Assembly (NCBI GenBank): GCA_963668425.1 | Contig: OY764332.1 | Location: 188,943 to 252,942, forward strand | Origin: Minisyncoccota bacterium | GTDB lineage: Bacteria > Patescibacteriota > Minisyncoccia > Phycocordibacterales > JABAAK01 | DNA length: 64,000 nt | Direction of reading: 5' to 3' | In this document: piece after piece, positions 1 to 64,000 of the stretch | Numbering within the stretch: the first letter of the stretch is position 1 | Layout of the letters: every line of letters begins with the position of its first letter | Made by a program: the position numbers and the translations under genes | The notes under the pieces: generated by a model | Databases searched by the model: none | What the model was told of the DNA's origin: nothing | What the model saw: the letters and a program-made list of their open reading frames with translations, nothing else

Positions 1-1012
1 CTGTAATAGAACGTGTCCAATTTGGGTATTTTTTTTGTTTTAAAAGAAAGTTGCCGAGGTCTTTTGTTTCATAGGTCGGTAAATCTTGTGAGTTAATAAA
101 TACTCGTGTATGTAACCCGTTTTTTTCTCCTTGGAAAATTATTGCTCCATCGTCTTTTTCAAAAATGCCGTACTTGCCACCGGTATGTTTGTGTACTAAT
201 GCATATCCGATTGGGCTCGCTTCACTTTCAAAAATTACTGCATCAAACCGTGTCCCCAGTTGACGGCATAGTTTATCTAAATGTGCAAGTGATGTCTCTT
301 TGCCCTGCTGCCATAGAGCGGTAATCTTTGTATTATCATTTGTATACAATGACTGGTTCACTGCCTCAATACCTCCCTTTGCTTCCTCGTCAAGTTCATA
401 TGTTTCATTTCCAAAGCGATATGCAGACCCTAGGTCGTTAATGCTTTTTGGATCACCGTCTGATTCCTGGAGACCCCATACGCTTTTTGCAACTGTTAGT
501 CCGATATCAGATGGGTAGTTGATCCGCCGTAGAGTTGCCCCCTGTGTCTCAAACAAGCGTGCTATTGACTCTCCAATGATATTACCGACTAGATTTCCGA
601 CATGTAACGGTTTGAATAAATTCGGACTTGTGTACTCAAGCAATATCTCTTCTCCCGCAAAACTGTCTCCCCACCCCCATCGCTCAGACAACGCATGCAC
701 TCGCATAATTTGCCTTGAGAAAAACTTTCTTTTTGCATAAAAATTCAAAAAACCTGGACCTGCAATCTCAATTCGATCAATTTCTGAAAATTTTCCTTCC
801 AGTTGTTCTTGAAACTCTTTTGCGATTTCTAATGGATTTTTTCTAATTTTTTTTCCGACTTCCATTGCTATGGCACTCGCATAGTCACCGTGCTCGTTGT
901 TTTTTGGGTAGTTTAGTTTTGTGTTTGTAATATCTGTATCAAAATTACTTCTCACCACACTCATAATTTCTCGTACTATTATTTCCTTGATCGTTGTATT
1001 ACTTGTACTCAT
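1..1012 (-). CDS. argS: arginine--tRNA ligase, N-terminal ~337 codons (gene runs off the left edge of the window)
   Basis: Absent from the ORF track because it has no stop inside the window. Reverse-strand translation from ATG at 1012-1010 stays open to base 1: MSTSNTTIKEIIVREIMS...LEYTSPNLFKPLHVGNLVGNIIGESIARLFE (class I HIGH-type motif HVGN) ...NSQDLPTYETKDLG. Confidence 0.85.
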   Translation of the reverse strand, partial: MSTSNTTIKEIIVREIMSVVRSNFDTDITNTKLNYPKNNEHGDYASAIAMEVGKKIRKNPLEIAKEFQEQLEGKFSEIDRIEIAGPGFLNFYAKRKFFSRQIMRVHALSERWGWGDSFAGEEILLEYTSPNLFKPLHVGNLVGNIIGESIARLFETQGATLRRINYPSDIGLTVAKSVWGLQESDGDPKSINDLGSAYRFGNETYELDEEAKGGIEAVNQSLYTNDNTKITALWQQGKETSLAHLDKLCRQLGTRFDAVIFESEASPIGYALVHKHTGGKYGIFEKDDGAIIFQGEKNGLHTRVFINSQDLPTYETKDLGNFLLKQKKYPNWTRSIT

Positions 1013-1084
1013 ATGCCAATAACCTACGGTGAGCAACAGTAGGGTTCCCTACTGTTGCTCTGTTTTCATGTCGCGATAACAACA

Positions 1085-3784
1085 CTATTCAACTACTATT
1101 GCTGTAGGGACGTTGCCAGAAGGAGTGTCACTGGAAGCGGGAAGGATGTTGCTATCACTGCTTTCTGTGGTAGTGTCTCTGGTGGTACTGCTTACTTCTT
1201 CAGTTCCTGCTGATGAATCTTGAGTGGGCACAGTTGGTGGTGCAGGAGGGGTGGTAGAAGTAGGAGGAGATGTACTATCTATAGCGACCACTATAGAAAG
1301 TAGCTCGAGTGCCTGTTGTAACAATGAAAGTGCCTCTTGGAGCCTTGCCTCTCGGAACTCTTCACTAGCTTGGATAGATGGATTTGACGTATTGACAATG
1401 ACTGATGAAGTCAGTAACGCGAAAGGAGAGGTTGCCATGAGATGAGAAAAGAAGTCATCAAGTGGTGGTGGTGTTCCTGTGTCTACTGAGAAGGTGGCAT
1501 TGAAGGATACCCCTCGTGCTTTGTCAGCGTTGTAATAATCGCCTGAGATAGCTACATATACCGCACCATCTTGTAGTGTATTCATCGGATTAATGGTTAT
1601 GGTCATGTTGTCATTGCTCATATTTGCTTCAAACGGTATGCCATATCCGTATACGTCATCGGTACGTAACACTACAAAACTTGCTAGGTCATTTGTAGTA
1701 AATAGTGTTTTATTGATATCTCTATATGCTGCTTGATTAAAGGTTATGGTAATGTTTACTGCATTGTCCTCAATAATTGTGCCATCTTCGGGAGTAGAAG
1801 TTACAACAAACCCTGTTGAAACTGCAATAGTGAATGTGTTAGTAGCTGTGGCACCCTGATTGTCAGCAGCATCGTAGTAGCCATTGCTTACAGCGACATA
1901 TACTGTACCATTTGCTAGGTCATTAGTCGGATCAATGGTAACCTTCGTGTTACCTGCATTTATGGAAGCGCTGAACGGAATGTCTGTTCCGTTTGCGTCA
2001 GTGCTTTTTAGTGTTATGAGGCCTGAGAGTGCAGTGGTGTCAAATGCTGTCTCGCTGGTGTCCTGATATATCGCTTCATCAAATGTAAGCACTACATCGG
2101 TACCTGCATCAACAACCGTAGCACCACTTACTGGAGAGAATGACACTGTTGGTGCGGTGGTGTCTGCTATTGGAACTGCAATAGTGAATGTGTTAGTAGC
2201 TGTGGCACCCTGATTGTCAGCAGCATCGTAGTAGCCATTGCTTACAGCGACATATACTGTACCATTTGCTAGGTCATTAGTCGGATCAATGGTAACCTTC
2301 GTGTTACCTGCATTTATGGAAGCGCTGAACGGAATGTCTGTTCCGTTTGCGTCAGTGCTTTTTAGTGTTATGAGGCCTGAGAGTGCAGTGGTGTCAAATG
2401 CTGTCTCGCTGGTGTCCTGATATATCGCTTCATCAAATGTAAGCACTACATCGGTACCTGCATCAACAACCGTAGCACCACTTACTGGAGAGAATGACAC
2501 TGTTGGTGCGGTGGTGTCTGCTATTGGAACTGCAATAGTGAATGTGTTAGTAGCTGTGGCACCCTGATTGTCAGCAGCATCGTAGTAGCCATTGCTTACA
2601 GCGACATATACTGTACCATTTGCTAGGTCATTAGTCGGATCAATGGTAACCTTCGTGTTACCTGCATTTATGGAAGCGCTGAACGGAATGTCTGTTCCGT
2701 TTGCGTCAGTGCTTTTTAGTGTTATGAGGCCTGAGAGTGCAGTGGTGTCAAATGCTGTCTCGCTGGTGTCCTGATATATCGCTTCATCAAATGTAAGCAC
2801 TACATCGGTACCTGCATCAACAACCGTAGCACCACTTACTGGAGAGAATGACACTGTTGGTGCGGTGGTGTCTGCTATTGGAACTGCAATAGTGAATGTG
2901 TTAGTAGCTGTGGCACCCTGATTGTCAGCAGCATCGTAGTAGCCATTGCTTACAGCGACATACACTGCACCATTTGCTAGGTCATTAGTCGGATCAATGG
3001 TAACCTTCGTGTTACCTGCATTTATGGAAGCGCTGAACGGAATGTCTGTTCCGTTTGCGTCAGTGCTTTTTAGTGTTATGAGGCCTGAGAGTGCAGTGGT
3101 GTCAAATGCTGTCTCGCTGGTGTCCTGATATATCGCTTCATCAAATGTAAGCACTACATCGGTACCTGCATCAACAACCGTAGCACCACTTACTGGAGAG
3201 AATGACACTGTTGGTGCGGTGGTGTCTGCAGGACCTACCGTAGGCACCACATCGGTACCTGAATTAATAACACCAACAACACCAACAGCACCATTTACTG
3301 GAGAGGGTAATGCCGTTGGTACGGCGGTGTCTACAGGTTCTACTACTGTAGCAATAGAGAAAATTGCGCTTGCAGCATCACCTTGCAAGCCATTTTTGTC
3401 ATAATACGCATCACTTATCGCAATATATACTGCCCCACCTGAAAGAGTGTCAGTCGGATCAATAGTAATTTCTGTGTTGCCTGCATCTATAGAAGCAGCG
3501 AACGGGATAGCGGTGCCGTCTGCATCGGTGGTGTGTAGTGAAACTACATTTTTAAGTGTTGTGTCAGTAAACACTCCTCCTTCAGCATCTACATACACTG
3601 CCCGATCAAATGAGATAGTAATAGTAGTATTTGCATCCTGCTCTACTGCATCCGCTGCAGGAGAAAATGAAGCATTGAAGTCAGCGGCGTATACAGAACT
3701 CACCATCACTAAGAACGACGCTGTGAAAGCAGCTATACCGATTACAATGGTATACAAACTCCTTGATATTTTTTTTGGTCTCAT
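1085..3784 (-). CDS. large secreted/surface protein: signal-anchor, six tandem Ig-like (SbsA-Ig/Big_5-type) modules, S/T/P-rich C-terminal tail
   Basis: 918-aa ORF 1085..3841. The likely start is the internal Met (MRPKKISRSLYTIVIGIAAFTASFLVMVSSVYA, signal-like) at 3784. Repeated ~118-aa modules have the pattern ...V.F...V......T...L.L...DANGT.IPF.ASI.AGNT..TIDPT..L..G.VYVA.S.GYYD... The tail is rich in S, T and P. Confidence 0.75.
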   Translation of the reverse strand: MRPKKISRSLYTIVIGIAAFTASFLVMVSSVYAADFNASFSPAADAVEQDANTTITISFDRAVYVDAEGGVFTDTTLKNVVSLHTTDADGTAIPFAASIDAGNTEITIDPTDTLSGGAVYIAISDAYYDKNGLQGDAASAIFSIATVVEPVDTAVPTALPSPVNGAVGVVGVINSGTDVVPTVGPADTTAPTVSFSPVSGATVVDAGTDVVLTFDEAIYQDTSETAFDTTALSGLITLKSTDANGTDIPFSASINAGNTKVTIDPTNDLANGAVYVAVSNGYYDAADNQGATATNTFTIAVPIADTTAPTVSFSPVSGATVVDAGTDVVLTFDEAIYQDTSETAFDTTALSGLITLKSTDANGTDIPFSASINAGNTKVTIDPTNDLANGTVYVAVSNGYYDAADNQGATATNTFTIAVPIADTTAPTVSFSPVSGATVVDAGTDVVLTFDEAIYQDTSETAFDTTALSGLITLKSTDANGTDIPFSASINAGNTKVTIDPTNDLANGTVYVAVSNGYYDAADNQGATATNTFTIAVPIADTTAPTVSFSPVSGATVVDAGTDVVLTFDEAIYQDTSETAFDTTALSGLITLKSTDANGTDIPFSASINAGNTKVTIDPTNDLANGTVYVAVSNGYYDAADNQGATATNTFTIAVSTGFVVTSTPEDGTIIEDNAVNITITFNQAAYRDINKTLFTTNDLASFVVLRTDDVYGYGIPFEANMSNDNMTITINPMNTLQDGAVYVAISGDYYNADKARGVSFNATFSVDTGTPPPLDDFFSHLMATSPFALLTSSVIVNTSNPSIQASEEFREARLQEALSLLQQALELLSIVVAIDSTSPPTSTTPPAPPTVPTQDSSAGTEEVSSTTRDTTTESSDSNILPASSDTPSGNVPTAIVVE
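1820..3229. repeat. 4 x 354-bp near-identical in-frame tandem repeat (one 118-aa Ig-like module per unit)
   Basis: Antisense shadow ORFs at 1884, 2238, 2592 and 2946 are exactly 354 bp apart and identical or differ at one residue. The DNA units read as identical except for a couple of substitutions in the 2946-3229 copy (GAVY versus GTVY). Confidence 0.95.
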
Positions 3785-4011
3785 AAATATAATTAACGTA
3801 TAAAAGATAATAATGAAAATATCTGAACACAAAACACACACACCAGATATGTCTGTAGTGTACCAACATAAAATGCTTTATATTGCTTCCTATGGCGTAT
3901 TTTGTGTATAAGTCGTGGAAATATTAGAGCCCTTACTAGAATAGGGGAAGAAATCCTCAAACAAGTGGAAATATGCTGAAGGTGGGACGTATGTGGTGCT
4001 GTGTCGGGAGG

Positions 4012-4587
4012 TTATCCAAGCATTACCCCTTCCTGTTGTAGTACTGTCAATAGTGCTTGGAATACTTTTAAATGTAACTCCGCATCATATAGTGCTGAAT
4101 GTCGCTTTTCTTCTTCTTCTTCAATCCCCAATGCCTCCAATGTGCTACTCATCCCTGCCACACCCAATGCTGCCAGAGACAAGGTGGTGACATCCATCAT
4201 TCGGCGTGATAGTGGTAGTGCGGTATCATTCCGATAGGTGTCCCACAAACGCTCTAACATTATATAATCAAAATGCGCGTTTGCGGCGACGATGTGTAGT
4301 TCAATATCTTCAGCAATACCATACTGCTTCACGATTTCTTGCTCAAACTCTTTTAAGAAAACTTCTGGATTAACCCCATGTGTCTTTGCCTGTTCCATAC
4401 TGATGCCGTGTACCTCTTCTGCTGCACTATCCCATGAAAACCTCTCTGGCATATAGGTGATATTCCATTCTCGTGTGTTGACCGGCTGTATTTTTTCATC
4501 TAAAAATATTGCTCCACATTGAATCACTTGCGATGAGCAAAAATCTACGCCTGTTGATTCCACATCTAATGCTATAAATCTGTGCAT
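4012..4587 (-). CDS. DEDDh-type 3'-5' exonuclease (DnaQ/epsilon-like)
   Basis: Exo motifs are present: FIALDVESTG (DxE), NAHFDYIML (D) and HSALYDAE (H-x4-D). Start placed at the internal Met (MHRFIALDVE, 4587), which removes the overlap with the proS stop at 4592. Confidence 0.75.
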   Translation of the reverse strand: MHRFIALDVESTGVDFCSSQVIQCGAIFLDEKIQPVNTREWNITYMPERFSWDSAAEEVHGISMEQAKTHGVNPEVFLKEFEQEIVKQYGIAEDIELHIVAANAHFDYIMLERLWDTYRNDTALPLSRRMMDVTTLSLAALGVAGMSSTLEALGIEEEEEKRHSALYDAELHLKVFQALLTVLQQEGVMLG

Positions 4588-4591
4588 ATAT

Positions 4592-5845
4592 CTATGATAT
4601 AGCGTGTAGTAACCCTTCAACAACGGTATCCAGCATTTTTTTCTCGTCTGTCGCCCGGTCTTTGTATTCTATTTTTCCTTCTGCGCATGTTTTCTCTGAT
4701 ACTATCAATTGTTGCGGAATACCGACAATATCACTCTCAGCGAATTTTTCTCCGGCAGATATGTTTCGATCATCGTACAGCACTTCAATCTTTCGCTCGG
4801 TTAGCTGTGTGTACACATCATCTGCTGCCTTTGCTACTGTATCAGAATTTCCTAATGCAATAAGATGCACATCAAACGGCGCGATACTTGCGGGCAACAC
4901 CATCCCTGTATCTGATCCAACCATCTCAACCACAACTCCGAGCAGTCGTGCTGGGCCGATGCCATATGATCCCATATACACTGGCACTTGAGTACCCGTG
5001 CCGTCTGTATATAGTAATCCAAGCGCGTCAGAAAACCGCATTCCGAGTGTGAAAATATTCCCCACCTCACACGCAGGATGTTCCTCAAGCTCCTCCCGTT
5101 GCAATTCCAGTCGTGCAAGCACTTCATCTGTATACACTTCTTTATTTAAAGCAATCTTTTTACCTTTGTGTACATAAATAACATCCTCACCCGCAGGCAC
5201 TATGGTTTGAAACTCGTCACTGAATTCAGAAAACGCTCCTCCGCTTGCAAATGTCCGATAGGTATTTTTGCCGATACCAACCCGTTCAAACACGCGCAGA
5301 TATGCTTCCGCGCATTGTTCATAAAACACCTTGTGTTGCTCTTCATCAGTGCAAAAAGAGTATAAATCTTTCATAATAAATTCTCGTGTTCGCAAGATCC
5401 CGCTCTTTGCTCGCTCTTCATTACGAAATTTTGTTTGAAACTGATACAAATAAAATGGCACATCACGATATGAGTTGACATGCTGTCGTGCCAAATCAGT
5501 AATCGGCTCTTCGTGCGTCCATCCAAGCCCTAATTCACCGCCAACTCGTAGCTGTGTCCGAAACCACACCTCATCGGCATCACCCTTCCACCGTCCTGAC
5601 TGCTCCCACACTTCTGGATTTTGTAACCCGTTCAGCAGTACTTCCTGCCCACCGATGCTGTCCATTTCTTCACGAATAATTTTGATAATCTTATTTAATG
5701 ACCGTAATCCAAGCGGTAGAAAACTATACACTCCTGCCATTGCCTTGTGGATGTACCCTGCCCGTATCAGTAGCTGTGCATTCAGTGCCATCTCATCAAC
5801 TGGCACTTCTTTTCGCACCCGTGTCGCCAAAAATGATTGTCGCAT
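4592..5845 (-). CDS. proS: proline--tRNA ligase, bacterial-type core without the INS editing insertion
   Basis: MRQSFLATRVRKEVPVDEMALNAQLLIRAGYIHKAMAGVYSFLPLGLRSLNKI... is the typical ProRS N-terminus, and class II motifs and the anticodon-binding C-terminus are present. About 417 aa versus about 570 for INS-containing enzymes. Start taken at Met7 of the ORF. Confidence 0.9.
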   Translation of the reverse strand: MRQSFLATRVRKEVPVDEMALNAQLLIRAGYIHKAMAGVYSFLPLGLRSLNKIIKIIREEMDSIGGQEVLLNGLQNPEVWEQSGRWKGDADEVWFRTQLRVGGELGLGWTHEEPITDLARQHVNSYRDVPFYLYQFQTKFRNEERAKSGILRTREFIMKDLYSFCTDEEQHKVFYEQCAEAYLRVFERVGIGKNTYRTFASGGAFSEFSDEFQTIVPAGEDVIYVHKGKKIALNKEVYTDEVLARLELQREELEEHPACEVGNIFTLGMRFSDALGLLYTDGTGTQVPVYMGSYGIGPARLLGVVVEMVGSDTGMVLPASIAPFDVHLIALGNSDTVAKAADDVYTQLTERKIEVLYDDRNISAGEKFAESDIVGIPQQLIVSEKTCAEGKIEYKDRATDEKKMLDTVVEGLLHAIS

Positions 5846-6030
5846 ATATACAAAGTATACCACCTACATGCAGTAGTAAAATTGCGTATGCTACACCATA
5901 CAATGCCTACACATCATAACCCCTTATGGCAAAGTCCGCTGTATTTTGTTATACTACAGGCAGTATCGGAAATGTTTTCCGAATTGCTATTTGTTGAGCT
6001 ATATACATCTAATTGTATTGGAGATTTGAA

Positions 6031-6768
6031 ATGATGCAAAAAAATTTTGTGGTACTTGTTGCGTTTTTGGCAGTGAATATGGTCACGCCATTTGTTGGGT
6101 ATGCGGACACTCTTGATGTGTACCTTGGTGTGTTTTCCGAAAGTAAGGGTGTTTCAGGATACCTAACACCACATTTTTCAAGTGATCCTGCTGTTGGAGG
6201 ATCTCTTGCAGCAGAGTGGCGTGAGTATGTGTTTGGTGTTGAAACCGCAAAGTTTGTCGGACTGCGCTCTATGTTAAGCACTTCTGGGCATACAACAATT
6301 TTTGTTAACACACAAAGAAAGATTCGTGGCTATGATGCGGATGTACAGTACAACTATATTCGTATGCAATCTATGATGCCGAGCTGGTGGCCGTGGAATG
6401 ATAATAACTGCCACGAAGTGGCTGTGAAAATAAGATACCCTAAAACAGATAAGTGGCATCCATATGCCCTCACTGGAATTGCAGTTGCTGAGGATGCTTG
6501 GCTGGACACCTTTACAATAGTTGGTGGGGCTGGATCTACAGCAACCTTTCCGGTTACTCAGCGTATCAACTTTGTTGTAGATGCATTTGTTGCTACCTTT
6601 TTGTTCTCAGTTAGTCAGGATTGGAAAGTTTTTGGGAAGGCGGATGGGTCTTTCTTATTTGATCTTAAAACACTACCACTCTCGTTTGAAGCCGGGTTGC
6701 ATGCATTTAAAGAGCTTGGCGATAAACACAGAACATGGACTGATCTTTCTCTGCTATACACTTTTTGA
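6031..6768 (+). CDS. hypothetical secreted beta-rich protein with OMP-like C-terminal motif
   Basis: GGAGA lies 6 nt upstream of ATG 6031. Signal-like N-terminus MMQKNFVVLVAFLAVNMVTPFVGYA. C-terminus ...WTDLSLLYTF has alternating hydrophobic residues and a terminal Phe. Confidence 0.55.
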   Translation: MMQKNFVVLVAFLAVNMVTPFVGYADTLDVYLGVFSESKGVSGYLTPHFSSDPAVGGSLAAEWREYVFGVETAKFVGLRSMLSTSGHTTIFVNTQRKIRGYDADVQYNYIRMQSMMPSWWPWNDNNCHEVAVKIRYPKTDKWHPYALTGIAVAEDAWLDTFTIVGGAGSTATFPVTQRINFVVDAFVATFLFSVSQDWKVFGKADGSFLFDLKTLPLSFEAGLHAFKELGDKHRTWTDLSLLYTF

Positions 6769-6787
6769 TAGTGTAATCGTTTTCATT

Positions 6788-6826
6788 GTCGGGATACCTA
6801 AAGGTATCCCGACTTTCTTTTTTTAT
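6788..6826 (+). terminator. rho-independent terminator
   Basis: GTCGGGATACC-taaa-GGTATCCCGAC (11-bp stem) followed by TTTCTTTTTTTAT, 20 nt after the stop at 6768. Confidence 0.7.
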
Positions 6827-6856
6827 TAGGATTGGGCATCTCAAACATACTGTTTT

Positions 6857-7951
6857 TTAATGCTCGCTACTGTGCGGTTTATCTAATAACTCTCGACTAT
6901 ACTCACCTCCCTTTCCGGTAATTTTAAATACATCCTTATCAATTAAATCGTATTTCTGTTCCGCGCTGTTGTAATGATTTACTGCCGCAGAAAGTGATTT
7001 TCCGACACCGTGAAATGCTTGCATATGGTTTTCAAGTCGCTTCCGCAACACCTCAACTCGTTTAATAATCTCCTGTGCATGTTCTTCAACTTTGAGTGAT
7101 CGTAATCCGAGATTCACCGTTTGTAAATATGCTAACAGAGTAGTTGGTGAGACGATTACTACTTTGTGTTGCTTAAACGCATACTCCAACATATTTTCCG
7201 CACTCTCTCCAGTACCAATTTTTTGTGTCAACAGGTCATAATACAATGACTCAGATGGAATAAACATAAACGCATAATCAAGTGTTCCTTCTTTCGGCAA
7301 AATATACTTTTCTGTCTCCTGAATCCGTGCCTTAATATCCTCTTTTAACCTGCGCTCTGCTTCAGTGACTTCGGCATTTTTAAGATCACCATCTAACAGC
7401 TTCGTATAGTTATCGAGTGAGAACTTTGCGTCAATACTGATCATCTGCTTGTCCCGTAAAAATACCACTGCATCCGCCCGTGCACCATTTTTGAATGAGT
7501 GCTGCATTGCGTATGTATTTGGCGGTAGTACATTAGCAATCACCTGCTCTAATACATACTCTCCGACTACACCCCGCCGTTGTGGATTTTTTAGTGTCCG
7601 CTCAAGTGACTGTAGCTGATCTGTGAATGACAGCATCTCCCGCCCAGTTGTCTTCACCTCCGTTAACTCTTTCGTGATATCCTCCACCAACTGCTTTGAT
7701 GAGTCAAACTGTGCGCGCATTTGTTTGTGCATCACTTCTGCTTGTGACTGCATCTGTTTGTTCACCATCTCAGACCCCTGGTGTAGTCGTGTATCAAGGG
7801 TCTCACGAAAATCACGCAATTGTGCTTCAAGTGTTTTTGTGTCATTAGCTGATTTTTCCCGACGTATAATTAGCCATATCATCACCCCAAGCACAATACA
7901 TGTGATAAGTAGGGATACTAAGCTAAGCAATATACTGACCTCCATTGTCAA
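6857..7951 (-). CDS. rmuC: DNA recombination protein RmuC
   Basis: N-terminal TM helix, a long coiled-coil, then the RmuC nuclease-like core (...MISIDAKFSLDNY..., ...FMFIPSESLYYDLL..., ...VVIVSPTTLLAYLQTV...). Confidence 0.85.
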   Translation of the reverse strand: MTMEVSILLSLVSLLITCIVLGVMIWLIIRREKSANDTKTLEAQLRDFRETLDTRLHQGSEMVNKQMQSQAEVMHKQMRAQFDSSKQLVEDITKELTEVKTTGREMLSFTDQLQSLERTLKNPQRRGVVGEYVLEQVIANVLPPNTYAMQHSFKNGARADAVVFLRDKQMISIDAKFSLDNYTKLLDGDLKNAEVTEAERRLKEDIKARIQETEKYILPKEGTLDYAFMFIPSESLYYDLLTQKIGTGESAENMLEYAFKQHKVVIVSPTTLLAYLQTVNLGLRSLKVEEHAQEIIKRVEVLRKRLENHMQAFHGVGKSLSAAVNHYNSAEQKYDLIDKDVFKITGKGGEYSRELLDKPHSSEH

Positions 7952-8042
7952 GTAGTATACAACGGCTTGCCAAACGTGTATACTGCATGCGAGGGTTATA
8001 TTTTTGTAAAACTACACATCAGTCACTATCAGGAGGTTACAC

Positions 8043-8705
8043 ATGAAATTGTTACCCCATTTTGCTTCTTTGTTACTCATTGTTTCCGTAGGGTTACTCC
8101 CCTCTGTTGCGCAGGCGACTCATGCTACAGAAGGACGTCCCACTGCCTGGGAAAGTGCAGTTGTTGCGGTTGAGTCAAATGTCCTGAAAAGCATGCATGA
8201 TCTCGCCTCAAAGAAACAATGGGATTCGGCAAAGGCACACCTCATTGTATATCGAGACATTGGTTCTTGCTCGAACGCAGCAGAAACAATTGGCAAAATG
8301 CTCATTACTAAGAATAAAGACGGAGCCCTTGCAGTTATTCAACTTACTCTCGATGAGTTAATCAATCCACATAGAGGTCCGATAACCTCTACGCGACAGG
8401 TGAAGCGCTCATTTATTCGGGCAATACAGGCGTCAAAAGGTGAAAAATCAAAAACTACCCTGATTGTAACTTTTTTTAATGTGTTTTCTTTAGATGGCTT
8501 AACGCCATCAGAGAAAGTTACCATTAATGAACTTCAAAGAATGGTCGGGGAAGGTCTTCTAAAAACCGCTGCTACTATAGAGAAAATATTTGCAGTGGTG
8601 ATTGAGGAAGTCGGAAATCTTTCTCCTTTGGATGAGAGAGGAATGCTATCCCCGATATCCCATTTGACTACTGAACCTCAACAACCTGTAGAACCTAATC
8701 CATAG
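8043..8705 (+). CDS. hypothetical secreted protein
   Basis: AGGAGG lies 8 nt upstream of the ATG. Signal peptide MKLLPHFASLLLIVSVGLLPSVAQA. No recognisable domain. Confidence 0.6.
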   Translation: MKLLPHFASLLLIVSVGLLPSVAQATHATEGRPTAWESAVVAVESNVLKSMHDLASKKQWDSAKAHLIVYRDIGSCSNAAETIGKMLITKNKDGALAVIQLTLDELINPHRGPITSTRQVKRSFIRAIQASKGEKSKTTLIVTFFNVFSLDGLTPSEKVTINELQRMVGEGLLKTAATIEKIFAVVIEEVGNLSPLDERGMLSPISHLTTEPQQPVEPNP

Positions 8706-8716
8706 CCCTGCTTAAA

Positions 8717-8751
8717 GGTTGCACGACACTATACTTGCGTGCAACCTTTTA
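8717..8751 (+). terminator. rho-independent terminator
   Basis: GGTTGCACG-(12 nt)-CGTGCAACC followed by TTTTATT. It overlaps the TTG-started 5' extension of the dprA ORF, which argues for the ATG at 8773 as the dprA start. Confidence 0.7.
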
Positions 8752-8772
8752 TTCATACTTAAAACATACTGT

Positions 8773-9636
8773 ATGTTTACAGATTTCCCTATTCAAACAC
8801 TTGCCCGAGAACACTATCCGGCACCTCTCATAGAGATACCGCAAGTGCCGGAAAAACTATATGTCCGAGGTGAGCCGATAGATGCCACGAAACGAATGAT
8901 TGCCGTGATTGGTGCTCGCCGTTACTCAGAGTATGGCAAAAAATCGTGTGAAAAAATTATTGCTGATCTCGCTCCTTACCCTATCACCATCGTTTCTGGG
9001 CTTGCTATCGGTATAGATGGCATAGCGCACCAGGCGGCTCTCAGCGCAGGACTTACTACTATTGCTGTCATCGGTTCTGGACTTGATGAAGATGTTATGT
9101 ACCCGAGCACTAACAGAATGCTCGCTAAATGTATTTTGGAGCAAGGTGGCACTCTTATATCAGAACTTGAGCCACATGTTCGCGGCGCGAAATATACTTT
9201 CCCCTCTCGCAATAGGATAATGGCTGGGCTTTCAGAAGTCGTTATAGCCGTAGAATGCACAGAGAAATCTGGTACTCGTATTACCACCCGTCTTGCTCTT
9301 GACTATAACAAAGAAGTCGGCGCTGTCCCTCATGTTATTTTCTCAGAAACTGGGGCTGGGGCTAATGCCCTTATACATGCAGGTGCACACGTCATCAGGA
9401 GTGGTCAAGATATCGTAGAAATTCTTGGATTAGAACCTGTGGAACAACAAACACTTGATCTCACCACCCTTACTGACGATGAGCAGAAAATATACCGCTT
9501 GCTCACTAGCCCAAAAACGAAAACCAACCTTTCTCAAGAGAGTAACCTACCCCCTCACAAACTTTCCGCCGTTCTTGCCGGGCTGGAGATGAAAGGACTT
9601 ATTACCGAAATTCTTGGCACCATTCAACGCATATAA
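8773..9636 (+). CDS. dprA: DNA processing protein DprA/Smf
   Basis: ...IAVIGARRYSEYGKKSCEKIIADLAPYPITIVSGLAIGIDGIAHQAAL...FPSRNRIMAGLS... is the typical DprA Rossmann-like core. Confidence 0.85.
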   Translation: MFTDFPIQTLAREHYPAPLIEIPQVPEKLYVRGEPIDATKRMIAVIGARRYSEYGKKSCEKIIADLAPYPITIVSGLAIGIDGIAHQAALSAGLTTIAVIGSGLDEDVMYPSTNRMLAKCILEQGGTLISELEPHVRGAKYTFPSRNRIMAGLSEVVIAVECTEKSGTRITTRLALDYNKEVGAVPHVIFSETGAGANALIHAGAHVIRSGQDIVEILGLEPVEQQTLDLTTLTDDEQKIYRLLTSPKTKTNLSQESNLPPHKLSAVLAGLEMKGLITEILGTIQRI

Positions 9637-9659
9637 ATATTTGCATGTGTCATAGTCAC

Positions 9660-10661
9660 TCAAGATAGCAAAGGATACTCAAGTGGCAAGGTCTTAATGT
9701 AGGATCGTTGAATGTCGTATGATGCGTCAATGAGGGTTTTTAGAAGGTCAAGCGTTACCATTTCTTTCTTGGATAAATGTGTGATAAAGGATGCATCCTC
9801 CTCACTATACTCATTTATTATATTTGCAATACCGCCGCGTAGTAATAGTGCTGATCGTAGCTTACGAATGCATAACTTCGCGAAAAGTGGCACATTTGCC
9901 CCTGTCTCGGCAATGGTCTCTAATGCGGCAATTCCTTTGGTAACATCTTTCTCGGACAACGCTTCTAAATACTCATTTACCACTTGATGTCGTGGCGCGC
10001 CAAGTACCTCTTCAACTGTCTCGTGTGCGATCTCTCCTGTATCTGCTACAAATAATACTTTTTGTACCAATGTTAACGCGTCTCGAAATGATCCTTCTGC
10101 CATTAAGGCGATTAGTGCCGCTGATTGTTCATTTATTTTGTATGTTTCTTTTTCTGCGACTGATTCAACTACTTTTTGCAATGCGGTGAGGGAGGGCTGT
10201 CGAAATTGTAGTGAAATGCACCGTGATACAATGGTATCTGGCACCTTGTCTGCCTCAGTTGTTACCAGCATAAAAATAGCATATGCTGGTGGCTCTTCAA
10301 GTGTTTTTAAGAAAGCATTAAATGCTGCTTTTGATAACATATGCACCTCATCCAAGATATACACCTTATACTCTGATTCAACCGGCTGTGTATATACCGA
10401 TTCTGTTATCTCCCGTATGTGTTCAACACTCGTATGTGATGCCGCATCAATTTCAAACATATCTATACCCTTACACCCTAATGATTGCGCAAATATGCGT
10501 GCGACACTCGTCTTACCGATTCCTCTCGGTCCGGTGAATAGGTAGGCATGTGCAACCGTGCCTCCGGCGACTGCCTTTTCAAGCACCGATACTACTTGTG
10601 GCTGCTCTATAATATCTTTGAAATGTTGTGGTCTGTGTTTCTGATATAATGCTCGCTCCAT
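9660..10661 (-). CDS. dnaX: DNA polymerase III gamma/tau subunit (short form)
   Basis: YQKHRPQHFKDIIEQPQVVSVLEKAVAGGTVAHAYLFTGPRGIGKTSVARIFA (Walker A) ...ILDEVHMLS...SRC (sensor motifs). Confidence 0.85.
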   Translation of the reverse strand: MERALYQKHRPQHFKDIIEQPQVVSVLEKAVAGGTVAHAYLFTGPRGIGKTSVARIFAQSLGCKGIDMFEIDAASHTSVEHIREITESVYTQPVESEYKVYILDEVHMLSKAAFNAFLKTLEEPPAYAIFMLVTTEADKVPDTIVSRCISLQFRQPSLTALQKVVESVAEKETYKINEQSAALIALMAEGSFRDALTLVQKVLFVADTGEIAHETVEEVLGAPRHQVVNEYLEALSEKDVTKGIAALETIAETGANVPLFAKLCIRKLRSALLLRGGIANIINEYSEEDASFITHLSKKEMVTLDLLKTLIDASYDIQRSYIKTLPLEYPLLS

Positions 10662-10744
10662 ACCCTCTATAGTACCCTACCTATATCAAACACAACATGG
10701 ATTTTACCTTGTGCCACATTATATCTGGTTATACTACTTACCTG

Positions 10745-11293
10745 CTATACCTCTTCCTGCTCCGTCCGTTTTTTTACCTTCTGTACACCGTCTAAAATTG
10801 TTCTGCGAACTTTTGCATACTCTGGCAATTCTTCAACTTGCTGTATGCCCAGATGTAATAAAAATTCAACAGAAACTGATAGTAATCGCTTCCGTGCATT
10901 CGGCGTATCCTGAATTAACCCTCGCATCATTAATCGTCGCAGTGTGTACTGCGTGTTCACTCCGCGCAGAAAATCTAAATCTACCTTTGCAATTGGCCCT
11001 GCGTATGCGATGATGGATAGTGCTTCCTGCATTGCCCTGGAGAGTGGAGCCGCCTCCTCCTCTTTTCGTAACCCTTCTATAACATCCACCAGTGATGGAT
11101 TTGTCGCTAATGCTACCTGTGTGCCATCATCAACTATAATCACTCCACTGTCTGCCCGTTGTTGCCGTAGATGCCCTAACAGTCGCTCCAACTCTTTGCT
11201 GTCACACTTAACTTGCTTTGCGAGTTGTTTTTTTGTTACTCTGGCACCGCTGGTAAATAATATCGCCTCTAATTTTTGCAGTGCATCCTTCAT
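10745..11293 (-). CDS. scpB: segregation and condensation protein B
   Basis: LEAILFTSGARVTKKQLAKQ...EALSIIAYAGPIAKVDLDFLRGVNTQYTLRRLMMRGLI, a tandem winged-helix ScpB pattern. Confidence 0.85.
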   Translation of the reverse strand: MKDALQKLEAILFTSGARVTKKQLAKQVKCDSKELERLLGHLRQQRADSGVIIVDDGTQVALATNPSLVDVIEGLRKEEEAAPLSRAMQEALSIIAYAGPIAKVDLDFLRGVNTQYTLRRLMMRGLIQDTPNARKRLLSVSVEFLLHLGIQQVEELPEYAKVRRTILDGVQKVKKRTEQEEV

Positions 11294-11335
11294 GTGCTAT
11301 CAGTATACTCTGTGTGAGCAATATCTTGCTGCGCT

Positions 11336-11479
11336 TTATGCGCTCCAACCTGCGCCATGAACATTAAGCATTGGGCTGGATATACCTCTTTTGAGCATCT
11401 CCACTCTTTCTGCAAATTGCTTTTGTAACTTTTCTGGTAATTTTTTATAACACAAATAGAAAACCGAACCGATGCACAA
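11336..11479 (-). pseudogene. possible remnant of a RelE/ParE-type toxin (N-terminal ~47 codons only)
   Basis: Below the ORF-track size cutoff. The reverse frame reads (TTG)CIGSVFYLCYKKLPEKLQKQFAERVEMLKRGISSPMLNVHGAGWSA*. This resembles the F..YKKLP...Q..F.ER.......P.L..H.L.G N-terminal pattern of small RelE-family toxins and stops prematurely. By-eye match only. Confidence 0.25.
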
Positions 11480-11566
11480 TCTCTTTCTTGTATGTTCTGA
11501 TATCTACAGATGTCTTCATGTCGTTAATGATATACAGCCCCCATAAAAACATCAATTGCGACACTC

Positions 11567-12277
11567 TTACCTCTTACTAACAACAATATCGTCAAAATGC
11601 TTGTTTTGTGTTGCTGTTAACATATCTTTTCGTATCAATTCTAATACCGCAAGAAAAGAAATAATTTTTTCCTGCTTGTCTGCTTTTGCGGATAACGACT
11701 GAAACGATACTGACACCCGTTTTGTTACTGCGGCAAGCACTCGCTCAATTATCTCCTCTATCCGCACTTTTGCTCTGACTTTTTTCTGTGGTGGCTCCCG
11801 CAGAAATGATAATCCTTGTAATACAGCATCCGCATTGCGTTGTAACCCTTTCACGGTACATGAGTTATCAGGAAGAAACATAACCTGTTTTGTCGTGCTC
11901 TGTATTGCTACTACGGATGACCGTTTTTTCCAGCTGTTCAGTGCCGGCACTACTTGCATGCGGATGAAGTCAAATAATTTCATTCTGTCTTCTAGCTCGG
12001 CAACATCCACCTCTTCTTCTTCAGTATATTCCAAAACTGGCAACAGTGACCTTGACTTGATTACTATCAAGATAGATGCGATATGAATAAAGCGCGCCAC
12101 TTCCTCTGCCGGTACTGCTGCCATCTCACGAACATATCTCATATAGTCAGCTGTTATTTTTGCTAATGAGATCGTGTTGATTTGCAGTTTTCGTTTTTCT
12201 ATTAACTGGTGCAGTAAGTCCAGCGGACCTTCAAACTGCTCCAACGACACGATGTACTCCTGCTGTTCATTGCTCAT
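11567..12277 (-). CDS. scpA: segregation and condensation protein A
   Basis: MSNEQQEYIVSLEQFEGPLDLLHQLIEKRKLQINTISLAKITADYMRYV is the canonical ScpA N-terminus. Start at Met20 of the ORF (12277). Confidence 0.85.
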   Translation of the reverse strand: MSNEQQEYIVSLEQFEGPLDLLHQLIEKRKLQINTISLAKITADYMRYVREMAAVPAEEVARFIHIASILIVIKSRSLLPVLEYTEEEEVDVAELEDRMKLFDFIRMQVVPALNSWKKRSSVVAIQSTTKQVMFLPDNSCTVKGLQRNADAVLQGLSFLREPPQKKVRAKVRIEEIIERVLAAVTKRVSVSFQSLSAKADKQEKIISFLAVLELIRKDMLTATQNKHFDDIVVSKR

Positions 12278-13607
12278 ATAGACGAGTATCAATTCGGTTT
12301 CTGTCTCTCGGGAAAATCGCCGCTTCTTTTGCATTTGCTAATCCGAGTATCTTTGCGGTAAGCCGTTCTAGCCCAAGTCCCATACCTCCATGTGGTGGCA
12401 TTCCGTACTTGAAAGATTGTAAATAAAATCCGAATTCTTTTTCTGGATCTATGTTCGGTAACTTTTCTTTGATTTTTCGCACCAATTCTTCGTATTCGTG
12501 CACTCGCTGTCCGCCGCTTGTAATTTCCACCCCACGAAACAACAAATCAAAACTTTTTGTGTACCCTGGGTCATCCGCATCGTCATAGGTGTACCATGGT
12601 CGTTTTTCAGTTGGATAGTGTGTTACAAAAATAAAATCTGAATTGTGTTCTTTTAGGGCATGCTCGCACAACTGTCGCTCATGTTCTGGTGTTAAGTCCG
12701 GCTCCCCTACGCAGTCATCTCCAAATTGCGTCTTAATAATCTCCTGTGCTTCAAGTAACTTTATAATTGGAAACGGCTTTTCAGGTAGTGTCGGCATAGT
12801 TGCGCCGAGGATGGCAGTTTCCCGTTTCGCCTTTTCCGCGATAGAGGTGACAATATGTCGCACACACCCCTCTAACATGTTCGTGACATCAGTGTGATCG
12901 GTAATATATCCCATCTCAAAGTCCATACTTGTATACTCATTCAAATGTCTTGAGGTGCTGTGTTTTTCCGCGCGAAACACGTTCCCAATACAAAATGCTC
13001 GTTCAAACACTCCTACCAATATTTGCTTATATAGTTGCGGACTTGTCGCCAATGATGCTTTAATATCAAAATAATCAACTGGAAATACCTCTGCACCACC
13101 TTCCGCATCACCTCCGACAATCTTCGGTGCCTGAAACTCAACAAATCCTTGTGAGGTCAGATACTCCCGAAACCCTTGTGCAATTAACGCTTGCACCCGA
13201 AAAACCGCTCGGTCATCATCTCGCCGCAGTGTCAGTGGACGATAGTCAAACCGTGTGTCTAAGTTCAAGTCCGCCATTTCTAAATCAAATGGCAATTCTT
13301 GTGCTTTTGCTAACACCGTCAGTGTCTTCACTACAAATTCAATGTCCCCGTTTTCTCCTTCAGTGCGATTCTTTTCCGGTCGCTCCTGCACCTCCCCAGT
13401 CAGAGAAAGTACGCTTTCTGGTGATAGTTTCTGTGCATCGGCAAACTTGTCGTGTGCACTCGGCACAAAGCACTGTACTGACCCTGTCCGGTCGTATAGG
13501 TCAATAAACAATAATTTGCCGTGATCCCGCACCGCCGCAATTTTCCCACTGACAAGAACCTCCTGCCCCTTTTTCTCACCAAGATTTTCCATCAAACACC
13601 GCTCCAT
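12267..13607 (-). CDS. aspS: aspartate--tRNA ligase, archaeal/type-2 (short) form
   Basis: OB-fold N-terminus (GKIAAVRDHGKLLFIDLYDRTGSVQCFV). Class II motifs FRAEKHSTSRHLNEYTSMDFEMGY and GGMGLGLERL. About 440 aa, without the bacterial insertion domain. Confidence 0.85.
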   Translation of the reverse strand: MERCLMENLGEKKGQEVLVSGKIAAVRDHGKLLFIDLYDRTGSVQCFVPSAHDKFADAQKLSPESVLSLTGEVQERPEKNRTEGENGDIEFVVKTLTVLAKAQELPFDLEMADLNLDTRFDYRPLTLRRDDDRAVFRVQALIAQGFREYLTSQGFVEFQAPKIVGGDAEGGAEVFPVDYFDIKASLATSPQLYKQILVGVFERAFCIGNVFRAEKHSTSRHLNEYTSMDFEMGYITDHTDVTNMLEGCVRHIVTSIAEKAKRETAILGATMPTLPEKPFPIIKLLEAQEIIKTQFGDDCVGEPDLTPEHERQLCEHALKEHNSDFIFVTHYPTEKRPWYTYDDADDPGYTKSFDLLFRGVEITSGGQRVHEYEELVRKIKEKLPNIDPEKEFGFYLQSFKYGMPPHGGMGLGLERLTAKILGLANAKEAAIFPRDRNRIDTRLYEQ

Positions 13608-13823
13608 ATATGTATTTTATGTATATAACAGAAATAGTATATCACACTATCTTATCTACCTTTAATCTCCTATTTTGTCATCTTGAGTGTTCTGATTGCT
13701 GTTGTGATAAGTTTGGGGATTGGGATGCCTGCTTGCACGGTTAATACTCCACCGAGTAATAATCAGTATCTGACAACTCTTCCAGATCTATTGGACTTCC
13801 ACCTGCATTTCGGAAACCTGTTG

Positions 13824-14084
13824 TTATATTTTCTTGAGTGTAGTCTTATATCCAAAATAATCTTCTATCGCCTTCAGCATTCTTTTTGCCGATACAACAC
13901 TACCACTCATAATGTATTCGTCAGTGTTCCGTGATTCAAATACATCGTCAATAATAATATCAACCCCTTGTTTAATTTCTTCTATAATTACTTGCGATAA
14001 CAGATCACGCTCTTCCCGCCTAAAAGGGCTAGTCGCACATATAGTCATTGAAAATTTCTTTTCTAGTTTCTTTTTATACTCCAT
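13824..14084 (-). CDS. hypothetical small protein (86 aa)
   Basis: ORF only, with no recognisable motif. Part of the AT-rich island between aspS and tRNA-Ser. Confidence 0.35.
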   Translation of the reverse strand: MEYKKKLEKKFSMTICATSPFRREERDLLSQVIIEEIKQGVDIIIDDVFESRNTDEYIMSGSVVSAKRMLKAIEDYFGYKTTLKKI

Positions 14085-14118
14085 ATGCCTTCGCTTACTA
14101 TAATTTTACCCTGTCTTT

Positions 14119-14301
14119 TTAGAGTTTGCTGAGCACCTCTAACCAAATGCTTCCATTTTTTTCATCACTAAGCATATTCATTTTATCAATGCATTCTTTC
14201 ACTGTTTTACAACCATACTCTTTTTTCATCTCTTCCATAAAGGCATCTTTGTAATTTTTAACATGTAAGAAATATAGTAAAAGCGGAACTGCCTCCAGCA
14301 C
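14119..14301 (-). CDS. hypothetical small protein (60 aa, or 39 aa from the internal Met)
   Basis: ORF only. Divergent from the methyltransferase gene, 47 bp away. Confidence 0.25.
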   Translation of the reverse strand: MLEAVPLLLYFLHVKNYKDAFMEEMKKEYGCKTVKECIDKMNMLSDEKNGSIWLEVLSKL

Positions 14302-14347
14302 CCGCCTTACCTGAATATAACCCTCATTTTATTGCTATACTAAAAAC

Positions 14348-15208
14348 ATGACCAAAATGACAAGCACTGCCGGCAAGCAGAAAGTGTGTCGGGAAAGGAA
14401 GGTGTTGATAAATGAAGTGTTGTGTGGGCGGGCGGAAATTGTGTTGAATGATATCCCTAATAATGCGGTAGACATTGTTGTAACATCACCGCCGTACGAT
14501 GGTATCAGGGATTATAATGGCTTTGATCTTGATTTGCATGCAATTGGACGGGAAGTGTTCCGTGTTTTGAAGGATGGTGGTATTGCAGTAATGGTGATAC
14601 AAGACCAAACGAAAAATTTTGGGAAGACACTGACCTCTTTTAAGACAATTATAGACTGGTGCGACAATATCGGCTTTAAGTTGTTTGAGACGGCTATTTA
14701 TAGAAAACACGGGGCGGAAGGTGCGTGGTGGAATAAGCGGTTTCGTGTTGACCATGAATACATACCAATTTTTTTGAAAGGAGAAAGACCTGCTTTTTTT
14801 GATAAGGAGAGCTTAAAGATACCATCAAAGCATGCCGGCAAGACAATACGAGGTGGCGGGACGAGGTTGACCAACGGTAAGAGGATTGATACGCGACATA
14901 TAACAATCAACCCAACAAAATGTCGTGGTACTGTGTGGGAATACTTGACTGCTGGAGATGGCACACGATTGAAGCATAAACATCCTGCAACATTCCCTGA
15001 TAAATTACCGATTGATTTCATACAATGCTTTTGTCCGGAAGAAGGTGTTGTCTTGGATCCGATGTGTGGCAGTGGCACCACTCTCATGGCGGCAAAAATG
15101 TTGGGGAGGGACTATATAGGTGTAGATGTATCGCCAGAATATTGTGATTTATCTCGGAAACGATTGTTGGAAGAACTACCTAATCAAACACTCCGCTTTG
15201 AGGAATAG
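14348..15208 (+). CDS. site-specific DNA amino-methyltransferase, beta class (N4-cytosine or N6-adenine)
   Basis: Motif IV VVTSPPYDG lies near the N-terminus and the AdoMet motif I VLDPMCGSGTTLMAA lies near the C-terminus. The IV-to-I order defines the beta permutation, and SPPY is frequent in m4C enzymes. Confidence 0.85.
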   Translation: MTKMTSTAGKQKVCRERKVLINEVLCGRAEIVLNDIPNNAVDIVVTSPPYDGIRDYNGFDLDLHAIGREVFRVLKDGGIAVMVIQDQTKNFGKTLTSFKTIIDWCDNIGFKLFETAIYRKHGAEGAWWNKRFRVDHEYIPIFLKGERPAFFDKESLKIPSKHAGKTIRGGGTRLTNGKRIDTRHITINPTKCRGTVWEYLTAGDGTRLKHKHPATFPDKLPIDFIQCFCPEEGVVLDPMCGSGTTLMAAKMLGRDYIGVDVSPEYCDLSRKRLLEELPNQTLRFEE

Positions 15209-16154
15209 TGTACTCAACCCTGTTTGTTGCCGTTATTGCAAAAGAAATGGGATTTTTTGTTAATAATTCGTTTCTTCTCCTGAAACTCGTTGTGTTGTCT
15301 AAGACACTTTTGGAAAACTGTATGCATTCAAAATTGTCCCAACACCAGGACTGACTGTTGTATTCCCAACCTGTAAGATCAGATAGCATTTGTAAAATCC
15401 CTTCGCTTTTTTTGACCTCCTCCTTCTCTATATATGCTTGGTTATCACTTCTCACAATGTTTGCCGTCTCTCCGCCACCTCTCTCGGATATCTTTACTTT
15501 TTCTCTACCTCTTCCACCACCTATCTTCTTTATTTTACCGAATAGTTCTTTCATCAATTCCATACTTTCTGCTATAGGTGTGTGTTGTGTGAAAAATACA
15601 TCGTTCAATATGTCATTTCTTGTTGCTTGTAGGAAGTGAAACCAACTTAAACTATTTTCTGGGTATCCGAATATGTTCTTGAAGGTACCGTCGGCATACA
15701 GTAGCGGTGCAACAATACTTGGACTCTTCTCTAACTGCATGGCACTGCCGACAATCGCAATGAGCAGATGTATTGTTCCAAATGGGTATTTGTTTTGAAA
15801 GTCATTTTTAGCGTCAAATCCTCTTAGGTTGTTTGCGGAAATGCAGTTTTTAAAATTATCCCAATTTTCTGGAATCTCATTTTTGTTTGGCAGTAGCATG
15901 TGTTGCCCAACACTGCGTATATTTTTTCTGTACATCTCTACGTCAAGATACACAACAGAAGATGGATCTGTGTTTTTTTCTATTAGCAAAACTTTGCCGT
16001 CATACAATCCTTTTACTTTCCAGTTTAAGTGCTGAGACATGAAAAGTGCGCCTAACAATCCGTCGCAATCAGGGCTTATTACACAGCTTTCTTCTTTTGA
16101 GACAATCCATGGAAACTGTTGTATTATTTTTTGATAGTTAAGAGCATTATCCAT
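15180..16154 (-). CDS. uncharacterised 324-aa protein, candidate restriction partner of the adjacent methyltransferase
   Basis: Convergent with the MTase, with a 29-bp 3' overlap (15180-15208). Start moved to MDNALNYQK (16154) because the upstream 31 codons of the tracked ORF run into tRNA-Ser. No clear nuclease motif. VISPDCDGLLGALF...VVYLDVEM...VGQHMLL is loosely DHH-like by eye. Confidence 0.55.
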   Translation of the reverse strand: MDNALNYQKIIQQFPWIVSKEESCVISPDCDGLLGALFMSQHLNWKVKGLYDGKVLLIEKNTDPSSVVYLDVEMYRKNIRSVGQHMLLPNKNEIPENWDNFKNCISANNLRGFDAKNDFQNKYPFGTIHLLIAIVGSAMQLEKSPSIVAPLLYADGTFKNIFGYPENSLSWFHFLQATRNDILNDVFFTQHTPIAESMELMKELFGKIKKIGGGRGREKVKISERGGGETANIVRSDNQAYIEKEEVKKSEGILQMLSDLTGWEYNSQSWCWDNFECIQFSKSVLDNTTSFRRRNELLTKNPISFAITATNRVEYTIPQSGVFD

Positions 16155-16198
16155 GTTGTTTTTGATATGACTTACTCTTGAAATGCAAATATTTTTAT

Positions 16199-16290
<92 letters not shown>

Positions 16291-16338
16291 TGTATCTATA
16301 CGATACCACAATGCAACGCATTGGTCAGTTTGCCTTAC

Positions 16339-16734
16339 TCAATCAAAATCAATATCTTCTTCTTTTCCTCTATTTTTTTGATCAAGATAGCTTTGTAAAA
16401 TGATTGTTGCCGCTTCTGCATCAGTTCCTTTTCCGAGTCGTTTTGCTGCTTGTGTGGAGAACTGTTCCGGCTCAAATAGCACTTCTGCTTTTTCGCGCAC
16501 CGCATTTGCAACTTTCTGTACATCTGTCATAATTGGGTTTTTTTTACCATCTAAATCAAGTGACTCACCAAACACCACTGCTTTAATACCCCGTTCGGTA
16601 ATTAATGCCAGCAACTGTTCAATACATCTCTGACGTTTCAATGCTGTAAGTGGAAATGCTATAGACCCTTCGTCGTCGGAAATCGCCACTCCGACTCGTT
16701 CCTGTCCGATATCAACACCCAGGTATTTTTGCAT
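16339..16734 (-). CDS. ruvX: Holliday junction resolvase-like / pre-16S rRNA nuclease YqgF (RuvX)
   Basis: MQKYLGVDIGQERVGVAISDDEGSIAFPLTAL...IKAVVFGESLDLDGKKNPIMTDVQKVANAV. Start at the internal Met (16734), which avoids overlap with the TM2 gene. Confidence 0.85.
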   Translation of the reverse strand: MQKYLGVDIGQERVGVAISDDEGSIAFPLTALKRQRCIEQLLALITERGIKAVVFGESLDLDGKKNPIMTDVQKVANAVREKAEVLFEPEQFSTQAAKRLGKGTDAEAATIILQSYLDQKNRGKEEDIDFD

Positions 16735-16744
16735 GTGCTCACTG

Positions 16745-17008
16745 TTAGGACTGGACATCAATTGTAACTTTGCCGGCGGCGCGCACCACTCGTCCTTCAG
16801 CATCTTTCATGTTGCCGGAGACAATGATAATCAGATCAACAAGCCACCAAACCCCAAAGCCACCTAAAGTAATAAGTTTTAGTACGCCGGTGCCGATTTT
16901 GCCTAGATAAAATCGATCAATGCCAAGACCACCGATGAAAATTGATAATAAAAGTAAAATAATAAAATTTTTGTCACTTGTGTTTGACGTAGTATTTTTT
17001 TCATTCAT
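16745..17008 (-). CDS. TM2 domain-containing membrane protein
   Basis: LLSIFIGGLGIDRFYLGKIGTGVLKLITLGGFGVWWLVDLIII is the TM2 signature (G.hG.hRFYhG....G..hh). Confidence 0.8.
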   Translation of the reverse strand: MNEKNTTSNTSDKNFIILLLLSIFIGGLGIDRFYLGKIGTGVLKLITLGGFGVWWLVDLIIIVSGNMKDAEGRVVRAAGKVTIDVQS

Positions 17009-17046
17009 ATGCTTTCACTATACCACAATGTATACCATGTCAAACC

Positions 17047-18039
17047 CTATACAATACCGAGAACCTGCTTTACTTTTGTTAGCTGTTTAGTGAAAAGGGT
17101 GCTTACTTTTTTCCTGTTGCGTTCTAGCACTTTCTCAAGATATCTTGTATCTTTGCTGATTTTTTCATATTTTTCTCGTGCATCTTTAAAGTATGTCAGA
17201 TACTGCTCCACCAACACCTCTTTTAGCTCTTTATAGGTACTGTCCCCCTTGCTACAGCGATTTGCTATCGTGCCATACTCCTCTCGTGGCATTATTTTCT
17301 CAAGATATATACACGGCAAGCAGGTTTCTGTATTGATGGGCTGACCCTGTGGCGTTGAATCGGTAACAATGCTCATTATCCGTTTGCGTATTGTTTCCTC
17401 ATCAGCAAAAATTGGTAGAGTGTTTCCTTTTGATTTACTCATCTTTTCACCATCAAGACCGGGAATAATAGCAACCTCCTTCTGTATTTGCTCCTGTGGC
17501 TCTGTAAAATAGTCCTCATGAGCAATATGATTAAATTTTCGTGCTATTTCTCGGGTTAATTCTACATGCTGTGCCTGATCCTGCCCTACTGGCACCACCT
17601 GTGCGTCGGCGATTAAAATGTCTGCCGCCATCAATGCAGGGTATAAAAATACTCCTAACCCAACATCTTGTTTTTCTTGCGCTGCATCTTTATATGCGTG
17701 TCCTGTTGTTAAAAAATTATGTTTCAACATACAACTGATAATCCACATCAGCTCTGCAATCTGTGGAAAATCTGACTGTCTATACACAATTGATTTTTTC
17801 GGATCTATTCCTAATGCAATACTCGCGGCGAGCAGATGTTGGCTGTTTTCTTTTCGCTCTGTGGCACTGTGCTGCGCCTGCTCGTTACTTATATCTGTTA
17901 GTGCGTGCAAATCAGCAATAAAAAAATACATTTCCCCTTCATCCTGCGCATCAGTCATTTGTCTGAGAGCACCAAAGTAATTTCCCATATGCAGTGCCCC
18001 TGTCGGCTGCAATCCTGTTAAAATCCTTTTTTTATTCAT
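17047..18039 (-). CDS. trpS: tryptophan--tRNA ligase
   Basis: ILTGLQPTGALHMGNYFGALRQ (HIGH region) and KMSKSKGN (KMSKS). Confidence 0.92.
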   Translation of the reverse strand: MNKKRILTGLQPTGALHMGNYFGALRQMTDAQDEGEMYFFIADLHALTDISNEQAQHSATERKENSQHLLAASIALGIDPKKSIVYRQSDFPQIAELMWIISCMLKHNFLTTGHAYKDAAQEKQDVGLGVFLYPALMAADILIADAQVVPVGQDQAQHVELTREIARKFNHIAHEDYFTEPQEQIQKEVAIIPGLDGEKMSKSKGNTLPIFADEETIRKRIMSIVTDSTPQGQPINTETCLPCIYLEKIMPREEYGTIANRCSKGDSTYKELKEVLVEQYLTYFKDAREKYEKISKDTRYLEKVLERNRKKVSTLFTKQLTKVKQVLGIV

Positions 18040-18065
18040 ACTACAAGTTAGTATAGCACCGCCTG

Positions 18066-20417
18066 TTACTCAATTTTGTATATTTTTTCTGCTACATATA
18101 TCCCTTCTTCAGTATTGGCGACAACACGAACAGTTGTTTCCTGTTCATTTTTATCCAATAACTTACTTGGATCAAAGCTCAGCATCGGCAAGTGTGATGA
18201 TCCGATAAGTGTGCCATTCACATAAAATTCATACTGTACTCTTTCTGCCGGTATTTTCTTCACTGCAATGGTGGTTATTTCATCTATATATATTTTTGAT
18301 TGTGGTGATTGTATAGAAAAGTTCTTCACCAAGCTTTCTCTGTTGCGACTATACTCCTCCTGTATCTCATTTCCCTCAAGCCAGTACTGTACTCCATACT
18401 CCCAATGCTCATACTGCGGCTCTTTAGAAGGATCATGAGCGTGCTGTGTTGGCTTATTCCTTTGAATGTAGTGCAATATTGTGTGTGGATCATCAGTATC
18501 TATCCTACCGAGCACTATATCTGGAGACAATTCTGGTGGAATGGTGTTTCGTGTAAAGTACGTCCCTTGCTCGCCATATTGCTCGGATACTGTTGTAACA
18601 ATTTGTCTTAGTAGTGGCGCAAGATGAAATCCGGCAGCGTTGTTCTCCAGCGGCGTGTTATCTGAATTCCCTGCCCACACCAGTACTACAATATCTGGAG
18701 AATATCCAACTATCCAAATATCACGAGCGTTGTTTGTGGTGCCGGTTTTTACTGCAACCGGTGGGTTGGTTATATACATTGCTGAACCCCTGCCGAACAC
18801 CGGTGCTCGTGCATCATCATCAAAGAGCATGTCAGTGATGTCTTGTGTTACATGTCGCTCCAGCACTTGTTTTTCAGATTTCTCTTCTCCATATTGCCAT
18901 ATGTACGGCACAAGCGTGCCTTCATTTGCAAATACACTATATGCCTGTGCCATTTCCAGTGGTGTTATATCTGCTCCGCCGAGTACTAAACTTAACCCGT
19001 AGTGGTTTTGGTTTTGCGTCAATGATGTGATGCCCATTTTTCTTGCCTGTTGAATTACATTTGCCACACCTGCTATATACAGCACTTTTACTGCTGGTAT
19101 GTTGATGGATTGTGCAAGCGCATCACGTAACGATATTGGTCCCACAAACCTTCCAGTGTAGTTAACTGGTGCATAACAACCGCGCTTGGTACTTTCAAAT
19201 CTATCTTTCTCACAATTCGCGTTGAATTGAGTCGGCGTATCATAAATAATAGTTTGTGGCGTGAGTCCTTTTTTAATTGCCTCTGCATATGCTATCGGTT
19301 TAAAGGTTGAGCCTGGTTGTCGAAGTGAGGTAATGATGTTTACCCGCCCGTCAATTTCATTGTCAAAGAAATCTCGCGAACCGACCATTGAAAGAACCTC
19401 GCCGGTCTTTGCTGAAAGTACGACGGATGCGATATTGCCAACCTTAAATTGCTCTTCCAGTTTTGTCTCTAAAAATTCCTGCGTCATTTTTTCAATTTCT
19501 TCCTGCATCTCAATATCAATAGTTGTTTGTACACGCTGCCCTTCAAGATTTCTCAGTCCGGCGCCATGCTCTTTTTCCAGCTGTTCTTTTGCAAAAAATA
19601 CAAAATGCGGTGCGCGGATTGAAAAGGTGTCCTGACTTTGGAAATACACCTCTTCTGCTCGTGCTCTGCGATATTCGTCCCTCGTTATTAAATTGTGTTT
19701 TAACATTAGTTGGAGTGTATGATTTTTTCTTGCCTCAAGTGCCCTTCTGTTTTGCCCATATGGTGAATAGTACGTTGGCGCTTTTGGAATTGCTGCGAGA
19801 TATGCTGACTCTGCGATTGTTAGCTCGCTTGGCTTTTTGCCGTAAAATGATTTGCTCGCTTCTGCTATACCATATGACACTCCGCCGTATGGTATGGTAT
19901 TAAGATACATCTCAAGAATTTCCTCTTTGTTTAATTGTTTCTCTAACTTTATTGCAAGTAAAAACTCTTTCATTTTTCGTTCTATTTTTTTCTCTGTGGT
20001 GAGGAATACATTTTTAATCACCTGCTGTGTGATTGTTGACCCTCCTTGGCTAAAAGACAGTGTGCGTATGTTGTTAATAAGCGCGCGTAAAAATGCATCA
20101 ATGCGAACACCGCCATGCTCAAAAAAGAGATGGTCCTCTATTGCAATGGTTGCGTTGATAACATTTTTTGATATTTCCTCATATGGAACAAAGGTTCTTT
20201 TTTCATTCACTGAAAAATCAAATAGAAACTTGTCATTCCGATCAGTCAATATGATGGACTGCTTAGATACGACGTTTTGTATGTCTACACCCGGCAGTGG
20301 GGTGAAGGTGTAAAAAAGTGTTATGTATCCTGCAGTAAAAAATGCCACTGACAGTGACAAGAGAATGATATTTTTTATTGTAAAAAAATTTTTCACAGTA
20401 TTAACAGGATACTCCAT
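18066..20417 (-). CDS. class A penicillin-binding protein (glycosyltransferase + transpeptidase)
   Basis: GT51 motifs EDHLFFEHGGVRIDAFLRA and GGSTITQQVIKN, then a transpeptidase module (SxxK-type ...PGSTFKP...) and a C-terminal extra domain. N-terminal TM anchor. Confidence 0.88.
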   Translation of the reverse strand: MEYPVNTVKNFFTIKNIILLSLSVAFFTAGYITLFYTFTPLPGVDIQNVVSKQSIILTDRNDKFLFDFSVNEKRTFVPYEEISKNVINATIAIEDHLFFEHGGVRIDAFLRALINNIRTLSFSQGGSTITQQVIKNVFLTTEKKIERKMKEFLLAIKLEKQLNKEEILEMYLNTIPYGGVSYGIAEASKSFYGKKPSELTIAESAYLAAIPKAPTYYSPYGQNRRALEARKNHTLQLMLKHNLITRDEYRRARAEEVYFQSQDTFSIRAPHFVFFAKEQLEKEHGAGLRNLEGQRVQTTIDIEMQEEIEKMTQEFLETKLEEQFKVGNIASVVLSAKTGEVLSMVGSRDFFDNEIDGRVNIITSLRQPGSTFKPIAYAEAIKKGLTPQTIIYDTPTQFNANCEKDRFESTKRGCYAPVNYTGRFVGPISLRDALAQSINIPAVKVLYIAGVANVIQQARKMGITSLTQNQNHYGLSLVLGGADITPLEMAQAYSVFANEGTLVPYIWQYGEEKSEKQVLERHVTQDITDMLFDDDARAPVFGRGSAMYITNPPVAVKTGTTNNARDIWIVGYSPDIVVLVWAGNSDNTPLENNAAGFHLAPLLRQIVTTVSEQYGEQGTYFTRNTIPPELSPDIVLGRIDTDDPHTILHYIQRNKPTQHAHDPSKEPQYEHWEYGVQYWLEGNEIQEEYSRNRESLVKNFSIQSPQSKIYIDEITTIAVKKIPAERVQYEFYVNGTLIGSSHLPMLSFDPSKLLDKNEQETTVRVVANTEEGIYVAEKIYKIE

Positions 20418-20906
20418 TTATCCTTGGTCCGTAAGAAATGGCACCGCCGCCAGATGAGTAATGCCAATGGCAATGGCATCATACTCATCATCATGTCGCT
20501 TCTTCTCATTTAATGCAATGAGCCGTGGCACCATACGAATAATATCTTTTTTGGTGGCGTTGCTGTTCCCGGTAATTGCGTTCTTTACCTGATTTGGTGT
20601 GTATTCAATTACCGTTAAACCATACTCTTTTGTGGTGTAGATACATACTCCGCGCACTTCTGCTGTCTGCAAGGCGGTCTTTTTATTTTTTGAAAAAAAA
20701 AGTCGTTCTATTGCTGCACAGTTCGGCTGATATGCTTGTATAATACTTCGTATCCGACCACCTATCTGGGTCAATCGGCTTTCAAATGCCGTTTCCTTCT
20801 CGGTCTCAAAACATTCTGAAAAAAGTAGGTTGGTTTTCCCGTCTTTTTTTGCTACTACTGCAAACCCTATGCGTCCGTATCCTGGATCTATGGCGAGCAC
20901 TTTCAT
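20418..20906 (-). CDS. ruvC: crossover junction endodeoxyribonuclease RuvC
   Basis: MKVLAIDPGYGRIGFAVV...ERLFFSKNKKTALQTAEVRGV...DEYDAIAIGITH. Confidence 0.88.
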   Translation of the reverse strand: MKVLAIDPGYGRIGFAVVAKKDGKTNLLFSECFETEKETAFESRLTQIGGRIRSIIQAYQPNCAAIERLFFSKNKKTALQTAEVRGVCIYTTKEYGLTVIEYTPNQVKNAITGNSNATKKDIIRMVPRLIALNEKKRHDDEYDAIAIGITHLAAVPFLTDQG

Positions 20907-20907
20907 A

Positions 20908-21438
20908 CTATGCTTTGTTTGTAACTATTTCTTGTGTGTCCTCCTGTTCATGCAGATCAGCCACAAGTGTATTCAGTTTTGCTGCATCTGTTTCTGATAA
21001 TGATACTGTTGTGTTCGGTGTGATGCTACTTCCCTGGTTGCTGAATACCCATGCTGCTGATCCTGGTGCGCCAACGGTGTATCCGTTTTTTGTGGCAATG
21101 TGCCGAATCTCTGCCGCGGTGCGGTTTTTGTTGTCAGTTAATGCCTTGATGAGAATGGCACACCCACCTGGACCGTACATCTCATAGGTAATTGTTTCTG
21201 ATGATTCCGCATCATTTTCAATGCCTCGCTTAATTGCTCGGTCTATGTTTTGTGACGGCATGTTCGCTGCTTTTGCCTGCTCTATTGCCGATTTTACTGC
21301 TGGTGCGTTGCGATTGCCATCATGTTTTTTTGATTCTACTGCCAGCAGTTTTGCCAGCCGAGAGAATGTCTTACTCTTTTGTGCATCAGTCCCTGCTTTT
21401 TTATGCTTAATTTTAGACCATTTATTATGTCCCGCCAT
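20908..21438 (-). CDS. yebC: YebC/PmpR-family protein, compact (176 aa)
   Basis: MAGHNKWSKIKHKKAGTDAQKSKTFSRLAKLL...YEMYGPGGCAILIKALTDNKNRTAAEIRH. About 60 aa shorter than typical family members. Confidence 0.8.
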   Translation of the reverse strand: MAGHNKWSKIKHKKAGTDAQKSKTFSRLAKLLAVESKKHDGNRNAPAVKSAIEQAKAANMPSQNIDRAIKRGIENDAESSETITYEMYGPGGCAILIKALTDNKNRTAAEIRHIATKNGYTVGAPGSAAWVFSNQGSSITPNTTVSLSETDAAKLNTLVADLHEQEDTQEIVTNKA

Positions 21439-21449
21439 ACGATATGATA

Positions 21450-22451
21450 TTAAAGAGATCTCAGATATGCTGCTCCTTTTTCGGTGATACTTCTGCCGCG
21501 AGGGGTGCGCTCTATGAGTCCTGCTTGAATGAGGAAAGGTTCGTATACTTCTTCAATGGTACCCACATCCTCTGAGAGAGTGGTGGCGAGCGCTTGGATA
21601 CCGACTGGACCACCATTAAACGATTCCTGGATTGTTCTGAGCATTGCCCTATCTTCTGCAGTAAGCCCATATTCATCTATATCACGCTCTGAGAGAGCGC
21701 TCTGCACTATATCAGATGTAATATCTACAGTATGCACTTGTGCGTAATCTCGCACTCGCTTAAGAAGGTAGTTAGCGATTCGTGGTGTGCTGCGCGCTCG
21801 CCCTGCAATATTGCTCGCGGCTTTCTCTGGCAGGGTAATGCCCAGCACTGATGCCGATCGCATGATGATCTGCGCAATCTCATCTTCTGTGTACGGGATC
21901 AATCGCATAACGCCGCCGGAAAATCGTGTGCGCAGTGGCGTAGACAATCTTCCCACTTGCGTTGTCGCGGCAATGATAACAATCGGTGGCAAATTGATCT
22001 CGACTGAGCGAGCGGTCGGCCCTTTTCCGACAATGATAGAAATATTACCGCTTTCCATTATTGGATATAACACCTCTTCTATATTTTTGCTCAATCTATG
22101 TATTTCGTCTATAAACAATACGCCGCCATTTTCCATTGCTGATGCAAGAGAAACAATATCTCCTGCACGCTCTATCATTGGTCCGGATGTAGTGTGTACT
22201 GGCACTTCCAACACTGAGCCGATGATATACGCTAATGTTGTTTTCCCTAAACCTGCGGGGCCGTATAACAGGATATGTTCTGGCATTTGCCCTCTTTCTT
22301 TTGCTGCCTCTATAAGGATGTGTAGGTTTTTCTTTATCATCTCCTGTCCGATATAGTCATCCCAGTGCTTAGGACGCAGCAAACTATCCAAAGAATGCTC
22401 TAGTGATTGTTTATTTTCTATAGCAATATCATTTATACTCATATATAACAA
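21450..22451 (-). CDS. ruvB: Holliday junction branch migration helicase RuvB
   Basis: LRPKHWDDYIGQEMIKKNLHILIEAAKERGQMPEHILLYGPAGLGKTTLA...FIDEIHRL... Confidence 0.92.
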   Translation of the reverse strand: MLYMSINDIAIENKQSLEHSLDSLLRPKHWDDYIGQEMIKKNLHILIEAAKERGQMPEHILLYGPAGLGKTTLAYIIGSVLEVPVHTTSGPMIERAGDIVSLASAMENGGVLFIDEIHRLSKNIEEVLYPIMESGNISIIVGKGPTARSVEINLPPIVIIAATTQVGRLSTPLRTRFSGGVMRLIPYTEDEIAQIIMRSASVLGITLPEKAASNIAGRARSTPRIANYLLKRVRDYAQVHTVDITSDIVQSALSERDIDEYGLTAEDRAMLRTIQESFNGGPVGIQALATTLSEDVGTIEEVYEPFLIQAGLIERTPRGRSITEKGAAYLRSL

Positions 22452-24185
22452 TTAGATAACAATACCAATAACACGTGACACCTCTTCTAAGGAGGTCATA
22501 CCTTTCAATACCTTCCACAACGCGTCATCTTCCATAAAAGGAAACCCTTGTTTGCGTACCTCTGTGCGTAATGCGGTAATGCCGCCCTCTTCACGAATAA
22601 CTCGCTCAATTTCATCATTAACCTCAAACACCTCAAATACACCGATTCTTTTTTTGTATCCGTCATTACACTCCTGACAATTTTGTGACGCCTCACTTGG
22701 TCTTCTGATGGCATTCAAGTCAAAATCTTCTTTATATTGCTCTGGAAACTTTTCTATCATTTGCTGTATTACTGTTTTCTGACTGTCCGTTAACGGGTGT
22801 TGCTCTGAACAGGTCGGGCATATTCGTCGTACCAGTCGTTGCGCAATAATAATGTTAATTGCCCGTGAAAATGTTTGTGGATCTGTGTCAAATTGCAGAA
22901 GTCGTGGTAGTGCTCCGAGCGCATCATTGGTGTGTAATGTTGAAAAAACCAAATGCCCGGTTAGTGCCGCCTGTATAGCGACTTGTGCGACTTCAGCGTC
23001 GCGAATCTCCCCCACTAAAATGACATCAGGGTCCTGCCGAAGGATAGCACGCAATCCTGTGGCAAATGAGTACTCTCCATCAATCTCTGTTTGCACGATA
23101 CCTTCAAGGCGGTATTCTATTGGGTCTTCCAGTGTAACGGTCTTGATGTGCTCACCTTTTACTATACTAAGAAATGAGTATAGCGTTGTTGTTTTTCCTG
23201 AGCCAGTTGGTCCGGTGTTTAAGATCATGCCATTCGGTCGTTTGATATGCTTCATAAAAACCTCAAGCATCATTGGATGAATCCCTAATCGCTCAATACT
23301 ATGCACAATATTCTTCGGATCAAGGAGCCGTATCACAAATGAGCCACCTTCGTCCTCTGGTATCACAGATGAACGAACACTGAGTGTTCTCTTCGGAAGA
23401 TGCACCACAAAACCTCCGTCTTGTGCCCCTTTCGCAGTTATTTTCATACTGGAAACCAATTTCATTCTGGTAACCACCTGTTTATACTCTAGTTCTCCGA
23501 GTTCAGTTATATCAGTGAGTACACCATCTATACGATACCGCACCACTCCACCGTCTGATGACGGTTCAATATGTATGTCTGATGCGTTTACCGCAATTGC
23601 AGTCGCCACAATATATTCAACATTCTTTGATATTCGCCGTGTCCGGCTCATTTTTTTGAGATCACGCAACATATCGCGAACTGCCTCAATTGATTCTATG
23701 CTTTTTATTTTTTGTTCTAATTCTTCGTTTGCGATAGAGAGTGTTCCTGGTGAAGTTGCACTCGTTGTAATAATATCTTTGTAATACATCCATATTTGCT
23801 CCAGCGTTTTTGTTGAAGCAAGGGTTAATTCGTGTGAATATCCTTTCTCCTCAAGATTGCGAAGTATTTCTGCTAGTTTCTTATTATTAGGCTCATTCAC
23901 TGCTATTGTCAATACTCCTTTTAATCGCTTATATGCCGCCATTTTTGCTTCTCGCGCATCAACCTCTTTGACGAGCTGGAGTGCATTAGGATTTACTTGT
24001 ATATCGGCAATATGAATGGCAGGGTGGTGATATTTACCAGAAAGATATTCCATCAATCGTTCTTCTTCCTCTTCCTTGTACTCTTTCAAGTCCTTTTGAA
24101 ACTCTTGTACTGGTGTATTAGTAACAGTCATTGTCATAATTGTACCATGCTTGCCTCTGGTACCCGAAGAGAGCCATTTTTGCAT
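22452..24185 (-). CDS. pilB: type IV pilus assembly ATPase (PilB/GspE family)
   Basis: ...NTGPTGSGKTTTLYS (Walker A)...LVGEIRD..., the tetracysteine-type region CPTCSEQ...CQECNDGYKKRIGVFEV, and a GspII_E-like N-terminus. Confidence 0.85.
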   Translation of the reverse strand: MQKWLSSGTRGKHGTIMTMTVTNTPVQEFQKDLKEYKEEEEERLMEYLSGKYHHPAIHIADIQVNPNALQLVKEVDAREAKMAAYKRLKGVLTIAVNEPNNKKLAEILRNLEEKGYSHELTLASTKTLEQIWMYYKDIITTSATSPGTLSIANEELEQKIKSIESIEAVRDMLRDLKKMSRTRRISKNVEYIVATAIAVNASDIHIEPSSDGGVVRYRIDGVLTDITELGELEYKQVVTRMKLVSSMKITAKGAQDGGFVVHLPKRTLSVRSSVIPEDEGGSFVIRLLDPKNIVHSIERLGIHPMMLEVFMKHIKRPNGMILNTGPTGSGKTTTLYSFLSIVKGEHIKTVTLEDPIEYRLEGIVQTEIDGEYSFATGLRAILRQDPDVILVGEIRDAEVAQVAIQAALTGHLVFSTLHTNDALGALPRLLQFDTDPQTFSRAINIIIAQRLVRRICPTCSEQHPLTDSQKTVIQQMIEKFPEQYKEDFDLNAIRRPSEASQNCQECNDGYKKRIGVFEVFEVNDEIERVIREEGGITALRTEVRKQGFPFMEDDALWKVLKGMTSLEEVSRVIGIVI

Positions 24186-24231
24186 GTGGTGTTATGCGTT
24201 TTGCAGATTGCTTCGTGTGGTGGTGTGTGCA

Positions 24232-25569
24232 CTATAATCGTAGCATCCAAAGAGCCATGTCATATTTATTTATAAAAAACAGAAATTCTCCGTCTGTGCT
24301 TATTTGAGGGTGAACAACGTCAAATGTAGTGTTGTTAGAAAGGAGTTGAATTTCATCCTGATCAGGTGAGAGTGGTAATTGCTTTTCTCCTGTTGCTGCA
24401 TTCACTAATATAATCACATCGTTCAAAGAAATGTCCCCCTGGTACCACGAGTCAGGAAACATTGTTTCATACCCAGAAAGGGTTTCTGCAGGGACAGATT
24501 TCGGCACGGCACATACAAATACTCCATTCACTGTATCACATTTTTCAGGTAGCGTTATTGGTAGGTCAATAGAAACGCTTCGGTCTCGATTAGTAATGGA
24601 TGCTTTTCCGGCGAAATTATCCGCCTTTGTTTCAAACAACATAAAATATCCTGTTGTTGTGTCCATCAAAGCCGATCCACCTGAGTCAAGAGAAACGAAT
24701 TGCTCATCGGGCAGAACACCTTTCGGATCAATAAGATACACAAACCCTTTCATGAGATCAGTGACAGGGGTGTGCAATGTGATGTGCGTGCCATTACCCC
24801 ATCGCGGAATCCAAGAGGTGAAATCTGATCGCCAAATCACTTGTGTCTTTGATGGATTTGAGACATCAACAATGACACCAACTGATTTGTCATCAATCAC
24901 CTGAATAAAAAAGAGGAGGTTTTTATTATTTGTTGCGACACGAATGTTGTCCTCAAACCGCTGGACACTTGGACTGGTGTTGACTGTAGAAAAAGGAACA
25001 AATGCAGATCGTATTACGGATTCGTCATCGGCACTTTCATATAGCACAAGCACCTCACCATTTTCAAACGGATACCCCTCAACCGCTCGGGTAAATTCAC
25101 CACGCGCAGTCAGTGTTAAAGAGTACGGAATAGCTTGTACTGCATACCGATTTCCCCGCCCTTGCTCAACAACCTGCACTTCCCAGCCATCTCCTTTCTT
25201 CGCGACACGATACCCTGCTGTTGGACCCTTAAAGAGTCGTATTAGCCGTGGTATGTTTTCCTTGTCTTCGGTGATAGTGTCATTAATATCATTACGCTCA
25301 TCGGATAGTGGAATTGTACGCACCCGATCATCCCGCTGCCCCACCTCATCATTAGAAACAGAGCGCTCAAAAGAGATTTGATTCGGTTGTGTTGCTTCAA
25401 GGTTATTAAGACCGAGAGATGGCACTTGTGGAAGAGTGGGTGTAGTTGTTTCCGGCGGCGCAGGAGTAGGTGGCTCTGCGGAGAAATATACATAAATACC
25501 GGCGAAAAGTAATGCGAGAAACACTAAAAAAACAATTACAGCAATAGTAAACCTTTTTATAGGAGTCAT
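24232..25569 (-). CDS. hypothetical membrane-anchored protein, Pro/Thr linker + beta-propeller-like (PD40/TolB-like by eye) ectodomain
   Basis: N-terminal TM FTIAVIVFLVFLALLFAGIYVYF, linker PPTPAPPETTTPTLPQVPS, C-terminal ...HPQISTDGEFLFFINKYDMALWMLRL. Confidence 0.6.
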   Translation of the reverse strand: MTPIKRFTIAVIVFLVFLALLFAGIYVYFSAEPPTPAPPETTTPTLPQVPSLGLNNLEATQPNQISFERSVSNDEVGQRDDRVRTIPLSDERNDINDTITEDKENIPRLIRLFKGPTAGYRVAKKGDGWEVQVVEQGRGNRYAVQAIPYSLTLTARGEFTRAVEGYPFENGEVLVLYESADDESVIRSAFVPFSTVNTSPSVQRFEDNIRVATNNKNLLFFIQVIDDKSVGVIVDVSNPSKTQVIWRSDFTSWIPRWGNGTHITLHTPVTDLMKGFVYLIDPKGVLPDEQFVSLDSGGSALMDTTTGYFMLFETKADNFAGKASITNRDRSVSIDLPITLPEKCDTVNGVFVCAVPKSVPAETLSGYETMFPDSWYQGDISLNDVIILVNAATGEKQLPLSPDQDEIQLLSNNTTFDVVHPQISTDGEFLFFINKYDMALWMLRL

Positions 25570-25595
25570 ATGATACTAGTATATCGCGACAAGAA

Positions 25596-27215
25596 CTATT
25601 TATCACACTTAATCCCACCCTCATATGTTTTATCGCCTTGTGTTATATCTCCCCATGTAATATCAAAGCAGTGTGTTGTACTAAGAGGTATTTGTATGGC
25701 ACTGTCTTTATCAAGTAGCGGACCTGTATTTGCCGGTATTATGAATACCATACAAAACTTTTGAACATTCTTGTTAAAGTAAAAATCAACAGTAAACCCA
25801 TCTCCTAGTTTTTTCACCCTATTTTGAATTGAAAAAGCAAAATCACTATTAACGACCTTTGATGATTTATCGTATGCTGTGTATTCTGCAAGAATACCAT
25901 TTGTACCATTGTAGGTGTGATCAATAAAGTGAATCTTTTGATCAGACCTTGCACTCTTAAGATTGTCTACACCACTAATTTTAAAATTAAATTGAGCGCC
26001 GTGCTTTTTTCCGTAAGCAGCACTTAACTCCTCCCCTTTGGGTGGATGAATAAGGTATTGTGTATTTGGACAATTTGTAACAGATGATTTGATGAATGAT
26101 TGTATCTGAGAGGTTAGGTGTGCATCTTCATTTTTATTTTTCCATGGTAGTCCATGCCAAAATTTCTTCTGCACAACTTTTGTTTCAGTTTGGTCTGTAT
26201 TTGGTACTTTCTCAGATTCTTCAACTCCAATAGATACAGCAGGAAAAGCAACAACAATCTCTACGTCATCTGGTAGTTGTATTACTGATTCATCGGGTTT
26301 GTTTGGTGGCGTGCAGTTAATAACCTTCGCCCCTTCATTTTCATTCTCCTCATTATAGGTATATACCCTATCACTCACCGCTCTTGTATATAAAACCTGA
26401 TAAGAATACTGCAATGGAATGGGTGATGTGTCATGCTGCAAAGATTTTTTAATGCTATTTAATTGATCTCTAAAATTAGTGTCAACGATTTCAGGGCAGC
26501 GAGTTATGGTTAGTTTTTTACTTGATTTGTCAAATTCAATACCATTTTCTGGAATTTCCAGATTGTTTGAGTATAATTCAGAACCTTGTCCGACTTCCTG
26601 TAGACCTGTGATTGTTTGAAATAACCTAGGTCGCAGGAGGGATGGAGCAATAAAGTTTAAGATAACCCAAGAAAGTAGCAGAATAGCGGTGCCGATTGCA
26701 GCACTTTTTACTCGCCCTTTTGCGTCAGAAAAAACTGCAACATTGCCTCCAAACTCGGCATAGATCATCCGAGTGCCATGCACTGCCAGCAGTATGACCA
26801 TAAGTATCCCAGAAAGTGTGAAAATGATACTAAAAAAACGACCAAAAATTCCTTGGATTGTTCTACTTACAGACTCCCTGTCATTGTTACTTGCTTTAAT
26901 TTCTTTTCCTGCGCCAAAAATACTGCTGTATAGGTGTAATCTCAACGGCTCTTTCCCTGCTATACTCTGCTGAGCAGGATTAACGGTTGTTGGTGGCGAT
27001 GTTTCGTTTTCATTATCTTCGCCATCTTTGTCATCTTCGCTATCTTTGTTATCGTTGGTGTTTCCTAGATTATCAGGTAATTCAACATCGGCTGCATTGG
27101 TTTCCTGTATGTCAACTATCGGACCTTGTGCAAACAAGACACCACCAAAAAGACCCCCTATACTACAGACGAAAAGTAAACTGAATATCAGATTGTTGTA
27201 AATCTTTGTTTTCAT
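25596..27215 (-). CDS. hypothetical envelope protein: signal peptide, acidic linker, TrbC/VirB2-like two-helix 'T4SS pilin' module, ~330-aa C-terminal domain
   Basis: Start at MKTKIYNNLIFSLLFVCSIGGLFGGVLFAQG (27215). D/E/N-rich stretch DNKDSEDDKDGEDNENE. Helix pair IFGRFFSIIFTLSGILMVILLAVHG...AAIGTAILLLSWVILNFIAP. Confidence 0.55.
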   Translation of the reverse strand: MKTKIYNNLIFSLLFVCSIGGLFGGVLFAQGPIVDIQETNAADVELPDNLGNTNDNKDSEDDKDGEDNENETSPPTTVNPAQQSIAGKEPLRLHLYSSIFGAGKEIKASNNDRESVSRTIQGIFGRFFSIIFTLSGILMVILLAVHGTRMIYAEFGGNVAVFSDAKGRVKSAAIGTAILLLSWVILNFIAPSLLRPRLFQTITGLQEVGQGSELYSNNLEIPENGIEFDKSSKKLTITRCPEIVDTNFRDQLNSIKKSLQHDTSPIPLQYSYQVLYTRAVSDRVYTYNEENENEGAKVINCTPPNKPDESVIQLPDDVEIVVAFPAVSIGVEESEKVPNTDQTETKVVQKKFWHGLPWKNKNEDAHLTSQIQSFIKSSVTNCPNTQYLIHPPKGEELSAAYGKKHGAQFNFKISGVDNLKSARSDQKIHFIDHTYNGTNGILAEYTAYDKSSKVVNSDFAFSIQNRVKKLGDGFTVDFYFNKNVQKFCMVFIIPANTGPLLDKDSAIQIPLSTTHCFDITWGDITQGDKTYEGGIKCDK

Positions 27216-28167
27216 TTTGAGCAAATACACGAATAGGTATTTCGGTGTTCTCACCCTGAACAGAAATATCAAGCTTTCTACCCTCCTTTAGATGGCTTGT
27301 TTCGTTATTTACAAACCACCTGTATTGTATCGCATTTTTTTCAAAATCGGACTGATTGAAGTAAAATGGGTACACTGAAGCCGTAATTTCCTCACTCCCG
27401 AGAGAAAGATTTTTGGAGAAAACCCGATCTCGAGCAAGTCCATATAGTAAGGTGTGTGGATATACTAATAATCGCGGTTCAATGATAGGAACATTAATGA
27501 TTTTTTCAAAGGCAACCTTGCCGCTTTTAATGAGTGTTGCTTCAACCTGTACAATGATATACCTATTCAAATAACTTCCACCATCTTCATACACCACACT
27601 ACTAACTCCGGGACCCCGACTGCTATGATATCGTGATTCAATCATCCAACGAAATGAAAAGTCCCTCTCGGTATATATAACACCATCTTGGTCAACATAC
27701 TGTATTTTTGCTGAAAGCTTTATCGGTGTCTGTGGTCCTGCGAGCCGATGTCCCCGATATAGTGGCGTGACTACTGAATCCGCCTCCCACAACACATCAA
27801 AAATAACTGGTCGTATCCATCTGGAAATATCTATAAATCTTTTGTCGCCTTGTGAATCAAAGTAATGTATTCGTGCGTTCACTCGCTTTGGTGCGCTGCT
27901 GGCAATTTCGGTAATCTCCATCTTGTTTGTGTACTCTGCCCGCTCAGTGCCGTCAACATACCATGTGACCAATTGAATACTGGAGATAAATGATTTGTTA
28001 GATCTGATGGTGAAATCAACATACTTACCTGGTGACGGGTACGACTCACTTACAACAATTTCATATGCATCATAACTCCCTTGCACTTGCGCGAATGCAG
28101 TGTGAGAAAGCATTAAAAATCCACTCAAAAAAACAATGTATGCATAGAAAAGAAATAGCGTTCGCAT
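27163..28167 (-). CDS. hypothetical secreted protein
   Basis: Signal peptide MRTLFLFYAYIVFLSGFLMLSHTAFA, beta-rich, no recognisable domain. The 3' end overlaps the next gene by about 53 nt. Confidence 0.6.
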   Translation of the reverse strand: MRTLFLFYAYIVFLSGFLMLSHTAFAQVQGSYDAYEIVVSESYPSPGKYVDFTIRSNKSFISSIQLVTWYVDGTERAEYTNKMEITEIASSAPKRVNARIHYFDSQGDKRFIDISRWIRPVIFDVLWEADSVVTPLYRGHRLAGPQTPIKLSAKIQYVDQDGVIYTERDFSFRWMIESRYHSSRGPGVSSVVYEDGGSYLNRYIIVQVEATLIKSGKVAFEKIINVPIIEPRLLVYPHTLLYGLARDRVFSKNLSLGSEEITASVYPFYFNQSDFEKNAIQYRWFVNNETSHLKEGRKLDISVQGENTEIPIRVFAQNENKDLQQSDIQFTFRL

Positions 28168-28228
28168 ATGGTGTCAAGTATACCCTGAAAAACCACTACC
28201 ACACGCATAAGGTGCTTGACCTGTGCTG

Positions 28229-28969
28229 TTATAGGAATTTTTGTAAAAACTCTGGCGGCCCTATCTTACTGAAAACCGACAGATCTCCGATGAGGAAAAA
28301 TACCCCTAGCGCAATAAACAATAATCCGCCGATAATTCGCATGCTTGGGAGAAATTTTGGTATGTCTTGTAGCCGTTCAGCAGCTTTTGTGTATATGAGT
28401 GCAAGGATAGTGAGCGGTAGCATAATACCTAGAGCAAATGCAGATAATAGCAACATTCCTGTTATTGTTGACCCTGAACTTGCTGCTAATGTTAGTACGC
28501 CACCAAGTACTGGACCGATACATGGCGACCATCCGGCGGCAAATATTGCACCGATCAGCACAATGCCCCACCACGAATGTACCGAGAGTGCTTTCGGTAT
28601 TGGAAATGATTTATTGTTGAGCAACCTTTCTGGCAGTGGTACCGCACGTAATAATACCAGTCCGACAATGATAAAAAATATTGCCCCAACAATTATTACT
28701 ATCGGCTTTATTTCGTTGAATAGCGCCGTCGTCTCACTAAACTGCCCAAATAAGCCAGCAACGCCACCAAATATGGCGTATGTTATTGCAAAACCGATAA
28801 AAAACCAGGTTGTTGTGGTGAGTGTGTACGGGATGTTATTACTATCTTCATCGCCGATGATAAGCGCAATGTATCCTAACACCATCGGATATGTACATGG
28901 CAGAAAGACGGTGATAATTCCTGCAAATATGGTTACTGCAAAACTTATTAAGGATAATTGCTCTATCAT
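28229..28969 (-). CDS. ccdA: cytochrome c biogenesis / thiol-disulfide transporter CcdA (DsbD-family membrane core)
   Basis: Two conserved Cys-containing helices: FLPCTYPMVLGYIALI and GWSPCIGPVLGGVL. Six predicted TM segments. Confidence 0.85.
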   Translation of the reverse strand: MIEQLSLISFAVTIFAGIITVFLPCTYPMVLGYIALIIGDEDSNNIPYTLTTTTWFFIGFAITYAIFGGVAGLFGQFSETTALFNEIKPIVIIVGAIFFIIVGLVLLRAVPLPERLLNNKSFPIPKALSVHSWWGIVLIGAIFAAGWSPCIGPVLGGVLTLAASSGSTITGMLLLSAFALGIMLPLTILALIYTKAAERLQDIPKFLPSMRIIGGLLFIALGVFFLIGDLSVFSKIGPPEFLQKFL

Positions 28970-29676
28970 TGTATTGCCTTCAGCATATTTCGCACCTGGT
29001 CTACTGGCAGTGCACCTGGTATAGATTGTACTCCTTTGGTTTTTGTATTGACTAAGAATGATCCCGGCGTACCATTGACACCCATTTTCTGTGCATCTTG
29101 TATATCCTGTTCAACACTTCTTTGCTCATTACTATCTGTCGCGAGACAGCCGTCTATTTGCGCTTCAGAAATGCCAATATCCTGCGCAAGCGCTTTATAT
29201 GTTTCAAGATTTAAGGTGCTTGCAGCAAATACATTATTTGTGTATGTCCAGAATGCTTCCGATCCTCTGTGTGTTTTAACACATTCCCCAAGTACCGCAC
29301 CATCTTTGGCGGTTGCGTGAAATGGTAATGGTAGGTGTCGATATATCCATGTTACTTCCCCACTGTCTACTAGTGCCTGTGCTGTCTTGTGGAATTGTTG
29401 GCAGAACGGACATTCATAATCTGAATACTCTATCAATACTATATCTCCATTGCCCTGGGGTGCATCGCTGTCACGTATCGCTAATATGTTAAGATCCGGT
29501 GCTACTTGTGGCTCAGATGGCGCTACTTCTCCTCCTCCTCCACCTGCAGGAGGTGCTACTGCTACAGTTCCGCTTTTTCCATGCATTAGTCCAGCGTAGA
29601 AGACCGCTGCTATAGCAATGAGTACCGCAAAGGCAGTGATCATACTATTAGTGGTATTTTCTTTTTCTTTGTTCAT
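28966..29676 (-). CDS. DsbA-family thioredoxin-fold oxidoreductase (CPFC active site), membrane anchored
   Basis: N-terminal TM, G-rich linker, IEYSDYECPFCQQFH... 4-nt overlap with the ccdA start. Confidence 0.8.
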   Translation of the reverse strand: MNKEKENTTNSMITAFAVLIAIAAVFYAGLMHGKSGTVAVAPPAGGGGGEVAPSEPQVAPDLNILAIRDSDAPQGNGDIVLIEYSDYECPFCQQFHKTAQALVDSGEVTWIYRHLPLPFHATAKDGAVLGECVKTHRGSEAFWTYTNNVFAASTLNLETYKALAQDIGISEAQIDGCLATDSNEQRSVEQDIQDAQKMGVNGTPGSFLVNTKTKGVQSIPGALPVDQVRNMLKAIQ

Positions 29677-29741
29677 ATTGTTTATGTATTATATAACTTA
29701 CTAAATAATTATGTCTATACTATACCATATTTTTAATGCGG

Positions 29742-30449
29742 TTATGGCCTTGCTTTTGCCACCAATACTTTCACCCGTTCCAAAAATTTGCTGTATTCGT
29801 TTGCGTATGAAATCCCAACTGGTCGATCTTTGTACACTACCACGATATATGGTGTTCCGCGAGAACCTAACCGCCACCCCTCACTGCTGTCCTCTTCTAT
29901 GCGATCACGCACTTTCATATCAGTTGCTATGCACTCCTGAAACTCCTGTGCATCCGCTCCGAGGTCAATCGCCTTGCTTTCCAACATTTTTGTATCGCTA
30001 ATATTTCTTTGATTTTTGTATACATATTGAGTAAATAGGAAAAAGGGTTCTTCACCGGCATGCTTTGCTACACATTCAGCAGCAACTGCCGCTTCAAATG
30101 CAGCTCCTTTTTTATGTGGATAGAGGTGCCGTGACACCAACATAATACCTTCTTCCCGTACAATTTTCTTAAAATTTTCCTGCATTGCCGCGCACATGAT
30201 ACAACCCAGGTCTGAGTACTCAATGAGTACTACGTCAGCATCAGCATCTCCTCGAACATGGTCAACAGAGCGGATATCTTGCATACCAACTACCGTGTGT
30301 TGTGAATCAACAATGCCGACACCTGCTGCAACGTGTTTTACTGAACGCAGTATCGGGTGCTCCACATATAGCAGCACTCCTATTACCATCACTATGGCAA
30401 TACCTATCACTACTCTCCGTCTGATATTCATACCTTGCTTGCTTTGCAT
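29742..30449 (-). CDS. DsbA-family thioredoxin-fold protein (CIMC active site), membrane anchored
   Basis: N-terminal TM VVIGIAIVMVIGVLLY, IEYSDLGCIMCAAMQENF... Confidence 0.75.
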   Translation of the reverse strand: MQSKQGMNIRRRVVIGIAIVMVIGVLLYVEHPILRSVKHVAAGVGIVDSQHTVVGMQDIRSVDHVRGDADADVVLIEYSDLGCIMCAAMQENFKKIVREEGIMLVSRHLYPHKKGAAFEAAVAAECVAKHAGEEPFFLFTQYVYKNQRNISDTKMLESKAIDLGADAQEFQECIATDMKVRDRIEEDSSEGWRLGSRGTPYIVVVYKDRPVGISYANEYSKFLERVKVLVAKARP

Positions 30450-30515
30450 ATAGTTATAGTATATCTTTATAAACTATCCCTCAGCATATCCCTCTTTGTG
30501 CTCTTGTGGCGATCT

Positions 30516-31634
30516 CTACCCTTCCAGAGCTCGTAGCGCTGCCCCCACTGCCACTGAAAACTCCGACCCGCTCTCTTTTAATGTCTCAGACAGCAGTGCT
30601 GGATGCCGCAGGCGCGCGAACGGGTTTGCTATCTCAACGCCGATTTTCGTTTTTGCTTTTACCTCCTCCAGCAGCCCTGTCATAGATGCACCACCTCCGG
30701 TTAGTATAACCTTAGAAACGGACTGATGATATCGCTGTTCAAAATCAATGATTGCATTATTTGCTTCTGTGAAAATTTCATCAACAATAAGTGCCATAGC
30801 ATGTCGTGTGTCCTTATCTTCTATCTTGAAACCAAACTCTCGTTTTCTGTGTTCTGCCTCTTTGAACGGTATGTTTTCTGTTCTTGCTATTGCCTGTGAA
30901 ATACTTTGTCCTCCTTGGTTGATAAAGAATGACCGAAGAATAATACCGTGTTCAACAACATACAACTTTGTGGATCGCGCCCCTATATCAATAATAATAA
31001 TCGGTAATCCACCATCATACACTGAAGAGCGCAATGTGCTGAATATCTCAATCTCAAAGTATTGCGTGTTTAGTTTTGTTTTGTTTAAAATATTTTTATG
31101 TTTGATGAGTTCGTGATTGTGAATGGCAATCAAAAGCACCTTTCGTTTATCGTCTTGTTGGCTAATGGGTGTAATATCATCTTCAAAAATAGGTGCGTTA
31201 TCTTTGCTCAGCAATGCTTGCGGCACCACAAACCAATCCAGTGATACATCTTCAAGTGGTACCGGTATATATCGTTTTGCTTCAAACGGAATTGTCTGTG
31301 CTATTTTTTCATCAGAGAGTGCTGGTACCTCAATAAGCGATATTAAACTGGAGTGAAATGGTATAGAAACACACGCCAATGATGTAGTAACTTTTGCTTC
31401 CTGTAATAATGCTGATAGCACAGTATATAAAACTTCTTCACTAGCGTTTGCGTGCTGTCCAATCTCCGCACCTTCAACATAGGGCCCTATTGCTAATGAT
31501 CCGTAGGTTTCCAGAACGGCAATTCCTTTTTCTTGTCGAATCTGTACTACCTTTATTGAGGATGATCCAATGTCTATCCCTATAACACTATGCTTTCCTC
31601 CCTTTAAGAATGAAAGAAATTTTGGTATTGGCAT
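30516..31634 (-). CDS. pilM: type IV pilus assembly protein PilM (actin-like ATPase fold)
   Basis: VIGIDIGSSSIKVVQI (phosphate-1) ...IIDIGARSTKLYVV... ILTGGGASMTGL. Confidence 0.8.
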   Translation of the reverse strand: MPIPKFLSFLKGGKHSVIGIDIGSSSIKVVQIRQEKGIAVLETYGSLAIGPYVEGAEIGQHANASEEVLYTVLSALLQEAKVTTSLACVSIPFHSSLISLIEVPALSDEKIAQTIPFEAKRYIPVPLEDVSLDWFVVPQALLSKDNAPIFEDDITPISQQDDKRKVLLIAIHNHELIKHKNILNKTKLNTQYFEIEIFSTLRSSVYDGGLPIIIIDIGARSTKLYVVEHGIILRSFFINQGGQSISQAIARTENIPFKEAEHRKREFGFKIEDKDTRHAMALIVDEIFTEANNAIIDFEQRYHQSVSKVILTGGGASMTGLLEEVKAKTKIGVEIANPFARLRHPALLSETLKESGSEFSVAVGAALRALEG

Positions 31635-31671
31635 TGTATTTAAAAGTATTTAGTATATAGTATACATCATA

Positions 31672-32331
31672 ATGACAGTAAAATATCGGCTCATTGCGTG
31701 TTTGAAGGTGTTGTTTGAGATAGTATTTCCGAAGAAAAAACACAGTGCCGCAGTAGAGAAACGAGGTGTTCTGATGATCACTCGTCAGAAAGAGCCAATA
31801 CAAAACAAGGGGCATTTTGCTTTGCTGTCGTACAATAGTGCTTCAGTGAAAGATTTCCTGTACGCGATAAAATATGAGCAGCACAGAGAGAGTATTGAAG
31901 TGGCAGCGGATATGTTGCGGGAATATATATACGATGAAATACAAGAGATGGAGGTGCTTCAGAAAATGCATTATGCGCTCTGTGCTATCCCAATAACGGA
32001 AGAACGAAAAGTGAGTAATGGCTATAACCACCTACATGTCATATTTGATGTACTTTATGCACATCTGTCGGACAGTACACTGCCCATACAGGACAAAAGG
32101 GATTTGCTCACATGGACACGGCAGGTCAATAGGCAAAGCAGGTTGCGAAATCGGTCCGATCGGTTCAAAAATGTGAGTGGTGCTATGGCTACAACTGATC
32201 AACTTTTTTCAAATACGATTTATTTTGTTATAGATGACATAACCACTACCGGTGCAACACTCGCTGAGGCTCGTCATGTACTTATCGCAAACGGTGCGCA
32301 TACTGTTATCACCCTTGCCCTTGCACATTAG
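31672..32331 (+). CDS. comF: ComF-family phosphoribosyltransferase-like competence protein
   Basis: C-terminal PRT motif YFVIDDITTTGATLAEARHVLIANGA. N-terminal ...LFEIVFPKK resembles the ComF start but lacks the usual Cys pairs. Confidence 0.8.
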   Translation: MTVKYRLIACLKVLFEIVFPKKKHSAAVEKRGVLMITRQKEPIQNKGHFALLSYNSASVKDFLYAIKYEQHRESIEVAADMLREYIYDEIQEMEVLQKMHYALCAIPITEERKVSNGYNHLHVIFDVLYAHLSDSTLPIQDKRDLLTWTRQVNRQSRLRNRSDRFKNVSGAMATTDQLFSNTIYFVIDDITTTGATLAEARHVLIANGAHTVITLALAH

Positions 32332-32432
32332 GCACCATATGAACATATAAATCCTGCATTTGTGTCGGTGTAGCGAATTTTCTCTGGTGCACAGACTAGA
32401 AAGACGATATCCATAGATTCAATGCGTGGCAT
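32328..32432 (-). CDS. possible small ORF (34 aa) with strong SD, downstream of pheT
   Basis: Below the ORF-track cutoff. Reverse strand AAAGGGAGGaacattgATG (GGGAGG 32445-32440, 7-nt spacer) then MPRIESMDIVFLVCAPEKIRYTDTNAGFICSYGA*. No homology recognised. Confidence 0.25.
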   Translation of the reverse strand: MPRIESMDIVFLVCAPEKIRYTDTNAGFICSYGA

Positions 32433-32497
32433 CAATGTTCCTCCCTTTACATTTTAGATTCTTTTAGCAGTATACAAAAAAGCAAAGAATAGGCAGC

Positions 32498-34825
32498 TCA
32501 TCGAACCTCATACCCATTTTGTTTTAACGCCTCATACACGATGTTCATCTGCTTGTTTACCACTTCGTCGTCAAGGGTTTTGCTGTCTGACTGAAACACC
32601 AAACGGAACGCGTGTGACTGCTTGCCATCTTTTTCAAATGAATCAAACAAGTTTATTTTTTGTAAGTAGTCCCCACCGCTCTTCTGTAGCAGTGCTTCAG
32701 TGTTTGTTACGCTTGCTCCATTTGGTACAAACACTGCCACATCCCGTAATATAAATGGATACTTTGATGGTGATACATATTGCACCGTGCTGATAGGCGA
32801 TATGGTGCTGTCAGGTTTATGTACTTGCACTTCTTCCAGAGCCACCTCCCATACCCCATTTTCAAAACTGCCGGGCATGCTTACTACTTGTCGTATCATC
32901 TTTTCAATAGTAGTTATATTTGCCTTTGCTCGTCCTACTGTTTCCTGAACCCCAAGCGCAAGGTGCACTTTTTCACCCTCTTCAGTAAATATGCTTCCGA
33001 TTTCTGCGATTTGTATTGTGTCCAAACCTACTAGTTCGCCATTGTATGCATTCTGTACTAATGCTCTTTCTATTCCTGGTCGCAGTGATGACCGCAAACA
33101 CCCTTTATCTTTTGCGACTGGATAGGAGACACATATCTTATCTTTCACACAAAATGATGAGGTCATCACCTCAGAAAACCCGATTTTTTGCAGCGCTCGC
33201 AACACTAAAAATCGTTTTGTATGTGTCTCGCTGCTCTTCGGGAAAAAACGATTACGTATTTGTATCCACATTGAATGCAACCCACCACCTGTGGGTGTAG
33301 TACTTGGTATTGCATCATATCCAAGTATACGCCCTACTTCTTCAATTACATCGTTTTCATCTTGTATATCAGGCCGTTCAACTGGAACAGTAACGGCAAA
33401 TCGTTTTTTATCATCCCAAATTTGTCCGAACCCGACAATATTTTCATCAGTAATTTTAGAAATCATGACTTTTTTACCCCCTTGGGCACCAATATATGAA
33501 TCAGTGTCAAGTAGGATACCGACGTGACTTATTCCTGCGTCACTCTTTCCTGGCAGTACTGGAAACCCTTCCTCAAACACACTTTCATTGCGTGTAATTG
33601 CCTTTTTATCAGATGAAACAGAAAATACGATATCCCCTGGTTGTGGATCAGTGGTTGGTGTGGCAAAAAAGTACTGATTAATTGACATTCGTGGTATTGA
33701 CTTTCCCGCTTGCGCCGCACACCAGCATACAAATGAAGAGCAATCAAACGTGTCGGGGGCATCTCGAGAAACAGACGCACCCCATTTGTATGGTTTGCCG
33801 CTTTGTTTTTTTGCAGCTGTAATAAATTGTTTTCGTGGATCAACATATTCATATGAAAAACCGAGTCGATCCAGGACACTGGCAATTTCTTTTTGTGTGT
33901 AGGTGCTGCCAAGTAGATTATTTACTTCTGTTATTGAAACACCAGTTTTTCGTTGTTTCGGTAATGACACACGGTGGTGATCTACAGAGTTAATGATGGA
34001 GCCGTATGCACCAAACACCTCAGCCACTCGTTGTGCGGTATAGCCAATCACTACCGGAGGAAGTCCTTGCGAAAACCGTAGTGCGGCATCAGATGTGTGC
34101 CCTGTACGTCGCATTGTTCTTCGCACACTTACACTATCAAAAGAAGCGATTTCTATATATATATCTTTTGTGTTTTCATCTACTTTTGTCTTTTCTCCAC
34201 CTTTTATCCCAGCGAGTGCGATGGCACGATTGTCAGCCGCGTCAGCAATTACTACATCACCAACTTGCAATACTATCTCTTCATTGCCGAGTAGTACTAT
34301 CGTCTCTTCTTTTTGTGCCTGTCGCACTCTAAATTGTCCTGATGTTTTTTGTGCATCAAATGTGTGTATTGGTTGGCCAATGTCAAAAAGAATGTAATTT
34401 GATAAATCAACAATCGGATTGATGCATCGCTGTCCGATTGATTCAAGGTGTTTTTGTATTTCTGCCGGCGTCTCAGAAAGTGATATATTTTCAACTTTTA
34501 ATATTGTATATCTATCACATTTTTCTGTATGTATGTATTCTGCGGCACTGTTATATGAAAACTGTTCCTGAAAGTATTGCTTTTTGAGTGGTAGTGAAAA
34601 TATTGCTGCAATTTCTTTTGCAATACCGTAGTGTGCAAGGCAGTCAACAGATCGATCTGGCAGAATATCCAGTTCATACACCGCGTCATTACTGCCTGTT
34701 TTCCGCACTTCTTCTACTTCAAATGAGTGCTTTAGTAATTTTTCTGAAACCTCTTCTGGTGATGGCAATTGTTCATCAAAGAATGCTTGTAGCCATTGAT
34801 GGCTATATATACTTTTCATAGTCAA
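32498..34825 (-). CDS. pheT: phenylalanine--tRNA ligase beta subunit carrying an internal NlpC/P60-like insertion
   Basis: B1 (SHQWLQAFFDEQLPSPEEVSEKL), B3/4 (CINPIVDLSNYILFDIGQPIHTFD), B5 (ITEVNNLLGSTYTQKEIASVLDRLGF...FAVTVPVERPDIQDENDVIEEVGRILGYDAIPS), B6/7 and a C-terminal FDX-ACB-like domain. No OB-fold B2 domain is seen. Confidence 0.9.
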   Translation of the reverse strand: MTMKSIYSHQWLQAFFDEQLPSPEEVSEKLLKHSFEVEEVRKTGSNDAVYELDILPDRSVDCLAHYGIAKEIAAIFSLPLKKQYFQEQFSYNSAAEYIHTEKCDRYTILKVENISLSETPAEIQKHLESIGQRCINPIVDLSNYILFDIGQPIHTFDAQKTSGQFRVRQAQKEETIVLLGNEEIVLQVGDVVIADAADNRAIALAGIKGGEKTKVDENTKDIYIEIASFDSVSVRRTMRRTGHTSDAALRFSQGLPPVVIGYTAQRVAEVFGAYGSIINSVDHHRVSLPKQRKTGVSITEVNNLLGSTYTQKEIASVLDRLGFSYEYVDPRKQFITAAKKQSGKPYKWGASVSRDAPDTFDCSSFVCWCAAQAGKSIPRMSINQYFFATPTTDPQPGDIVFSVSSDKKAITRNESVFEEGFPVLPGKSDAGISHVGILLDTDSYIGAQGGKKVMISKITDENIVGFGQIWDDKKRFAVTVPVERPDIQDENDVIEEVGRILGYDAIPSTTPTGGGLHSMWIQIRNRFFPKSSETHTKRFLVLRALQKIGFSEVMTSSFCVKDKICVSYPVAKDKGCLRSSLRPGIERALVQNAYNGELVGLDTIQIAEIGSIFTEEGEKVHLALGVQETVGRAKANITTIEKMIRQVVSMPGSFENGVWEVALEEVQVHKPDSTISPISTVQYVSPSKYPFILRDVAVFVPNGASVTNTEALLQKSGGDYLQKINLFDSFEKDGKQSHAFRLVFQSDSKTLDDEVVNKQMNIVYEALKQNGYEVR
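33401..33841 (-). other. NlpC/P60 (C40 papain-like) domain inserted within the PheT B5 domain (residues ~329-475)
   Basis: GKPYKWGASVSRDAPDTFDCSSFVCWCAAQAGKSIPRMSINQYFFATPTTDPQPGDIVFSVS...ISHVGILLDTDSYIGAQGGKKVMISKI. The YxWG, DCSxF (catalytic Cys), PRxSxxQ, PGDxxF and SHVGI (catalytic His) elements appear in the canonical order. Confidence 0.75.
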
Positions 34826-35529
34826 AATTGAGTAACCAGTCGCATATCTCCTTTATACAGCAGTCGTACATCATCAACCGCATGTCGTAGCATTGCAATT
34901 CTGTCAACTCCCATACCAAATGCAAATCCGCGATATTTTTGTGAATCTATCCCAACTCGCGCAAGTACTTGTCGGTGTACCATTCCACATCCTAGTATCT
35001 CAAGCCACTTTTTGTCACTCTCCCGTTTCATATCCACTTCTAAGCTTGGTTCTGTAAACGGAAAGAAACTCGGACGGTACCGTATCTGCACCTTGTTGCC
35101 AAACAACTTTCGTAACAATACGCTGAGCACTCCTTTCATTTGTGCCAATGTTGCGTCTTCGGTAACACACAATCCCTCCACCTGATGAAATTGCACCTCA
35201 TGTGTTGCGTCAGTTGCTTCATTTCGAAATACCTTACCCGGTACCACTACTTGAATTGGTGGTTTGTGTTTTTCCATATATCGCACCTGCACTGGTGAAG
35301 TATGTGTCCGTAGTAATTTTTCTTCTTGCCCTTTAATCCAAAAGGTGTCCCACATCTCCTGTGCTGGATGCCCTTTGGGGATATTGAGTGCTTCAAAATT
35401 ATAATATGCTGTTTCTAGCTCAGGCCCTGAAGCAACTTCATACCCAAATCTCTTAAAAACACTCACAATTTCCTGCATCAGTGTTGAAATCGGATGCACG
35501 CTTCCGTATTTTTTTTTCCCGCCACTCAT
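34822..35529 (-). CDS. pheS: phenylalanine--tRNA ligase alpha subunit, catalytic core only (235 aa)
   Basis: HPISTLMQEIVSVFKRFGYEVASGPELETAYYNFEALNIPKGHPAQEMWDTFWI...FRNE...GFAFGMGVDRIAML. Lacks the N-terminal coiled-coil arm. 4-nt overlap with pheT. Confidence 0.9.
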   Translation of the reverse strand: MSGGKKKYGSVHPISTLMQEIVSVFKRFGYEVASGPELETAYYNFEALNIPKGHPAQEMWDTFWIKGQEEKLLRTHTSPVQVRYMEKHKPPIQVVVPGKVFRNEATDATHEVQFHQVEGLCVTEDATLAQMKGVLSVLLRKLFGNKVQIRYRPSFFPFTEPSLEVDMKRESDKKWLEILGCGMVHRQVLARVGIDSQKYRGFAFGMGVDRIAMLRHAVDDVRLLYKGDMRLVTQF

Positions 35530-35603
35530 GGCTCGTAGTATACCACATTACCCTTTCCTAAGATCTGTCATGTAGGACAGGCACATCTGTACTACTATAT
35601 AGT

Positions 35604-36071
35604 ATGGCAATTATTCTTTTGGAAAACGTCCGTAGTGTGTTGAATGTCGGTGGTGTGTTTCGAATTGCGGATGCTGTTGATGCAGAAACAGTTCTGTTGA
35701 TTGGTTATACTCCCGCACCAGTAGATAGGATGGGTCGGGAAAATAACAAGATTGCAAAAACCGCGCTTGGTGCGGAGCGATCTGTTTTATGGCAGCAGTA
35801 TGCAACAGCAAAAGATGCCCTTGATGCACACCCAAATCATACACCTGTAGTCGTGGAACAAACACCCACCTCTATTCTCTATACTGAACATTCTCCACTT
35901 GCAGATTCACTGTATATTTTCGGCAATGAAACAGAGGGTGTGTCATTTGCTATTCGTGATACTGTTTCAACGCATGTCCATCTTCCCATGCATGGCATTA
36001 AAGAGTCCCTTAACATTACAACTGTTACGGCAGTAATTCTCTATCACCACCTTGCTTACAAAAAAATATAA
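35604..36071 (+). CDS. SpoU/TrmH-family RNA 2'-O-methyltransferase
   Basis: IILLENVRSVLNVGGVFRIADAVDAETVLLIGY...LYIFGNETEGVS...LNITTVTAVILY (SPOUT motifs 1-3). Confidence 0.8.
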   Translation: MAIILLENVRSVLNVGGVFRIADAVDAETVLLIGYTPAPVDRMGRENNKIAKTALGAERSVLWQQYATAKDALDAHPNHTPVVVEQTPTSILYTEHSPLADSLYIFGNETEGVSFAIRDTVSTHVHLPMHGIKESLNITTVTAVILYHHLAYKKI

Positions 36072-36099
36072 GGGGTCGTTTAATTATAGGGAGTATGTT

Positions 36100-37524
36100 T
36101 TACTCATTCTCTGGTTTTTCTTGGTCTGGAGCACATCTATGGTGAGTATGCTGTATCTCAATTTTTATTTTTTCTTTGTTTGCCGGCAGTGTATTGCGCC
36201 ATGCGGGAAATATCTCTGGTGTTGTGTGCTGTGCTACCTGTGAATATTCACTGGTTAGAATGTCTGCGACTTCTTTGCGATTTTTCCCCGCAATATCATC
36301 GGTGAGTAATGCTGTGTCAATGTCCCAGCAGAGATCTGCTGAACCGCTCAGGCGAAAGCTGAACTCTGTTGAAGAAACAATTTTAAATTCATCCCCCTTC
36401 TCAATTTTCACAGAAAAATCTTTTGGCTTAACGCGCGTTGGTGCTGCTGACTGTATTGACGACGGTGTGTATTTTGCCAGCAGTGCGGCAAGTTCTGTTT
36501 CTCTGAATGCTATCGCATGGAGTGTTCCTTTTTCACGAATCATTGCCACGTTGCCATTTTGCTCATCTTCCAAGGACTCAAATTCAATAAATATTCCTTC
36601 TTCAAATACTGTTCGCTTAGTAAGTTGGTTTTCTGCTACTGATTGTGTCAACTCATCGCGAAGATTTTTCTCTATATCTCTTCGTAATTGTTGTCGTATT
36701 TTTGCTTCTTCATCTTGGTCAGGAATAAACCGTTCGCCACTGAAACCACCAACAATTCTACTTGAGGTTACGGCATATGTTTCTGCAAACTCTTTCCATT
36801 TTGCAAGCCCCGGTATAGAGAGTCGCGTACCTTTATTCGGCAAATTAAAGTCATCACCAAAATCATTTGCCTCTATTTTTACTTCTTTGCTGCCTGGCAC
36901 AAATGTACCTCCTGTTGTTTTGCCTCCTGGAATAATGTGTTTTCCGATGAGGCGATATATCTTGCCGTTTTCAGATTGTAGTCGTGTGCGATTGATCAAA
37001 TCCAAGCTTTCACCAGAAGGGTTGACATTGTACAGTAGTACAGTGCCCTCTGCTCGTGTATTTTGTCGCTCTCGTGTCCCATTTGTTATTGGTGCTTCTT
37101 GTGTGACATCAAACGCACCAAGTCGTTGATATGAGATATCTTTTGATTGTGCCGGTTCACGAACTGCATGGAATACTCCATCTACAGAAACTTCAGCGCT
37201 GGAAAGTATTATGTCCAATCGTGCTGTTGCAAATACTGTTGTCAGTAAGAATACTACAATGATTGCAAGCAGTGTGAAGAATATTGCTGCTTTTTTTCCG
37301 GCGTTGGATTTTTTTCCTCGTTTCGGTTGTTTTTGAGCAGTCCTTACACTGATATTACTTTTTTTTCTTGCCTTTACTGACCGTCTTTTTTTTATGCCTG
37401 ATCGTGAAGTGGCTCCACGTAAACCAGATCGCTCAATGGCGTGCAGATTCTTATTTTCTTCTTCATTTTCATTTTCTTCATTTGATTTCATCTCTTCGTT
37501 TTCTTCGTTTATTTCTTCTTCCAT
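36100..37524 (-). CDS. hypothetical membrane-anchored protein (acidic then basic N-terminus, one TM, ~370-aa ectodomain)
   Basis: MEEEINEENEEMKSNEENENEEE..., K/R-rich stretch, TM AAIFFTLLAIIVVFLLTTVFA. No recognisable domain. Confidence 0.6.
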   Translation of the reverse strand: MEEEINEENEEMKSNEENENEEENKNLHAIERSGLRGATSRSGIKKRRSVKARKKSNISVRTAQKQPKRGKKSNAGKKAAIFFTLLAIIVVFLLTTVFATARLDIILSSAEVSVDGVFHAVREPAQSKDISYQRLGAFDVTQEAPITNGTRERQNTRAEGTVLLYNVNPSGESLDLINRTRLQSENGKIYRLIGKHIIPGGKTTGGTFVPGSKEVKIEANDFGDDFNLPNKGTRLSIPGLAKWKEFAETYAVTSSRIVGGFSGERFIPDQDEEAKIRQQLRRDIEKNLRDELTQSVAENQLTKRTVFEEGIFIEFESLEDEQNGNVAMIREKGTLHAIAFRETELAALLAKYTPSSIQSAAPTRVKPKDFSVKIEKGDEFKIVSSTEFSFRLSGSADLCWDIDTALLTDDIAGKNRKEVADILTSEYSQVAQHTTPEIFPAWRNTLPANKEKIKIEIQHTHHRCAPDQEKPENE

Positions 37525-37617
37525 ATATACTTTTTATTATATAGGTAAAATTGCCGTTTGCACACCTGCTGTGGAATATAATTGGGTGATTTTAAGGCAC
37601 TATGCAGCAAAGATGCT

Positions 37618-39762
37618 TTATATATCTACTGTCGCATATGTTGCATTTTCCTGTATAAATGCTTTTCGTGGGGCAACTTCACTACCCATCAACATATCAA
37701 ATGTTCTATCTGCATTTTCAGCGTCTTCTATAGATACTCGTTTGAGCACCCTGTTTTCAATGTTCATAGTAGTGTCTCGTAATTCCTCAAAATTCATTTC
37801 ACCAAGTCCTTTGTACCGTTGCACTGTTGCACCACTTGTGTTTGCCTCTTCTCCATCGGCAGGGCTTGTTTTTTTACTTGCTGTTTTTGTTGTTTTCTTC
37901 TTTACAAACTCTTTAAGTGTTTCATCCCGTTCCTGATCTGAATATACATACCGTACTTCCTTTCCTTTTACTACTTTGTAAAGCGGTGGTTGTGCGAAAT
38001 ATACATTTCCATTATCAATGAGCGGTTTAAAGTGGCGGAAAAACAAAGTCAACAGCAGTGTACGAATGTGTGCTCCATCAACATCTGCATCTGTCGCAAT
38101 AATGATTTTATCATACCGTAATTTTTCTATATCAAATGAGTCACCGATAGAGGTTCCTAATGCGATGGCAAGTGCTTTTATTTCTTCTGAGGACATCATT
38201 CGGTCTATGCGTACCCGCTCTACATTCAGTATTTTACCGCGTAATGGTAATACCGCCTGTATCCTTCTATCTCGCCCTTGCTTTGCCGTACCTCCTGCCG
38301 ACTCTCCCTCAACAATAAATAATTCAGAATCACTTCTATTTCTTGATTGACAATCTGCCAGCTTGCCCGGTAAAGTCATTCCGTCAAATGCGCCTTTTCG
38401 CAAAATACTGTCTTTCACTGCCCGCGCTGCTTTCCGTGCTTGTAGTGCTAATGACACCTTTGTTATAATGTTTCTTGCATCAGCAGGGTGTTCTTCTAAA
38501 AATGTATTGAATGCTTTATTGAACACACTCTGCACAGCTGATCTTGCTTCTACACTTCCTAATTTTGCTTTTGTCTGTCCTTCAAATTGAATTTCTGGTA
38601 ATTTTACTGAGATAATAGCAGTGATGCCTTCAAGCACATCTTCGGCAGTAAAACTGTCGGTATCTTTGGTTAACTTTTTATCTTTTGCGTATGCGTTGAT
38701 AGTTCGTGTTAGTGCGGTCTTAAAGCCGGTTACATGTGTTCCTCCTTCGGCGTTTGGGATGGTGTTTCCGAACGCGAATACCCTTGGTGATATGTCATCT
38801 ACATACTGTAGCGCAACTTCAACTCCGACATCACCAACCTGTTCTTCAATGTAGAAAATGTTTTGGTGTATCGGTTTTTGACGATTGTTGTAGTGTCGTA
38901 CAAATGAGGTTAAACCGCTATCATAGAAAAATGAGTAGGTCGGTGCCTCTGGTAATTCTTCATGTATAAAGAGTGAATCTTCCAGAATGTTTTTTGTTTC
39001 TGCTTGTCGTGCATCAATGATTCGGATATGTAGTGATTTTACCAGAAATGCTTGGTTGCGCATATGGTCTTTGATTCGTTTTGTATCAAATACTTCTCCA
39101 TTAAAATCTGTGCTGGTAAAAATTGATGCGTCCGCGCGAAACTGCACTACTGTCCCCTGTTTGTTTGTGGAGCCGACTTGTTTTACTTTTGCGATTGGTT
39201 TTCCGAGGTGATATTCCTGTTGGAATAATGTTTTTTCCCGATGCACCTTCACCGACACCTCAGTTGAAAGTGCGTTTACAACCGACACACCCACTCCATG
39301 TAATCCGCCAGACACCTTGTATCCTCCGTCACCAAACTTTCCCCCTGCGTGTAGTGTGGTCATGATTGTCTCAAGTGCAGAAACTTTTGTCTTTGGGTGG
39401 GTGTCAGTTGGGATACCTCGTCCATTGTCTGCAACCCGCACCACGTCCTCTGGCAGTAAGGTGATTTCAATCTCGCTTGCGTGCCCTGCCATTGCTTCGT
39501 CTCGTGAATTGTCAAAAACCTCCCAAATTAGATGATACAGACCGTCAACTCCGGTTGTCCCGATATACATCCCGGGTCGCCGTCGTACTGCTTCAAGTCC
39601 TTCTAATACTGTAATATCACTTGCGCTGTATCCATTTTTTTTACTACTGCTTTCGGCAGATGTCTTGTGTGTCGTTTTTTTGACTGCACTTTTCTTTTTG
39701 ATCGCCTTTGTTGTTGGTTTTTTAACTGTTTTTTTGCTGATTACCTTTTTCTTTTTCGGCAT
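37618..39762 (-). CDS. gyrB: DNA gyrase subunit B with Lys-rich N-terminal tail
   Basis: ...ITVLEGLEAVRRRPGMYIG...GGLHGVG..., Toprim EGDSAGG-type LFIVEGESAGGTAKQGRD, and QRYKGLGEM. ATG at 39762 (MPKKKKVISKK...); the ORF extends to a GTG at 39780. Confidence 0.92.
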   Translation of the reverse strand: MPKKKKVISKKTVKKPTTKAIKKKSAVKKTTHKTSAESSSKKNGYSASDITVLEGLEAVRRRPGMYIGTTGVDGLYHLIWEVFDNSRDEAMAGHASEIEITLLPEDVVRVADNGRGIPTDTHPKTKVSALETIMTTLHAGGKFGDGGYKVSGGLHGVGVSVVNALSTEVSVKVHREKTLFQQEYHLGKPIAKVKQVGSTNKQGTVVQFRADASIFTSTDFNGEVFDTKRIKDHMRNQAFLVKSLHIRIIDARQAETKNILEDSLFIHEELPEAPTYSFFYDSGLTSFVRHYNNRQKPIHQNIFYIEEQVGDVGVEVALQYVDDISPRVFAFGNTIPNAEGGTHVTGFKTALTRTINAYAKDKKLTKDTDSFTAEDVLEGITAIISVKLPEIQFEGQTKAKLGSVEARSAVQSVFNKAFNTFLEEHPADARNIITKVSLALQARKAARAVKDSILRKGAFDGMTLPGKLADCQSRNRSDSELFIVEGESAGGTAKQGRDRRIQAVLPLRGKILNVERVRIDRMMSSEEIKALAIALGTSIGDSFDIEKLRYDKIIIATDADVDGAHIRTLLLTLFFRHFKPLIDNGNVYFAQPPLYKVVKGKEVRYVYSDQERDETLKEFVKKKTTKTASKKTSPADGEEANTSGATVQRYKGLGEMNFEELRDTTMNIENRVLKRVSIEDAENADRTFDMLMGSEVAPRKAFIQENATYATVDI

Positions 39763-39782
39763 ATGGTAGGAGTATACCACAT

Positions 39783-40436
39783 TTATAGTTGTACAGTAAT
39801 CTGTACAATTTCATCAGATACTGCATCATCTTTATAAAATTCAGGGTGGTGCTGTACTGGCTTGTTGGTGTTGGTGTCTATGTCTATAATTTCTGCCAGG
39901 ATTCTCTCCTGCTGTGTTTGGTTATTTTTTGCGTCATAGGGTGGGTATCCGTTTAACCACACTACACCGTTGTTGGTTTCTGCTATCTTTGCCATGTAAC
40001 TTATGAGTGTATTACCTGTATTGGCATATCCCTCTTTGTCTCTGATACTAGAGAGTGGGATGGTTATCTCTTGTGTTGTTCCTGGCTCAATTGCGGCGAT
40101 CTCAAACACGTTACTTACACCAGAGGTTTCTGTTAGTAGTGCGATAGTTGCGTACGGATCACCAATTTCGGCGAGCGATTCGTATGCTTTCGGTGGTCGT
40201 GTTCCCAAAAAATTCATAGAGAAGTCGCGATTGTGTACTACAAGCACGCCCGGAGAGATGGAGTATTCGGAGATATTTGCAAAACGAATAACCGGATCGG
40301 ATTCTTGTTGTGTTACTGTTTCGCTGTTGGTAGGGTCAACTTTATATGAAGAGGCATAGTTTGTAAAAAGGTTTGCACCCACGCCGATCACAGAAACCAC
40401 TATAACAACGATGATAAAAATAATCCACTTATTCAT
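39783..40436 (-). CDS. hypothetical membrane-anchored protein, spondin_N-like by eye
   Basis: TM WIIFIIVVIVVSVIGVGANLF. ISPGVLVVHNRDFSMNFLGTRPPKAYESLAEIGDPYATIALL resembles the SPGVxxVH...LAEDGDP pattern of bacterial spondin-N domain proteins. Confidence 0.5.
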   Translation of the reverse strand: MNKWIIFIIVVIVVSVIGVGANLFTNYASSYKVDPTNSETVTQQESDPVIRFANISEYSISPGVLVVHNRDFSMNFLGTRPPKAYESLAEIGDPYATIALLTETSGVSNVFEIAAIEPGTTQEITIPLSSIRDKEGYANTGNTLISYMAKIAETNNGVVWLNGYPPYDAKNNQTQQERILAEIIDIDTNTNKPVQHHPEFYKDDAVSDEIVQITVQL

Positions 40437-40584
40437 ACATACTGATAAGGAACGTTAGTAATGATGTAGTTAGTATATCACATTTTAATTGATCGGATGG
40501 ACTTTTGATACAAGCCCCTGTGCAATAGTAGGTATTGTGTTTGTTTGGTGAGATCTCAGTTTGGTGGATGATTCTGTATCACCA

Positions 40585-41844
40585 TCACCCTATTCTTTCT
40601 TTCGTCTTCCGACATACATCTAAAATAATATGCACGATAATCAGAGCCCCTGTTCCGCTGATTGCGAATATAAAGGTTCCCGTTGTTGAGCCGGTTATCA
40701 TGTATGGCAATGCTGCAACTGCAACTAAAAAGATTGCTGCATATAGCAGGATGTGCTTCAATACCTTGTTAAAGTGTGCTTCGGTTTCCTCTCCTGGACG
40801 TACGCCGGGAATAAATGCTCCCTGGTTTTGCAGATTTTCAGCAATCTTTTTTGTATTGAATACAATCGGCGTATGAAAATAGGTGAAGAATAGGGTGAGT
40901 AGTGCTACTGGTATTGCGTAATAGAAACCGTTTGCCAGCAGCCCGTCTACATGTGCACTTATTGACTGTACTATACCCCATCCCTCAAGATCACTTAGAA
41001 ACTTGAAGCCGTATTGAAAAAATGCCATTACTGTCAGTGCAAAAATGATTGACAATACGCCGATTGGGTTTACTTTAATAGGAATGTAGGTTTTTGCTCG
41101 TCGTTCGCCTGATCCATATCCCATGCCATACCGGGCATAGGTTATCGGTATCGGTCTATCTGCCTCATTCATCCATACCGCAATCATGCAGCCGATCAGA
41201 ATACCAATTGCGCCGAGCACGTATGAAACAATTAATGCCGGTGAGTAGGTTGTTATCATTTGTGTTATTAATGTTGGAATATTTATCACAATGCTGGCGA
41301 ATATAATAAATGATATGCCATTTCCTATGCCAAACTCAGTGATTAATTCTCCAATCCACATTGTCAGTATGGTACCTGCGACAATGAACAACACGCTGAG
41401 TGTGAAATCAGGAATGGGGAGATTTGTGATTGCTCCCTGTGTTTGTAAATAGTAGAGAATACCTATCGCATTTACTGTCGCCACCGGAACGGTAATAATC
41501 CGAGTCCATTGTCCTATTTTTTTTCTGCCGATTTCCCCTTCTTCATGGTAGAGCGAATGTATTTTAGCAGACACCGAAGTTAATAATTGCACCACGATTG
41601 AAACGGTAATGTACGGAAACACGCCGAGCATAGCTATGGAGAAGTTTGATAACCCGCCGCCGGAAAATATATTAAACGCTCCAAGAATTTGGTTTTGATG
41701 TAGTAGAGCACTGATAGTTGATTGATCTATCTGTGGTATCGGCACCGATGCTATTAAACGAAATACTACTAGACCGATGATAACTGCTGCATAGCGTTTT
41801 AACAGTACTGTATCAGAGAAAAAAGATTTGAGTCCCTTAAGCAT
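40585..41844 (-). CDS. secY: preprotein translocase subunit SecY
   Basis: Ten TM segments. ...FNIFSGGGLSNFSIAMLGVFPYITVSIVVQLL... and ...GAFIPGVRPGEETEAHFNKVL... Confidence 0.92.
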   Translation of the reverse strand: MLKGLKSFFSDTVLLKRYAAVIIGLVVFRLIASVPIPQIDQSTISALLHQNQILGAFNIFSGGGLSNFSIAMLGVFPYITVSIVVQLLTSVSAKIHSLYHEEGEIGRKKIGQWTRIITVPVATVNAIGILYYLQTQGAITNLPIPDFTLSVLFIVAGTILTMWIGELITEFGIGNGISFIIFASIVINIPTLITQMITTYSPALIVSYVLGAIGILIGCMIAVWMNEADRPIPITYARYGMGYGSGERRAKTYIPIKVNPIGVLSIIFALTVMAFFQYGFKFLSDLEGWGIVQSISAHVDGLLANGFYYAIPVALLTLFFTYFHTPIVFNTKKIAENLQNQGAFIPGVRPGEETEAHFNKVLKHILLYAAIFLVAVAALPYMITGSTTGTFIFAISGTGALIIVHIILDVCRKTKERIG

Positions 41845-41846
41845 GT

Positions 41847-42284
41847 TTATTGTATTGTACCACCTGCCGCCTCTACCTTTTGTTTTGCGTTTGCTGAAAT
41901 TTTACATTTTTTGAGCGTTATCGGAGTGGTTATGTCTCCACGTGCGACTATCTTTACTGATGGCACACGCCCCTTTACTTTTGTGACAATTTTTCTTTCA
42001 GTCAGTACTTTCGGTGTAATGATACTCTTTTCCTGAAAGTTTTTTTCTAGCACCCCTAAGGTTACACTTCGTACTGCATCCCTGTTCCGCACACCTCGTG
42101 CACGATTTTTGTTGTGACCTCGTCGTTTCGGTATGCGTGCTAATTCATCCCGTATAGCAGGGCGAATGCGTCGCCCTGCGCGTGACCGTTGCCCTTTATT
42201 ACCCCGCCCGGACTTTGCGCCGCGTGCACCACCTCGCCCTATTTTCTTTTTCTTTTTCTTTTTTGTTGAGAGTTCGTGAAGCAT
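41847..42284 (-). CDS. rplO: 50S ribosomal protein L15
   Basis: MLHELSTKKKKKKKIGRGGARGAKSGRGNKGQRSRAG. Start at Met14 of the ORF (42284). Confidence 0.88.
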   Translation of the reverse strand: MLHELSTKKKKKKKIGRGGARGAKSGRGNKGQRSRAGRRIRPAIRDELARIPKRRGHNKNRARGVRNRDAVRSVTLGVLEKNFQEKSIITPKVLTERKIVTKVKGRVPSVKIVARGDITTPITLKKCKISANAKQKVEAAGGTIQ

Positions 42285-42315
42285 ATGCCTTTTAGTATGT
42301 TGCCTGTAGTATATT

Positions 42316-42990
42316 TTACCCATTCATCAACGCGAATGCTTTTAGTGTTGCACGTGCATTATTGAGATGGCACTTGCTTCTGGATTGTATCTTTGCATTC
42401 ATATGTTCAATGCCGGCAAGTTCTGCAATAGTTCGTACCGCACCACCAGCGACAAATCCTCTATTCGGACGAATATGCACTACAGAAGCACAGTACTTAC
42501 CGGTCGCCTCGCTTGGAATACTTTTTTCATCTGTTATTCGCACTTCAATCATATTTTTTTGTGCTTGATTTCTCGCCTTTTCCATAGCTGCTGCCATATC
42601 AATCCCTTTACCGGTACCGATGCCAACCTTGCCTTTCCGATTACCAACTGCTACTGCAACAGACAAGCTGAATCGTCTACCTCCAGCAACCACACGAGAC
42701 ACTCTTCTTGCGGAGAGGACTCGTGTTTCAAATTCTGATTTTGGCTTGTCTCTACCGCGACCTTTTCCAGATCGCCCAAATGCGGATCGTCGTTTTTTTC
42801 CGCGACCGCCTTGACCGCCTTGACCGCCTTTGTTGCCCTCACCTCTTCTTTGTTGCCCTCTCCTGTTTCCACCCCTATCTCTATCACTGTTTTGTGATTT
42901 TTGAGGTTTCTCTTGTGTATCGGCACCACTTCTGCTATCGGTGACACTCTTTGTATCCTGTTGTGGTGTTTGTTTTGTATTTTCTTCCAT
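42316..42990 (-). CDS. rpsE: 30S ribosomal protein S5 with ~85-aa R/G/Q-rich N-terminal extension
   Basis: Core EFETRVLSARRVSRVVAGGRRFSLSVAVAVGNRKGKVGIGTGKGIDMAAAMEKA. The N-terminus contains GGNRRGQQRRGEGNKGGQGGQGGRGKKRR. Confidence 0.9.
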   Translation of the reverse strand: MEENTKQTPQQDTKSVTDSRSGADTQEKPQKSQNSDRDRGGNRRGQQRRGEGNKGGQGGQGGRGKKRRSAFGRSGKGRGRDKPKSEFETRVLSARRVSRVVAGGRRFSLSVAVAVGNRKGKVGIGTGKGIDMAAAMEKARNQAQKNMIEVRITDEKSIPSEATGKYCASVVHIRPNRGFVAGGAVRTIAELAGIEHMNAKIQSRSKCHLNNARATLKAFALMNG

Positions 42991-42992
42991 AG

Positions 42993-43343
42993 TTAAAATT
43001 CTAACCCACCTTCTCGTGCAGCATCAGCAAATGCCTTTACTGAGCCAGTGTACATAAAACCACCCCTGTCAAATACTACTTTTTTTATTTTTTTCTCTTC
43101 TGCCTGATTTGCCAGATTACTACCCATTTGCTTTGCGTTCTCCATTGCACCTTTTTTGTTGCTTTTAAGGGAGGAAATGCCAATGAGTGTTTTGCCGACA
43201 GTGTCATCAATAATTTGTGCATAGAGATGTTTGTTTGAGCGAAAAAATGCGAGGCGTGGTTTCTCCTGCGTTCCGAATATTTTTGCGCGAACTCTGCGGT
43301 GTCGCTGTACTCTCCTCAACATTTTTTTTGCTGTTTGTTTCAT
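42993..43343 (-). CDS. rplR: 50S ribosomal protein L18
   Basis: [37 protein letters not shown]...[27 protein letters not shown]. Confidence 0.9.
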
Positions 43344-43355
43344 ACTTTGTTTTTA

Positions 43356-43898
43356 TTAATCTGCTGTTTCAGCTTTTTTACCCTGTTTTCTTCGTACCAC
43401 CTCACCAACATATCGTATGCCCTTGTCTTTATATGGATCAGGTTTTTTCACCCGTCGTACCTTTGCGGCAAATTGTCCGACTTTTTCTTTGTCAAAACCT
43501 TCAATGGTTATAGTAACATCTTGTACCTGTACCTGCAAACCTTCTGGCACATCAAATACTACTGGGTGTGAAAAGCCGACATGGAGTACCAGTTGCGCCC
43601 CCTTCATTTCGGTTCGGTAGCCGATACCTCGCACCTCCAGTTCTTTTTTATATCCTTCAGTCACACCGGCAATCATATTCTTTGCGTGTGAAGCGTAGGT
43701 ACCCCATAGCTCGTCTGCAAGTCGGGTTTTTGCTTTTTTCTCTACACCTATTTCTTTATCTTTGATAGTGAATGAGATTTCATCCCGCACTTTTCGTGTT
43801 AATTCTCCTTTCGGACCCTTTACAGTTAGCATACCTTCCTGAAAGGCGACCTGCACGCTGTCGGGTATTATTATTTTTTGTGATCCTATTCTTGACAT
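43356..43898 (-). CDS. rplF: 50S ribosomal protein L6
   Basis: MSRIGSQKIIIPDSVQVAFQEGMLTVKGPKGELT...GIGYR...PDPYKDKGIRY. Start at Met6 (43898). Confidence 0.9.
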   Translation of the reverse strand: MSRIGSQKIIIPDSVQVAFQEGMLTVKGPKGELTRKVRDEISFTIKDKEIGVEKKAKTRLADELWGTYASHAKNMIAGVTEGYKKELEVRGIGYRTEMKGAQLVLHVGFSHPVVFDVPEGLQVQVQDVTITIEGFDKEKVGQFAAKVRRVKKPDPYKDKGIRYVGEVVRRKQGKKAETAD

Positions 43899-43906
43899 AC
43901 TAGTAA

Positions 43907-44302
43907 TTACCAAATTGAAAAAAGCACTTCCCCGCCGACATGTCCTTTACGTGCTTCGCCTCCAGTTAGGATTCCTTTTGGCGTTGAAAGAAATAAGGTG
44001 CCGTGATTGTTTCGAATTGGATGAATGTCTTGTACTTTGAGATACACCCGTCGTCCTGGCTTTGAAATTCTTTTCACATCGTTTACTTTATGTCTACCCT
44101 CTTCGTTGTACGCCAAGGTAATAACCAATTGTTTTTTTGTACCGTGTCCCTGTGTTTCAATATTTTCAACATAGTTTGTAACACGCAATTTTTGCGCTAT
44201 GCTGTTTCTTTTTTTTGAATACGGTACTTCAATTTTTTCTTTACGCACCATACCGGCGTTTTTTATTTGGATGATGAGATCCGCGACAATGTCTGTTACC
44301 AT
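43907..44302 (-). CDS. rpsH: 30S ribosomal protein S8
   Basis: [39 protein letters not shown]...GGEVLFSIW. Start at the internal Met (44302). Confidence 0.9.
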
Positions 44303-44565
44303 GATGATTTCTTTAATCCGGGAATGTATCCTTTCTGCACTTGTTCCCGTACACATATTCGTGATAATCCGAATGCCCGAATGTATCCGCGAGATCGCCC
44401 GGTGATGAAACAACGATTACGCACTCGGACTGGAGAAGCATTCTTCGGTAATTTTTGTAATCCCTCCCAGTCACCTGCTGCCTTGAGCTCTGTCCGTTTT
44501 TTCGCGTATTTTTTTGCTAATCGTATTCTTTTTTGATTACGTGCTATAAGTGATTTTCTTGCCAT
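44296..44565 (-). CDS. rpsN: 30S ribosomal protein S14 (long, non-zinc form)
   Basis: [29 protein letters not shown]...[44 protein letters not shown]. Confidence 0.9.
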
Positions 44566-44700
44566 ACTTCCTATATAACCGAAGCAATATCACACAACGT
44601 TGTCTTTGTCCAACATTCAGCAATGACATAGGACATAGAAAACCTTGTGGATTAACTCCGTGGTGGTAGTATAGCATACTCTATGCTATGAAAAAGTGTC

Positions 44701-45870
44701 TCATTGACTATATAGTGAAAAATGATCCGCGCCTATAGTGGAAATGTGATCAATCCTTTTTTGGGCTTCACTTTCACTAAACCCTTCTGCCTCTAATCCT
44801 TTTGTCACAGGACCTTTGAGGTTATCATATCTACTTTTATTTTTTACTTCATATACAGCCTTGAATCCGCTGTCTTTTGCTGCTCGTATGAACGCAACGA
44901 TGTTTGTCGCGTTCGGGGTTGTGGTGGTAAAGTTTGCGTCAACACAGGTGCAGTTTTCTGGTTTATGGCAACTGTTCTGGTGAGTGAGTGTTGGTGGACA
45001 CGCTTCAGTAACACGCCATTTCGCACTACTCTGCCCGGCAAGTTTCTGTAACTTTTCCCCAACACCCTTACTGACCCAGCATGCGTCTGTTTGATTGAAC
45101 TCATTATTTGGTTTATTTTTTTTATTGGTACACAGCTCGTGGGCATCCTTAAAACTCACCCCAAGAATACTTGCTGTTTCTGTCTGACAGCCGGGACATC
45201 TCTGCAAACTTGTAGGTTGTTGCTGTTGACCCGGATCTGGTCCCGTGGACTCTGTTGGCTCTATCGGATCATCTGTGGCTTCTGTTGGTTCCGCTGGCTC
45301 AGGTGCTGTAGGTTCTGTTGCAGGCGTTGTATCTACGGGCTCTGTTGGTGTAACTGGATCAGGAGTTGGGGACTTTGTCAGATTTGCAACATCTGGGGTT
45401 GGTAGTGATGACTCATCATATTTAAATGGATCACCATCGTTTAGATTGTAGCCGATAATATCAAAGCCGGCCTTGACAATGAGATATGCGCTGAGAATGA
45501 AGAGAAGTCCTACTAATGTTGCTCTGAGTGCATCCTGCACCTCTTTTCTTGCCTGCTGATGCCCACCTTTTGTAAACACATTGACTGCTAATTTTGTTCC
45601 TTTGTAGAAAATAAGCAACCCTGCCCCGGTAATTGCGACCCAAAGAAGTAGTTTCATCACATTATTTGCCAATTGAAAAAAATGCTTAATACTACAATCC
45701 TCCTTTCCACTTTCACCAAAACTACAATCTATTATTAGATTTGACTGTTCTGGTGTTTTTGTCACTAATGCGTTGTTTGTTTGACCAAGTACGACTGTAC
45801 TACTTATGATTGAACTTGCCACAAACACTACCGCCACAACAAGAAAATATGCCGTCTTTTGTTTGTACAT
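44701..45870 (-). CDS. hypothetical envelope protein: signal peptide, TrbC/VirB2-like two-helix module, Pro/Thr/Glu linker, Cys-rich C-terminal domain
   Basis: Start at MYKQKTAYFLVVAVVFVASSIISSTVVLG (45870). Helix pair VMKLLLWVAITGAGLLIFYKG...LRATLVGLLFILSAYLIVKAGF. Linker PTPDPVTPTEPVDTTPATEPTAPEPAEPTE. The C-terminal ~180 aa contain 9 Cys. Confidence 0.55.
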   Translation of the reverse strand: MYKQKTAYFLVVAVVFVASSIISSTVVLGQTNNALVTKTPEQSNLIIDCSFGESGKEDCSIKHFFQLANNVMKLLLWVAITGAGLLIFYKGTKLAVNVFTKGGHQQARKEVQDALRATLVGLLFILSAYLIVKAGFDIIGYNLNDGDPFKYDESSLPTPDVANLTKSPTPDPVTPTEPVDTTPATEPTAPEPAEPTEATDDPIEPTESTGPDPGQQQQPTSLQRCPGCQTETASILGVSFKDAHELCTNKKNKPNNEFNQTDACWVSKGVGEKLQKLAGQSSAKWRVTEACPPTLTHQNSCHKPENCTCVDANFTTTTPNATNIVAFIRAAKDSGFKAVYEVKNKSRYDNLKGPVTKGLEAEGFSESEAQKRIDHISTIGADHFSLYSQ

Positions 45871-45950
45871 GCTGCTGTCAGTATACCGCACGTCAACGTT
45901 CCTTATTCTGCTCTTGTGGTGTCTATACGGCTGTGTTATCATGTACTCTA

Positions 45951-46634
45951 ATGATATTAACTGATCAACAAATAGCTCCGATAGATGTAGAAAAGCGGCG
46001 TAAGAGTGGTTTTGATGTGGGAGATACTGTTCGTGTCCATCAAAAAATTACTGAAAAGGATAAAATTCGTATACAGGTTTTTGAGGGTACTGTTATAGCC
46101 CGCAAACATGGCACTGAGCCGGGTGCAACATTTACTGTCCGTCGTGTTGGTACTGACGGCATAGTGGTGGAAAAGATATTCCCTCTGTATACCCCCACCA
46201 TAGATCGCATAGAAATATCACAAAAAATTAAAACTCGACGTGCAAAATTGTACTTCCTTCGCGGAAGAACACCAAAACAAATCCGAGAAAAACTTCGTAA
46301 TACCGTGGCATCTATAAAAGATGCTGTGGTGCCAGAGCCAAGACAGCAGGAGAAGACGAAGGAGGGGCGTGAAGTACAACAGCATGAAGGTGAAGAAGGG
46401 TCGGAAAAACAACCTACAGCACAGCAAGAAGATCTGCCAGAGCAGGAGAAGGAGGAAGAAGTGGAAAAACAACCTACAGCACAGCAAGATGAACAACAAA
46501 AACAAGGAAAGGAAAGTGCTTCAAAGCAGCAGGAAGAGGTGCCGAAGGCACAGTCAGATGTACATAGCGCTTCGGAATCTGAACAAACAAAACAAACGGC
46601 AACACCTCAACAACCTGGTACTACTGATGCATAA
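45951..46634 (+). CDS. rplS: 50S ribosomal protein L19 with ~110-aa acidic/Gln-rich C-terminal extension
   Basis: MILTDQQIAPIDVEKRRKSGFDVGDTVRVHQKITEKDKIRIQVFEGTVIARKHGTEPGATFTVRRV...RRAKLYFLR. Start at ATG 45951; the tracked ORF's 5' extension overlaps the divergent gene. Confidence 0.88.
   Translation: MILTDQQIAPIDVEKRRKSGFDVGDTVRVHQKITEKDKIRIQVFEGTVIARKHGTEPGATFTVRRVGTDGIVVEKIFPLYTPTIDRIEISQKIKTRRAKLYFLRGRTPKQIREKLRNTVASIKDAVVPEPRQQEKTKEGREVQQHEGEEGSEKQPTAQQEDLPEQEKEEEVEKQPTAQQDEQQKQGKESASKQQEEVPKAQSDVHSASESEQTKQTATPQQPGTTDA
46403..46489. repeat. 27-nt exact direct repeat, 60-bp period, in the L19 tail
   Basis: GGAAAAACAACCTACAGCACAGCAAGA at 46403-46429 and 46463-46489, encoding EKQPTAQQ twice. 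Confidence 0.85.
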
Positions 46635-46645
46635 ATGGTCAGTTG

Positions 46646-47617
46646 TTATTGTTGCAAAAATGCATCCACAATCTGCTCAACATCGGTGGCGTTTTGTGCT
46701 TCGTCCATGAGTTTCATGCGGAGTTGTTTAGCACCGACAAAGCCCTCAATATATGCTTTGTAATGTTTTTTCATCAGGTTAAATGATTTTGTTGGCAGTT
46801 TTTCTTCAAACAGCTTGGTGTGTTCAACCATTACCCGCAACTGCTTTTTGATTGGTACTGCGCTTCGTGAAACCTTTTTGTTAAAAAGCCATGGATTACC
46901 AAACATACCCCTTCCTATCATGATTCCGTCGCACCCGCTCTCCTGTGCTTTCTGCTCACCATCTGCTCTATCCATCACATCACCATTACCAACCAACAGT
47001 GTCTTTGGCGCGAGTGTGTCTCGCAGAGCAACAATACGACTCATTGCCTCCCAGTGTGCTGGCACTTTTGACATTTCTTTTCTTGTGCGTAGATGTACTG
47101 ATAGTGCAACAATGTTTGTTTGTAGTAATGTTGGTATCCATGAGTCAATTTCATCTTGATTGTAGCCCATTCTAGTTTTTACCGACACAGGCAAACCGGT
47201 TTGCATTGCCGCCTCTATAATGGTAGTTGCTGCTTTTGGGTTTCTAATCATATCGCATCCACATCCTTGTTTTTCAATTTTTCGATCAGGGCACCCCATA
47301 TTAATATCTAATCCGTCAAAACCAAGCTCTTTTACCAGCATTCCTGCTTTATACATATTCTTTGGATCGCTTGTAAATAATTGTGCAACAATCGGTCGCT
47401 GATTTTCTTCAAATAGCAAATCAATTTTAAGTGACTCCCGCCCAGGTGAACACAATCCATCAGCAGATACAAACTCTGTCCAAAATACATCTGGCTTTCC
47501 ATACTTTGCAAACATCGTGCGGAAAGAGGTATCTGTTACATCTGCCATGGGTGCAAGCGCAAAAAACGGGCGTGGTAATGTATCCCAGAAAGAATCTTTT
47601 TTTTCATATTTTTTCAT
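46646..47617 (-). CDS. dus: tRNA-dihydrouridine synthase
   Basis: FALAPMADVTDTSFR...DINMGCP...VSVKTRMG...HLRTRKEM...GNGDV (Dus TIM-barrel motifs). Confidence 0.88.
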   Translation of the reverse strand: MKKYEKKDSFWDTLPRPFFALAPMADVTDTSFRTMFAKYGKPDVFWTEFVSADGLCSPGRESLKIDLLFEENQRPIVAQLFTSDPKNMYKAGMLVKELGFDGLDINMGCPDRKIEKQGCGCDMIRNPKAATTIIEAAMQTGLPVSVKTRMGYNQDEIDSWIPTLLQTNIVALSVHLRTRKEMSKVPAHWEAMSRIVALRDTLAPKTLLVGNGDVMDRADGEQKAQESGCDGIMIGRGMFGNPWLFNKKVSRSAVPIKKQLRVMVEHTKLFEEKLPTKSFNLMKKHYKAYIEGFVGAKQLRMKLMDEAQNATDVEQIVDAFLQQ

Positions 47618-48422
47618 ACAGAATACTTAATGGATTGCGGACATCAACGGATATAATTTCCGCCAGTTTTTCTGGATTAGAAAACACTTCTTCAAACACG
47701 ATGTGGAGTGCTCGGGTTGTGTCGTGTGTTGACTCACTGATATCAAGCCAAATACCAATACTGTTTTCAAGTTCAATATGTACCACCTTTGTATCCCGTC
47801 GTAGTGATATCTTTTTTACTAAAAAACCACCATTTTCAAGATACTGCACTATCTCAGGTATTTTTTGAAAATCTGTTATCGCTGAGATACCGTCATCAAA
47901 TATCTGATCACTGAGATGTAGTGTATTAGAGACGGCAATGGTAGTGCCAACCTGTATGTCTGTCTTCATAAAGGCAACTCCTTCTGTGTCAATAATGAGA
48001 CACTGTGTGTCTGAGCAATAGGTACCGAACGATGTTCTTTTTTTTGCCACGATCTGCCATTTATTTAAGAAATTTGATTTTACACTAACGGCGTCTGCCT
48101 GTAAAAAATTTGTTCGTACCATATTTTCAAATTCTTGTTTTTTGAAAAAGTATCGTGTTTTTCCCGGCACTCCATAGACCTTATCACTGAGCGCTTTCTT
48201 TGCATACGTAAGTATTTTTGTTCGTACTGTCTGATCTATATCAGATTCTGGCGCTATAGCAATTGACTGCACTGAAATAAATGGTAGATGTAATGCAGTT
48301 GCTGCAATGATGATTATGATTGCTGTCCCTAGCACAATGCGAATAGTTATCCGTAGCAATTTTTGTGTTGACTTACGGAGAAACCAAATTTTTATTTTAC
48401 TCTTTAGTCCTCTCTTCCTCAT
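47604..48422 (-). CDS. FtsQ-like cell division protein (TM + POTRA)
   Basis: Basic N-terminus, TM IVLGTAIIIIIAATALHL, then ISVQSIAIAPESDIDQTVRTKILTYAKK...LQADAVSVKSNFLNKWQIVAKKRTSFG, which resembles a POTRA_1 arrangement. Confidence 0.5.
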   Translation of the reverse strand: MRKRGLKSKIKIWFLRKSTQKLLRITIRIVLGTAIIIIIAATALHLPFISVQSIAIAPESDIDQTVRTKILTYAKKALSDKVYGVPGKTRYFFKKQEFENMVRTNFLQADAVSVKSNFLNKWQIVAKKRTSFGTYCSDTQCLIIDTEGVAFMKTDIQVGTTIAVSNTLHLSDQIFDDGISAITDFQKIPEIVQYLENGGFLVKKISLRRDTKVVHIELENSIGIWLDISESTHDTTRALHIVFEEVFSNPEKLAEIISVDVRNPLSILYEKI

Positions 48423-48564
48423 TACTTAAATGGTACAGCACATCTTCACGTATCCAAACAATGAGTATCGTTTGTTAAAACTGTGGTGTACTCATTGCAG
48501 AAAGAGATGGGTACCATCTTTACTTTTGTGTTCTGCGGTATGTAGTACTGCATGTGAACAATTC

Positions 48565-50631
48565 TTATGGTGTCGGTCTTTTGTCCCGAAACCCTACCCC
48601 GTGCAATCGCACTATATCAAGCCCTCCAGTTGGTCCGGCTGTTGTCGGAAGGTGGTATCGCTCAATGTGGTCAGTATCGCTGCAAACGGTATTTAACTCT
48701 ATGCCGCTATATTGTTCTTTTGCTCCTGTCGTTGGCTCCAGGAGATACACTTCGTCAACCTTCCCAGAAATGAGCGAGGTTCCTATCACAGCTACAATAT
48801 TTTTACTTGGGTGCTTATTGGAAAGACGGTTAAAGACAACCTGCTGATCATTTTCTGCGGTTGTATCACACAAGACTCTTTGCTTGTTGTTTGGTGCCTC
48901 GTTTTTGTTGAACACTGAGATGACTGTCGCGGTATCCGATGCTCTCACACCGCTAAAATATACCAGTCGCCCATTTTTATTAATAGCTATAGGTAGGTTC
49001 CTGAAATGCAGATGATCAGTGAGTGGTGATGTATCACTTGTTGCGATTGTGGTTACTGTGGTATCAAGTATGCTGTCAATGGCACAAAGGGCGGTGCCAT
49101 CTGAGCATAGTATGGTGTATGTATTCAACCCATTGCCGTATGCAAAAATATTTCCGTTGGCAATTGCGTCACTTCGCTTTAATTTTGATGCTCTTGAGCC
49201 GGCCGATACCACGTGCTTACCGGCGCTGTCCCGATACCAGAGTGAAACTGTGTTGTTGATAACCTGCAATGCATCAAGGAATCTGAAAGACACATTGTTA
49301 ATTTCACTCGGTGTGATGTTGGTGTTGTTGTCTGGGTTTGGGTCTGGGTATATCTGTCGACAACGATTACTGGATGTGTTGTTCGGCACATACTCAAATT
49401 CACTACACCCGCCGTTAATATCACCTGAGGAGATAGGGGCGTTGCCACTGAATAGGCGAACCGTTCGATTGCCGGCAGTATTTCTGAAGTATATAAGCAC
49501 TCGATTAGCATCACTGTATATGTGTCGTACGGTGTTCTTGCTGACACCACCCTCTACGATACGGGTTGAGGAAGCATTATCAATTCTATAGAGCACACCA
49601 CTGTATGATCGTGCGTATAGGAGCCCTCCTGAAGGGTGGATGGACACAATGCTTCGCGGATCGTTTGTGCAAAAGCGACAGGTGCTGAGGTTTGACTTCC
49701 CCAGTACCCGAACAACAGCATCCTGTATCCTGGAAGACACTTTATACACCGCATCTTTTACTCCAACAGACCCGCTTGCAGTTAGCGCTTCATCTATGGA
49801 TGTCTGTGGAATGAAAAAGAGTAGTCCATTATCTCCGAGGATATAGAGCCCATCGTTAGTAAATTCAGCTGCGATTATTTTTGCACTCTCTTCACAAAAA
49901 CTATCCACAAAGGTGTTTCCTAATCCATCCCGACATACGATTTCAGCATTCTCTGGATTAGTGACGATACTGCCGTTCTCATCAAGGTACTGCCCTGACT
50001 CATCCACTCTTGGGCCATATGCATAGTGATACACAACTGAGGCATCTTCATTTTCGGAGCTGCTGACAAAGGTGCTCAGAATATTTTGACCTGGCTCAAG
50101 TATGCGGCTGGTAATCTGTGTCTTGAATGAGATTTGTTTTGTATTGCCGTCAATGACATATTCCGCATCAATTTGTGCCTGTACTCTCGGTTGCTTTGTA
50201 GTGTCATTTTCTAGTTCAAAGGAGAGGTTTGTTACCGAAACGGACTTGTCAGTAAACGGCACCCATCCATCAGAGGAGCTGCATGTATTCGGGTCTGGAT
50301 CAAATAGTTTTTTTGCTCGCTTTACCTGCTTATTTGTACTGTCATACCAAATTTTTATTCGTGCATTTAATTGATCAGTAAATGCCAGGCAGTGGCATGT
50401 GTTTCCTACCGTTTGCCCACAGGTGTAGTCATACCCGAAATAGGTCTCGCGTGATAACTCAGAGAACAGAAACCGAACGGTCTCAAGTGCAACTCTCTCA
50501 TCCTGTACCCGCACTTGCTGCCCAATAAATGTGGTAAAAAAGCTTAACATAGTGGTCAACACAATACTCGCCAATCCGATAGCGACAATGAGTTCAATGA
50601 GTGTAAAGCCCCGTGTATGTGAAGACCTCAT
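48565..50631 (-). CDS. large (688 aa) type IV pilin-like protein with prepilin N-terminal methylation motif
   Basis: MRSSHTRGFTLIELIVAIGLASIVLTTMLSFF is a class III signal peptide (G/FTLIE). Start at Met14 (50631). Confidence 0.75.
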   Translation of the reverse strand: MRSSHTRGFTLIELIVAIGLASIVLTTMLSFFTTFIGQQVRVQDERVALETVRFLFSELSRETYFGYDYTCGQTVGNTCHCLAFTDQLNARIKIWYDSTNKQVKRAKKLFDPDPNTCSSSDGWVPFTDKSVSVTNLSFELENDTTKQPRVQAQIDAEYVIDGNTKQISFKTQITSRILEPGQNILSTFVSSSENEDASVVYHYAYGPRVDESGQYLDENGSIVTNPENAEIVCRDGLGNTFVDSFCEESAKIIAAEFTNDGLYILGDNGLLFFIPQTSIDEALTASGSVGVKDAVYKVSSRIQDAVVRVLGKSNLSTCRFCTNDPRSIVSIHPSGGLLYARSYSGVLYRIDNASSTRIVEGGVSKNTVRHIYSDANRVLIYFRNTAGNRTVRLFSGNAPISSGDINGGCSEFEYVPNNTSSNRCRQIYPDPNPDNNTNITPSEINNVSFRFLDALQVINNTVSLWYRDSAGKHVVSAGSRASKLKRSDAIANGNIFAYGNGLNTYTILCSDGTALCAIDSILDTTVTTIATSDTSPLTDHLHFRNLPIAINKNGRLVYFSGVRASDTATVISVFNKNEAPNNKQRVLCDTTAENDQQVVFNRLSNKHPSKNIVAVIGTSLISGKVDEVYLLEPTTGAKEQYSGIELNTVCSDTDHIERYHLPTTAGPTGGLDIVRLHGVGFRDKRPTP

Positions 50632-50803
50632 GTACTTATAATACCACCCTGCTGTGGTGGCATAGGACACTGTATTGCCATTATAATTAGGTAGATATAT
50701 TCTAATGTGTATGCAAAAAGGGACTTAATTTGCCCTTAAACATGCTCTGCAGTTATCAAAAAACCCTATAAAATAAGGATTTTTCTTATATTTTCTCTTA
50801 AAA

Positions 50804-50832
50804 TTGACGAAATTTGATAAATATTGTATACT
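50804..50832 (+). promoter_or_regulatory. near-consensus sigma70-type promoter
   Basis: TTGACG (50804-50809), 17-bp spacer, TATACT (50827-50832), in an AT-rich 280-bp gap. Confidence 0.6.
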
Positions 50833-50850
50833 ATATATAGTTTTTCTTTG

Positions 50851-50914
50851 ACACACAATCCACATAAGGCAATCTATATCTGATACAAATGGTTGTTTTG
50901 TGTGGGTTGTGTGT
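50851..50914 (+). promoter_or_regulatory. long inverted repeat / 5' leader hairpin
   Basis: ACACACAATCCACA (50851-50864) pairs with TGTGGGTTGTGTGT (50901-50914): 14 bp with one G-U, 36-nt loop. It lies between the promoter and the SD at 50939-50943. Confidence 0.5.
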
Positions 50915-50949
50915 TGTAATTTAACTAAATAACTAAAAAAGGAGAATGT

Positions 50950-51273
50950 ATGTTAGGAACTGGAATTTCTGTAAATGGAGAGCGTGTGTTGCTGAGCCCT
51001 GAACCTCAGGAAACGGAAGCGATTGATGGTTCCGCTGATCGTGGGATCATTTTGGTTGACAACCTCGGCAAGAGATCGGTTTTTATGCCGAAGGGCACCT
51101 CCCGGAGAGATCGTGCACGACATAGGAGCAAGAGACCGATCCGATCTTGGGTGTCCCGCTTTTGCTCAGAGGCACGTGGGCAGATATCTGCCCACACGTA
51201 CTTGCGGGTAAATGGCACTGTAACCATATATCCCGCCTCTGAAGATCTTAGACGAATGCTCCTAAGTGATTAA
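50950..51273 (+). CDS. orphan 107-aa basic protein, possibly a divergent or frame-disrupted Cpn10/GroES-like gene
   Basis: AAGGAG lies 5 nt upstream of the ATG, and the ORF ends 35 nt before a strong terminator. N-terminal ISVNGERVLLSPEPQETEAIDGSADRGIILVDNLGK and C-terminal YLRVNGTVTIYPASEDLRRML resemble the GroES ends. The middle is Arg-rich in this frame, while frame +1 reads PPGEIVHDIGARDRSDLG...HVGRYL. The region is visibly GC-richer than its flanks, and three frames are open. Confidence 0.45.
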   Translation: MLGTGISVNGERVLLSPEPQETEAIDGSADRGIILVDNLGKRSVFMPKGTSRRDRARHRSKRPIRSWVSRFCSEARGQISAHTYLRVNGTVTIYPASEDLRRMLLSD

Positions 51274-51308
51274 ACTTTAAAGGCAGTGAGGATTTGCCTG
51301 AAACCTCA

Positions 51309-51349
51309 ACCCAGCAGTTTACTAAACACTGCTGGGTTTTTTGTTTTTT
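51309..51349 (+). terminator. rho-independent terminator
   Basis: ACCCAGCAG-(11 nt)-CTGCTGGGT followed by TTTTTGTTTTTT. Confidence 0.8.
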
Positions 51350-51379
51350 ATACAAACTGTGCTCAGTACGTTGCTCTGT

Positions 51380-52966
51380 TTATATCGGTGGTGTTCGGTA
51401 GGTAACCGCTTCCAGAATATGATCCGGCAAAATATCTGCACTTTCCGCTAAGTCGGCAATGGTTCTTGCACATTTGATTGTGCGATGATAGCCACGTGGA
51501 GACAGTGAGAGTTTTGTTGCAGCTGATTGAAGTATAGAGACCGATTCAGATGGCATCGCAAGATGACTTTCAATAATCCGTGCATCGGCTTCACTGTTGA
51601 GATGTATGTGGGTGTTCGTATACCGATTTGCCTGTGCTTTCCGTGCTTTATGTACTGCTGCTTTGATACTGTTTGTTTTTGTGGCATCTTGTGGCACCTG
51701 CTTCTTTTCTAGTTCATCAAAGTTGCTTGCCTCCACTGCTATCCATACATCAATACGGTCGGCGATTGGTCCGGTGAGTTTTCGGCGATATGCTGTTTTT
51801 GACGATGGCGAACAAGAACATATTTTATCGGTACCTGTATTGCCGCACGGACATAGATTAAATGCAATCACCAGAGTGCATGATGCTGGGAATCTGACCG
51901 ATCCACTTGTTCTGGTGACAGTGATAGCATGCTCTTCAAGTGGCTCTCGTAGTGATTCAATAACCCGTCTATCAAACTCAGGAAACTCATCTAGGAACAG
52001 CACACCACGATGTGCAAGGGATATCTCGCCTGGACGTAGCGCTCTGCCACCACCTGTAATTGATGCATATGAAGAGGTGTGGTGTGGGTTGCGAAATGGT
52101 GGTGTACTAATCGGCTCGGAAGGGATGCTATGAGAGATTGAATGTAGAGATGTCACTTCAACACATTCATTTTTTGTGAGTGGTGGTAGGATACTGATAA
52201 GTGCTTTTGCTAGTAATGTTTTACCGGCACCTGGTGGTCCGTATAGTGCGATATTGTGTCCGCCTGCGCCGGCAACGGTAAGTGCTCGTTTCACACTTTC
52301 CTGCCCTTTTACACACTCAAAGTCAACATAGTTGTTGGTGTTTTTCTCGGGGATATATGATGGCATAGTTGGGGGTATGTTTGTCTCGGACTGCAGGTGT
52401 GCTATAACTACCTGCAACGATTTACATGGAATGATGCTTATGCCGTCAATCAGTGCTGCTTCTTTTGTATTGCCGAAAGGGATGTATACTTCTTCAAATC
52501 CATTTTTCTTTGCGTGTTGCAGGATTGGTAGTATCCCTCGTGTTGATTGAATACTGCCGTCTAATGCTAATTCGCCGATGAATAGTTTTTTCTCTGGGTT
52601 AAAATAGAGTTTTTTTATGGCAAGTAAATAGGTGAGGGCGACTGGAACATCAAATAGCGTGCCGGTTTTTTTCAGATCACCTGGTGCAAGTGAGACAACA
52701 ATTTTATGATTTTGTTGTTTTGGTGAGATGAGTCCAGAATGTTTGATTGCCGCGGCTACTCGTTCTCGTGCCTCATCAACTGCTTTATCAGGCAGCCCGA
52801 TGATGGAGAATGTATGAATACCGGGGGAGATATCAACCTCAACTCGCACTGTTTGTGCTGCCAGAGATATTCGTTGGGCACTGTAGGTGTATGCGTGTGT
52901 TGTGTTTTGTGTATTTTTTTTCACATACTCACTATAGTACAGTCGCGTGAAAAAGTAAAAAATCAC
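51380..52966 (-). CDS. comM: Mg-chelatase-like AAA+ protein YifB/ComM
   Basis: ...VRVEVDISPGIHTFSIIGLPDKAVDEARERV..., Walker A YGPPGAGKTLLAKA, ...FLDEFPEF... The start is uncertain: GTG at 52966 as tracked, or in-frame GTG at 52924. Confidence 0.88.
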   Translation of the reverse strand: MIFYFFTRLYYSEYVKKNTQNTTHAYTYSAQRISLAAQTVRVEVDISPGIHTFSIIGLPDKAVDEARERVAAAIKHSGLISPKQQNHKIVVSLAPGDLKKTGTLFDVPVALTYLLAIKKLYFNPEKKLFIGELALDGSIQSTRGILPILQHAKKNGFEEVYIPFGNTKEAALIDGISIIPCKSLQVVIAHLQSETNIPPTMPSYIPEKNTNNYVDFECVKGQESVKRALTVAGAGGHNIALYGPPGAGKTLLAKALISILPPLTKNECVEVTSLHSISHSIPSEPISTPPFRNPHHTSSYASITGGGRALRPGEISLAHRGVLFLDEFPEFDRRVIESLREPLEEHAITVTRTSGSVRFPASCTLVIAFNLCPCGNTGTDKICSCSPSSKTAYRRKLTGPIADRIDVWIAVEASNFDELEKKQVPQDATKTNSIKAAVHKARKAQANRYTNTHIHLNSEADARIIESHLAMPSESVSILQSAATKLSLSPRGYHRTIKCARTIADLAESADILPDHILEAVTYRTPPI

Positions 52967-52980
52967 CGAACAACGTTGTC

Positions 52981-54693
52981 TTAAAAGGTATTTGTGGAAC
53001 GGATTCTTGCGTTTATGAGTGGTATAACGGATTCTTCACCGGCAATAAACACTAGGATGGATCGGCCAAAGAAGTAATAGAAAATCTCTTTTTGACTTGA
53101 CGGGTTTCGTATCACACGAACATCTTGGTTATCAATAATACGAGATTCAACAATCACATTACTTACTTTTGACTGTTGGAAGAAGTTCGGAAAAACAGCA
53201 AGGAAGGCGTTGATTGCATTCTTTTCCCAGTTCCGTATCCACACAAATGCATCACCGTATTTTTTTACTGATGCAATGAATATGCCGTTTACTTCAGTTT
53301 GTGTCAGATATTTTCCGACGAAATAGTAATCGTCAAAGGCGTTTTGTAACCCTCCTGGAAAACGCACATTGAAAGTGTCGGAAAAATCCTCAAAGCTGAT
53401 TTGCAATTCTTTTTCTTCAACCGGCTTATACGGCACATACTTTGTTATTGTGTCCTGTTCACCTTTTTTTTCTGTGATAGATTGCCATGTATCAGATAGG
53501 GCTATTGTATCTGATGTATCTACAAATACTTGATTTTCACTGTTGAGCACATCGGATACCAGAGTTATATCTGCTGTGCCGTTGCTGTTTTCGATCGGTT
53601 TTTCTGCAGGAGACAGTGCGAGGAATATAATAGAAAAAAGCAACCCGGCGAGTAGGAAAAAGACGATGGCAAGTAATAACATATTTTGTCTCCGAAGTGG
53701 CTTGTTCGGTACCGGCTCATCCGAAGAAGTGGCATATGACCGGACATCCCGTGCTTTTAATCCTATTTGTTGTAATTTTTTCTTTTTTTGCTTGAAATCT
53801 TTCCATGCGTCCTGGATTGCTCCCTTTTCAATAACTTCCTGCTGCTTCTGCTTTAGTGACTCCCTTTTTTCTTTTGTAAAAACATCTTTGGGGCGTATTC
53901 TGCCTTGGGCTCGTGCAAAAATACCCTTCCTTTCTGCTGTTGGATCGCTTGATTTTTCTGTGCTGCTTGGTGCCCTTGTATCAGGACTCTTAGTTGGCGT
54001 GGCAGGTTTTGACTGTTCTCCTTTTGGGGTACTTGCTGTACCGGAGACAGGTTTTCCTGATGGCTCTTTTTGTTGTTCTTTGGTAGCATCATGCGCTGAT
54101 TGCATGTATGCAGTTGCTCCAGAGAGAATACGAGTTATGTTTTCTTGATCGATGGATTTTGCATCGGCATTAATGGTGGATGCTTTTGGTGTTTGTGTGC
54201 CAACGCCCTGCTTTTGTTTTCCTTGGACGAAATTTTTATACCTGTCCCGCAACACCACTGACTCCTTCATGACGTCTTTAGTTTTTCTGAGATACTCTTC
54301 CTGCGCTTGTCGCTTTTCTTCTGCCTCTTTTGCTAGTATGGTGCGTAATTCGGCACCACCTTTTGTTTGTGCCATGTCTCTTGTGTCCTGATGATAGGTT
54401 CGCAAGACGGGTACCATGTACTCTTTTTTGTTTTCTTTGTCTTTTTTTGGAAGTTTTTCTGTCGTTGTGTTTTTATTTTGTATCTCTTGCTCAACGGTAT
54501 TTTTTTTGTGCTCATTTTTTTTACCCTCTCGCATAAATTCACCGGACTCATCAACAGCTGAAGCGTTAATAGACGCGAGGTCAATGGTGTCTTTTTGCGG
54601 CAGGTTTGTCGCTTTCTCATTACCTTGCAAGGAAGATGTGTCAGATTTTACTTTATTTTTATCACTGGGTATCTGTTTTTTATCTTGTGCCAT
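52981..54693 (-). CDS. hypothetical membrane protein: ~340-aa K/E/T-rich disordered N-terminus, one TM, ~210-aa C-terminal domain
   Basis: TM MLLLAIVFFLLAGLLFSIIFLAL. No recognisable domain. Confidence 0.6.
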   Translation of the reverse strand: MAQDKKQIPSDKNKVKSDTSSLQGNEKATNLPQKDTIDLASINASAVDESGEFMREGKKNEHKKNTVEQEIQNKNTTTEKLPKKDKENKKEYMVPVLRTYHQDTRDMAQTKGGAELRTILAKEAEEKRQAQEEYLRKTKDVMKESVVLRDRYKNFVQGKQKQGVGTQTPKASTINADAKSIDQENITRILSGATAYMQSAHDATKEQQKEPSGKPVSGTASTPKGEQSKPATPTKSPDTRAPSSTEKSSDPTAERKGIFARAQGRIRPKDVFTKEKRESLKQKQQEVIEKGAIQDAWKDFKQKKKKLQQIGLKARDVRSYATSSDEPVPNKPLRRQNMLLLAIVFFLLAGLLFSIIFLALSPAEKPIENSNGTADITLVSDVLNSENQVFVDTSDTIALSDTWQSITEKKGEQDTITKYVPYKPVEEKELQISFEDFSDTFNVRFPGGLQNAFDDYYFVGKYLTQTEVNGIFIASVKKYGDAFVWIRNWEKNAINAFLAVFPNFFQQSKVSNVIVESRIIDNQDVRVIRNPSSQKEIFYYFFGRSILVFIAGEESVIPLINARIRSTNTF

Positions 54694-54753
54694 ACACTTA
54701 TCATACCTTGATTTTGCGGTATGTATTGGTGATGTATATCATATACCAATGAC

Positions 54754-54781
54754 TTGTGTTGTGTAGTTATTTTGGTATACT
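54754..54781 (+). promoter_or_regulatory. putative promoter of the two-gene toxin-antitoxin-like cassette
   Basis: TTGTGT, 16 bp, (TGg)TATACT at 54776-54781. GGTATAC boxes at 54774-54780 and 54794-54800 flank the expected transcription start. Confidence 0.35.
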
Positions 54782-54808
54782 GTTTCTGATTACGGTATAC
54801 ATCTATAC

Positions 54809-55429
54809 ATGTTTCAATACAAAAAAGCAGTCCAAGTACTTAATTTTTTTGCTCGCAAGGCAGAGGAGGAGGGGGTTTCGCTGTATAAGACGAATATGCT
54901 GAAGTTGGTATACTTTGCTGACAAAAAACACCTCAGGGAATCATTGCGGACTATTACCGCGGACAGTTATATTGCAAAACAGAAGGGACCTGTGGCACGA
55001 GATACCTGCGCCCTCATTGAAACTCAGGCAGGTACTACAGAACAGGAATCGGAAACTGTGCAATATGCGAATACATTTATTATTTCTGAGGAAAAATGGC
55101 GACCATGGAATAGGAAAAAAGGTATAAAAATAATGTCAAAAAAGGAAGTTGATAAAAAGGTGCTTTCAGCGTCAGACATAGAAACACTTACTTTTATATG
55201 GAGTGTATGCAAAGCGGACTTGCGGGACTTATGGAAAAAAACTCATTTATATCCGGAAGGGAAAAAAGCAGAGGGAGGGAGGGCATGGGCGGAAATTAAG
55301 GAAGAAGAGCTTTTCAGTACAATTGAGAATGATCCACTCGGTGAGCAAACTGTTGCAGAGATTAAAAATGCTGAAGAGTTGTACCGAGAGCGGAAGGAGG
55401 CGAAAATGGCATTCGGAATAACAACCTAA
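54809..55429 (+). CDS. Panacea/DUF4065 (SocA-like) domain protein, putative antitoxin
   Basis: AVQVLNFFARKAEEEGVSLYKTNMLKLVYFADKKHLRESLRTITADSYIAKQKGPVARDTCALIE matches the K(L)xKLxYFAD...G.P(I)t...Y.A...GPV pattern of the family. Confidence 0.7.
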   Translation: MFQYKKAVQVLNFFARKAEEEGVSLYKTNMLKLVYFADKKHLRESLRTITADSYIAKQKGPVARDTCALIETQAGTTEQESETVQYANTFIISEEKWRPWNRKKGIKIMSKKEVDKKVLSASDIETLTFIWSVCKADLRDLWKKTHLYPEGKKAEGGRAWAEIKEEELFSTIENDPLGEQTVAEIKNAEELYRERKEAKMAFGITT

Positions 55430-55437
55430 ATGGCAGT

Positions 55438-55770
55438 ATGAAGGTAGGAAGTGTTATGGTCTCAAGTTTGGGTGGCAAGCAGCATAGGGCGGTCTGTGTT
55501 GGGGTGGATTCAAACGGTTTTGTTGCTCTGGTATTAGCGACATCAAAAGTAGCGAAAGTAAAAGAGCTTGCATCCCGTAGGCAAAATTTGCGTACTGCGG
55601 AATCTGTCGTTGAAGTTACGCAGGAGGAGTATCAAAGCGGTCTACATCCAGATATTTGCTCACTTACCAAACATACTTGTTTTGATTGTAATGAAATAAT
55701 TACTCATCATGTTGACTTATTACTTGAAAAAATACCCCCCCTTGTGATCCACTGCCGATGGATATTTTAG
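55438..55770 (+). CDS. MazF/PemK-like putative toxin, reading frame broken at a C7 tract (a -1 shift extends it to 55844)
   Basis: MKVGSVMVSSLGGKQHRAVCVGVDSNGFVALVLATSK... (G.hh.h......K.R..hhh......h.hh..TS) ...CFDCNEIITHHVDLLLEKI. After CCCCCCC (55735-55741) the -1 frame continues PCDPLPMDILDTIRQVIILSPEIETYTKERFKIT*, which looks like the usual MazF C-terminal helix. Confidence 0.5.
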   Translation: MKVGSVMVSSLGGKQHRAVCVGVDSNGFVALVLATSKVAKVKELASRRQNLRTAESVVEVTQEEYQSGLHPDICSLTKHTCFDCNEIITHHVDLLLEKIPPLVIHCRWIF

Positions 55771-55893
55771 ATACAATCCGACAAGTGATTATTCTTTCTC
55801 CTGAGATAGAGACATATACTAAAGAACGATTCAAAATAACATGATCATTTTCCTCCTCTTTACAATGTCTGTCGTGCAGTAGCTATGTGCATA

Positions 55894-58188
55894 TTAGTTT
55901 CGTCCGTGCCTCCTTTCTTTTTTGCCAAAAAATCCTCTATCTTTACCTCCCCTATCTCCTCCACCTCCCCTGCCCCCTCTACTATCTCCTCTGTCTCCTC
56001 TGCCCCCTCTACTATCTCCTCTGCCCCCTCTGTCTCCTCTACCTCGCCTATTGTTGTGTGATTTTTGATTTGGCGATTGAGTATGGTCAGCATTCTTCAG
56101 TACTGCATCAAAAAATGACGGATCTCTATCTTTTACACTAAGTGCAATTCGTCCATCAGGACGAACCTCTTTTACTACAACTGGCACTATATCTCCAGAG
56201 GAAACCACACTATCTACCGTATCAATTCTCTGTGGAGAGAACTCAGACACATGAATCATGCCATCTTTACTCGGTGAGAGCTCCGCAAACGCGCCAAAGT
56301 CGGTAATATTCTTGATGGTGGCATCAATTGTGTCACCAACTTCAAATGAGCGAGTCATGTCGTGTATTTTCTGTATTACTGAGGCAACTGCTTCTTTGTT
56401 GCCACTCACTGAAACTGTTCCGTCGTCTTCAATATCAATACTATCAACACCAGTATCAGTACGAATCTGCTTGATGGTTTTTCCTCCAGTGCCAATAACC
56501 ATACCGATACAGTCAGGATCAATAGTAATTGTTTCTATATGTGGCGCGTGTGGTGAAAGTGAAGTACGTGGTTCAGGTAACTCTTGCGTGATAGTTTCCA
56601 AGATGTGTAGTCGCGCATCTTGCCCTTTTTTCAGTGCCTCAGAAAGGATCGGGAGTGTGATACCTTCAATTTTTACATCCATTTGGATTGCAGTTATACC
56701 ATTTTTTGTGCCGGCGACTTTAAAATCCATAGCACCGTGATGATCTTCTGGGCCCTGTATGTCAGTAAGCAAAACGTGCTTATCCCCTTCTTGCATCAGC
56801 CCGATGGCAATACCGGCAACCGGCGCGGTAATCGGTACACCACCGTCCATTAGTGCGAGCGTAGAAGCACAAACAGAACCCATTGAGGTGGAACCATTTG
56901 ACGCGAAGCATTCAGAAACTAGACGCATTGTATATGGAAAATCATTCTGAGAAGGCAATACGTTACGTAGTGCCTTCTCAGCAAGTGCTCCGTGTCCGAT
57001 TTCTCGTCGCTTTGGACTGCCGATCCGCCCAACTTCACCCGTTGAATATGGTGGAAAGTTATAATGATGCATAAATCGCTCATCAGTTTCTGGGTCTTCA
57101 ATAGTGTTCAGTGATAACGCGTCTCCCGGACTGCCGAGCGTTAATGCAGTAAACACATGTGTGCCTCCTCGGTAAAAGATACCGCTGCCGTGCAATCGCG
57201 TGGACATACCACCAGCTTGTGCATATAGTGGCCTTACTTCGTCCATACTTCTTCCGTCGACACGCCGGCTATTTTTGACTGCCTCACTGTGTACCAGAGC
57301 ATCAGTCATCTCCTCAAAATATGAATCGGTGACCTTTCTTTCGTCAGGGATGCCTTTTTCCTCAAGGAGTTTCATCCATTCTTCCTGTACTGAGCCCAAA
57401 CTCATTTCAGAAGAAAACATTGCCTGCTCTATTTTTGGGCGGATGATGGTATCAAAAATTTGTTTTGCCTCGGCGGACAGTTCGGTGACGGAAATTTCTT
57501 TTTTCTCCTGTCCGACCTGTGTGATGATATCTTGCTGAAATTTTTGTAAGTCGGCAAGTGTGTGCACTGCCTGTTCGCTGACCTGCATAATCTGTTCTTC
57601 TGAAACCTCTTTACCCTCCATCTCTATCATGGTGATTGTATTTTCTTTGCCGCACAAAAGAATATGGTCGGTTAGATCTTTTGCTTCTTCAAAGTTGGTG
57701 AATGGTTGCCAGTTATTCGTGGTTTGTGAAAACCGAACAGCGGATATCGGTCCGTTCCACGGGATAGATGAGGTGCCGAGTGCAAGCGATGCTCCAATGA
57801 CCGCAAGTACATCGGGGTTGTATGAGCCGAATGAAAGTACCATTGCCACAACCTGTACTTCTTTGTGGAGTTCCTTCGGGAAGAGAGGGCGGATGGTTCG
57901 GTCTATAATCCGTGCGTTCAGCACTGCTTCCTGTGATGGTCGCCCTTCCCGTCGCACAAAGCGACTACCTAATATCGCGCCGACTGAGTAGAATCGCTCT
58001 TCAAACTCAACAGAGAGTGGAAAATAATTTTGTGTTGCTTCATGTTCTGACATAGTTGCTGATACAAACACAACTGTATCTCCTGCTTCTATAAAGACAG
58101 AGCCGCCGGCATTTTCGGCGAGGTTAGTGAATGTTGCAGTTATGGCAACATCGTTGATTGTTGTAGTAAAGGATTTTTTTTGTTGCAT
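55894..58188 (-). CDS. pnp: polyribonucleotide nucleotidyltransferase (PNPase) with RGG-rich C-terminal tail
   Basis: Two RNase PH domains (...GRPSQEAVLNARIIDRTIRPLFP..., ...REIGHGALAEKAL...), KH (IGMVIGTGGKTIKQI) and S1 (VGDTIDATIKNITDFGAFAEL) domains, then NNRRGRGDRGGRGDSRGGRGDRGDSRGGRGGGGDRGGKDRG. Confidence 0.93.
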   Translation of the reverse strand: MQQKKSFTTTINDVAITATFTNLAENAGGSVFIEAGDTVVFVSATMSEHEATQNYFPLSVEFEERFYSVGAILGSRFVRREGRPSQEAVLNARIIDRTIRPLFPKELHKEVQVVAMVLSFGSYNPDVLAVIGASLALGTSSIPWNGPISAVRFSQTTNNWQPFTNFEEAKDLTDHILLCGKENTITMIEMEGKEVSEEQIMQVSEQAVHTLADLQKFQQDIITQVGQEKKEISVTELSAEAKQIFDTIIRPKIEQAMFSSEMSLGSVQEEWMKLLEEKGIPDERKVTDSYFEEMTDALVHSEAVKNSRRVDGRSMDEVRPLYAQAGGMSTRLHGSGIFYRGGTHVFTALTLGSPGDALSLNTIEDPETDERFMHHYNFPPYSTGEVGRIGSPKRREIGHGALAEKALRNVLPSQNDFPYTMRLVSECFASNGSTSMGSVCASTLALMDGGVPITAPVAGIAIGLMQEGDKHVLLTDIQGPEDHHGAMDFKVAGTKNGITAIQMDVKIEGITLPILSEALKKGQDARLHILETITQELPEPRTSLSPHAPHIETITIDPDCIGMVIGTGGKTIKQIRTDTGVDSIDIEDDGTVSVSGNKEAVASVIQKIHDMTRSFEVGDTIDATIKNITDFGAFAELSPSKDGMIHVSEFSPQRIDTVDSVVSSGDIVPVVVKEVRPDGRIALSVKDRDPSFFDAVLKNADHTQSPNQKSHNNRRGRGDRGGRGDSRGGRGDRGDSRGGRGGGGDRGGKDRGFFGKKERRHGRN
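55970..56040. repeat. 30-bp-period tandem repeat encoding the RGG tail of PNPase
   Basis: CTGCCCCCTCTACTATCTCCTCTG at 55970-55993 and 56000-56023, with a partial third copy. Confidence 0.75.
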
Positions 58189-58209
58189 ATAGTGCTAGTA
58201 AGTATATTA

Positions 58210-58716
58210 TTAACGATTGCGAATAAGGTATTTCTTAGAGGCGCATAAATCTACAAAGTCATCAGCGGATTCCTGCAATCTTTGTGAGCAGGTCTTGCCG
58301 AATGCGACCACTTCAACCTGGCAGCCAAACTTTTTGACATATTCAAGTGCTGGCACAAAGTCGCCATCACCGGAAACCAGTGCGATGACATCCAACTTTG
58401 GAGCAAGACCGATCATATCAACCGCAAGACCAACATCCCAATCTGCTTTTTTTGCATTATCTTTGAAGACCTGCAGTTCTTTACTCTTGGTCTCTATCCC
58501 CATATTCACCAACGCATCAAGAAAGGCGGCTTCATCACCAGATTCGGTGTGTATCACATATGCGATTGCGCGAATAAGTGTGCGGCTGGCTACAATATTT
58601 TTCACAACGGCTTCAAAATTTACACGCGCACCATACAGGTTTTTTGCGCTGTGGTAAAGATTTTGTACGTCTAAAAATATGCCGACCCGCTGGTTAGCGT
58701 GTTTGATGATTACCAT
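58210..58716 (-). CDS. NYN-domain (LabA/DUF88-like, PIN-related) protein
   Basis: VGIFLDVQNLYHSAKNLYGARVNF...IALVSGDGDFVPALEYVKKFGCQVEVVAF. Confidence 0.8.
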   Translation of the reverse strand: MVIIKHANQRVGIFLDVQNLYHSAKNLYGARVNFEAVVKNIVASRTLIRAIAYVIHTESGDEAAFLDALVNMGIETKSKELQVFKDNAKKADWDVGLAVDMIGLAPKLDVIALVSGDGDFVPALEYVKKFGCQVEVVAFGKTCSQRLQESADDFVDLCASKKYLIRNR

Positions 58717-58872
58717 ATTGAAAGAAAGTTAGATACATAATGTGTTTAGAGGACCTGACTGTCGCAAGAGATATTGTAAACAGTTTGTAAAATGAAGCAG
58801 TTACATGCATTCGCTTTGATAAAAATGTGACTATAAAAATTCTGATGGTTGCTGACTGAGAAAGATTGCCAT

Positions 58873-59139
58873 CTATTTTCGTAAACCAAGTTTTTCAACA
58901 AGACCCTCGTATATTTTAGGATTTCTTCTTTTTAAGTAAGAAAGATGCTTACGTCGTTGTTCAACAAGTCCAACAAGTCCACGGCGGGAATGTTTATCCT
59001 TGTGGTTGCCTTTTAGGTGCTCGTTCACCTGTTGTATACGACTTGATACTATAGCGACCTGCACAGCAGACGACCCAGTGTCTGAGGTGTGCATCCGCCC
59101 TGTTTCAATTTGCTTTTGCTTTTCTTCTTTTGTAAGCAT
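58873..59139 (-). CDS. rpsO: 30S ribosomal protein S15
   Basis: MLTKEEKQKQIETGRMHTSDTGSSAVQVAIVSSRIQQVNEHLKGNHKDKHSRRGLVGLVEQRRKHLSYLKR. Confidence 0.92.
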   Translation of the reverse strand: MLTKEEKQKQIETGRMHTSDTGSSAVQVAIVSSRIQQVNEHLKGNHKDKHSRRGLVGLVEQRRKHLSYLKRRNPKIYEGLVEKLGLRK

Positions 59140-59180
59140 GCATATAGTATACAGGTTGAATGAATGCTCTGCAATAGAGC

Positions 59181-59211
59181 AAAAGAAAAGCCACGGCTGA
59201 GAAGCCGTGGC
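59181..59211 (-). terminator. rho-independent terminator (minus strand)
   Basis: GCCACGGCT-gaga-AGCCGTGGC (59190-59211). On the minus strand it is followed by TTTTCTTTT, 15 nt after the stop at 59226. Confidence 0.7.
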
Positions 59212-59225
59212 GTTAAAGAAAGATC

Positions 59226-59903
59226 CTATTGCAAAACGTCATTAAAGTGCATACTCACCCCTAGCCACATTTTTGACCTTTGCTTGTCGGTCATGGTGCT
59301 AAAGGTGAGCTTGTAGAACTCCATCTCCTTGGACAATGTCCCGGTTACAGTTGAGGTTTCTCCCTTCCAGACATTGACACCCAGGTTGCACGTCAGTATG
59401 TCTATTGAGACACCGACTCTAACCAAAAACAGTGATGTGTGAAGAGGGTTGTAATTATAGCCCCCGCTTATCCTTCCTTCCATCACTCTTCCTATCACTC
59501 TCCATTTCTTTACGACACTTAAGGACGAAGCAAGGTAATTCATTCCCTGCCCCTCCTCACCATCCATTACTTCAAGGACATTTTCTACTTCTACGGCGAT
59601 ATTGGTGCCGTATGTTCTTTTGAGGGCATTTGACCCTCGGAGCCCTTGAGACATTTCCCCTTCATAGGAGGAGTAACCGATGAGATCAACCCTCCCTAAT
59701 AGGAAGCTGGAAAATGCCTCCCCATCTACCTGCAGTCCCATACTTGTCTGCATGGACTGCTTTTGCACCTCAATTGGGTACTGTGGGTGCATAGAGCTGG
59801 ACCTTATTCCGATCCCTATACCTGTCCCTATACCTGTGGTTTGAGATTGAATGTCTGTTGCCACAAATGCCGTTATTATTAAACAAAAAAGTATTTGTTT
59901 CAT
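59226..59903 (-). CDS. hypothetical secreted beta-rich protein
   Basis: GGAGAGAGAA-ATG SD at Met27 (59903). Signal peptide MKQILFCLIITAFVATDIQSQ, followed by TGIGTGIGIGI. Confidence 0.55.
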   Translation of the reverse strand: MKQILFCLIITAFVATDIQSQTTGIGTGIGIGIRSSSMHPQYPIEVQKQSMQTSMGLQVDGEAFSSFLLGRVDLIGYSSYEGEMSQGLRGSNALKRTYGTNIAVEVENVLEVMDGEEGQGMNYLASSLSVVKKWRVIGRVMEGRISGGYNYNPLHTSLFLVRVGVSIDILTCNLGVNVWKGETSTVTGTLSKEMEFYKLTFSTMTDKQRSKMWLGVSMHFNDVLQ

Positions 59904-60003
59904 TTCTCTCTCCTTAAAGATTTTGCTGGTATAAATTATACCATAAAACTGTATTTTTATCAAGTTACGTGTTACGTACATAATAGACGTATATACTGGT
60001 GGT

Positions 60004-60885
60004 ATGAGGTTTACTCAGGCAAAACACTTGTTTTTAGAGCACATTGAGCTTGGGCTCGGAAGATCACTGAAAACGGTAGAAAATTACGATCGCTATTTGA
60101 GTCACTTTGCTGATCTCGTCGGCATAGAACACATTGGGCAGATAACTGAGCCGGCAGTGCACACCTTTCGTCTTAAGCTTAATCGCAAAGGAGCACTTAA
60201 AAAAACTACGCAGAACTACTACCTTATCGCGTTGCGAATGTTTCTGAAATATCTTGAGACCACTGGAAGAGAATGCCTTTCACCGAATGCAGTGGTGTTG
60301 GCAAAAACCGGCACACGGGAAATAGATATTATCACTGCGGATGAATTACAGCGGCTGTTTGATGTCACGAATGGAAAAACTATACAAGAGTTGCGCGATC
60401 GTGCAATTATTGAAACCCTCTTTTCAACGGGCTTACGTGTTTCAGAGCTGACAACGCTTAAGCGGGATATTGATCTGACAGCAAAAGAGGTGGCGGTTCG
60501 TGGCAAGGGAGAGAAGGTGCGAGTGGTATTTTTTTCTGACCCTGCAATAGCGGCAATACATACCTACCGAGACAAGAGGGAGGATATGTCTCCGGCATTA
60601 TTTGTGGGACGAGATGGCAACGGACATCTTACTACTCGCACTATAGAGCGTATCATTGCTAATCGTGCACGGCAGGCGGGTATTTCAAAAAAGGTGACCC
60701 CACATATTCTTCGCCATATGTTTGCTACCACCCTTTTGTCAAATGGCGCGGATATTCGCTCGGTTCAGGAAATGCTTGGACATGCTAATATTCAAACTAC
60801 ACAGGTCTACACACACATTACCAACAAGCGACTCAAAGAGGTGCATAAAAACTTTCATCAGAAGCCGAGTGATATGAGGAAATAA
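60004..60885 (+). CDS. xerC: tyrosine recombinase XerC/XerD family
   Basis: SAM-like N-domain, then RDRAIIETLFSTGLRVSEL...HILRHMFATTLLSNGADIRSVQEMLGHANIQTTQVYTH (R..H-R-H..Y catalytic pattern). Confidence 0.85.
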   Translation: MRFTQAKHLFLEHIELGLGRSLKTVENYDRYLSHFADLVGIEHIGQITEPAVHTFRLKLNRKGALKKTTQNYYLIALRMFLKYLETTGRECLSPNAVVLAKTGTREIDIITADELQRLFDVTNGKTIQELRDRAIIETLFSTGLRVSELTTLKRDIDLTAKEVAVRGKGEKVRVVFFSDPAIAAIHTYRDKREDMSPALFVGRDGNGHLTTRTIERIIANRARQAGISKKVTPHILRHMFATTLLSNGADIRSVQEMLGHANIQTTQVYTHITNKRLKEVHKNFHQKPSDMRK

Positions 60886-60888
60886 AAA

Positions 60889-60910
60889 GGGGCAGGAATA
60901 CTCCTGCCCC
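60889..60910. terminator. GC-rich hairpin, bidirectional terminator candidate (better T-tract on the minus strand)
   Basis: GGGGCAGGA-atac-TCCTGCCCC. The minus-strand reading is followed by TTTTTATTT. Confidence 0.6.
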
Positions 60911-60934
60911 AATGCACTCTTTTATCTCTAATCT

Positions 60935-61139
60935 CTATTCGTCATCATCTGTGATAACGTCTATGAGCTCTTCAAAGGTCAGCTCTTTAAGCCTTGCCAT
61001 GATTTCTTTAGAGAGAAGTCTCTCAAGGCCATTTATTAGAGTGATTCTTAATCTTCTCTTTTTGATCATCATCAAGCGGGATTTCTTTCCCCCGCTTGAG
61101 AAAGGACTTAAAATCAATCGTAACACTCTCATCTTTCAT
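60935..61139 (-). pseudogene. small ORF split by a frameshift at an A5 run (38-aa N-part + ~40-aa C-part)
   Basis: ATG at 61139: MKDESVTIDFKSFLKRGKEIPLDDDQKEKIKNHSNKWP*. The adjacent frame continues ...RLRITLINGLERLLSKEIMARLKELTFEELIDVITDDDE* down to 60935, just upstream of the hairpin terminator. Confidence 0.25.
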
Positions 61140-61205
61140 GGCGACTTTATCTCCTTCACAATACTTATGTTGTAATTGTACCACAGAAAAAGGTATACTA
61201 CAACT

Positions 61206-62000
61206 ATGAACGTATATTCTTGGAATGTGAATGGCCTTCGGGCGGTATACAACAAGGGTGCGCTCGCGCAGTTTATTGCAAAAGAAGATCCTGACATTAT
61301 TCTTTTTCAAGAGATTAAGGCAAAAGAGGAGCAGTTGCCGGAAGAGTTGCAAAATGCTGAGTACATTCATTTTTATAACTCAGCGGAGAAACCCGGCTAC
61401 TCTGGCACTGCAATGTGGGTGCATGATCGGCATAAAAAGATTGTTACAGGTTTTTCAAAAGGAATGCCAAAATGGAGTGACACTGAAGGCAGAATAGTAC
61501 AATGTGCATTCGCTGATAAAAAAGTCATTATCACGGTGTATGTGCCGAACGGAGGAAAATCAGAAGAGGCGTATCAGGAAAAACTGCAGTTTCTCACTAC
61601 GCTTGCGAGCTATGCAAAAAAATTACAAAAAGACGGTTACCAGGTCATTATTGGCGGTGACTTCAATGTCGCCCGTAGTGAGCTTGACCTTGCCAAGCCA
61701 GAAAAGCATCGCGACCACACTCACTTTAATGACGAAGTGCGCTCCCACATGGAAAAACTCATAGCAGTAGATCTTGTGGACACATACCGTAGTCGCAATC
61801 CAGAAGAGGAAGGGGCGTATACCTACTGGGATAACTTTAGTTTTTCTCTCCCCCGTGGCACTAAACCTCGTGATGTTAATGAAGGGTGGCGACTTGATTA
61901 CCTCCTTGTAGATCCGAACACTGACGCAAAAATAAAACGGGTGTCCATTCATCAAAACATCTTCGGCTCCGACCACTGCCCTGTTTCTATTAGTGTATAA
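61206..62000 (+). CDS. xth: exodeoxyribonuclease III (AP endonuclease, EEP fold)
   Basis: MNVYSWNVNGLRA...ILFQEIK...GGDFNV...WRLDYLLV...GSDHCPV. Start at ATG 61206. Confidence 0.88.
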   Translation: MNVYSWNVNGLRAVYNKGALAQFIAKEDPDIILFQEIKAKEEQLPEELQNAEYIHFYNSAEKPGYSGTAMWVHDRHKKIVTGFSKGMPKWSDTEGRIVQCAFADKKVIITVYVPNGGKSEEAYQEKLQFLTTLASYAKKLQKDGYQVIIGGDFNVARSELDLAKPEKHRDHTHFNDEVRSHMEKLIAVDLVDTYRSRNPEEEGAYTYWDNFSFSLPRGTKPRDVNEGWRLDYLLVDPNTDAKIKRVSIHQNIFGSDHCPVSISV

Positions 62001-62043
62001 CCTTGTTTGAGTGCAGGGATTCTGCATTGGAAAAGAATGTTTC

Positions 62044-62071
62044 TTGAAATATTGTTAATGTAAGGTATACT
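62044..62071 (+). promoter_or_regulatory. putative promoter of the DUF5678-like/protease cassette
   Basis: TTGAAA (62044-62049), 16 bp, TATACT (62066-62071), 10 nt before the ATG at 62082. Confidence 0.45.
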
Positions 62072-62081
62072 GTAAGGTATT

Positions 62082-62345
62082 ATGGCAGATGTCTCAACAG
62101 AAAAAATAGAGGAAGAGGTGAGGGAGAATTACACTTTCTTCAAGAAAAATCTTCCTGAACTTATTAAGGAACATAGAGATAAGTTTCTTATCATACGTGA
62201 TAAGAAGGTTGAGGATGTTTGCGACACTGGCGAGGAGGCAATAGTAAAGGCAAAAGAAAAGTTTCCAGACGAATTATACTCAATCCAACAAGTTAGTGAG
62301 AGAGAAGTTGACCTCGGCTCTATATCAGCGTATGCCGTATTTTAA
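62082..62345 (+). CDS. small DUF5678-like protein (87 aa)
   Basis: FFKKNLPELIKEHRDKFLIIRDKKVEDVCDTGEEAIVKAKEKFPDELYSIQQV resembles the L..LL..y.GKwVAI.dgkVv......EEa...A.e.f pattern. By-eye assignment. Confidence 0.5.
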   Translation: MADVSTEKIEEEVRENYTFFKKNLPELIKEHRDKFLIIRDKKVEDVCDTGEEAIVKAKEKFPDELYSIQQVSEREVDLGSISAYAVF

Positions 62346-62859
62346 AGTACCACTGAAAGATAATAGATTTATTATACGATCGGTGATTTTAGACATTCGG
62401 TCATTATCACCTAAAGAGGTAAAATCTTATATTGAACGTGTTAATTTCGAGGGTGAGAACCGGTCCGTAGTGAGTGCACTTATTGACACTGGTGCTACTA
62501 ATTGCAGTATAACCGAAGATCTTGCAGAACGATTATGCCTAAAACCAACAGGGCAATGTACTGTTGGTACTGCTGGTCATCCGATAGAATGCAATCAATA
62601 TTTCATTCTTCTTGGTATACCAGTATCAGAAGTGTATGGAATGCAAAAAATTTATGATGAGAAAAGTGGTCAACAAAGAGAAGTTCCCTATGGTGTTACT
62701 CACTTTAAAGCACATTTTGCTCAGGTAAGCAGTATGCCGAAACAGGAAAAGGTAAGGGGTTTTGACGTTATTATTGGCATGGACCTTCTCGGAAAAATGA
62801 TTTTTCACTATTCAGGTAACCCTGCTACCTCTCAAGGGGAATTGACTATAGGATTTTAA
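62332..62859 (+). CDS. retropepsin-like (clan AA) aspartic protease
   Basis: SALIDTGATNCSITEDLAERLCL (DTG active site) and FDVIIGMDLLGKM (hhGhDhL). ATG 62332 overlaps the upstream stop (62343-62345) by 14 nt. The tracked ORF starts at GTG 62296. Confidence 0.75.
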   Translation: MPYFKVPLKDNRFIIRSVILDIRSLSPKEVKSYIERVNFEGENRSVVSALIDTGATNCSITEDLAERLCLKPTGQCTVGTAGHPIECNQYFILLGIPVSEVYGMQKIYDEKSGQQREVPYGVTHFKAHFAQVSSMPKQEKVRGFDVIIGMDLLGKMIFHYSGNPATSQGELTIGF

Positions 62860-62911
62860 GACACTAATTCAAAATATATACTGTTACTTGTTGTTGTGCG
62901 GGTGCCTTGGG

Positions 62912-64000
62912 TCACCTTTTTTGTATGACTTTTAGGAAGGTGTCGTGCGATACTGTTACTCGTCCCGCTGCTCCCATTTTCTGTTTTCCCTTTTTTTGTT
63001 TTTCTCGCAGTTTCATTTTTCTGGTGATGTCACCACCGTAGAGTTTTGCTGTAACATCTTTGCGTAGAGCAGGTAAGGTTTTAGAGGCAACGATACGCCC
63101 ATCCATTTTTGCCTGTATTTTGATAACAAATAATGCTCTGGGTATTGTTTCATGCAGGATGTTTACCATATCCCGCGCTTCACGCTCACCTCGCAAACGC
63201 GATACAATACTTGCAAATGCTGGAAATTCTTCCTCAGCAAGCAGTATGTCCAGCCGTGTAACATCCGCTTCCCGCTGCCCTATCCGTTTGTATGAGAGTG
63301 ATGCGTATCCGGAACTCACACTTTTTAACCTGTCAAAAAACTGTCGCATCATTTCTCGCAATGGCATTTCACCCTGTACGATAAAGCGATTGTTTTTAAA
63401 ATCATTAACCTGTAGCACATATCCTTCATATTCCTGCAATAGTTGTGATACTGTTGGTACATATTCCGCAGGAGCAATAATGTCTACCGCCACCCACGGC
63501 TCGGCTACCGCTTTTATTTCGTGTGTATCAGGAAACTTGGATGGTGTTGCGATGATCACTGTCTCATCTTTTTTTGTTGTTACGGAAAAATCAGTGCTCG
63601 GTGCAGTGACTACCAGATCTATTCCTGCCTGTCTTCGTACCCGCTCGGTAATAATTTCAAAATGTAGCATTCCTAAAAATCCACACCGAAATCCTTTTCC
63701 CAGCGCTGTTGACCGCTCCTCTTCATATGAAAATGCTGCATCTGTTAACCGCATTTCCTGAAGAGCATGGTGTAGTGCGTTATACTCATTCGCATTTTGT
63801 GGGTAGAGTGATACCCATATTACCGGCACTGCCTCCTGATACCCAGGAAACGGTGGTGCATTTGAGCGGGCGTGGGCAATGGTATCACCGACAATCGCAA
63901 TGCCCGGCTCTTTAATACCTGTGGTGAAATAGCCGATCATTCCTTCTTGTATGGATTCGGTAGATACCATATCTGGCTTGAATATACCAACATCTTTCAG
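62912..64000 (-). CDS. lepA: translation elongation factor 4 (LepA), C-terminal ~362 codons (gene runs off the right edge)
   Basis: ...GYFTTGIKEPG..., GFRCGFLGMLHFEIITERVRRQAGIDLVVTAPS, and the LepA-specific C-terminal domain ...YGGDITRKMKLREKQKKGKQKM. The frame stays open upstream of the tracked Met to base 64000 (LKDVGIFKPD-MVST...). Confidence 0.92.
   Translation of the reverse strand: MKDVGIFKPDMVSTESIQEGMIGYFTTGIKEPGIAIVGDTIAHARSNAPPFPGYQEAVPVIWVSLYPQNANEYNALHHALQEMRLTDAAFSYEEERSTALGKGFRCGFLGMLHFEIITERVRRQAGIDLVVTAPSTDFSVTTKKDETVIIATPSKFPDTHEIKAVAEPWVAVDIIAPAEYVPTVSQLLQEYEGYVLQVNDFKNNRFIVQGEMPLREMMRQFFDRLKSVSSGYASLSYKRIGQREADVTRLDILLAEEEFPAFASIVSRLRGEREARDMVNILHETIPRALFVIKIQAKMDGRIVASKTLPALRKDVTAKLYGGDITRKMKLREKQKKGKQKMGAAGRVTVSHDTFLKVIQKR

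What the first reader, a model, noticed from the sequence alone, without database searches (positions are those of the whole stretch)
13608..16198. Restriction-modification-like island wedged between aspS and the 3' end of tRNA-Ser
Four non-housekeeping genes interrupt a long run of core genes. They are a beta-class amino-MTase (SPPY ... DPMCGSGTT), a convergent 324-aa ORF overlapping the MTase 3' end by 29 bp, and two small ORFs divergent from the MTase. The stretch looks more AT-rich than its flanks by eye (not computed). It abuts the 3' end of tRNA-Ser(GGA), a classic integration site. However, I see no integrase and could not find a direct repeat of the tRNA 3' end at the aspS-side border. 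It may therefore be an old or non-canonical acquisition.
Basis: partly seen in the sequence, partly recalled or inferred. Interest (0 to 1): 0.5.

Follow-up and report, generated by a model that had tools for sequence, protein, structure and literature searches.

The report
Restriction-modification cassette with DHH-fold nuclease
A 2.5-kb stretch inserted between aspS and tRNA-Ser in a tiny Patescibacteria genome carries a mobile two-gene restriction-modification cassette whose presumed DNA-cutting enzyme has a RecJ/DHH-type fold, which to my knowledge has not been reported for restriction enzymes.

Summary
All four ORFs, the 29-bp tail-to-tail overlap, tRNA-Ser(GGA) and the missing integrase and att repeat are as described. 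The AT-richness is real but modest: 39.1% GC against 42.3%, z = -2.6.

The segment 13651-16168 is an insertion. A relative (L004) has only about 350 bp between tRNA-Ser and aspS. Two other relatives carry different R-M genes upstream of aspS, so this is an R-M turnover hot spot. tRNA-targeted integration is not supported.

Only two of the four genes form a conserved unit: the beta-class MTase (PF01555) and the 324-aa ORF. They are adjacent in every one of about 80 other contigs that has room for both, in unrelated neighbourhoods. They usually converge with 4-, 9- or 29-bp overlaps.

AGNCT is strongly depleted: 12 observed against 95 expected here, and 233 against 894 across cassette-bearing contigs. 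It is therefore the candidate target.

Most family MTases are fused to an intact LexA module; this one is not. No biochemistry exists.

The parts
13651..16168 (.). Inserted variable segment (2.5 kb) relative to the empty site in relative L004.
   Evidence: BLAST and alignments against L004, L003 and L163. GC is 39.1% against 42.3% for the window.
14348..15208 (+). Beta-class N4-cytosine/N6-adenine DNA methyltransferase of 286 aa, with SPPY ... DPMCGSGTT. It is the 'bare' form without an N-terminal regulator domain.
   Evidence: PF01555 at E = 4.9e-37. PADLOC MTase_II at 2e-42. PDB 2zie at 4e-20. Homologues are 70-99% identical.
15180..16154 (-). Candidate restriction endonuclease of 324 aa. 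It has an N-terminal DHH-like domain (about residues 1-185) and a C-terminal domain of unrecognised fold.
15180..15208 (.). 29-bp tail-to-tail overlap of the MTase and ORF324 coding regions.
   Evidence: The same 29-bp overlap occurs in L001 and L002, and 4- or 9-bp overlaps occur in 69 other loci.
14119..14301 (-). 60-aa orphan ORF with a GTG start and internal ATGs. It is divergent from the MTase and is not part of the conserved cassette.
   Evidence: No family hits. No tblastn hit in any cassette locus. Present only in the strain L163.
13824..14084 (-). 86-aa orphan ORF, not part of the conserved cassette.
   Evidence: No family hits. Its cluster has 2 members, both from this species. It shows 9 nt and 4 aa differences from L163.
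13650..13721 (.). Site of a within-species indel. Strain L163 has 1.15 kb here, with a 288-aa ORF and a 108-aa GIY-YIG-like ORF.
16169..16198 (.). About 30 bp of conserved tRNA-Ser 3' flank, shared with L004. It separates the tRNA from the insert.
16199..16290 (-). tRNA-Ser(GGA), the intact border gene.
   Evidence: Identical in L163.
13608..13650 (-). Conserved aspS upstream region with the core GTGTG(A/G)TATACT, shared by the window, L163, L003 and L004. It is the other border of the variable region.
12267..13607 (-). aspS, the flanking core gene.
   Evidence: PF00152 at 1e-79.

Best explanation
The segment 13651-16168 is a horizontally acquired insert in a recombination hot spot just upstream of aspS. 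Its functional core is a two-gene Type II restriction-modification cassette.

Proposed mechanism:
- The beta-class MTase (SPPY catalytic motif, so probably N4-methylcytosine; inferred) methylates the host's copies of a short palindrome. Genome-wide site avoidance points to AGNCT (inferred).
- The convergent 324-aa protein is the cognate nuclease that cuts unmethylated copies (inferred). Its catalytic domain would be a divergent DHH (RecJ/NrnA-type) two-metal phosphoesterase domain. The C-terminal domain replaces DHHA1 and would read the DNA sequence (inferred).
- The conserved 3'-end overlap of the two genes means each transcript reads into the other gene. This offers a simple way to balance M and R (inferred).
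- In most family members the MTase carries an N-terminal, cleavage-competent LexA module. That would make M expression self-repressed and DNA-damage-responsive (inferred). The copy in this window lacks it.
- ORF86 and ORF60 are species-specific passengers of unknown role.

Shown: the insertion, the gene pairing and co-mobility, the MTase identity, the DHH-like fold, the site depletion, and loss of R with retention of M in a relative.

Not shown: nuclease activity, the target site and the methylated base.
For: Insertion and hot spot:
- L004 has tRNA-Ser then aspS after about 350 bp.
- L003 has a D12 MTase and an EcoRI-like gene upstream of aspS.
- L164 has a multi-MTase island there.
- L163, the same species, differs by a 1.15-kb indel.

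Pairing:
- An MTase homologue sits next to the ORF324 homologue in every locus with room, among 80 metagenome loci plus L001 and L002, in unrelated neighbourhoods.
- Overlaps of 4, 9 and 29 bp occur in 43, 26 and 2 loci.
- Four loci have the tandem M-then-R order instead.
- Three viral contigs carry a distant pair.
- The MTase is far more conserved (70-80%) than its partner (about 45%), as is usual for R-M.

Decay pattern:
- L164 keeps an 88%-identical MTase but only a 31-aa remnant of ORF324.

Fold:
- AF2 gives pLDDT 91.5 and pTM 0.92.
- The best Foldseek hit is RecJ-Cdc45.
- D29, D31, D71, E73, H85 and D155 are invariant. By my reading they sit at the positions of DHH motifs I, II, III and IV: SPDxDG, LDxE, G(Q/H)H and LLYxDGTFKN.
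- The C-terminal domain matches no known nuclease fold.

Selection:
- Both genes are intact in two strains, with mostly synonymous differences.

Target:
- AGNCT is 12 observed against 94.8 expected in the window.
- Pooled over 61 cassette-bearing loci it is 233 against 894 (ratio 0.26, z = -22), and below 0.5 in 53 of 60 loci. That makes it the most consistently depleted palindrome.
- It is not depleted in L006 (53 against 47) or in Firmicutes controls (0.88-0.90).
Against: - There is no biochemical evidence.
- There is no sequence-level match to DHH (Pfam E up to 10; PDB profile search).
- Motif III lacks its Asp (G-Q/H-H instead of D-H-H).
- As far as I know, characterised DHH enzymes are exonucleases or small-substrate phosphodiesterases, not site-specific endonucleases.
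- AGNCT is also depleted in L003 and L004, which lack the cassette in the 20 kb that could be read. The depletion could therefore come from another system common in this clade.
- Only one clean Patescibacteria control without the cassette (L006) was available.
- L002 and the viral contigs carry the pair without AGNCT depletion.
Confidence: 0.62

Rival explanations
1. The pair is a methylation-keyed defence or addiction module, but ORF324 is not a sequence-specific endonuclease. It would act as a DHH-type exonuclease or nickase that degrades unmethylated DNA from ends or nicks made by something else, or as a phosphodiesterase acting on a nucleotide signal. In that case this is a non-canonical system rather than Type II R-M.
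For: All structural neighbours are exonucleases or small-substrate phosphodiesterases. No known REase fold appears in either domain. The LexA fusion links the family to DNA-damage signalling.
Against: The cassette has only two genes, with no third conserved partner. Strong depletion of one short palindrome is what site-specific cleavage produces. The invariant C-terminal domain could supply site recognition.
Confidence: 0.17
2. The MTase is functionally solitary, with an epigenetic or regulatory role. ORF324 is an unrelated or DNA-repair gene, for instance a RecJ-like SOS-regulated nuclease, that merely travels with it.
For: Most family MTases are fused to LexA, the SOS repressor. L164 keeps the MTase without ORF324. 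MTases outnumber REases in CPR genomes (preprint 10.64898/2026.07.13.738296).
Against: The pair is mobile and patchy, absent from close relatives. It sits among other R-M genes. It occurs in viral contigs. Adjacency with overlapping ends is conserved at 37-75% identity of ORF324. Orphan MTases do not cause site avoidance (established knowledge).
Confidence: 0.1
3. The whole four-gene block is a degraded tRNA-targeting integrative element: a genomic island that entered at the 3' end of tRNA-Ser through a site-specific integrase that has since been lost.
For: The block adjoins the tRNA 3' end. Relative L004 has a 20-bp direct repeat of the tRNA-Ser 3' end 208 bp downstream of the tRNA, so this tRNA has served as an attachment site in the lineage.
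Against: The window has no integrase and no repeat of the tRNA end, even with 3 mismatches. About 30 bp of conserved flank lie between the tRNA and the insert. The variability is anchored on the aspS side in L003 and L164, which lack the tRNA there. The cassette sits in non-tRNA contexts elsewhere.
Confidence: 0.08

Closest known systems
Type II restriction-modification systems with a beta-class amino-MTase and a convergent REase gene (PvuII-, BamHI- and SmaI-type organisation)
   Same: There are two separate genes. The MTase has the SPPY and FxGxG motifs in beta order. The arrangement is tail to tail. The cassette is mobile. The MTase is more conserved than its partner. R can be lost while M is kept. 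A short palindrome is avoided in host DNA.
   Different: The partner matches none of the REase families in Pfam, NCBIfam or PADLOC, and none of the five known REase folds. No C-protein is present. The coding regions overlap at their 3' ends.
R.PabI / HALFPIPE restriction glycosylases (review PMC10273834)
   Same: The discovery logic is the same. An uncharacterised gene that co-moves with an MTase gene and is absent from the empty site of a relative is taken as an REase of new fold. Strong avoidance of the recognition site in host genomes is also shared.
   Different: The fold is different (DHH-like alpha/beta, not half-pipe). The conserved Asp/His cluster predicts metal-dependent phosphodiester hydrolysis, not base excision.
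DHH phosphoesterase superfamily (RecJ, archaeal RecJ/GAN/Cdc45, NrnA, GdpP, PggH, family II pyrophosphatase)
   Different: There is no HMM-level similarity. The Asp of motif III is replaced by Gly. There is no DHHA1/DHHA2 domain, and an unrelated 140-residue C-terminal domain takes its place. The gene is strictly paired with a DNA MTase.
MTases with N-terminal HTH autoregulatory domains (M.SsoII, M.EcoRII, M.MspI type)
   Same: In most family members the MTase carries an N-terminal DNA-binding domain that could repress its own promoter.
   Different: Here the added module is a complete LexA: an HTH plus an S24 autoprotease, with the Ala-Gly site and the Ser and Lys intact in 35 of 35 sequences. 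I found no report of this arrangement. The window's own MTase lacks any such domain.

Membership tests
Type II restriction-modification system | A DNA MTase with SAM-binding and catalytic motifs | tested here: met
   PF01555 at E = 4.9e-37; SPPY and DPMCGSGTT are present.
Type II restriction-modification system | A separate adjacent gene that co-occurs and co-moves with the MTase | tested here: met
   The two genes are adjacent in every locus with room among about 80 loci in unrelated contexts. An empty site exists in L004.
Type II restriction-modification system | A partner that belongs to a known REase family or fold (PD-(D/E)XK, HNH, GIY-YIG, PLD, half-pipe) | tested here: not met
Type II restriction-modification system | Site-specific cleavage that is blocked by the cognate methylation | not testable with these tools
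   This needs enzyme assays and a methylome.
Type II restriction-modification system | Avoidance of the recognition palindrome in host DNA | tested here: inconclusive
   AGNCT is 12 against 95 in the window and 233 against 894 pooled, and below 0.5 in 53 of 60 loci. The link to this cassette is correlative, because L003 and L004 also avoid the site.
Beta-class N6A/N4C amino-methyltransferases (PF01555) | Motif IV ((S/D)PP(Y/F)) N-terminal to motif I (FxGxG) | tested here: met
   SPPY lies near residue 47 and DPMCGSGTT near residue 236.
Beta-class N6A/N4C amino-methyltransferases (PF01555) | Identity of the target base (N4-C or N6-A) | not testable with these tools
   SPPY and the better PDB scores for N4C MTases (8s9n, 1boo) only suggest m4C.
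DHH phosphoesterase superfamily | The DHH-domain fold | tested here: met
DHH phosphoesterase superfamily | The four motifs DXD, D, DHH and D | tested here: inconclusive
   D29xD31, D71 and D155 are invariant, and motif III reads G-(Q/H)-H85. The motif assignment comes from order and secondary structure, not from a residue-level structural alignment.
DHH phosphoesterase superfamily | A match to the family HMM (PF01368) | tested here: not met
   None of the 36 members matches, even at E up to 10.
DHH phosphoesterase superfamily | A C-terminal DHHA1/DHHA2 domain | tested here: not met
tRNA-targeting integrative genomic island | An integrase gene | tested here: not met
   There is no such ORF or Pfam hit in 13608-16198.
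tRNA-targeting integrative genomic island | A direct repeat of the tRNA 3' end at the far border | tested here: not met
   The only match in the window is the tRNA itself, with 3 mismatches allowed.
C-protein-controlled R-M system | A small HTH controller gene next to R or M | tested here: not met
   ORF86 and ORF60 have no HTH or any other family hit, and they are absent from all other cassettes.
LexA-fused MTase variant of this cassette | An N-terminal LexA_DNA_bind plus Peptidase_S24 module on the MTase | tested here: not met
   The window MTase has 286 aa, and no LexA remnant lies upstream. The module is present in 42 of 63 complete homologues.

The most novel reading that the evidence does not exclude
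The ORF324 family would be a sixth structural class of restriction endonuclease: a DHH (RecJ-like) two-metal phosphoesterase turned into a site-specific DNA cutter. It is widespread in Patescibacteria (about 600 sequence clusters). It would recognise AGNCT, a specificity I could not find described. In most members its cognate MTase is fused to a self-cleaving LexA, which would tie R-M homeostasis directly to the SOS response: DNA damage from self-restriction would release more MTase.
Probability: 0.35. Interest if true: 0.85.

Novelty: new variant of a known kind. Interest (0 to 1): 0.62.

Why it matters
New catalytic folds among restriction enzymes are rare. The review read lists only the PD-(D/E)xK, GIY-YIG, HNH and PLD superfamilies plus the PabI HALFPIPE fold.

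- A DHH-based enzyme would show that an exonuclease or phosphodiesterase scaffold can evolve sequence-specific cleavage.
- It could yield a new specificity for use as a tool (AGNCT).
- Because the partner matches no known REase family, homology-based surveys would probably count this family's MTases as orphans. That may contribute to the excess of MTases over REases reported for CPR genomes.
- The LexA-MTase fusion suggests a testable, previously undescribed feedback between restriction self-damage and methylase supply.

For this genome the practical message is simpler. The aspS upstream region is a hot spot where R-M systems are swapped between strains and species.

Tried and rejected
- Sequence searches for ORF324 found nothing named. 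This covers Pfam, NCBIfam, PADLOC and PHROGs, PDB by phmmer and by profile, and plasmid and phage tblastn. The two large protein searches returned only unnamed homologues.
- The afdb50 fold library was unavailable.
- I tried to find a DHH gene in the fetched loci for a profile-profile alignment of motifs. None was found.
- A LexA remnant upstream of the window's MTase is absent.
- An att repeat of the tRNA end and flanking direct or inverted repeats are absent.
- The promoter and terminator scan gave fewer sites than shuffled controls and was uninformative.
- ORF86 and ORF60 as a C-protein or part of the cassette: rejected, because they have no homologues in any other cassette.
- Literature searches found no relevant paper. 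They covered DHH restriction enzymes, LexA-MTase fusions and AGNCT.
- TCGA and GGCC are even more depleted in this window than AGNCT in absolute terms. They vary among cassette-bearing loci, so I rejected them as the cassette's site.
Full report
**What is in the window.**
- aspS lies at 12267-13607 (-).
- An 86-aa ORF lies at 13824-14084 (-) and a 60-aa ORF at 14119-14301 (-).
- A 286-aa methyltransferase lies at 14348-15208 (+).
- A convergent 324-aa ORF lies at 15180-16154 (-). It overlaps the MTase by 29 bp.
- tRNA-Ser(GGA) lies at 16199-16290 (-), so its 3' end faces the island.

The MTase matches PF01555 at E = 4.9e-37 and PADLOC Type II MTase models at 2e-42. SPPY precedes DPMCGSGTT, which is the beta-class order. 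The other three ORFs match nothing in Pfam, NCBIfam, PADLOC or PHROGs. The window has no integrase. It has no second copy of the tRNA 3' end, even with three mismatches allowed. It has no meaningful flanking repeats.

The segment has 39.1% GC against 42.3% for the window (z = -2.6, lowest 1% of same-size windows). The MTase itself is host-like at 43.3%, and tetranucleotide usage is unremarkable.

**It is an insertion in a hot spot, not a tRNA-integrated island.** A scan of species-representative genomes with aspS identified the organism as a Patescibacterium close to Kaiserbacteria/Paceibacterota MAGs. Four relatives are informative.
- **L004** is a complete 662-kb chromosome whose aspS protein is 88% identical. 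There tRNA-Ser(GGA) is followed by aspS after only about 350 bp, with flanking synteny intact. Alignments place the borders of the window's extra DNA at about 13651 and 16168. On one side all relatives share the aspS upstream core GTGTG(A/G)TATACT. On the other side about 30 bp of tRNA flank are shared with L004. The insert therefore does not abut the tRNA itself.
- **L003** (aspS 89%) has a D12-class adenine MTase directly upstream of aspS, and an EcoRI-like gene further up.
- **L164** (aspS 84% at the nucleotide level) has a multi-gene R-M island there, with another N6_N4 MTase, a MunI-like fragment and an MT-A70 gene.
- **L163** is about 98% identical to the window, so it is the same species. 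It has the same island plus 1.15 kb more at the aspS edge.

Different occupants in different relatives, anchored at the aspS side, point to a recombination hot spot for R-M genes. Together with the missing integrase and att repeat, this argues against site-specific integration into the tRNA.

**Only two of the four genes form a unit.** ORF324 has about 600 homologue clusters. Nearly all the named ones come from Patescibacteria, and all are annotated as hypothetical.
- In L001 and L002 the homologue sits next to a homologue of the window's MTase with the identical 29-bp convergent overlap. The surrounding genes are entirely different.
- I fetched 80 metagenome loci with the ORF324 profile. Every locus with room carries the MTase next to it. 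The genes converge with 4-bp (43 loci), 9-bp (26) or 29-bp (2) overlaps. Four loci have the tandem M-then-R order instead.
- Three IMG/VR viral contigs carry a distant pair: R 37% and M 63% identical.
- The MTase is much better conserved (70-80%) than its partner (about 45%).
- In L164 the 88%-identical MTase survives next to a mere 31-aa remnant of ORF324. That is the classic pattern of R-M decay.
- Between the window and L163 both genes are intact, and most differences are synonymous: MTase 10 nt and 3 aa, ORF324 14 nt and 5 aa.
- ORF86 and ORF60 have no relative in any other cassette locus. They exist only in this species, so I treat them as passengers of unknown function.

**What ORF324 is.** AlphaFold2 on a 36-sequence alignment gave a confident model, with pLDDT 91.5 and pTM 0.92.
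- The best, weak Foldseek hit is also RecJ-Cdc45.
- No PD-(D/E)XK, HNH, GIY-YIG, PLD or half-pipe protein appears.
- The invariant residues of the family include D29 and D31 (SPDxDG, straight after strand 1), D71 and E73 (LDxE), H85 (G-Q/H-H) and D155 (LLYxDGTFKN).
- From my knowledge of the DHH motifs (DXD, D, DHH, D; the motif IV context is 'DTGxF' in NrnA-type enzymes), these residues fall in the right order and in the right secondary-structure positions for motifs I-IV. Motif III has lost its Asp.

This motif assignment is my reading, not a residue-level structural alignment. No HMM-level similarity to DHH exists. I therefore call it a DHH-like fold with a plausible metal site, not a proven DHH enzyme.

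**Candidate target site.** Orphan MTases do not deplete their sites, but restriction does. In the window, a maximal-order Markov expectation gives 94.8 AGNCT sites against 12 observed. I pooled 61 cassette-bearing contigs (499 kb) from many different organisms.
- AGNCT is 233 observed against 894 expected (ratio 0.26, z = -22). It is below half of expectation in 53 of 60 loci.
- The next degenerate palindrome, GGNCC, is at z = -10 and is low in only 17 of 59 loci.
- Ordinary 4-mers such as GATC, TCGA and ACGT are depleted in fewer than half of the loci, as expected for variable R-M repertoires.
- Both AGACT and AGCCT are affected, so the middle base is free.

The controls are thin.
- One Paceibacteria locus without the cassette shows no depletion (53 against 47).
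- Firmicutes loci show 0.88-0.90.
- L003 and L004, which lack the cassette in the 20 kb that I could read, also avoid AGNCT.
- L002 and the viral contigs carry the pair without avoidance.

AGNCT is therefore a well-motivated candidate, not a demonstrated site. I found no paper that names AGNCT as a restriction or methylation motif.

**A family feature this copy lacks.** Of 63 complete MTase genes next to ORF324 homologues, 42 are about 483 aa long. They carry LexA_DNA_bind (PF01726) plus Peptidase_S24 (PF00717) in front of the MTase domain. Some are even annotated as 'transcriptional repressor LexA'. Others carry an HTH_17 domain, and a few are bare like the window's.

All 35 distinct fusions keep the Ala-Gly cleavage site, the Ser nucleophile and the Lys base. 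I infer that the module represses the M gene and is removed on DNA damage, which would give a feedback from self-restriction to methylase supply. I found no description of such a fusion. The window has no LexA remnant upstream of its MTase.

**Comparison with what is known.** Functionally this is a Type II R-M cassette of ordinary layout: a beta-class MTase and a convergent partner. The review read lists the REase superfamilies as PD-(D/E)xK, GIY-YIG, HNH and PLD, plus the PabI HALFPIPE fold. PabI was itself found because its gene co-moved with an MTase gene, which is the same argument used here. A DHH-type REase is not among these classes, and neither that review nor a 2025 review mentions one.

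I therefore file the finding as a new variant of a known kind. Membership in 'Type II R-M' is supported by four lines: MTase identity, pairing, mobility and decay pattern. The feature 'partner is a known REase family' was tested and is not met. Cleavage remains untested.

**Verdict.**
- The R-M-island interpretation is partly supported. The acquisition is real. The tRNA-integration idea and the four-gene unit are not supported.
- The most interesting content is the DHH-fold candidate nuclease, the AGNCT signal and the family-wide LexA-MTase fusion.
- My confidence that the pair is a working R-M system with ORF324 as the nuclease is about 0.6.
- My confidence that the full novel reading holds is about 0.35. 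That reading combines a DHH endonuclease, AGNCT as the site and SOS coupling.

Noticed in passing
L004:9653-9880 (relative OZ241963.1): A GC-rich 208-bp insert lies directly after tRNA-Ser. It is bounded by a perfect 20-bp direct repeat of the tRNA 3' end (CGAATCCCTCCCTCTCCGCA). It contains several hairpins, and its RNA fold has z = -4.1. It looks like a miniature or decayed integrative element at the 'empty' site.
   Followed up: partly
window 1-64000 (whole window): TCGA (37 observed against 166 expected) and GGCC (23 against 98) are strongly depleted. AGCT, CTAG and GGATCC are depleted more weakly. This implies past or present pressure from other R-M systems that are not in this island. L003 and L004 show the same TCGA and GGCC depletion.
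   Followed up: partly
P0148, P0129, P0134, P0155; loci L083-L162: Most MTases of this family are fused to a complete, apparently cleavage-competent LexA (HTH plus S24 peptidase). Some are fused to HTH_17 or to a LexA HTH alone. Several are annotated simply as 'LexA' in public records.
   Followed up: partly
L163:6194-7347 (same species as the window): An extra 1.15 kb lies at the aspS edge of the island. It holds a 288-aa ORF without family hits and a 108-aa ORF with a GIY-YIG-like motif (VPVYTGITNNPKARFFEH; weak phrog_3312 'endonuclease', E = 0.0096). The window has 70 bp in its place.
   Followed up: partly
L164:1600-9100: A relative carries a large R-M cluster upstream of aspS. It holds an N6_N4 MTase with an overlapping 354-aa ORF, a MunI-like 105-aa fragment and an MT-A70 MTase. 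It also holds an orphaned copy of the window's MTase next to a 31-aa ORF324 remnant.
   Followed up: partly
L003:3482-9671: Another relative has a D12-class adenine MTase directly upstream of aspS. It also has unannotated 317-aa and 951-aa ORFs and an EcoRI-like 236-aa ORF. No tRNA-Ser is on that contig.
   Followed up: no
window 25200-28300: This is the only other stretch as AT-rich as the island (about 38.6-39% GC). It encodes a 558-aa protein with a weak T4SS_pilin match, plus 445-aa and 334-aa ORFs without family hits.
   Followed up: no
L004:6916-9131 versus window 16723-17050: Between trpS and ruvX the relative L004 has about 2.2 kb, with an SPFH/Band_7 gene and a DUF4013 gene. The window has only the 87-aa TM2-domain gene there. 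This is a second variable spot 0.5 kb from the island.
   Followed up: no
L002:7464-13131 (2.17-Mb contig, probably not a Patescibacterium): Here the cassette has an S24-only MTase fusion of 403 aa. It sits beside a truncated second N6_N4 MTase and a GmrSD Type IV restriction gene, which makes a defence island. AGNCT is not depleted there: 30 observed against 31 expected.
   Followed up: no
L165-L167 (IMG/VR contigs): Distant versions of the M and ORF324 pair occur on contigs classified as viral. Phages or prophages may therefore help spread the cassette.
   Followed up: partly

Follow-up and report, generated by a model that had tools for sequence, protein, structure and literature searches.

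A candidate restriction endonuclease of putative DHH/RecJ-like fold, paired with a beta-class DNA methyltransferase at loci that avoid AGNCT

In restriction-modification systems of the PvuII, BamHI and Esp1396I type, the gene of a stand-alone beta-class methyltransferase with an SPPY motif is convergent with that of the endonuclease, a small helix-turn-helix (HTH) controller is encoded upstream of the nuclease, and the genes form a mobile two- or three-gene cassette whose palindromic target is avoided by the host; the endonucleases are of PD-(D/E)XK fold. The controller (C) protein serves as a device that delays expression of the toxic nuclease. Restriction enzymes are assigned in reviews to five folds only, namely PD-(D/E)XK, HNH, GIY-YIG, PLD and HALFPIPE (PMC2441816, PMC10273834), and 56 characterised enzymes were without a fold assignment in 2008 (PMC2441816). 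R.PabI (HALFPIPE) and R.BfiI (PLD) set the precedent for restriction enzymes of a fold other than PD-(D/E)XK, and PabI first came to notice as an ORF of unknown function that moved together with a methyltransferase gene (PMC1874622, PMC10273834). Neither enzyme depends on metal, PabI being a glycosylase and BfiI belonging to the PLD group (PMC2441816).

The DNA branch of the DHH superfamily consists of RecJ, archaeal RecJ2, RecJ-Cdc45, GAN and eukaryotic Cdc45, and a further group (NrnA, GdpP, PggH, family II pyrophosphatase and PPX1) acts on small substrates (nanoRNA, pAp, c-di-AMP and PPi) and carries a DHHA1/2 domain with a GGGH motif. Within the DNA branch, the RecJ enzymes act as exonucleases on single strands and Cdc45 has no activity. 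To our knowledge, no member of the RecJ/Cdc45 branch is methyltransferase-linked or sequence-specific, and the nucleases known from the DHH superfamily act as exonucleases or as phosphodiesterases of small substrates, none of them being a duplex endonuclease. A full-text literature search for restriction enzymes of DHH or RecJ-like type brought up none.

The window, i.e. the whole 64-kb stretch of DNA analysed here, carries a gene pair that resembles the PvuII/BamHI/Esp1396I type in its stand-alone beta-class SPPY methyltransferase, convergent with the candidate nuclease gene:
14348..15208, forward strand: cognate beta-class DNA methyltransferase gene, 286 aa (PF01555, PADLOC MTase_II)
14486-14497, forward strand: methyltransferase SPPY motif IV (residue 47)
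15056-15079, forward strand: methyltransferase motif I, DPMCGSGT (residue 237)
15180..15208, no strand assigned: convergent tail-to-tail overlap of the methyltransferase and candidate genes, 29 nt
15180..16154, reverse strand: candidate restriction endonuclease gene, 324 aa (assigned from the ORF, 220 homologues, the adjacent methyltransferase and an AlphaFold2 model)

The methyltransferase matched PF01555 with E 4.9e-37 and PADLOC MTase_II with 2e-42, and its motif order, with IV (SPPY) N-terminal to I (DPMCGSGT), is that of the beta class. The SPPY motif presumably denotes N4-cytosine methylation, and the protein is, judged by its motifs, probably an m4C enzyme.

The candidate ORF is real and starts with the ATG at 16154. 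The longest possible ORF would begin with a GTG at 16247; this version was set aside because it reads through a tRNA-Ser(GGA) gene (16199-16290) and because its N-terminal extension is without conservation in homologues. The ORF gave zero matches to Pfam, NCBIfam, PADLOC and PHROGs models and to PDB sequences, the family profile gave none against the PDB, and tblastn gave none in annotated plasmids and phages. The 3' end of tRNA-Ser is not repeated in att-like form on either side of the cassette, and a promoter and terminator scan at the cassette yielded nothing above shuffled expectation. Two small ORFs at 13824-14301 were considered as system components and rejected, since homologues of them were absent from every locus compared. 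An HTH controller gene is absent beside the window copy of the pair, which in this respect differs from the PvuII/BamHI/Esp1396I type.

The 220 homologues, obtained by word-indexed search, are nearly all of 310-345 aa, and the source names shown for them are all 'hypothetical' or 'uncharacterized'. An exhaustive HMMER scan gave approximately 390 clusters at 50% identity, and 338 species, each represented by one scanned genome, encode a relative. The 80 fetched loci are scattered over bacteria and archaea (Patescibacteria, DPANN archaea, Methanobrevibacter, Chloroflexi, Planctomycetota, Bacteroidota, Ignavibacteria, Elusimicrobia, Rickettsiales and Chlorobi), mainly in the uncultivated small-genome lineages Patescibacteria and DPANN, and all fetched members come from metagenome-assembled genomes of uncultivated organisms or from metagenome contigs. 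The defence systems of uncultivated organisms are poorly annotated.

Within the window's clade, a tblastn search with the window methyltransferase placed an orthologous methyltransferase directly beside the candidate gene at 83 of 84 loci, and the sole locus without one is a 1.2-kb contig, so that the linkage holds at 83/83 informative loci. The two genes are convergent in 79 of these 83 pairs; in the others the methyltransferase lies upstream on the same strand (three) or downstream (one). A sequence-only reading of the locus had taken the convergent position overlapping the methyltransferase as that of a type II endonuclease, and the overlap in the window and the clade-wide counts agree with it. 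Identities ranged over 56-80% for the methyltransferase orthologues versus 36-75% for the candidate orthologues of the clade loci, the methyltransferase being, as is usual in restriction-modification pairs, better conserved than its nuclease partner. Flanking genes are unrelated from locus to locus; at L001-L003, for example, the relatives lie in unrelated neighbourhoods, each facing an N6_N4 methyltransferase tail-to-tail. The pair is a conserved, horizontally mobile cassette.

All ORFs of 85 loci were clustered in a search for recurrent genes. One gene besides the pair recurred, encoding an HTH_3 protein of approximately 73 aa (PF01381, E 1e-5), and the clustering returned no other third gene. 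In 27-32 of the 85 loci it directly precedes the candidate gene in the same orientation, with 14-48 nt between its end and the start of the aligned candidate region. By analogy, the arrangement is that of a classical controller (C) protein-R operon, and many relatives thus share the upstream controller of the PvuII/BamHI/Esp1396I type. We know of no C proteins with repair partners. Fusions also occur: such an HTH is joined to the candidate family in P0154, and a methyltransferase in P0192 (623 aa), where the family motifs are kept; a 641-aa ORF at L174 is hit by the methyltransferase profile as well as by that of the candidate family.

Avoidance was scored with maximal-order Markov expectations over the 512 strand-merged 5-mers, in a pooled carrier set of 85 loci (809 kb) and a control set of 80 loci from other clades of the candidate family. 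In the pooled carriers, AGCCT/AGGCT (AGSCT) was the most depleted of the 512 (observed 192 versus expected 703, O/E 0.27, z -19) and AGACT/AGTCT (AGWCT) the second most depleted (observed 423 versus expected 745, O/E 0.57, z -12), and these two pairs are exactly the four words of AGNCT. The corresponding O/E values in the control loci were 0.89 and 0.93. An O/E below 0.5 for AGSCT was found at 61 of 75 carrier loci versus 6 of 63 controls, and the depletion spans many phyla (observed versus expected, 1 versus 17 at L058, 0 versus 14.5 at L075 and 0 versus 10.7 at L040); a few carrier loci, e.g. L002, L051 and L078, are without it. The window holds 12 AGNCT sites versus 94.8 expected from the Markov model and 234 from base composition, and AGNCT is the only depleted pattern there among the 16 of the form XYNY'X', the next lowest O/E being 0.76. 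Analysis of 4- and 6-bp palindromes found no avoidance specific to the system, the signal appearing only with 5-mers.

Palindrome avoidance is expected where a restriction system is active, and not from an orphan methylase or from repair, and on this basis AGNCT is predicted as the likely recognition site; in some members the site may perhaps be AGSCT. The mobile cassette with a host-avoided palindromic target is a further likeness to the PvuII/BamHI/Esp1396I type. No relevant paper mentioning the AGNCT motif was found in the literature search, the scope of which lay outside REBASE, and we know of no described specificity for it; it is possibly a new one.

An AlphaFold2 model of the candidate, built with a 33-sequence alignment, had a pLDDT of 91.9 and a pTM of 0.92 and resembles a DHH domain in its three-dimensional fold. 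The parts of the protein, as read from the model and from the conservation, are as follows:
15540..16154, reverse strand: N-terminal DHH/RecJ-like domain, proposed to be catalytic (approximately residues 1-205)
16059..16076, reverse strand: motif I equivalent, S-P-D29-C-D31-G, at the end of strand 1 (strand 23-26) and followed by a helix
15933..15950, reverse strand: motif II equivalent, Y-L-D71-V-E73-M, at the end of a beta strand (strand 68-70)
15900..15914, reverse strand: degenerate motif III, S81-V-G83-Q-H85 (strand 80-82)
15768..15845, reverse strand: conserved block C-I-S-A-N108-N...K122-Y-P-F-G-T-I-H129
15681..15704, reverse strand: motif IV equivalent, L-L-Y-A-D155-G-T-F, placed from motif order
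15183..15539, reverse strand: C-terminal alpha/beta domain, proposed for DNA recognition (approximately residues 206-324)
15468-15527, reverse strand: Gly/Arg-rich loop in the C-terminal domain (residues 210-229)

In Foldseek searches the best PDB match of the model was RecJ-Cdc45, at a weak E of 2e-3, and the best viral (BFVD) matches were RecJ and DHH phosphohydrolases, with E 0.01 or worse. No classical restriction fold was among the top 60 structural matches, and neither fold nor profile matches to PD-(D/E)XK, HNH, GIY-YIG, PLD or HALFPIPE were obtained for the candidate. The sequence-only reading had likewise found no convincing motif of the first four of these folds, and had instead likened peptide strings, all of which are present in the candidate ORF, to DHH motifs I-III. 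A cryptic PD-(D/E)XK site (P28-D29 ... D71-x-E73) was considered and rejected because the fold searches return no such structure.

Across 33 close relatives, 39 positions are invariant; in 78 sequences down to 21% identity, D31, G49, D71, H85, K122 and P124 are invariant, and D29, S81, G83, N108, Y123, D155, N167 and S304 are at least 90% conserved. The conserved residues follow the DHH motif order and its secondary-structure context. Motifs I and II of the earlier comparison hold, being conserved and in register with RecJ by hhalign, and position 73 in motif II is D or E in 74/74 distant relatives scored. Motif III does not hold as a strict D-H-H: it reads G83-Q84-H85 in the window and G-H-H in most relatives (H at position 84 in 72/74 distant relatives), Asp is never present, and H85 alone is invariant. 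The conserved block with N108, K122 and H129, which reads NPN...KYPxGTxH in relatives, resembles the (I/V)NP motif after DHH in RecJ-like proteins. D155 would be the motif IV Asp, to judge from motif order and from its resemblance to the 'DTG.F' of DHH and the 'vaD' of RecJ proteins.

With HMMER, the window protein gave no match to the Pfam DHH profile, and PF01368 was touched by 1 of 78 family members (E 0.07). The candidate family was aligned by hhalign to 13 RecJ-like/DHH proteins assembled from plasmid records, giving a score of 23.4 (P 0.018, probability 2.6%) against 13.8 +/- 2.4 for shuffled columns, and the real score was reached by 1 of 120 shuffles. The alignment was in register, motif I falling on the RecJ DxDaDG, motif II on the RecJ Asp, and the NP motifs on each other. 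Sequence-profile support for a DHH assignment is thus marginal.

The C-terminal domain, which is conserved at W263, W270, K282, S304, E314 and T316 in close relatives and has weak ferredoxin-like structural matches at most, is proposed as the DNA-recognition part. Its Gly/Arg-rich loop has the lowest confidence in the model (pLDDT 79-86) and is conserved among close relatives only. No match to a DHHA1 or DHHA2 domain with the GGGH motif, as carried by the NrnA/GdpP group, was found in the candidate or in family members; the loop was considered as an equivalent of GGGH and rejected because it is poorly conserved family-wide and lies elsewhere in the protein. From the RecJ/Cdc45 branch the candidate differs by the lack of DHHA1 and OB domains, by Gly in place of the motif III Asp and by the absence of HMMER-level similarity. 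PabI and BfiI have unrelated folds and chemistry, the candidate being predicted as a metal-dependent phosphodiesterase, and the logic by which PabI was discovered is the same as that applied here.

Linkage to a methyltransferase was looser outside the window's clade. In a set of 80 loci from a metagenome scan seeded with a distant subfamily, 29 had an adjacent beta-class methyltransferase, whose motif is DPPF, DPPY or SPPY and which in most cases precedes the relative in the same orientation. At approximately 19 loci, each with over 1 kb of sequence to either side, no methyltransferase was adjacent; their neighbours include AstE/AspA, 5-FTHF cyclo-ligase, MacB/FtsX, an esterase, POR, a histidine kinase, a TIR protein and a Fic protein. 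The AstE/AspA neighbour is common to eight solitary loci, which suggests that the members there are vertically inherited. Solitary members keep all putative catalytic residues and have housekeeping neighbours; therefore the fold is not intrinsically tied to restriction and the wider family is not exclusively restriction-linked. An unprotected family member is evidently tolerated, and those without a partner may act as nucleases of a modification-dependent or a housekeeping kind, or as enzymes paired in trans with a distant methyltransferase. The solitary clades weaken a family-wide argument from toxicity and leave the clade-specific evidence from linkage and avoidance unaffected.

The candidate very probably supplies the nuclease of a mobile restriction-modification pair. 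We consider it probable that the pair is a type II system, in which a diverged DHH/RecJ metal-centre endonuclease would cut unmethylated AGNCT and the beta-class methyltransferase would protect the host. We lean, with some reserve, towards the further claim that a diverged DHH/RecJ metal phosphodiesterase acting as an AGNCT-specific duplex endonuclease constitutes a sixth catalytic class of restriction endonuclease. The sequence-only reading had allowed for an uncharacterised restriction fold, and this gains support from the linkage, the C gene, the AGNCT avoidance and the structural matches to RecJ/DHH proteins.

In the proposed mechanism, the methyltransferase would modify the palindrome 5'-AGNCT-3' in host DNA, and the 324-aa protein, probably as a homodimer, would cut AGNCT when unmethylated. 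The N-terminal domain would adopt a diverged DHH/RecJ-type phosphoesterase fold with a divalent-metal centre, probably of two Mg2+ or Mn2+ ions, for which D29 and D31 (motif I), D71 and E73 (motif II), H85 (the DHH remnant) and D155 (motif IV) are the putative ligands. N108, K122 and H129 would probably hold the scissile phosphate, and the C-terminal alpha/beta domain with its basic Gly/Arg loop would probably read the sequence. Of this scheme, the activity as an endonuclease, its need for metal, the dimer, the part played by the C-terminal domain and the identity of the methylated base are inferred.

The low hhalign probability, the missing HMMER match, the Asp-to-Gly change in motif III, the Gln in place of its first His in the window and the lack of DHHA1 count against the preferred reading. 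In one rival explanation, which we regard as unlikely overall, the protein is the restriction endonuclease and its likeness to DHH is merely topological, reflecting a generic Rossmann-like alpha/beta sheet; the chemistry could then be that of a new non-DHH metal site or a non-hydrolytic mechanism as in PabI. Slightly less likely again is a DHH phosphoesterase or nuclease that cooperates with the methyltransferase without restricting foreign DNA, for instance a nuclease repairing methylation damage, an exonuclease or an accessory enzyme for oligonucleotide processing. Vsr-Dcm is a case of a repair nuclease coupled to a methylase; many distant relatives are solitary, in housekeeping neighbourhoods and with the active site kept, and characterised DHH nucleases are, as a matter of general knowledge, exonucleases or phosphodiesterases. 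This explanation is, however, opposed by the C-protein gene upstream in relatives, by the strong and specific avoidance of AGNCT in carriers and by the patchy occurrence of the cassette across domains of life in unrelated contexts.

We give very little weight to the idea that the protein is some other defence effector that travels with the methyltransferase, for instance a nuclease dependent on modification or an enzyme degrading nucleotides or signals, with the true restriction partner elsewhere or absent. The fold family does include phosphodiesterases of cyclic dinucleotides and pAp, and TIR or Fic genes adjoin some distant relatives. However, the C protein alone recurs with the pair, the protein has no PADLOC match, a methyl-dependent nuclease beside its own methylase would be suicidal, and the methyltransferase fusions argue for a common DNA substrate.

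Type II restriction-modification is a known kind of system, and the candidate's nuclease fold is unreported for restriction enzymes in the papers found. Standard tools such as PADLOC and Pfam would score the methyltransferase as an orphan. Each of the earlier new restriction folds taught a new chemistry of DNA cleavage and supplied new reagents, and an AGNCT specificity may enlarge the enzyme toolbox. If the preferred reading of a DHH/RecJ-type type II endonuclease is true, the DHH fold would join PD-(D/E)XK, HNH, GIY-YIG, PLD and HALFPIPE as a catalytic class, and a superfamily of exonucleases and small-molecule phosphodiesterases would be able to make site-specific duplex cuts; the solitary relatives may be a new family of housekeeping or modification-dependent nucleases.

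The pattern AGNCT occurs 12 times in window 1-64000, against about 95 sites by Markov expectation and 234 by base composition, and is the only one of the 16 XYNY'X' patterns to be depleted there; on account of this scarcity it was taken as the predicted recognition site.

AGNCT sites: window 1341, 13842, 14653, 19310, 23889, 26871, 32267, 32393, 44857, 48873, 60990 and 61017

Two further sequences are 4-5-fold rarer than expected over the same 64 000 nt, TCGA with 37 sites against an expected 166 and GGCC with 23 against 98, and this under-representation suggests that other restriction systems, present or past, with TaqI-like and HaeIII-like specificities have acted in this genome.

The candidate endonuclease gene and its convergent methyltransferase gene are flanked in the window by the following.

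16199-16290, minus strand: tRNA-Ser(GGA)
13824-14084, minus strand: small ORF, 86 aa, between aspS and the methyltransferase gene
14119-14301, minus strand: small ORF, 60 aa, between aspS and the methyltransferase gene

The tRNA ends 44 nt upstream of the start codon of the candidate gene, and the two may therefore be co-transcribed. An att-like repeat of the tRNA-Ser end was sought flanking the window cassette and none was found, nor does this copy of the cassette carry a gene for the small HTH controller (C protein). The two small ORFs gave no match in any library searched or in any related locus, and for this reason are possibly not genes.

The window-clade locus L002 is part of a 2.2-Mb contig. 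The methyltransferase paired with the family member there carries an additional domain, and the genes close to it give the neighbourhood the look of a small defence island.

L002 6947-8158: partner methyltransferase with additional Peptidase_S24 (LexA/CI-like) domain
L002 5464-5949: second N6_N4 methyltransferase ORF, truncated
L002 9284-11131: GmrSD type IV enzyme gene

Among the distant relatives, a clade of solitary members (L139, L145, L146, L148, L159, L164, L168 and L176) lacks an adjacent methyltransferase gene, and each of the eight is convergent with an AstE/AspA-type gene (in L145, 2811-3776 with its neighbour at 3794-4723). All putative catalytic residues are retained in this clade, whose members look like vertically inherited chromosomal genes, not mobile cassettes.

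Other distant members, with a beta-class methyltransferase close by, repeatedly adjoin a protein of about 400 aa, which may be a third component of a three-gene variant. Two of its copies, those of L098 and L144, were scanned against Pfam and neither matched.

Copies of the approximately 400-aa protein:
L098 1197-2426
L122 2387-3481
L144 973-2190
L152 2767-3954
L174 4960-6123
L177 2016-3260

A beta-class methyltransferase and the family domain were found in one chain twice, in the homologous protein P0192 (623 aa, with SPPY and a G-H-H motif III) and in an ORF of L174 (3014-4939, 641 aa). If real rather than assembly artefacts, these fusions would be type IIC-like enzymes.

Follow-up and report, generated by a model that had tools for sequence, protein, structure and literature searches.

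The 709-nt gap between a pilin-like gene and comM in the window (the whole 64,000-nt stretch of DNA that was analysed) carries a single conserved monocistronic gene. This gene is probably tightly insulated, with a structured mRNA that is either stable or translationally gated and a product that is likely to be an RNA-binding protein. An earlier reading made from the letters alone (the sequence-only reading) had described a self-contained unit encoding an orphan Cpn10/GroES-like protein whose similarity changed reading frame; the unit and its orphan status were borne out, and the Cpn10 similarity and the frame change were not.

Anatomy and conservation of the transcription unit

The features of the locus are collected in Table 1. 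The gap had been put at about 700 bp, close to the measured length, and the signals picked out by eye were all recovered: the TTGACG-17-TATACT promoter (by a promoter consensus scan, which scored it as near-consensus with 10 of 12 matches), AAGGAG placed 5 nt before ATG, the 107-codon ORF, and a strong terminator with an 11-bp perfect stem, a 9-nt loop and a T-run reaching 51349. The terminator stem corresponds to inverted repeat I6, is 100% complementary and is unique in the window, where the chance expectation is 0. A simple terminator scan missed it because its loop of 9 nt exceeds the 8-nt limit of that scan.

Table 1. Features of the orphan gene locus and its neighbours (positions in the window)
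Feature	Position	Strand	Details
Pilin-like ORF (N_methyl motif)	48565..50670	-	Neighbour of the orphan ORF
Sigma-70-type promoter	50804..50832	+	-35 TTGACG 50804-50809, 17-nt spacer, -10 TATACT 50827-50832
5' untranslated leader, ~111 nt	50839..50949	+	Predicted start near 50839
CU-rich 5'-terminal segment GUUUUUCUU, candidate anti-SD	50840..50848	+	Predicted pairing with SD region
Leader hairpin, 26 contiguous bp, 16-nt variable loop	50849..50916	+	50849-50874 with 50891-50916, MFE folds
Shine-Dalgarno (SD) AAGGAG	50939..50944	+	5 nt upstream of ATG (50950)
CDS, 107 codons + stop	50950..51273	+	ORF listing, family alignment, single frame
Hairpin H1	51045..51057	+	Alignment A10 columns 102-106/110-114, consensus fold
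Hairpin H2	51063..51094	+	A10 columns 129-140/148-160, consensus fold
Hairpin H3	51163..51174	+	A10 columns 232-235/240-243
Hairpin H4, GTGGGCAG-ATAT-CTGCCCAC	51176..51195	+	Inverted repeat I7; consensus part 51178-51183/51188-51193
Hairpin H5, GGGTAAATGG / CCATATATCC	51206..51233	+	Shared base-pair probabilities
Hairpin H6	51240..51265	+	A10 columns 309-314/329-334
3' UTR element GGCAGTGAGGATTTGCC..AACCTCA	51282..51308	+	Downstream sequences compared and aligned
Intrinsic terminator	51308..51349	+	Stem 51308-51318/51328-51338, 9-nt loop, then TTTTTTGTTTTTT
ComM	51380..52966	-	Neighbour, convergent with the orphan ORF

Eight loci, including that of the window, could be compared with their context, and all have the order pilin-like gene (- strand), orphan ORF (+) and ComM (-). 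The parts of the unit, from promoter through leader, SD and ORF to terminator, were all found again in the relatives. A regular expression for TTGACn-17-TATAyT locates the promoter at the equivalent place in seven loci, while L004 has TTGACA-17-CATACT at the equivalent position, and a purine-rich SD with equal spacing precedes the ORF in all eight. The terminator stem is present in 7/7 aligned loci, with changes that are one-sided or compensatory; that of L005 carries CCCCACAG/CTGTGGGG. Both promoter and terminator have been conserved despite saturated synonymous sites in the adjacent coding sequence. The 3' UTR element is near-identical in the window, L005 and L007, and partially conserved in L008. 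An insertion sequence adjoins the locus in L005.

A small basic protein restricted to one clade

Comparison of the orthologous loci shows this to be a genuine gene that encodes, in a single frame, a small and basic protein limited to its lineage. The stretch is indeed open in three frames in the window, as had been described (50950..51273 and 51023..51211 on the + strand, 51006..51227 on the - strand), and the 50950 frame (+1) is the sole one that is open in 8/8 loci, the others being interrupted by stops in all or some of them. Indels relative to L001 are of 6, 9 and 6 nt, and all indels are in frame. The window and L001 differ at 31, 23 and 58 sites in codon positions 1, 2 and 3, respectively, and in most of the 28 pairs of loci third-position differences are about twice as frequent as those at positions 1 and 2. 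Among the orthologous loci, pN is 0.27-0.50 compared with a saturated pS of 0.59-0.84, and omega is roughly 0.16-0.64 where dS is computable, synonymous sites being near saturation. Thus the frame is kept open, differences follow a three-base periodicity, and pN is below pS, the pattern of a protein-coding gene under purifying selection. The ORF evolves much faster than its neighbour genes and looks young.

The family comprises nine members among the ~15 billion proteins searched, all from one isolated clade of Patescibacteria. This host clade is poorly sampled and has genomes of ~0.65-0.85 Mb. Searches of six-frame ORFs from 80 other Patescibacteria ComM loci with the family HMM gave 0 matches, so the family is confined to the clade; nor were there matches of the family profile to GTDB genome contigs, JGI metagenome contigs or IMG/VR, or by tblastn to phage and plasmid collections. 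The description of the ORF as an orphan was well founded, with no library family or solved fold matched: nothing above chance level came from scanning the nine members with Pfam, PHROGs, NCBIfam and PADLOC or from a profile search of PDB sequences.

The nine proteins (~95-135 aa, pI 9.1-10.9) align along their full length. The window product has a pI of 10.4 and is 14% arginine. An AF2 model built from the nine sequences (pLDDT 81.6, pTM 0.72) predicts an alpha/beta fold: a beta-sheet at the N-terminus, an Arg-rich helical segment in the middle and a beta-beta-alpha unit at the C-terminus. The middle (residues ~50-66) is conserved as protein in all nine members and forms a basic helix of the type R-K-E-R-A-R-x-K...R-x-W in the family alignment; residues 51-60 are modelled with lower confidence (pLDDT 64).

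The sequence-only reading had seen Cpn10/GroES in the two ends of the product and in a second frame for the middle, and had proposed a cpn10 gene with two compensating frameshifts, an overprinted basic middle or a sequencing-indel artefact. So far as sequence analysis reaches, the Cpn10 reading is refuted, and we give its variants next to no chance. What speaks for it is that, by eye, the product begins with ~30 residues that look like the N-terminus of GroES, and hhalign, when the family was compared with a GroES alignment, picked the same stretch of ~30 residues, though with a probability of 0.7%. Against this, no Cpn10 signal was obtained in any frame or from any member: Pfam at E<=10 returned 0 families for the ORF and the alternative-frame ORFs, none of the nine members matched Cpn10, BLASTP against Escherichia coli GroES gave E=1.3 over 17 residues, and a fold search did not recover the GroES beta-barrel. 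The supposed GroES-like middle lies in the +2 frame, which has 1-6 stops inside the coding sequence in every locus. The similarity therefore does not switch frame: the middle is conserved in the 50950 frame, the alternative frames are not kept open and the indels are in frame. Nor was the basic middle newly created by overprinting, since its Arg-rich segment is conserved in the nine members and no homology or conservation continues into a second frame. An artefact of sequencing indels can be discarded, since the 50950 frame recurs in assemblies made independently of one another from different samples. As had been noted, the next gene is convergent and is not groEL; it is ComM in the window and the seven other loci, groEL is adjacent to the ORF in 0/8 loci, and tblastn with GroES across the window gave 0 matches. 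GroES and the orphan protein are alike in length (~100 aa), in a beta-rich N-terminal half and in the chance-level resemblance over ~30 N-terminal residues. GroES is, however, acidic to neutral and all-beta, and unlike Cpn10/GroES (PF00166) the orphan protein is basic, has an Arg-rich helical middle and lacks a groEL partner.

RNA structure of the leader and coding region

Counted from the predicted start, the leader is ~110 nt long, as had been estimated, but its hairpin is longer than the 14 bp first counted, with 26 contiguous base pairs. The leader fold of the window has an MFE of -39.9 kcal/mol (z = -6.6), and z ranges from -4.3 to -8.1 in five of the seven other loci. For the hairpin itself, compared across the window, L001, L006, L007 and L008, 92% of cells are paired (37-55% in slid controls) and four pairs have changed on both sides. 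Because many of its pairs are G-U, the hairpin forms in the sense RNA only, and a covariance model gives 75-92 bits for the sense strand compared with 22-35 for the antisense strand. The same model found no second copy over the window and the seven other loci, and such a single-copy hairpin is therefore not a regulon-wide element. It is also dispensable, as L003, L004 and L005 do without it. A tandem repeat search found only a 2 x 8-nt repeat, which lies in the leader.

The SD is mostly paired in all of the full-length predicted folds, with partners that differ between loci; its predicted P(unpaired) is 0.11-0.48, and 0.19 in the window. One candidate partner is the CU-rich segment at the 5' end, which in several members would form A-U and G-U pairs with it. 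The candidate duplex is marginal in the window (-7.2 kcal/mol, equalled or bettered by 6% of shuffles) and stronger in L006 (-12.8 kcal/mol, 0.4% of shuffles) and L007 (-14.9, 0.6%), and is not significant against shuffles in the other five loci.

The body of the unit had been described as GC-richer than its surroundings and as possibly a structured RNA, and both points held. Its G+C is 0.51 compared with 0.42 for the window, placing it in the top 0.4-0.6% of same-size windows. On the evidence of folding and covariation, the coding region is a strongly structured RNA in all eight loci, with at least six hairpins conserved in position by compensatory changes, some of them nonsynonymous. Compared with synonymous-codon shuffles, the coding sequences of all eight loci fold with z of -3.4 to -10.8, whereas 29 control coding segments have a mean z of -0.39 (sd 0.95, minimum -2.9). 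Of the eight, the window copy shows the least structure, its z of -3.4 comparing with -2.9 in one control segment, and L003 reaches z = -12.9 against dinucleotide shuffles. The RNAalifold energy of the alignment is -24.9, compared with -2.7 +/- 2.5 for synonymous shuffles. In the six helices of the consensus, pairing extends to 89% of cells, and both sides have changed in 14 of the 39 pairs, a level reached by 0/500 shuffles (slid controls, 40-52% paired); these figures come from 7-8 related sequences and the structure tested was drawn from the same alignment, which biases the controls in favour of the structure.

Individual helices differ in support. H1 (86% of cells paired, 3/5 pairs changed on both sides) forms, in the window, the inner portion of a longer stem-loop of 11 bp (51025-51051). 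H2 (87%, 5/10 pairs) is longer in L003 (23 bp) and L008 (19 bp). H3 is the weakest of the six (79%, 2/4 pairs), while H4, an 8-bp perfect palindrome in the window, has 94% of cells paired, all of its changes being one-sided. H6 (93%, 2/6 pairs) is weakest in the window and reaches 10-12 bp in L001, L003, L004 and L006. In H5 (92% of cells paired), the pair 278-299 is A-U in three sequences and U-A in three. Its compensatory changes alter residues 87/94, which are V/Y (gUa-uAu), E/F (gAa-uUu) or V/H (guG-Cau). No motif is shared among the loop sequences of the hairpins in the coding region.

Known RNA families do not account for the structure. At the gathering threshold Rfam matches the window only once, with a tRNA (16202-16290), and at E<=10 nothing between 50600 and 51450 came near threshold, the best models within the unit being microRNA-type hairpins at 14-25 bits. 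ARAGORN found no tmRNA or tRNA at the locus. RNase P, 6S and SRP RNA were dropped as identities in view of the missing Rfam match and the clear coding signature, and a CRISPR- or TIGR-like array was set aside, there being no direct-repeat families of note beyond the short leader repeat. There is a local dip in cumulative GC skew, but gene orientation does not flip there, and the reading as a replication origin was dropped for this reason. Literature on structured RNAs of Patescibacteria yielded nothing relevant.

The strength of the structure and its covariation, together with a protein that has no known homologue or fold, would suit a purely non-coding structured RNA whose ORF arose by accident from sequence that is G+C-rich and palindromic. 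This is very unlikely, given that the identical frame is open in eight loci, each time after an SD and an ATG, with indels in multiples of three, three-base periodicity and pN below pS; moreover, nine sequences suffice for a confident AF2 fold, and Rfam matches are absent. Recent acquisition of foreign or mobile DNA, such as a phage, plasmid or island fragment, was another explanation offered for the raised G+C, and it might draw on the absence of the family beside ComM in the 80 other Patescibacteria and on the insertion sequence beside L005. It is most improbable: the gene occupies the same syntenic slot in eight collinear genomes, the neighbours there are 55-90% identical to those of the window (mostly >70%), viral contigs, phage genomes and plasmids have no match, and flanking direct repeats were not found. 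The rise in G+C is common to all orthologues and lies at codon positions 2 and 3, where it fits the Arg-richness of the protein and the stems; we attribute it to the joint constraint of protein and hairpins. The extra G+C and the several open frames would then both follow from an mRNA dense with conserved hairpins, the additional frames probably being open by chance in the window since inverted repeats read alike on both strands.

Quite unlikely, though less so, is that the hairpins have no function at the RNA level and reflect mutational bias (template switching in quasi-palindromes at replication) in a gene born of intergenic DNA rich in palindromes. Quasi-palindrome mutagenesis is established as a way of perfecting inverted repeats from a template, and would explain the long near-perfect stems (23 bp in L003, 19-20 bp in L008 and L001) and the variation in stem extent among close relatives; the gene is also young-looking and fast-evolving. 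However, templated correction predicts equal stability of the two strands, and the sense strand is the more stable in 8/8 loci, by 6-32 kcal/mol. G-U pairs are commoner on the sense strand in 7/8 loci, and each MFE fold contains 4-28 of them, which on the opposite strand would become A-C mismatches. The leader hairpin is likewise sense-specific, and helix positions have stayed constant across saturated synonymous divergence.

Proposed role and comparison with known systems

In the explanation that we favour, the chain of hairpins would make the mRNA long-lived, translationally gated or both. The 5' hairpin and compact fold would be expected to slow decay, while the predicted pairing of the SD, in some members with the CU-rich 5' end, could restrain translation. 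From its composition and by analogy, we infer that the Arg-rich protein is a nucleic-acid binder. RNA hairpins would be its most plausible ligands, and those of its own message are possible targets, which would lead to autoregulation. A more far-reaching version, unlikely but worth stating, is a one-gene ribonucleoprotein system, in which the hairpin-chain RNA of ~510 nt would act in its own right (as scaffold, sponge or regulator) and would encode the Arg-rich binder of its hairpins. It would then be a dual-function RNA, its structure kept even at amino-acid cost and the two constraints co-evolving codon by codon.

For the favoured reading, a structured message for a probable RNA-binding protein, the locus is a clear case, found in nature, of two constraints overlapping in one bacterial gene, those of a protein and of dense mRNA hairpins, in which some compensatory base-pair changes are paid for by amino-acid replacements (residues 87/94). 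Such overlap is well known in RNA viruses and, to our knowledge, rarely documented in bacterial chromosomes. In genomes as small as these, retained genes with their own promoter and terminator are likely to matter. The locus also illustrates how a hairpin-rich coding sequence can imitate the signals of foreign DNA and of multi-frame coding. If the protein binds its own message, it would be a compact model for the evolution of autoregulatory ribonucleoproteins.

Arginine-rich-motif (ARM) proteins such as lambda N, P22 N and HIV Rev/Tat bind RNA hairpins. The orphan protein has no detectable homology to them and resembles them by analogy only, in having a conserved basic helix encoded by an RNA rich in hairpins; the lower model confidence at residues 51-60 is as expected for a segment that becomes ordered on binding. 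Its motif sits in a folded alpha/beta domain, however, and not in a free peptide.

Structured or gated messages include the fold-back-inhibited hok-type toxin mRNAs, cspA mRNA and the fourU/ROSE RNA thermometers. Like these, the present mRNA is predicted to have a mostly paired SD, with which a U/C-rich 5' segment would pair in several members. It differs from all of them in that the anti-SD pairing reaches significance in no more than 2-3 of the eight loci, and from the hok type in that it specifies a hydrophilic, basic protein of 107 aa rather than a small membrane toxin, and no antisense partner RNA was found.

Dual-function RNAs are represented by Staphylococcus RNAIII, which has 514 nt and 14 stem-loops and encodes delta-haemolysin, and by SgrS/SgrT. 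The locus has no sequence relation to either, its hairpins lie inside the ORF, and that ORF takes up 63% of the transcript and specifies a folded protein of ~100 aa, not a short peptide. What it shares with them is a predicted monocistronic hairpin-chain transcript running from a strong promoter to an intrinsic terminator, with an ORF and with structure conserved beyond coding needs.

Genomic setting and anatomy of the unit

The unit occupies a 709 nt gap in the window, between two minus-strand genes. All of the elements listed in the sequence-only reading were found (promoter, leader, SD-ATG, 107-codon ORF and terminator), although the leader hairpin had been made too small there. The terminator was missed by a simple terminator scan only because its loop exceeds the 8 nt limit of that scan. 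The unit is monocistronic, with a conserved consensus promoter, an intrinsic terminator and a predicted transcript of ~510 nt that forms a chain of hairpins.

Features of the unit and its surroundings (window coordinates)
Feature	Position	Strand	Details
413-aa protein	44701-45942	-	weak T4SS-pilin match, no further recognisable domains; conserved in clade
272-aa protein	47604-48422		no Pfam match; conserved in clade
Pilin-like ORF	48565-50670	-	701 codons; prepilin N-methylation motif at N-terminus, no further recognisable domains; conserved in clade
Second small upstream hairpin	50718-50740		upstream of -35
Small upstream hairpin AAAAACCCTATAAAATAAGGATTTTT	50759-50787		upstream of -35, between A-run and T-run
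Promoter TTGACG-17-TATACT	50804-50832	+	promoter scan
Leader		+	about 111 nt, precedes ATG
Leader hairpin	50849-50874 with 50891-50916	+	26 contiguous pairs
SD AAGGAG, 5-nt spacer, ATG	ATG at 50950	+	sequence inspection
ORF	50950-51273	+	107 codons
Hairpin H5	51206-51233		within CDS
3′ UTR element GGCAGTGAGGATTTGCC..AACCTCA	51282-51308		
Terminator	51308-51318/51328-51338	+	11-bp perfect stem, 9-nt loop, T-run
ComM/Mg-chelatase-type ATPase	51380-52966	-	convergent to ORF
570-aa protein	52981-54693		no Pfam match; conserved in clade
SocA/Panacea-domain (antitoxin-like) gene	54809-55429	+	between 570-aa gene and PNPase

The family has nine members in about 15 billion proteins, as found by word-indexed searching, by HMMER run exhaustively over 1.84 billion representatives and by a second profile search. 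Eight loci have DNA context (the window, L001/L002 counted as one, and L003–L008), and all eight share the gene order L19, Dus, ~270-aa protein, pilin-like, ORF, convergent ComM, ~565-aa protein, PNPase. The neighbouring proteins are mostly 65–90% identical to those of the window, but the ORF product only 37–61%; the gene evolves fast within the clade. Among 185,579 species-representative genomes the closest ComM proteins, from assorted Patescibacteria, are only about 51% identical, and the family has no member at any of 80 such ComM loci, which restricts the gene to a single isolated clade of Patescibacteria that has been poorly sampled. Judging by contigs of 647, 697 and 847 kb, genomes in the clade are about that large. 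The SocA/Panacea gene is present in the window and L003 and missing in L001, L004, L007 and L008, and so is an insertion that varies between loci while the rest of the region is collinear. In L005 the PNPase gene is split into several short ORFs, by decay or long-read indel errors.

A single conserved reading frame

Comparison of the loci shows purifying selection on the small basic protein that the unit is predicted to encode. Relative to L001, the indels in the well-aligned part are of 6, 9 and 6 nt, and differences at codon positions 1, 2 and 3 number 31, 23 and 58. The third position is the most variable in every other pair as well, about twofold in most, and synonymous sites are near saturation (pS 0.59–0.84, against pN 0.27–0.50). 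As had been noted, the window has three overlapping ORFs here, but the 50950 frame alone stays open throughout the eight loci, the antisense frames varying as well.

The proposal that the ORF is a Cpn10/GroES homologue whose similarity switches frame was not upheld. Neither the ORF nor the other-frame ORFs had a Pfam match even at E ≤ 10, and Cpn10 was matched by none of the nine family members. BLASTP of the ORF against E. coli GroES gave E = 1.3 across 17 residues, the profile of the family against that of four aligned GroES sequences gave a probability of 0.7%, and no groES/groEL signal occurs anywhere within the window. The +2 frame, where the supposed GroES-like middle was seen, carries 1–6 stops within the CDS of every locus, while the Arg-rich middle of the 50950 frame is kept as protein (R/K-K/R-E/D/Q-R-A-R ... 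R-x-W). Sequencing indels are ruled out by the agreement of independent assemblies. With no Pfam, BLASTP or profile signal and a single conserved frame, the identification as a frameshifted chaperonin was dropped; this is very probably a single-frame protein gene and not GroES.

RNA structure inside and outside the coding region

Despite the saturated synonymous sites, the non-coding parts are also conserved across the loci. The promoter is retained in all eight, and the 26-bp leader hairpin in five (92% of cells paired, four pairs with both-sided changes). A covariance model of this hairpin scored 75–92 bits on the sense strand against 22–35 on the antisense and found no second copy in the window or seven loci, so the hairpin is gene-specific. 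L003 has only its 5′ arm, plus a new hairpin preceding the SD; L004 has a short hairpin; and L005 has lost the long leader with its hairpin to an IS insertion. An rve-family (integrase-type) transposase gene lies there between the pilin-like gene and the ORF (L005 4965–5934), with a new promoter-like sequence (TTGACA-17-TATATT) at the end of the insertion. In full-length folds of all eight loci the SD is largely paired (P(unpaired) 0.11–0.48), with differing partners. A CU-rich segment just 3′ of the predicted transcription start can pair with it; this pairing reaches significance in L006 and L007 and is marginal in the window, but the other loci lack it. The stem of the terminator is also kept, in L005 by compensatory changes.

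A structured leader of this kind can be mis-annotated as coding: the database call for L001 (protein P0002, 161 aa, L001 6001–6486) begins inside the promoter/leader and runs across the leader hairpin. Most likely the true start is at L001 6166 (SD GGGGGA, 106 aa).

The window, L005 and L007 have the 3′ UTR element in almost the same form; it is partly kept in L008 and missing in L001, L003, L004 and L006. It is conserved better than the coding sequence; L005 has the most divergent protein (36–37% identity), yet shares it. Upstream of the -35, the AAAAACCCTATAAAATAAGGATTTTT hairpin occurs in seven of the eight loci with compensating changes. This hairpin and the second one together matched the Rfam rimP leader on the minus strand (30.4 bits, below the gathering score of 47). 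They have the look of an insulator, or of a terminator working in both directions, that separates the ORF gene from the divergent pilin-like operon.

Within the CDS, folding was compared with synonymous-codon shuffles that preserve protein sequence and codon usage. All eight loci fold far better than their shuffles (z = -3.4 in the window, -5.2 in L001, -10.8 in L003, -4.9 in L004, -4.7 in L005, -5.4 in L006, -3.9 in L007 and -6.9 in L008), against a mean of -0.39 (sd 0.95, minimum -2.9) for 29 same-length segments of nine other window genes. With dinucleotide shuffles as the reference, the L003 CDS (321 nt, -181 kcal/mol) has z = -12.9. For the codon alignment, a consensus folding energy of -24.9 kcal/mol compares with -2.7 ± 2.5 in synonymous shuffles. 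From seven aligned sequences, RNAalifold returned the terminator and six local CDS helices. In the latter 89% of cells are paired (40–52% in slid registers) and 14 of 39 pairs show both-sided changes; none of 500 column shuffles reached any of the measures. Some compensatory changes are nonsynonymous: in H5 the middle bases of codons 87 and 94 pair, and the residues there are V/Y (U-A), E/F (A-U) or V/H (G-C pair one step along). It is likely that selection acts on RNA structure in the CDS.

The GC-richer body seen in the sequence-only reading was borne out (G+C 0.51 versus 0.42 in the window; top 0.4–0.6% of same-size windows). It is explained by the structured CDS, G+C being raised at codon positions 2 (0.51 versus 0.34–0.45 in neighbouring genes) and 3 (0.48 versus 0.31–0.44), with arginine at 14% of residues. 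The extra open frames in the window would arise because a stop-free frame in an inverted repeat tends to be stop-free backwards.

Stems have been lengthened to 19–23 nearly perfect bp through amino-acid changes in L003 (302–352), L008 (6092–6138) and L001 (6404–6451). For example, KGTS of the window is KLST in L003, a change by which the 3′ arm comes to complement the codons for VDNL. The pattern suggests that selection, or templated mutation, is still driving the stems to greater length.

A pure non-coding RNA with an accidental ORF is contradicted by the frame conservation, the periodicity and the in-frame indels, just as foreign DNA is by the stable synteny and the lack of any mobile-element match. 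Neutral perfection of quasi-palindromes would account for the long perfect stems, but fails on strand asymmetry and G-U usage: the sense strand is stabler than the antisense in all eight loci (by 6–32 kcal/mol) and G-U pairs are commoner on it in seven, so that the constraint is on the mRNA and not the DNA. A CRISPR- or TIGR-like array was excluded, there being no direct repeats.

The protein and comparison with known systems

Family members are 94–136 aa long with pI 9.1–10.9. The structure model predicts a beta-beta-beta-beta, alpha-alpha, beta-beta-alpha topology, with lowest confidence in the basic stretch around residues 50–60. Because the product had no match in Pfam, PHROGs, NCBIfam, PADLOC or PDB sequences, nor in phage collections, plasmid collections or viral contigs, its function is read from composition alone. 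An Arg-rich helix conserved in a protein this small and basic is the hallmark of nucleic-acid binders, especially RNA-hairpin binders. The protein would thus bind nucleic acid, with RNA hairpins a plausible target, and binding to those of its own message could bring about autoregulation; by analogy and not homology, an RNA-binding, autoregulatory role is conceivable but somewhat doubtful. The hairpins, chiefly the long 5′ stem and the terminator, may give a long-lived message, and/or may hold the ribosome-binding site shut until some signal opens it.

The locus holds an orphan gene for a small protein, and the intragenic structure of its message is covarying and unusually dense. Dual protein and RNA constraint across eight genomes, with nonsynonymous compensation, is a real, uncommon and directly testable observation. 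The closest functional analogies, from general knowledge, include dual-function structured RNAs (RNAIII, SgrS), structured, translationally gated mRNAs (hok-type and cspA mRNAs, fourU thermometers) and ARM-type hairpin binders (lambda N, Rev). The locus belongs to none of these groups, and the likeness established is that it is both structured and coding.

Follow-up and report, generated by a model that had tools for sequence, protein, structure and literature searches.

A Panacea antitoxin gene paired with a frameshifted gene for a predicted MazF-fold toxin in a Minisyncoccota genome: a mobile module probably in early decay

Introduction

Do two small genes that lie almost end to end in a genome of the Minisyncoccota constitute a toxin-antitoxin module, and is that module still intact? 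The question arises from an original prediction, made from the letters of a stretch of 64,000 nt of contig OY764332.1 (the window, i.e., the whole stretch of DNA that was analysed), in which the first gene was read as a SocA/DUF4065 "Panacea" antitoxin and the second as the start of a MazF/PemK-like toxin. Whether a Panacea-MazF pairing was a described combination had been left uncertain there; it was in fact already published in 2022, in the study in which Kurata et al. reported 1,268 predicted PanAT families (PMC8832971). PemK-domain and MazF-like toxins are listed among the Panacea partners in that study, and two PanTs that are EndoA/PemK/MazF-like by HHpred were validated as translation inhibitors neutralised by PanA (PMC8832971). 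The entries for clusters T5 and T6 in its Dataset S1 are EndoA/MazF/PemK-like by HHpred and have the A|T gene order, and of the assayed PanTs designated "MazF", that of Chryseobacterium bovis was toxic and that of Flavobacterium xanthum was not (PMC8832971). Besides, a GPV motif matters for neutralisation in PanA of Vibrio harveyi, and direct binding is the mode of neutralisation reported for other PanAT pairs (PMC8832971).

Layout of the module and its neighbourhood

The two genes are co-oriented and 8 nt apart, as originally described. ORF1 (54809..55429, plus strand) encodes 206 aa and contains the quoted pattern NMLKLVYFADKKHL...ITADSYIAKQKGPVARD, and ORF2, which carries the quoted GSVMVSSLGGKQHRAVCVGVDSNGFVALVLATSK, starts at 55438, 8 nt past the ORF1 stop. 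We refer to them as panA and panT. The features used below are as follows.

52981..54693, minus strand: gene for a 570-aa protein, without a Pfam match, divergent from panA-panT
54742..54801, no strand assigned: divergent promoter region with TTGGTATA, TTGGTATACT and GGTATACA boxes
54749-54742, minus strand: TTGGTATA box of the divergent gene
54772-54781: TTGGTATACT box
54794-54801: GGTATACA box, with its motif beginning 15 nt 5' of the PanA ATG
54809..55429, plus strand: panA, intact, 206 aa, SocA_Panacea/DUF4065, GPV at residues 60-62
55438..55741, plus strand: panT N-terminal part, in frame, residues 1-101, beta-barrel core of the predicted MazF-fold toxin
55735..55741, plus strand: C7 homopolymer, frameshift site, located from the sequence, the translations, the homopolymer list and the alignment to the intact homologue P0002
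55740..55844, plus strand: panT C-terminal part, in the -1 frame, reading ...PCDPLPMDILDTIRQVIILSPEIETYTKERFKIT and then TGA, delimited from the translation, homologue conservation and AlphaFold2 secondary structure
55894..58188, minus strand: pnp (RNase_PH + KH + S1), convergent with panA-panT

The surroundings are of the housekeeping kind, with pnp converging on the pair, as had been noted, and with ComM-like Mg-chelatase, NYN and S15 genes among the neighbours. Neither terminal repeats nor target duplications were found around the module, and Rfam gave no match at gathering score at this locus, only a sub-threshold chance match to mir-492. The 570-aa protein of the divergent gene (52981-54693) is rich in Lys, Glu and Gln over its N-terminal half and also contains one hydrophobic segment and a C-terminal domain.

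PanA is a Panacea-domain protein

The assignment of ORF1 to the Panacea family was borne out by a domain scan, in which Pfam PF13274 matched well above chance. The match scored 46.1 bits (gathering cutoff 25.7; E=1e-11), with profile positions 2-107 of 113 aligned to residues 31-146 of ORF1. The GPV motif lies within KQKGPVARD (residues 57-65), and its G and P are invariant in nine PanA sequences paired with the toxin family. Among the aligned PanAs encoded upstream of toxin homologues, the invariant elements are K, KL, AD, H, D-Y-A, GP and H-YPE. No DNA-binding domain was detected in PanA by the Pfam scan. PADLOC gave no match for either protein, and of the PHROGs only phrog_1281, of unknown function, was matched, by PanA.

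An identification of PanA as a SocA orthologue was rejected, the NCBIfam SocA equivalog NF047745 giving only a weak match (E=0.002, 17.7 bits) that is far under its cutoff of 190. The pN/pS ratio of PanA against the syntenic sister strain (L002) is 0.10, and those of pnp, xerC and lepA are 0.11, 0.08 and 0.08, respectively; judging from these ratios, PanA is under purifying selection on a par with housekeeping genes.

Family and predicted fold of the toxin

The toxin, as written or repaired for the frameshift described below, matched no Pfam or NCBIfam family, and no PemK match appeared at E<=10. Among its relatives, weak PemK_toxin (PF02452) matches were seen in 2 of 31, the best at E=2.3e-4, and the family profile, run with hmmsearch on the sequences of the PDB, returned no MazF, only chance matches at E of about 1. 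In a word-indexed search of 5.8 billion proteins, only two relatives were recovered: P0001, the copy of the sister strain, which is 94% identical and likewise truncated, and P0002, an intact homologue of 139 aa with 47% identity. When 1.84 billion cluster representatives (50% identity) were searched exhaustively with HMMER, 32 relatives were obtained at E<=1e-3, nearly all of 130-150 aa. Scans of metagenome and viral contigs with the close-family toxin alignment gave no relatives, and tblastn of two family members against plasmids gave no match. The toxin family is rare and unannotated, and it lacks a matching model in Pfam, NCBIfam, PADLOC and PHROG.

Structure comparison was more informative. 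AlphaFold2 modelled P0002 with a pLDDT of 94.6 and a pTM of 0.88 and the repaired window toxin with a pLDDT of 92.6 and a pTM of 0.86, and for both models the best 50 Foldseek matches listed against the PDB were MazF/EndoA/MoxT chains plus CptN (E of about 1e-4, target TM of about 0.7). Moreover, the toxin profile aligned over its whole length with Bacillus subtilis MazF at 80% probability and E=1.3e-5. These models predict that the toxin has the MazF/Kid/CcdB-superfamily fold, in which an SH3-like beta-barrel is followed by a C-terminal helix. The description of the protein as MazF/PemK-like thus stands for the fold (AlphaFold2 and Foldseek) but not for membership of the PemK sequence family, which no Pfam match supports.

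Conservation across the family, in window numbering, is strongest at His16 (35 of 35 sequences), Thr35 (35 of 39) and Asp83, Cys84 and Asn85 (39 of 39), and Ser36 and Ser121-Pro122 are also conserved family-wide. In the alignment with MazF, family Thr35 falls on what we take to be MazF Thr48 and the invariant His on what is presumably MazF Arg25. Eleven of 35 sequences, all of them of the CPR subgroup, have an Arg beside His16; in the others this residue is Tyr, Phe or Pro.

The CPR/Patescibacteria subgroup has, besides, four invariant cysteines (C76, C83, C86 and C103 in P0002; 74, 81, 84 and 103 in the window toxin), of which the wider family keeps only that of the FDCN motif. The four may represent a metal site or disulfides, neither being known from MazF.

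A Panacea gene precedes the toxin gene in all ten loci examined

A survey of the gene neighbourhoods of toxin homologues upheld the proposed pairing: a Panacea gene lies directly upstream of the toxin homologue in 10 of 10 loci, which are the window plus L001-L010, with L008 and L009 carrying the same protein. In nine loci the two genes overlap by up to 8 nt or lie up to 8 nt apart; in L004 the gap is about 31 nt to the codon at the start position. The PanA proteins of the examined loci align well with one another. The hosts of the closer relatives include, in addition to the sister strain, Candidatus Kaiserbacteria (L003), Candidatus Spechtbacteria (L004, VXOY01000032) and a Candidatus Paceibacterota with a 641-kb chromosome (L005, OZ244939). 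Such Parcubacteria relatives, together with a GC content of 42%, suggest that the host of the window is itself one of the Patescibacteria. Beside the four distant members (L006-L010) there are integrases, restriction-modification genes and a HEPN gene. Because the Panacea neighbour is present in 10 of 10 loci while the genomic contexts are unrelated, PanA and the toxin are a mobile cognate pair. The position of the distant members beside restriction-modification systems would fit a role in phage defence or addiction.

Two of these loci have further features. In L001 (893-2049, Logan SRR22586461), the intact pair lies antisense between rplB (L2) and rpsS/rplV (S19/L22), an unusual insertion site within the normally contiguous S10 ribosomal-protein operon. 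In L005, the toxin homologue (3885-4297) is directly followed by an IS30-like transposase gene (HTH_38; 4567-5649).

The GGTATAC boxes are not specific to the module

The original prediction had proposed two GGTATAC boxes and an imperfect palindrome (54725-54750) as candidate auto-operators. The boxes are present at 54774-54780 and 54794-54800, and the palindrome exists, but the operator role did not hold for either. GGTATAC occurs 18 times in the 64-kb window against 4.5 expected, and most copies read GGTATACT at a fixed short distance 5' of unrelated ATGs. The form GGTATA(C)T starts 15-18 nt before unrelated gene starts at 17024, 35544, 62064 and 63988, and it is often preceded by T or TG (e.g., at 5855-5861, 17024-17036, 35538-35544, 39772-39778, 62064-62070 and 63982-63988). 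Likewise, TGATATACT stands 17 nt before the PanA start of L001. Since the same motif precedes many unrelated genes, GGTATAC(T) is a generic, genome-wide -10-like promoter element, and a TA-specific operator was rejected on the same grounds. The palindrome arises from two divergent promoter boxes, TTGGTATA on the minus strand and the one at 54772-54779, which produce an inverted repeat (54742-49 / 54772-79) and account for much of the palindrome. The spacing of these elements suggests that short-leader or leaderless transcripts may be common in this genome.

A third exact copy of TTGGTATACT lies at 54905-54914, within the PanA coding sequence, where its codons specify KLVYFAD. This copy is probably fortuitous and due to the conserved peptide; alternatively, it could be an internal promoter.

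The toxin gene of the window is frameshifted

As written, ORF2 stops at 55770 and encodes 110 aa, the last nine codons of which, past a run of seven C residues (C7, 55735-55741), are out of frame. Past this run the reading resumes one base back, in the frame of 55440, and continues to TGA at 55842-55844; C8 instead of C7 gives a full-length toxin of 135 aa. P0002 aligns end to end with this repaired toxin, and we regard the frame correction as right because the matches to P0002 at CDP, SP and TKERF all lie after the shift. The MazF-like C-terminal helix that had been expected after frame correction is present in the repaired AlphaFold2 model, in which helices at residues 108-120 and 126-131 are both encoded past the frameshift.

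C7 is the sole C/G run of at least 7 nt in the 64-kb window. About 75 A/T runs of 7-9 nt occur in the window in genes that look unbroken, which indicates that the assembly is not generally error-ridden.

Lesions of other kinds are found in relatives. The toxins of L001 and L003 are intact, but the toxin homologue of the Paceibacterota chromosome (L005) has a frameshift at A7, where A8 is required, while its PanA is intact. The homologue in Spechtbacteria (L004:3995-4030) has ATA in place of the ATG start of all relatives, and its next possible start, TTG at 4022, would drop the first strand; the ATA is either a substitution-type lesion or an unusual start. In the sister strain, the toxin frame is broken within the same short stretch as in the window, but by a shift of another size. 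Between these two strains the toxin shows five nonsynonymous and three synonymous changes, counts too small for significance, and the pattern suggests that the toxin may be under relaxed constraint. The indels of the sister strain, two A6/A7 differences in its PanA among them, are all confined to the last 1.4 kb of its contig and may be assembly errors. For this reason, we downgraded a reading of their clustering as TA-specific decay.

An inactivated toxin in the window is suggested because relatives bear other toxin lesions while PanA stays intact. We therefore consider the window toxin to be probably genuinely inactivated, with an assembly error as the main alternative.

Comparison with known systems

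The locus resembles published PanATs in several respects. Published MazF-like examples, among the entries compared, are those of Pseudomonas moraviensis (T6) and Bifidobacterium ruminantium (T5) and the "MazF" PanT of C. bovis. As in published PanATs, the Panacea antitoxin gene comes first in the window with a small toxin gene directly downstream at a tiny gap or overlap, the GPV motif of PanA is present, and modules occur in mobile or defence contexts. Like published PanTs, the window toxin has no or only marginal domain matches and yet shows a MazF-like fold on sensitive comparison. It differs from them in its own motifs (H, ATS, T-x-FDCN and SP) and, in the CPR subgroup, in the four invariant Cys, in the frameshift of the window copy, and in the hosts of the close subgroup, namely Kaiserbacteria, Spechtbacteria and Paceibacterota, none of which is among the Dataset S1 entries compared. 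The toxin family was set against clusters T5 and T6 by description only, and it may coincide with a published cluster.

From MazEF and PemIK (Kid-Kis), the module is distinguished by an antitoxin that is Panacea in every locus and not MazE/PemI (AbrB- or RHH-type), and by a toxin of 135-150 aa without a significant PF02452 match, with His in the column of the catalytic Arg, an extra helix after strand 3 and a second C-terminal helix. Its antitoxin belongs to the same Pfam family, SocA_Panacea, as that of the type VI system SocAB of Caulobacter crescentus, but the SocA equivalog score is far under the cutoff and the partner is of the predicted MazF fold, not SocB. Unlike the type III systems ToxIN, CptIN and AbiQ, it has no RNA repeat antitoxin array, and a protein antitoxin gene lies upstream in every locus.

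Proposed explanation and alternatives

We consider it likely that the locus is a PanA-PanT module with a MazF-fold toxin that PanA neutralises, that this module is mobile, and that in the window its toxin gene is frameshifted and the module is in early decay. panA and panT would probably both be transcribed from the generic promoter just upstream. By its predicted fold, the toxin is most likely a MazF/Kid-type sequence-specific endoribonuclease that arrests translation, and, by analogy with other PanAT pairs, PanA most likely neutralises it through direct binding. The pair would move as a unit among Patescibacteria/CPR and other bacterial genomes. In the window, the one-base deficit in C7 is predicted to give a product without both C-terminal helices, which is probably inactive, and PanA would persist as an intact, still-constrained orphan antitoxin, the usual first stage of decay. 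The panA-panT pair here is thus probably an ordinary, decaying selfish module.

The main competing explanation is that the module is intact and active, and that C7 is really C8, miscalled by a homopolymer consensus error of a long-read assembly. Contig names and sizes do suggest long-read assemblies, every lesion observed in the close relatives is a 1-nt difference in a homopolymer, the indels of the sister strain are concentrated at the end of a contig, which is where a consensus is least reliable, and the purifying selection on PanA is what would be expected if the toxin were still dangerous. This account has to contend with the other 7- to 9-nt homopolymers of the window, about 75 in number, which sit within unbroken genes, with the housekeeping genes common to the window and the sister strain, which show in-frame indels only, and with the ATA start of the Spechtbacteria copy, which is of substitution type and no homopolymer artefact; we hold it to be unlikely, though worth keeping in mind. 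A different role for the same run, as a switch through which full-length toxin is made by slipped-strand mutation or by transcriptional or -1 ribosomal slippage, so that the toxin is phase-variable or attenuated, appears highly improbable to us. A -1 slip of tRNA-Pro on CCC CCC C would give exactly the homologue-like IPPPCDP, the same short region varies in length between two 97%-identical strains, and another relative is shifted at A7. Yet no stimulatory RNA structure was found downstream of C7 (z=+0.72), at this position intact homologues show neither a homopolymer nor a shift, and the sister strain requires a different shift, for which reasons programmed frameshifting at C7 was rejected; besides, seven C residues are short for efficient slippage. 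In a broader version of this idea, the family would be a Patescibacteria-centred, Cys-rich PanT subfamily with a His-Thr site, phase-variable via homopolymers (C7 here; A7 in Paceibacterota) in ultra-small symbionts. We rate that as very doubtful; if it were true, the toxin would be repeatedly off and possibly on again, and it could sit antisense in the S10 operon.

Two further alternatives concern function and not the state of the gene. The toxin might not be an RNase at all, the fold shared by MazF and CcdB being used for a CcdB-like gyrase poison or for another target. We find this account quite improbable. What speaks against the MazF-like RNase reading is that the canonical catalytic Arg is not conserved across the toxin family, its column holding His, and that the toxin gave no significant PemK HMM match. 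The other is that PanA is a SocA-type (type VI) proteolytic adaptor that passes the toxin to ClpXP, and that it does not inhibit the toxin stoichiometrically as a type II antitoxin would. In favour are the name of the Pfam family, which is taken from SocA, and the weak match to the NCBIfam SocA_antitoxin model at E=0.002, but a score of 17.7 bits against a cutoff of 190 speaks against it, and we give this alternative little credence. Neutralisation by direct binding of a MazF-type toxin accordingly stays our preferred reading of the function, in the conditional terms given above.

The new findings are modest. They comprise a toxin subfamily that is rare and unannotated and is marked by motifs of its own, by His where MazF has Arg and by the subgroup Cys; the presence of this subfamily in Patescibacteria; and the recurrent toxin lesions. 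Our understanding of TA biology is unchanged, given that the 2022 study already covered both the Panacea-MazF-like combination and how it acts. The main value lies in annotation, in that a small MazF-fold family, so predicted, of about 32 representatives at 50% identity is recognised as partnering Panacea antitoxins, and PanAT systems are extended to Patescibacteria/CPR genomes of about 0.7 Mb. The locus also offers what is probably a tidy natural example of module decay, in which the toxin is struck first (by frameshift or start-codon loss) and the antitoxin remains under apparent purifying selection.

Other differences from the sister strain

Beyond the module, the 3' end of pnp (55894-56100, minus strand) encodes a long C-terminal Arg/Gly/Asp-rich PNPase repeat tail (...RGRGDRGGRGDSRGGRGD...), which shows an in-frame 18+3-nt length polymorphism against the sister strain. 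Farther along the window, a segment of about 390 nt (62338-62727) is absent from the contig of the sister strain, which is otherwise 97% identical, and shows up as a gap between blastn HSPs; the segment falls among overlapping small ORFs (62082-62345 and 62296-62859), which are DUF5678-like in that strain.
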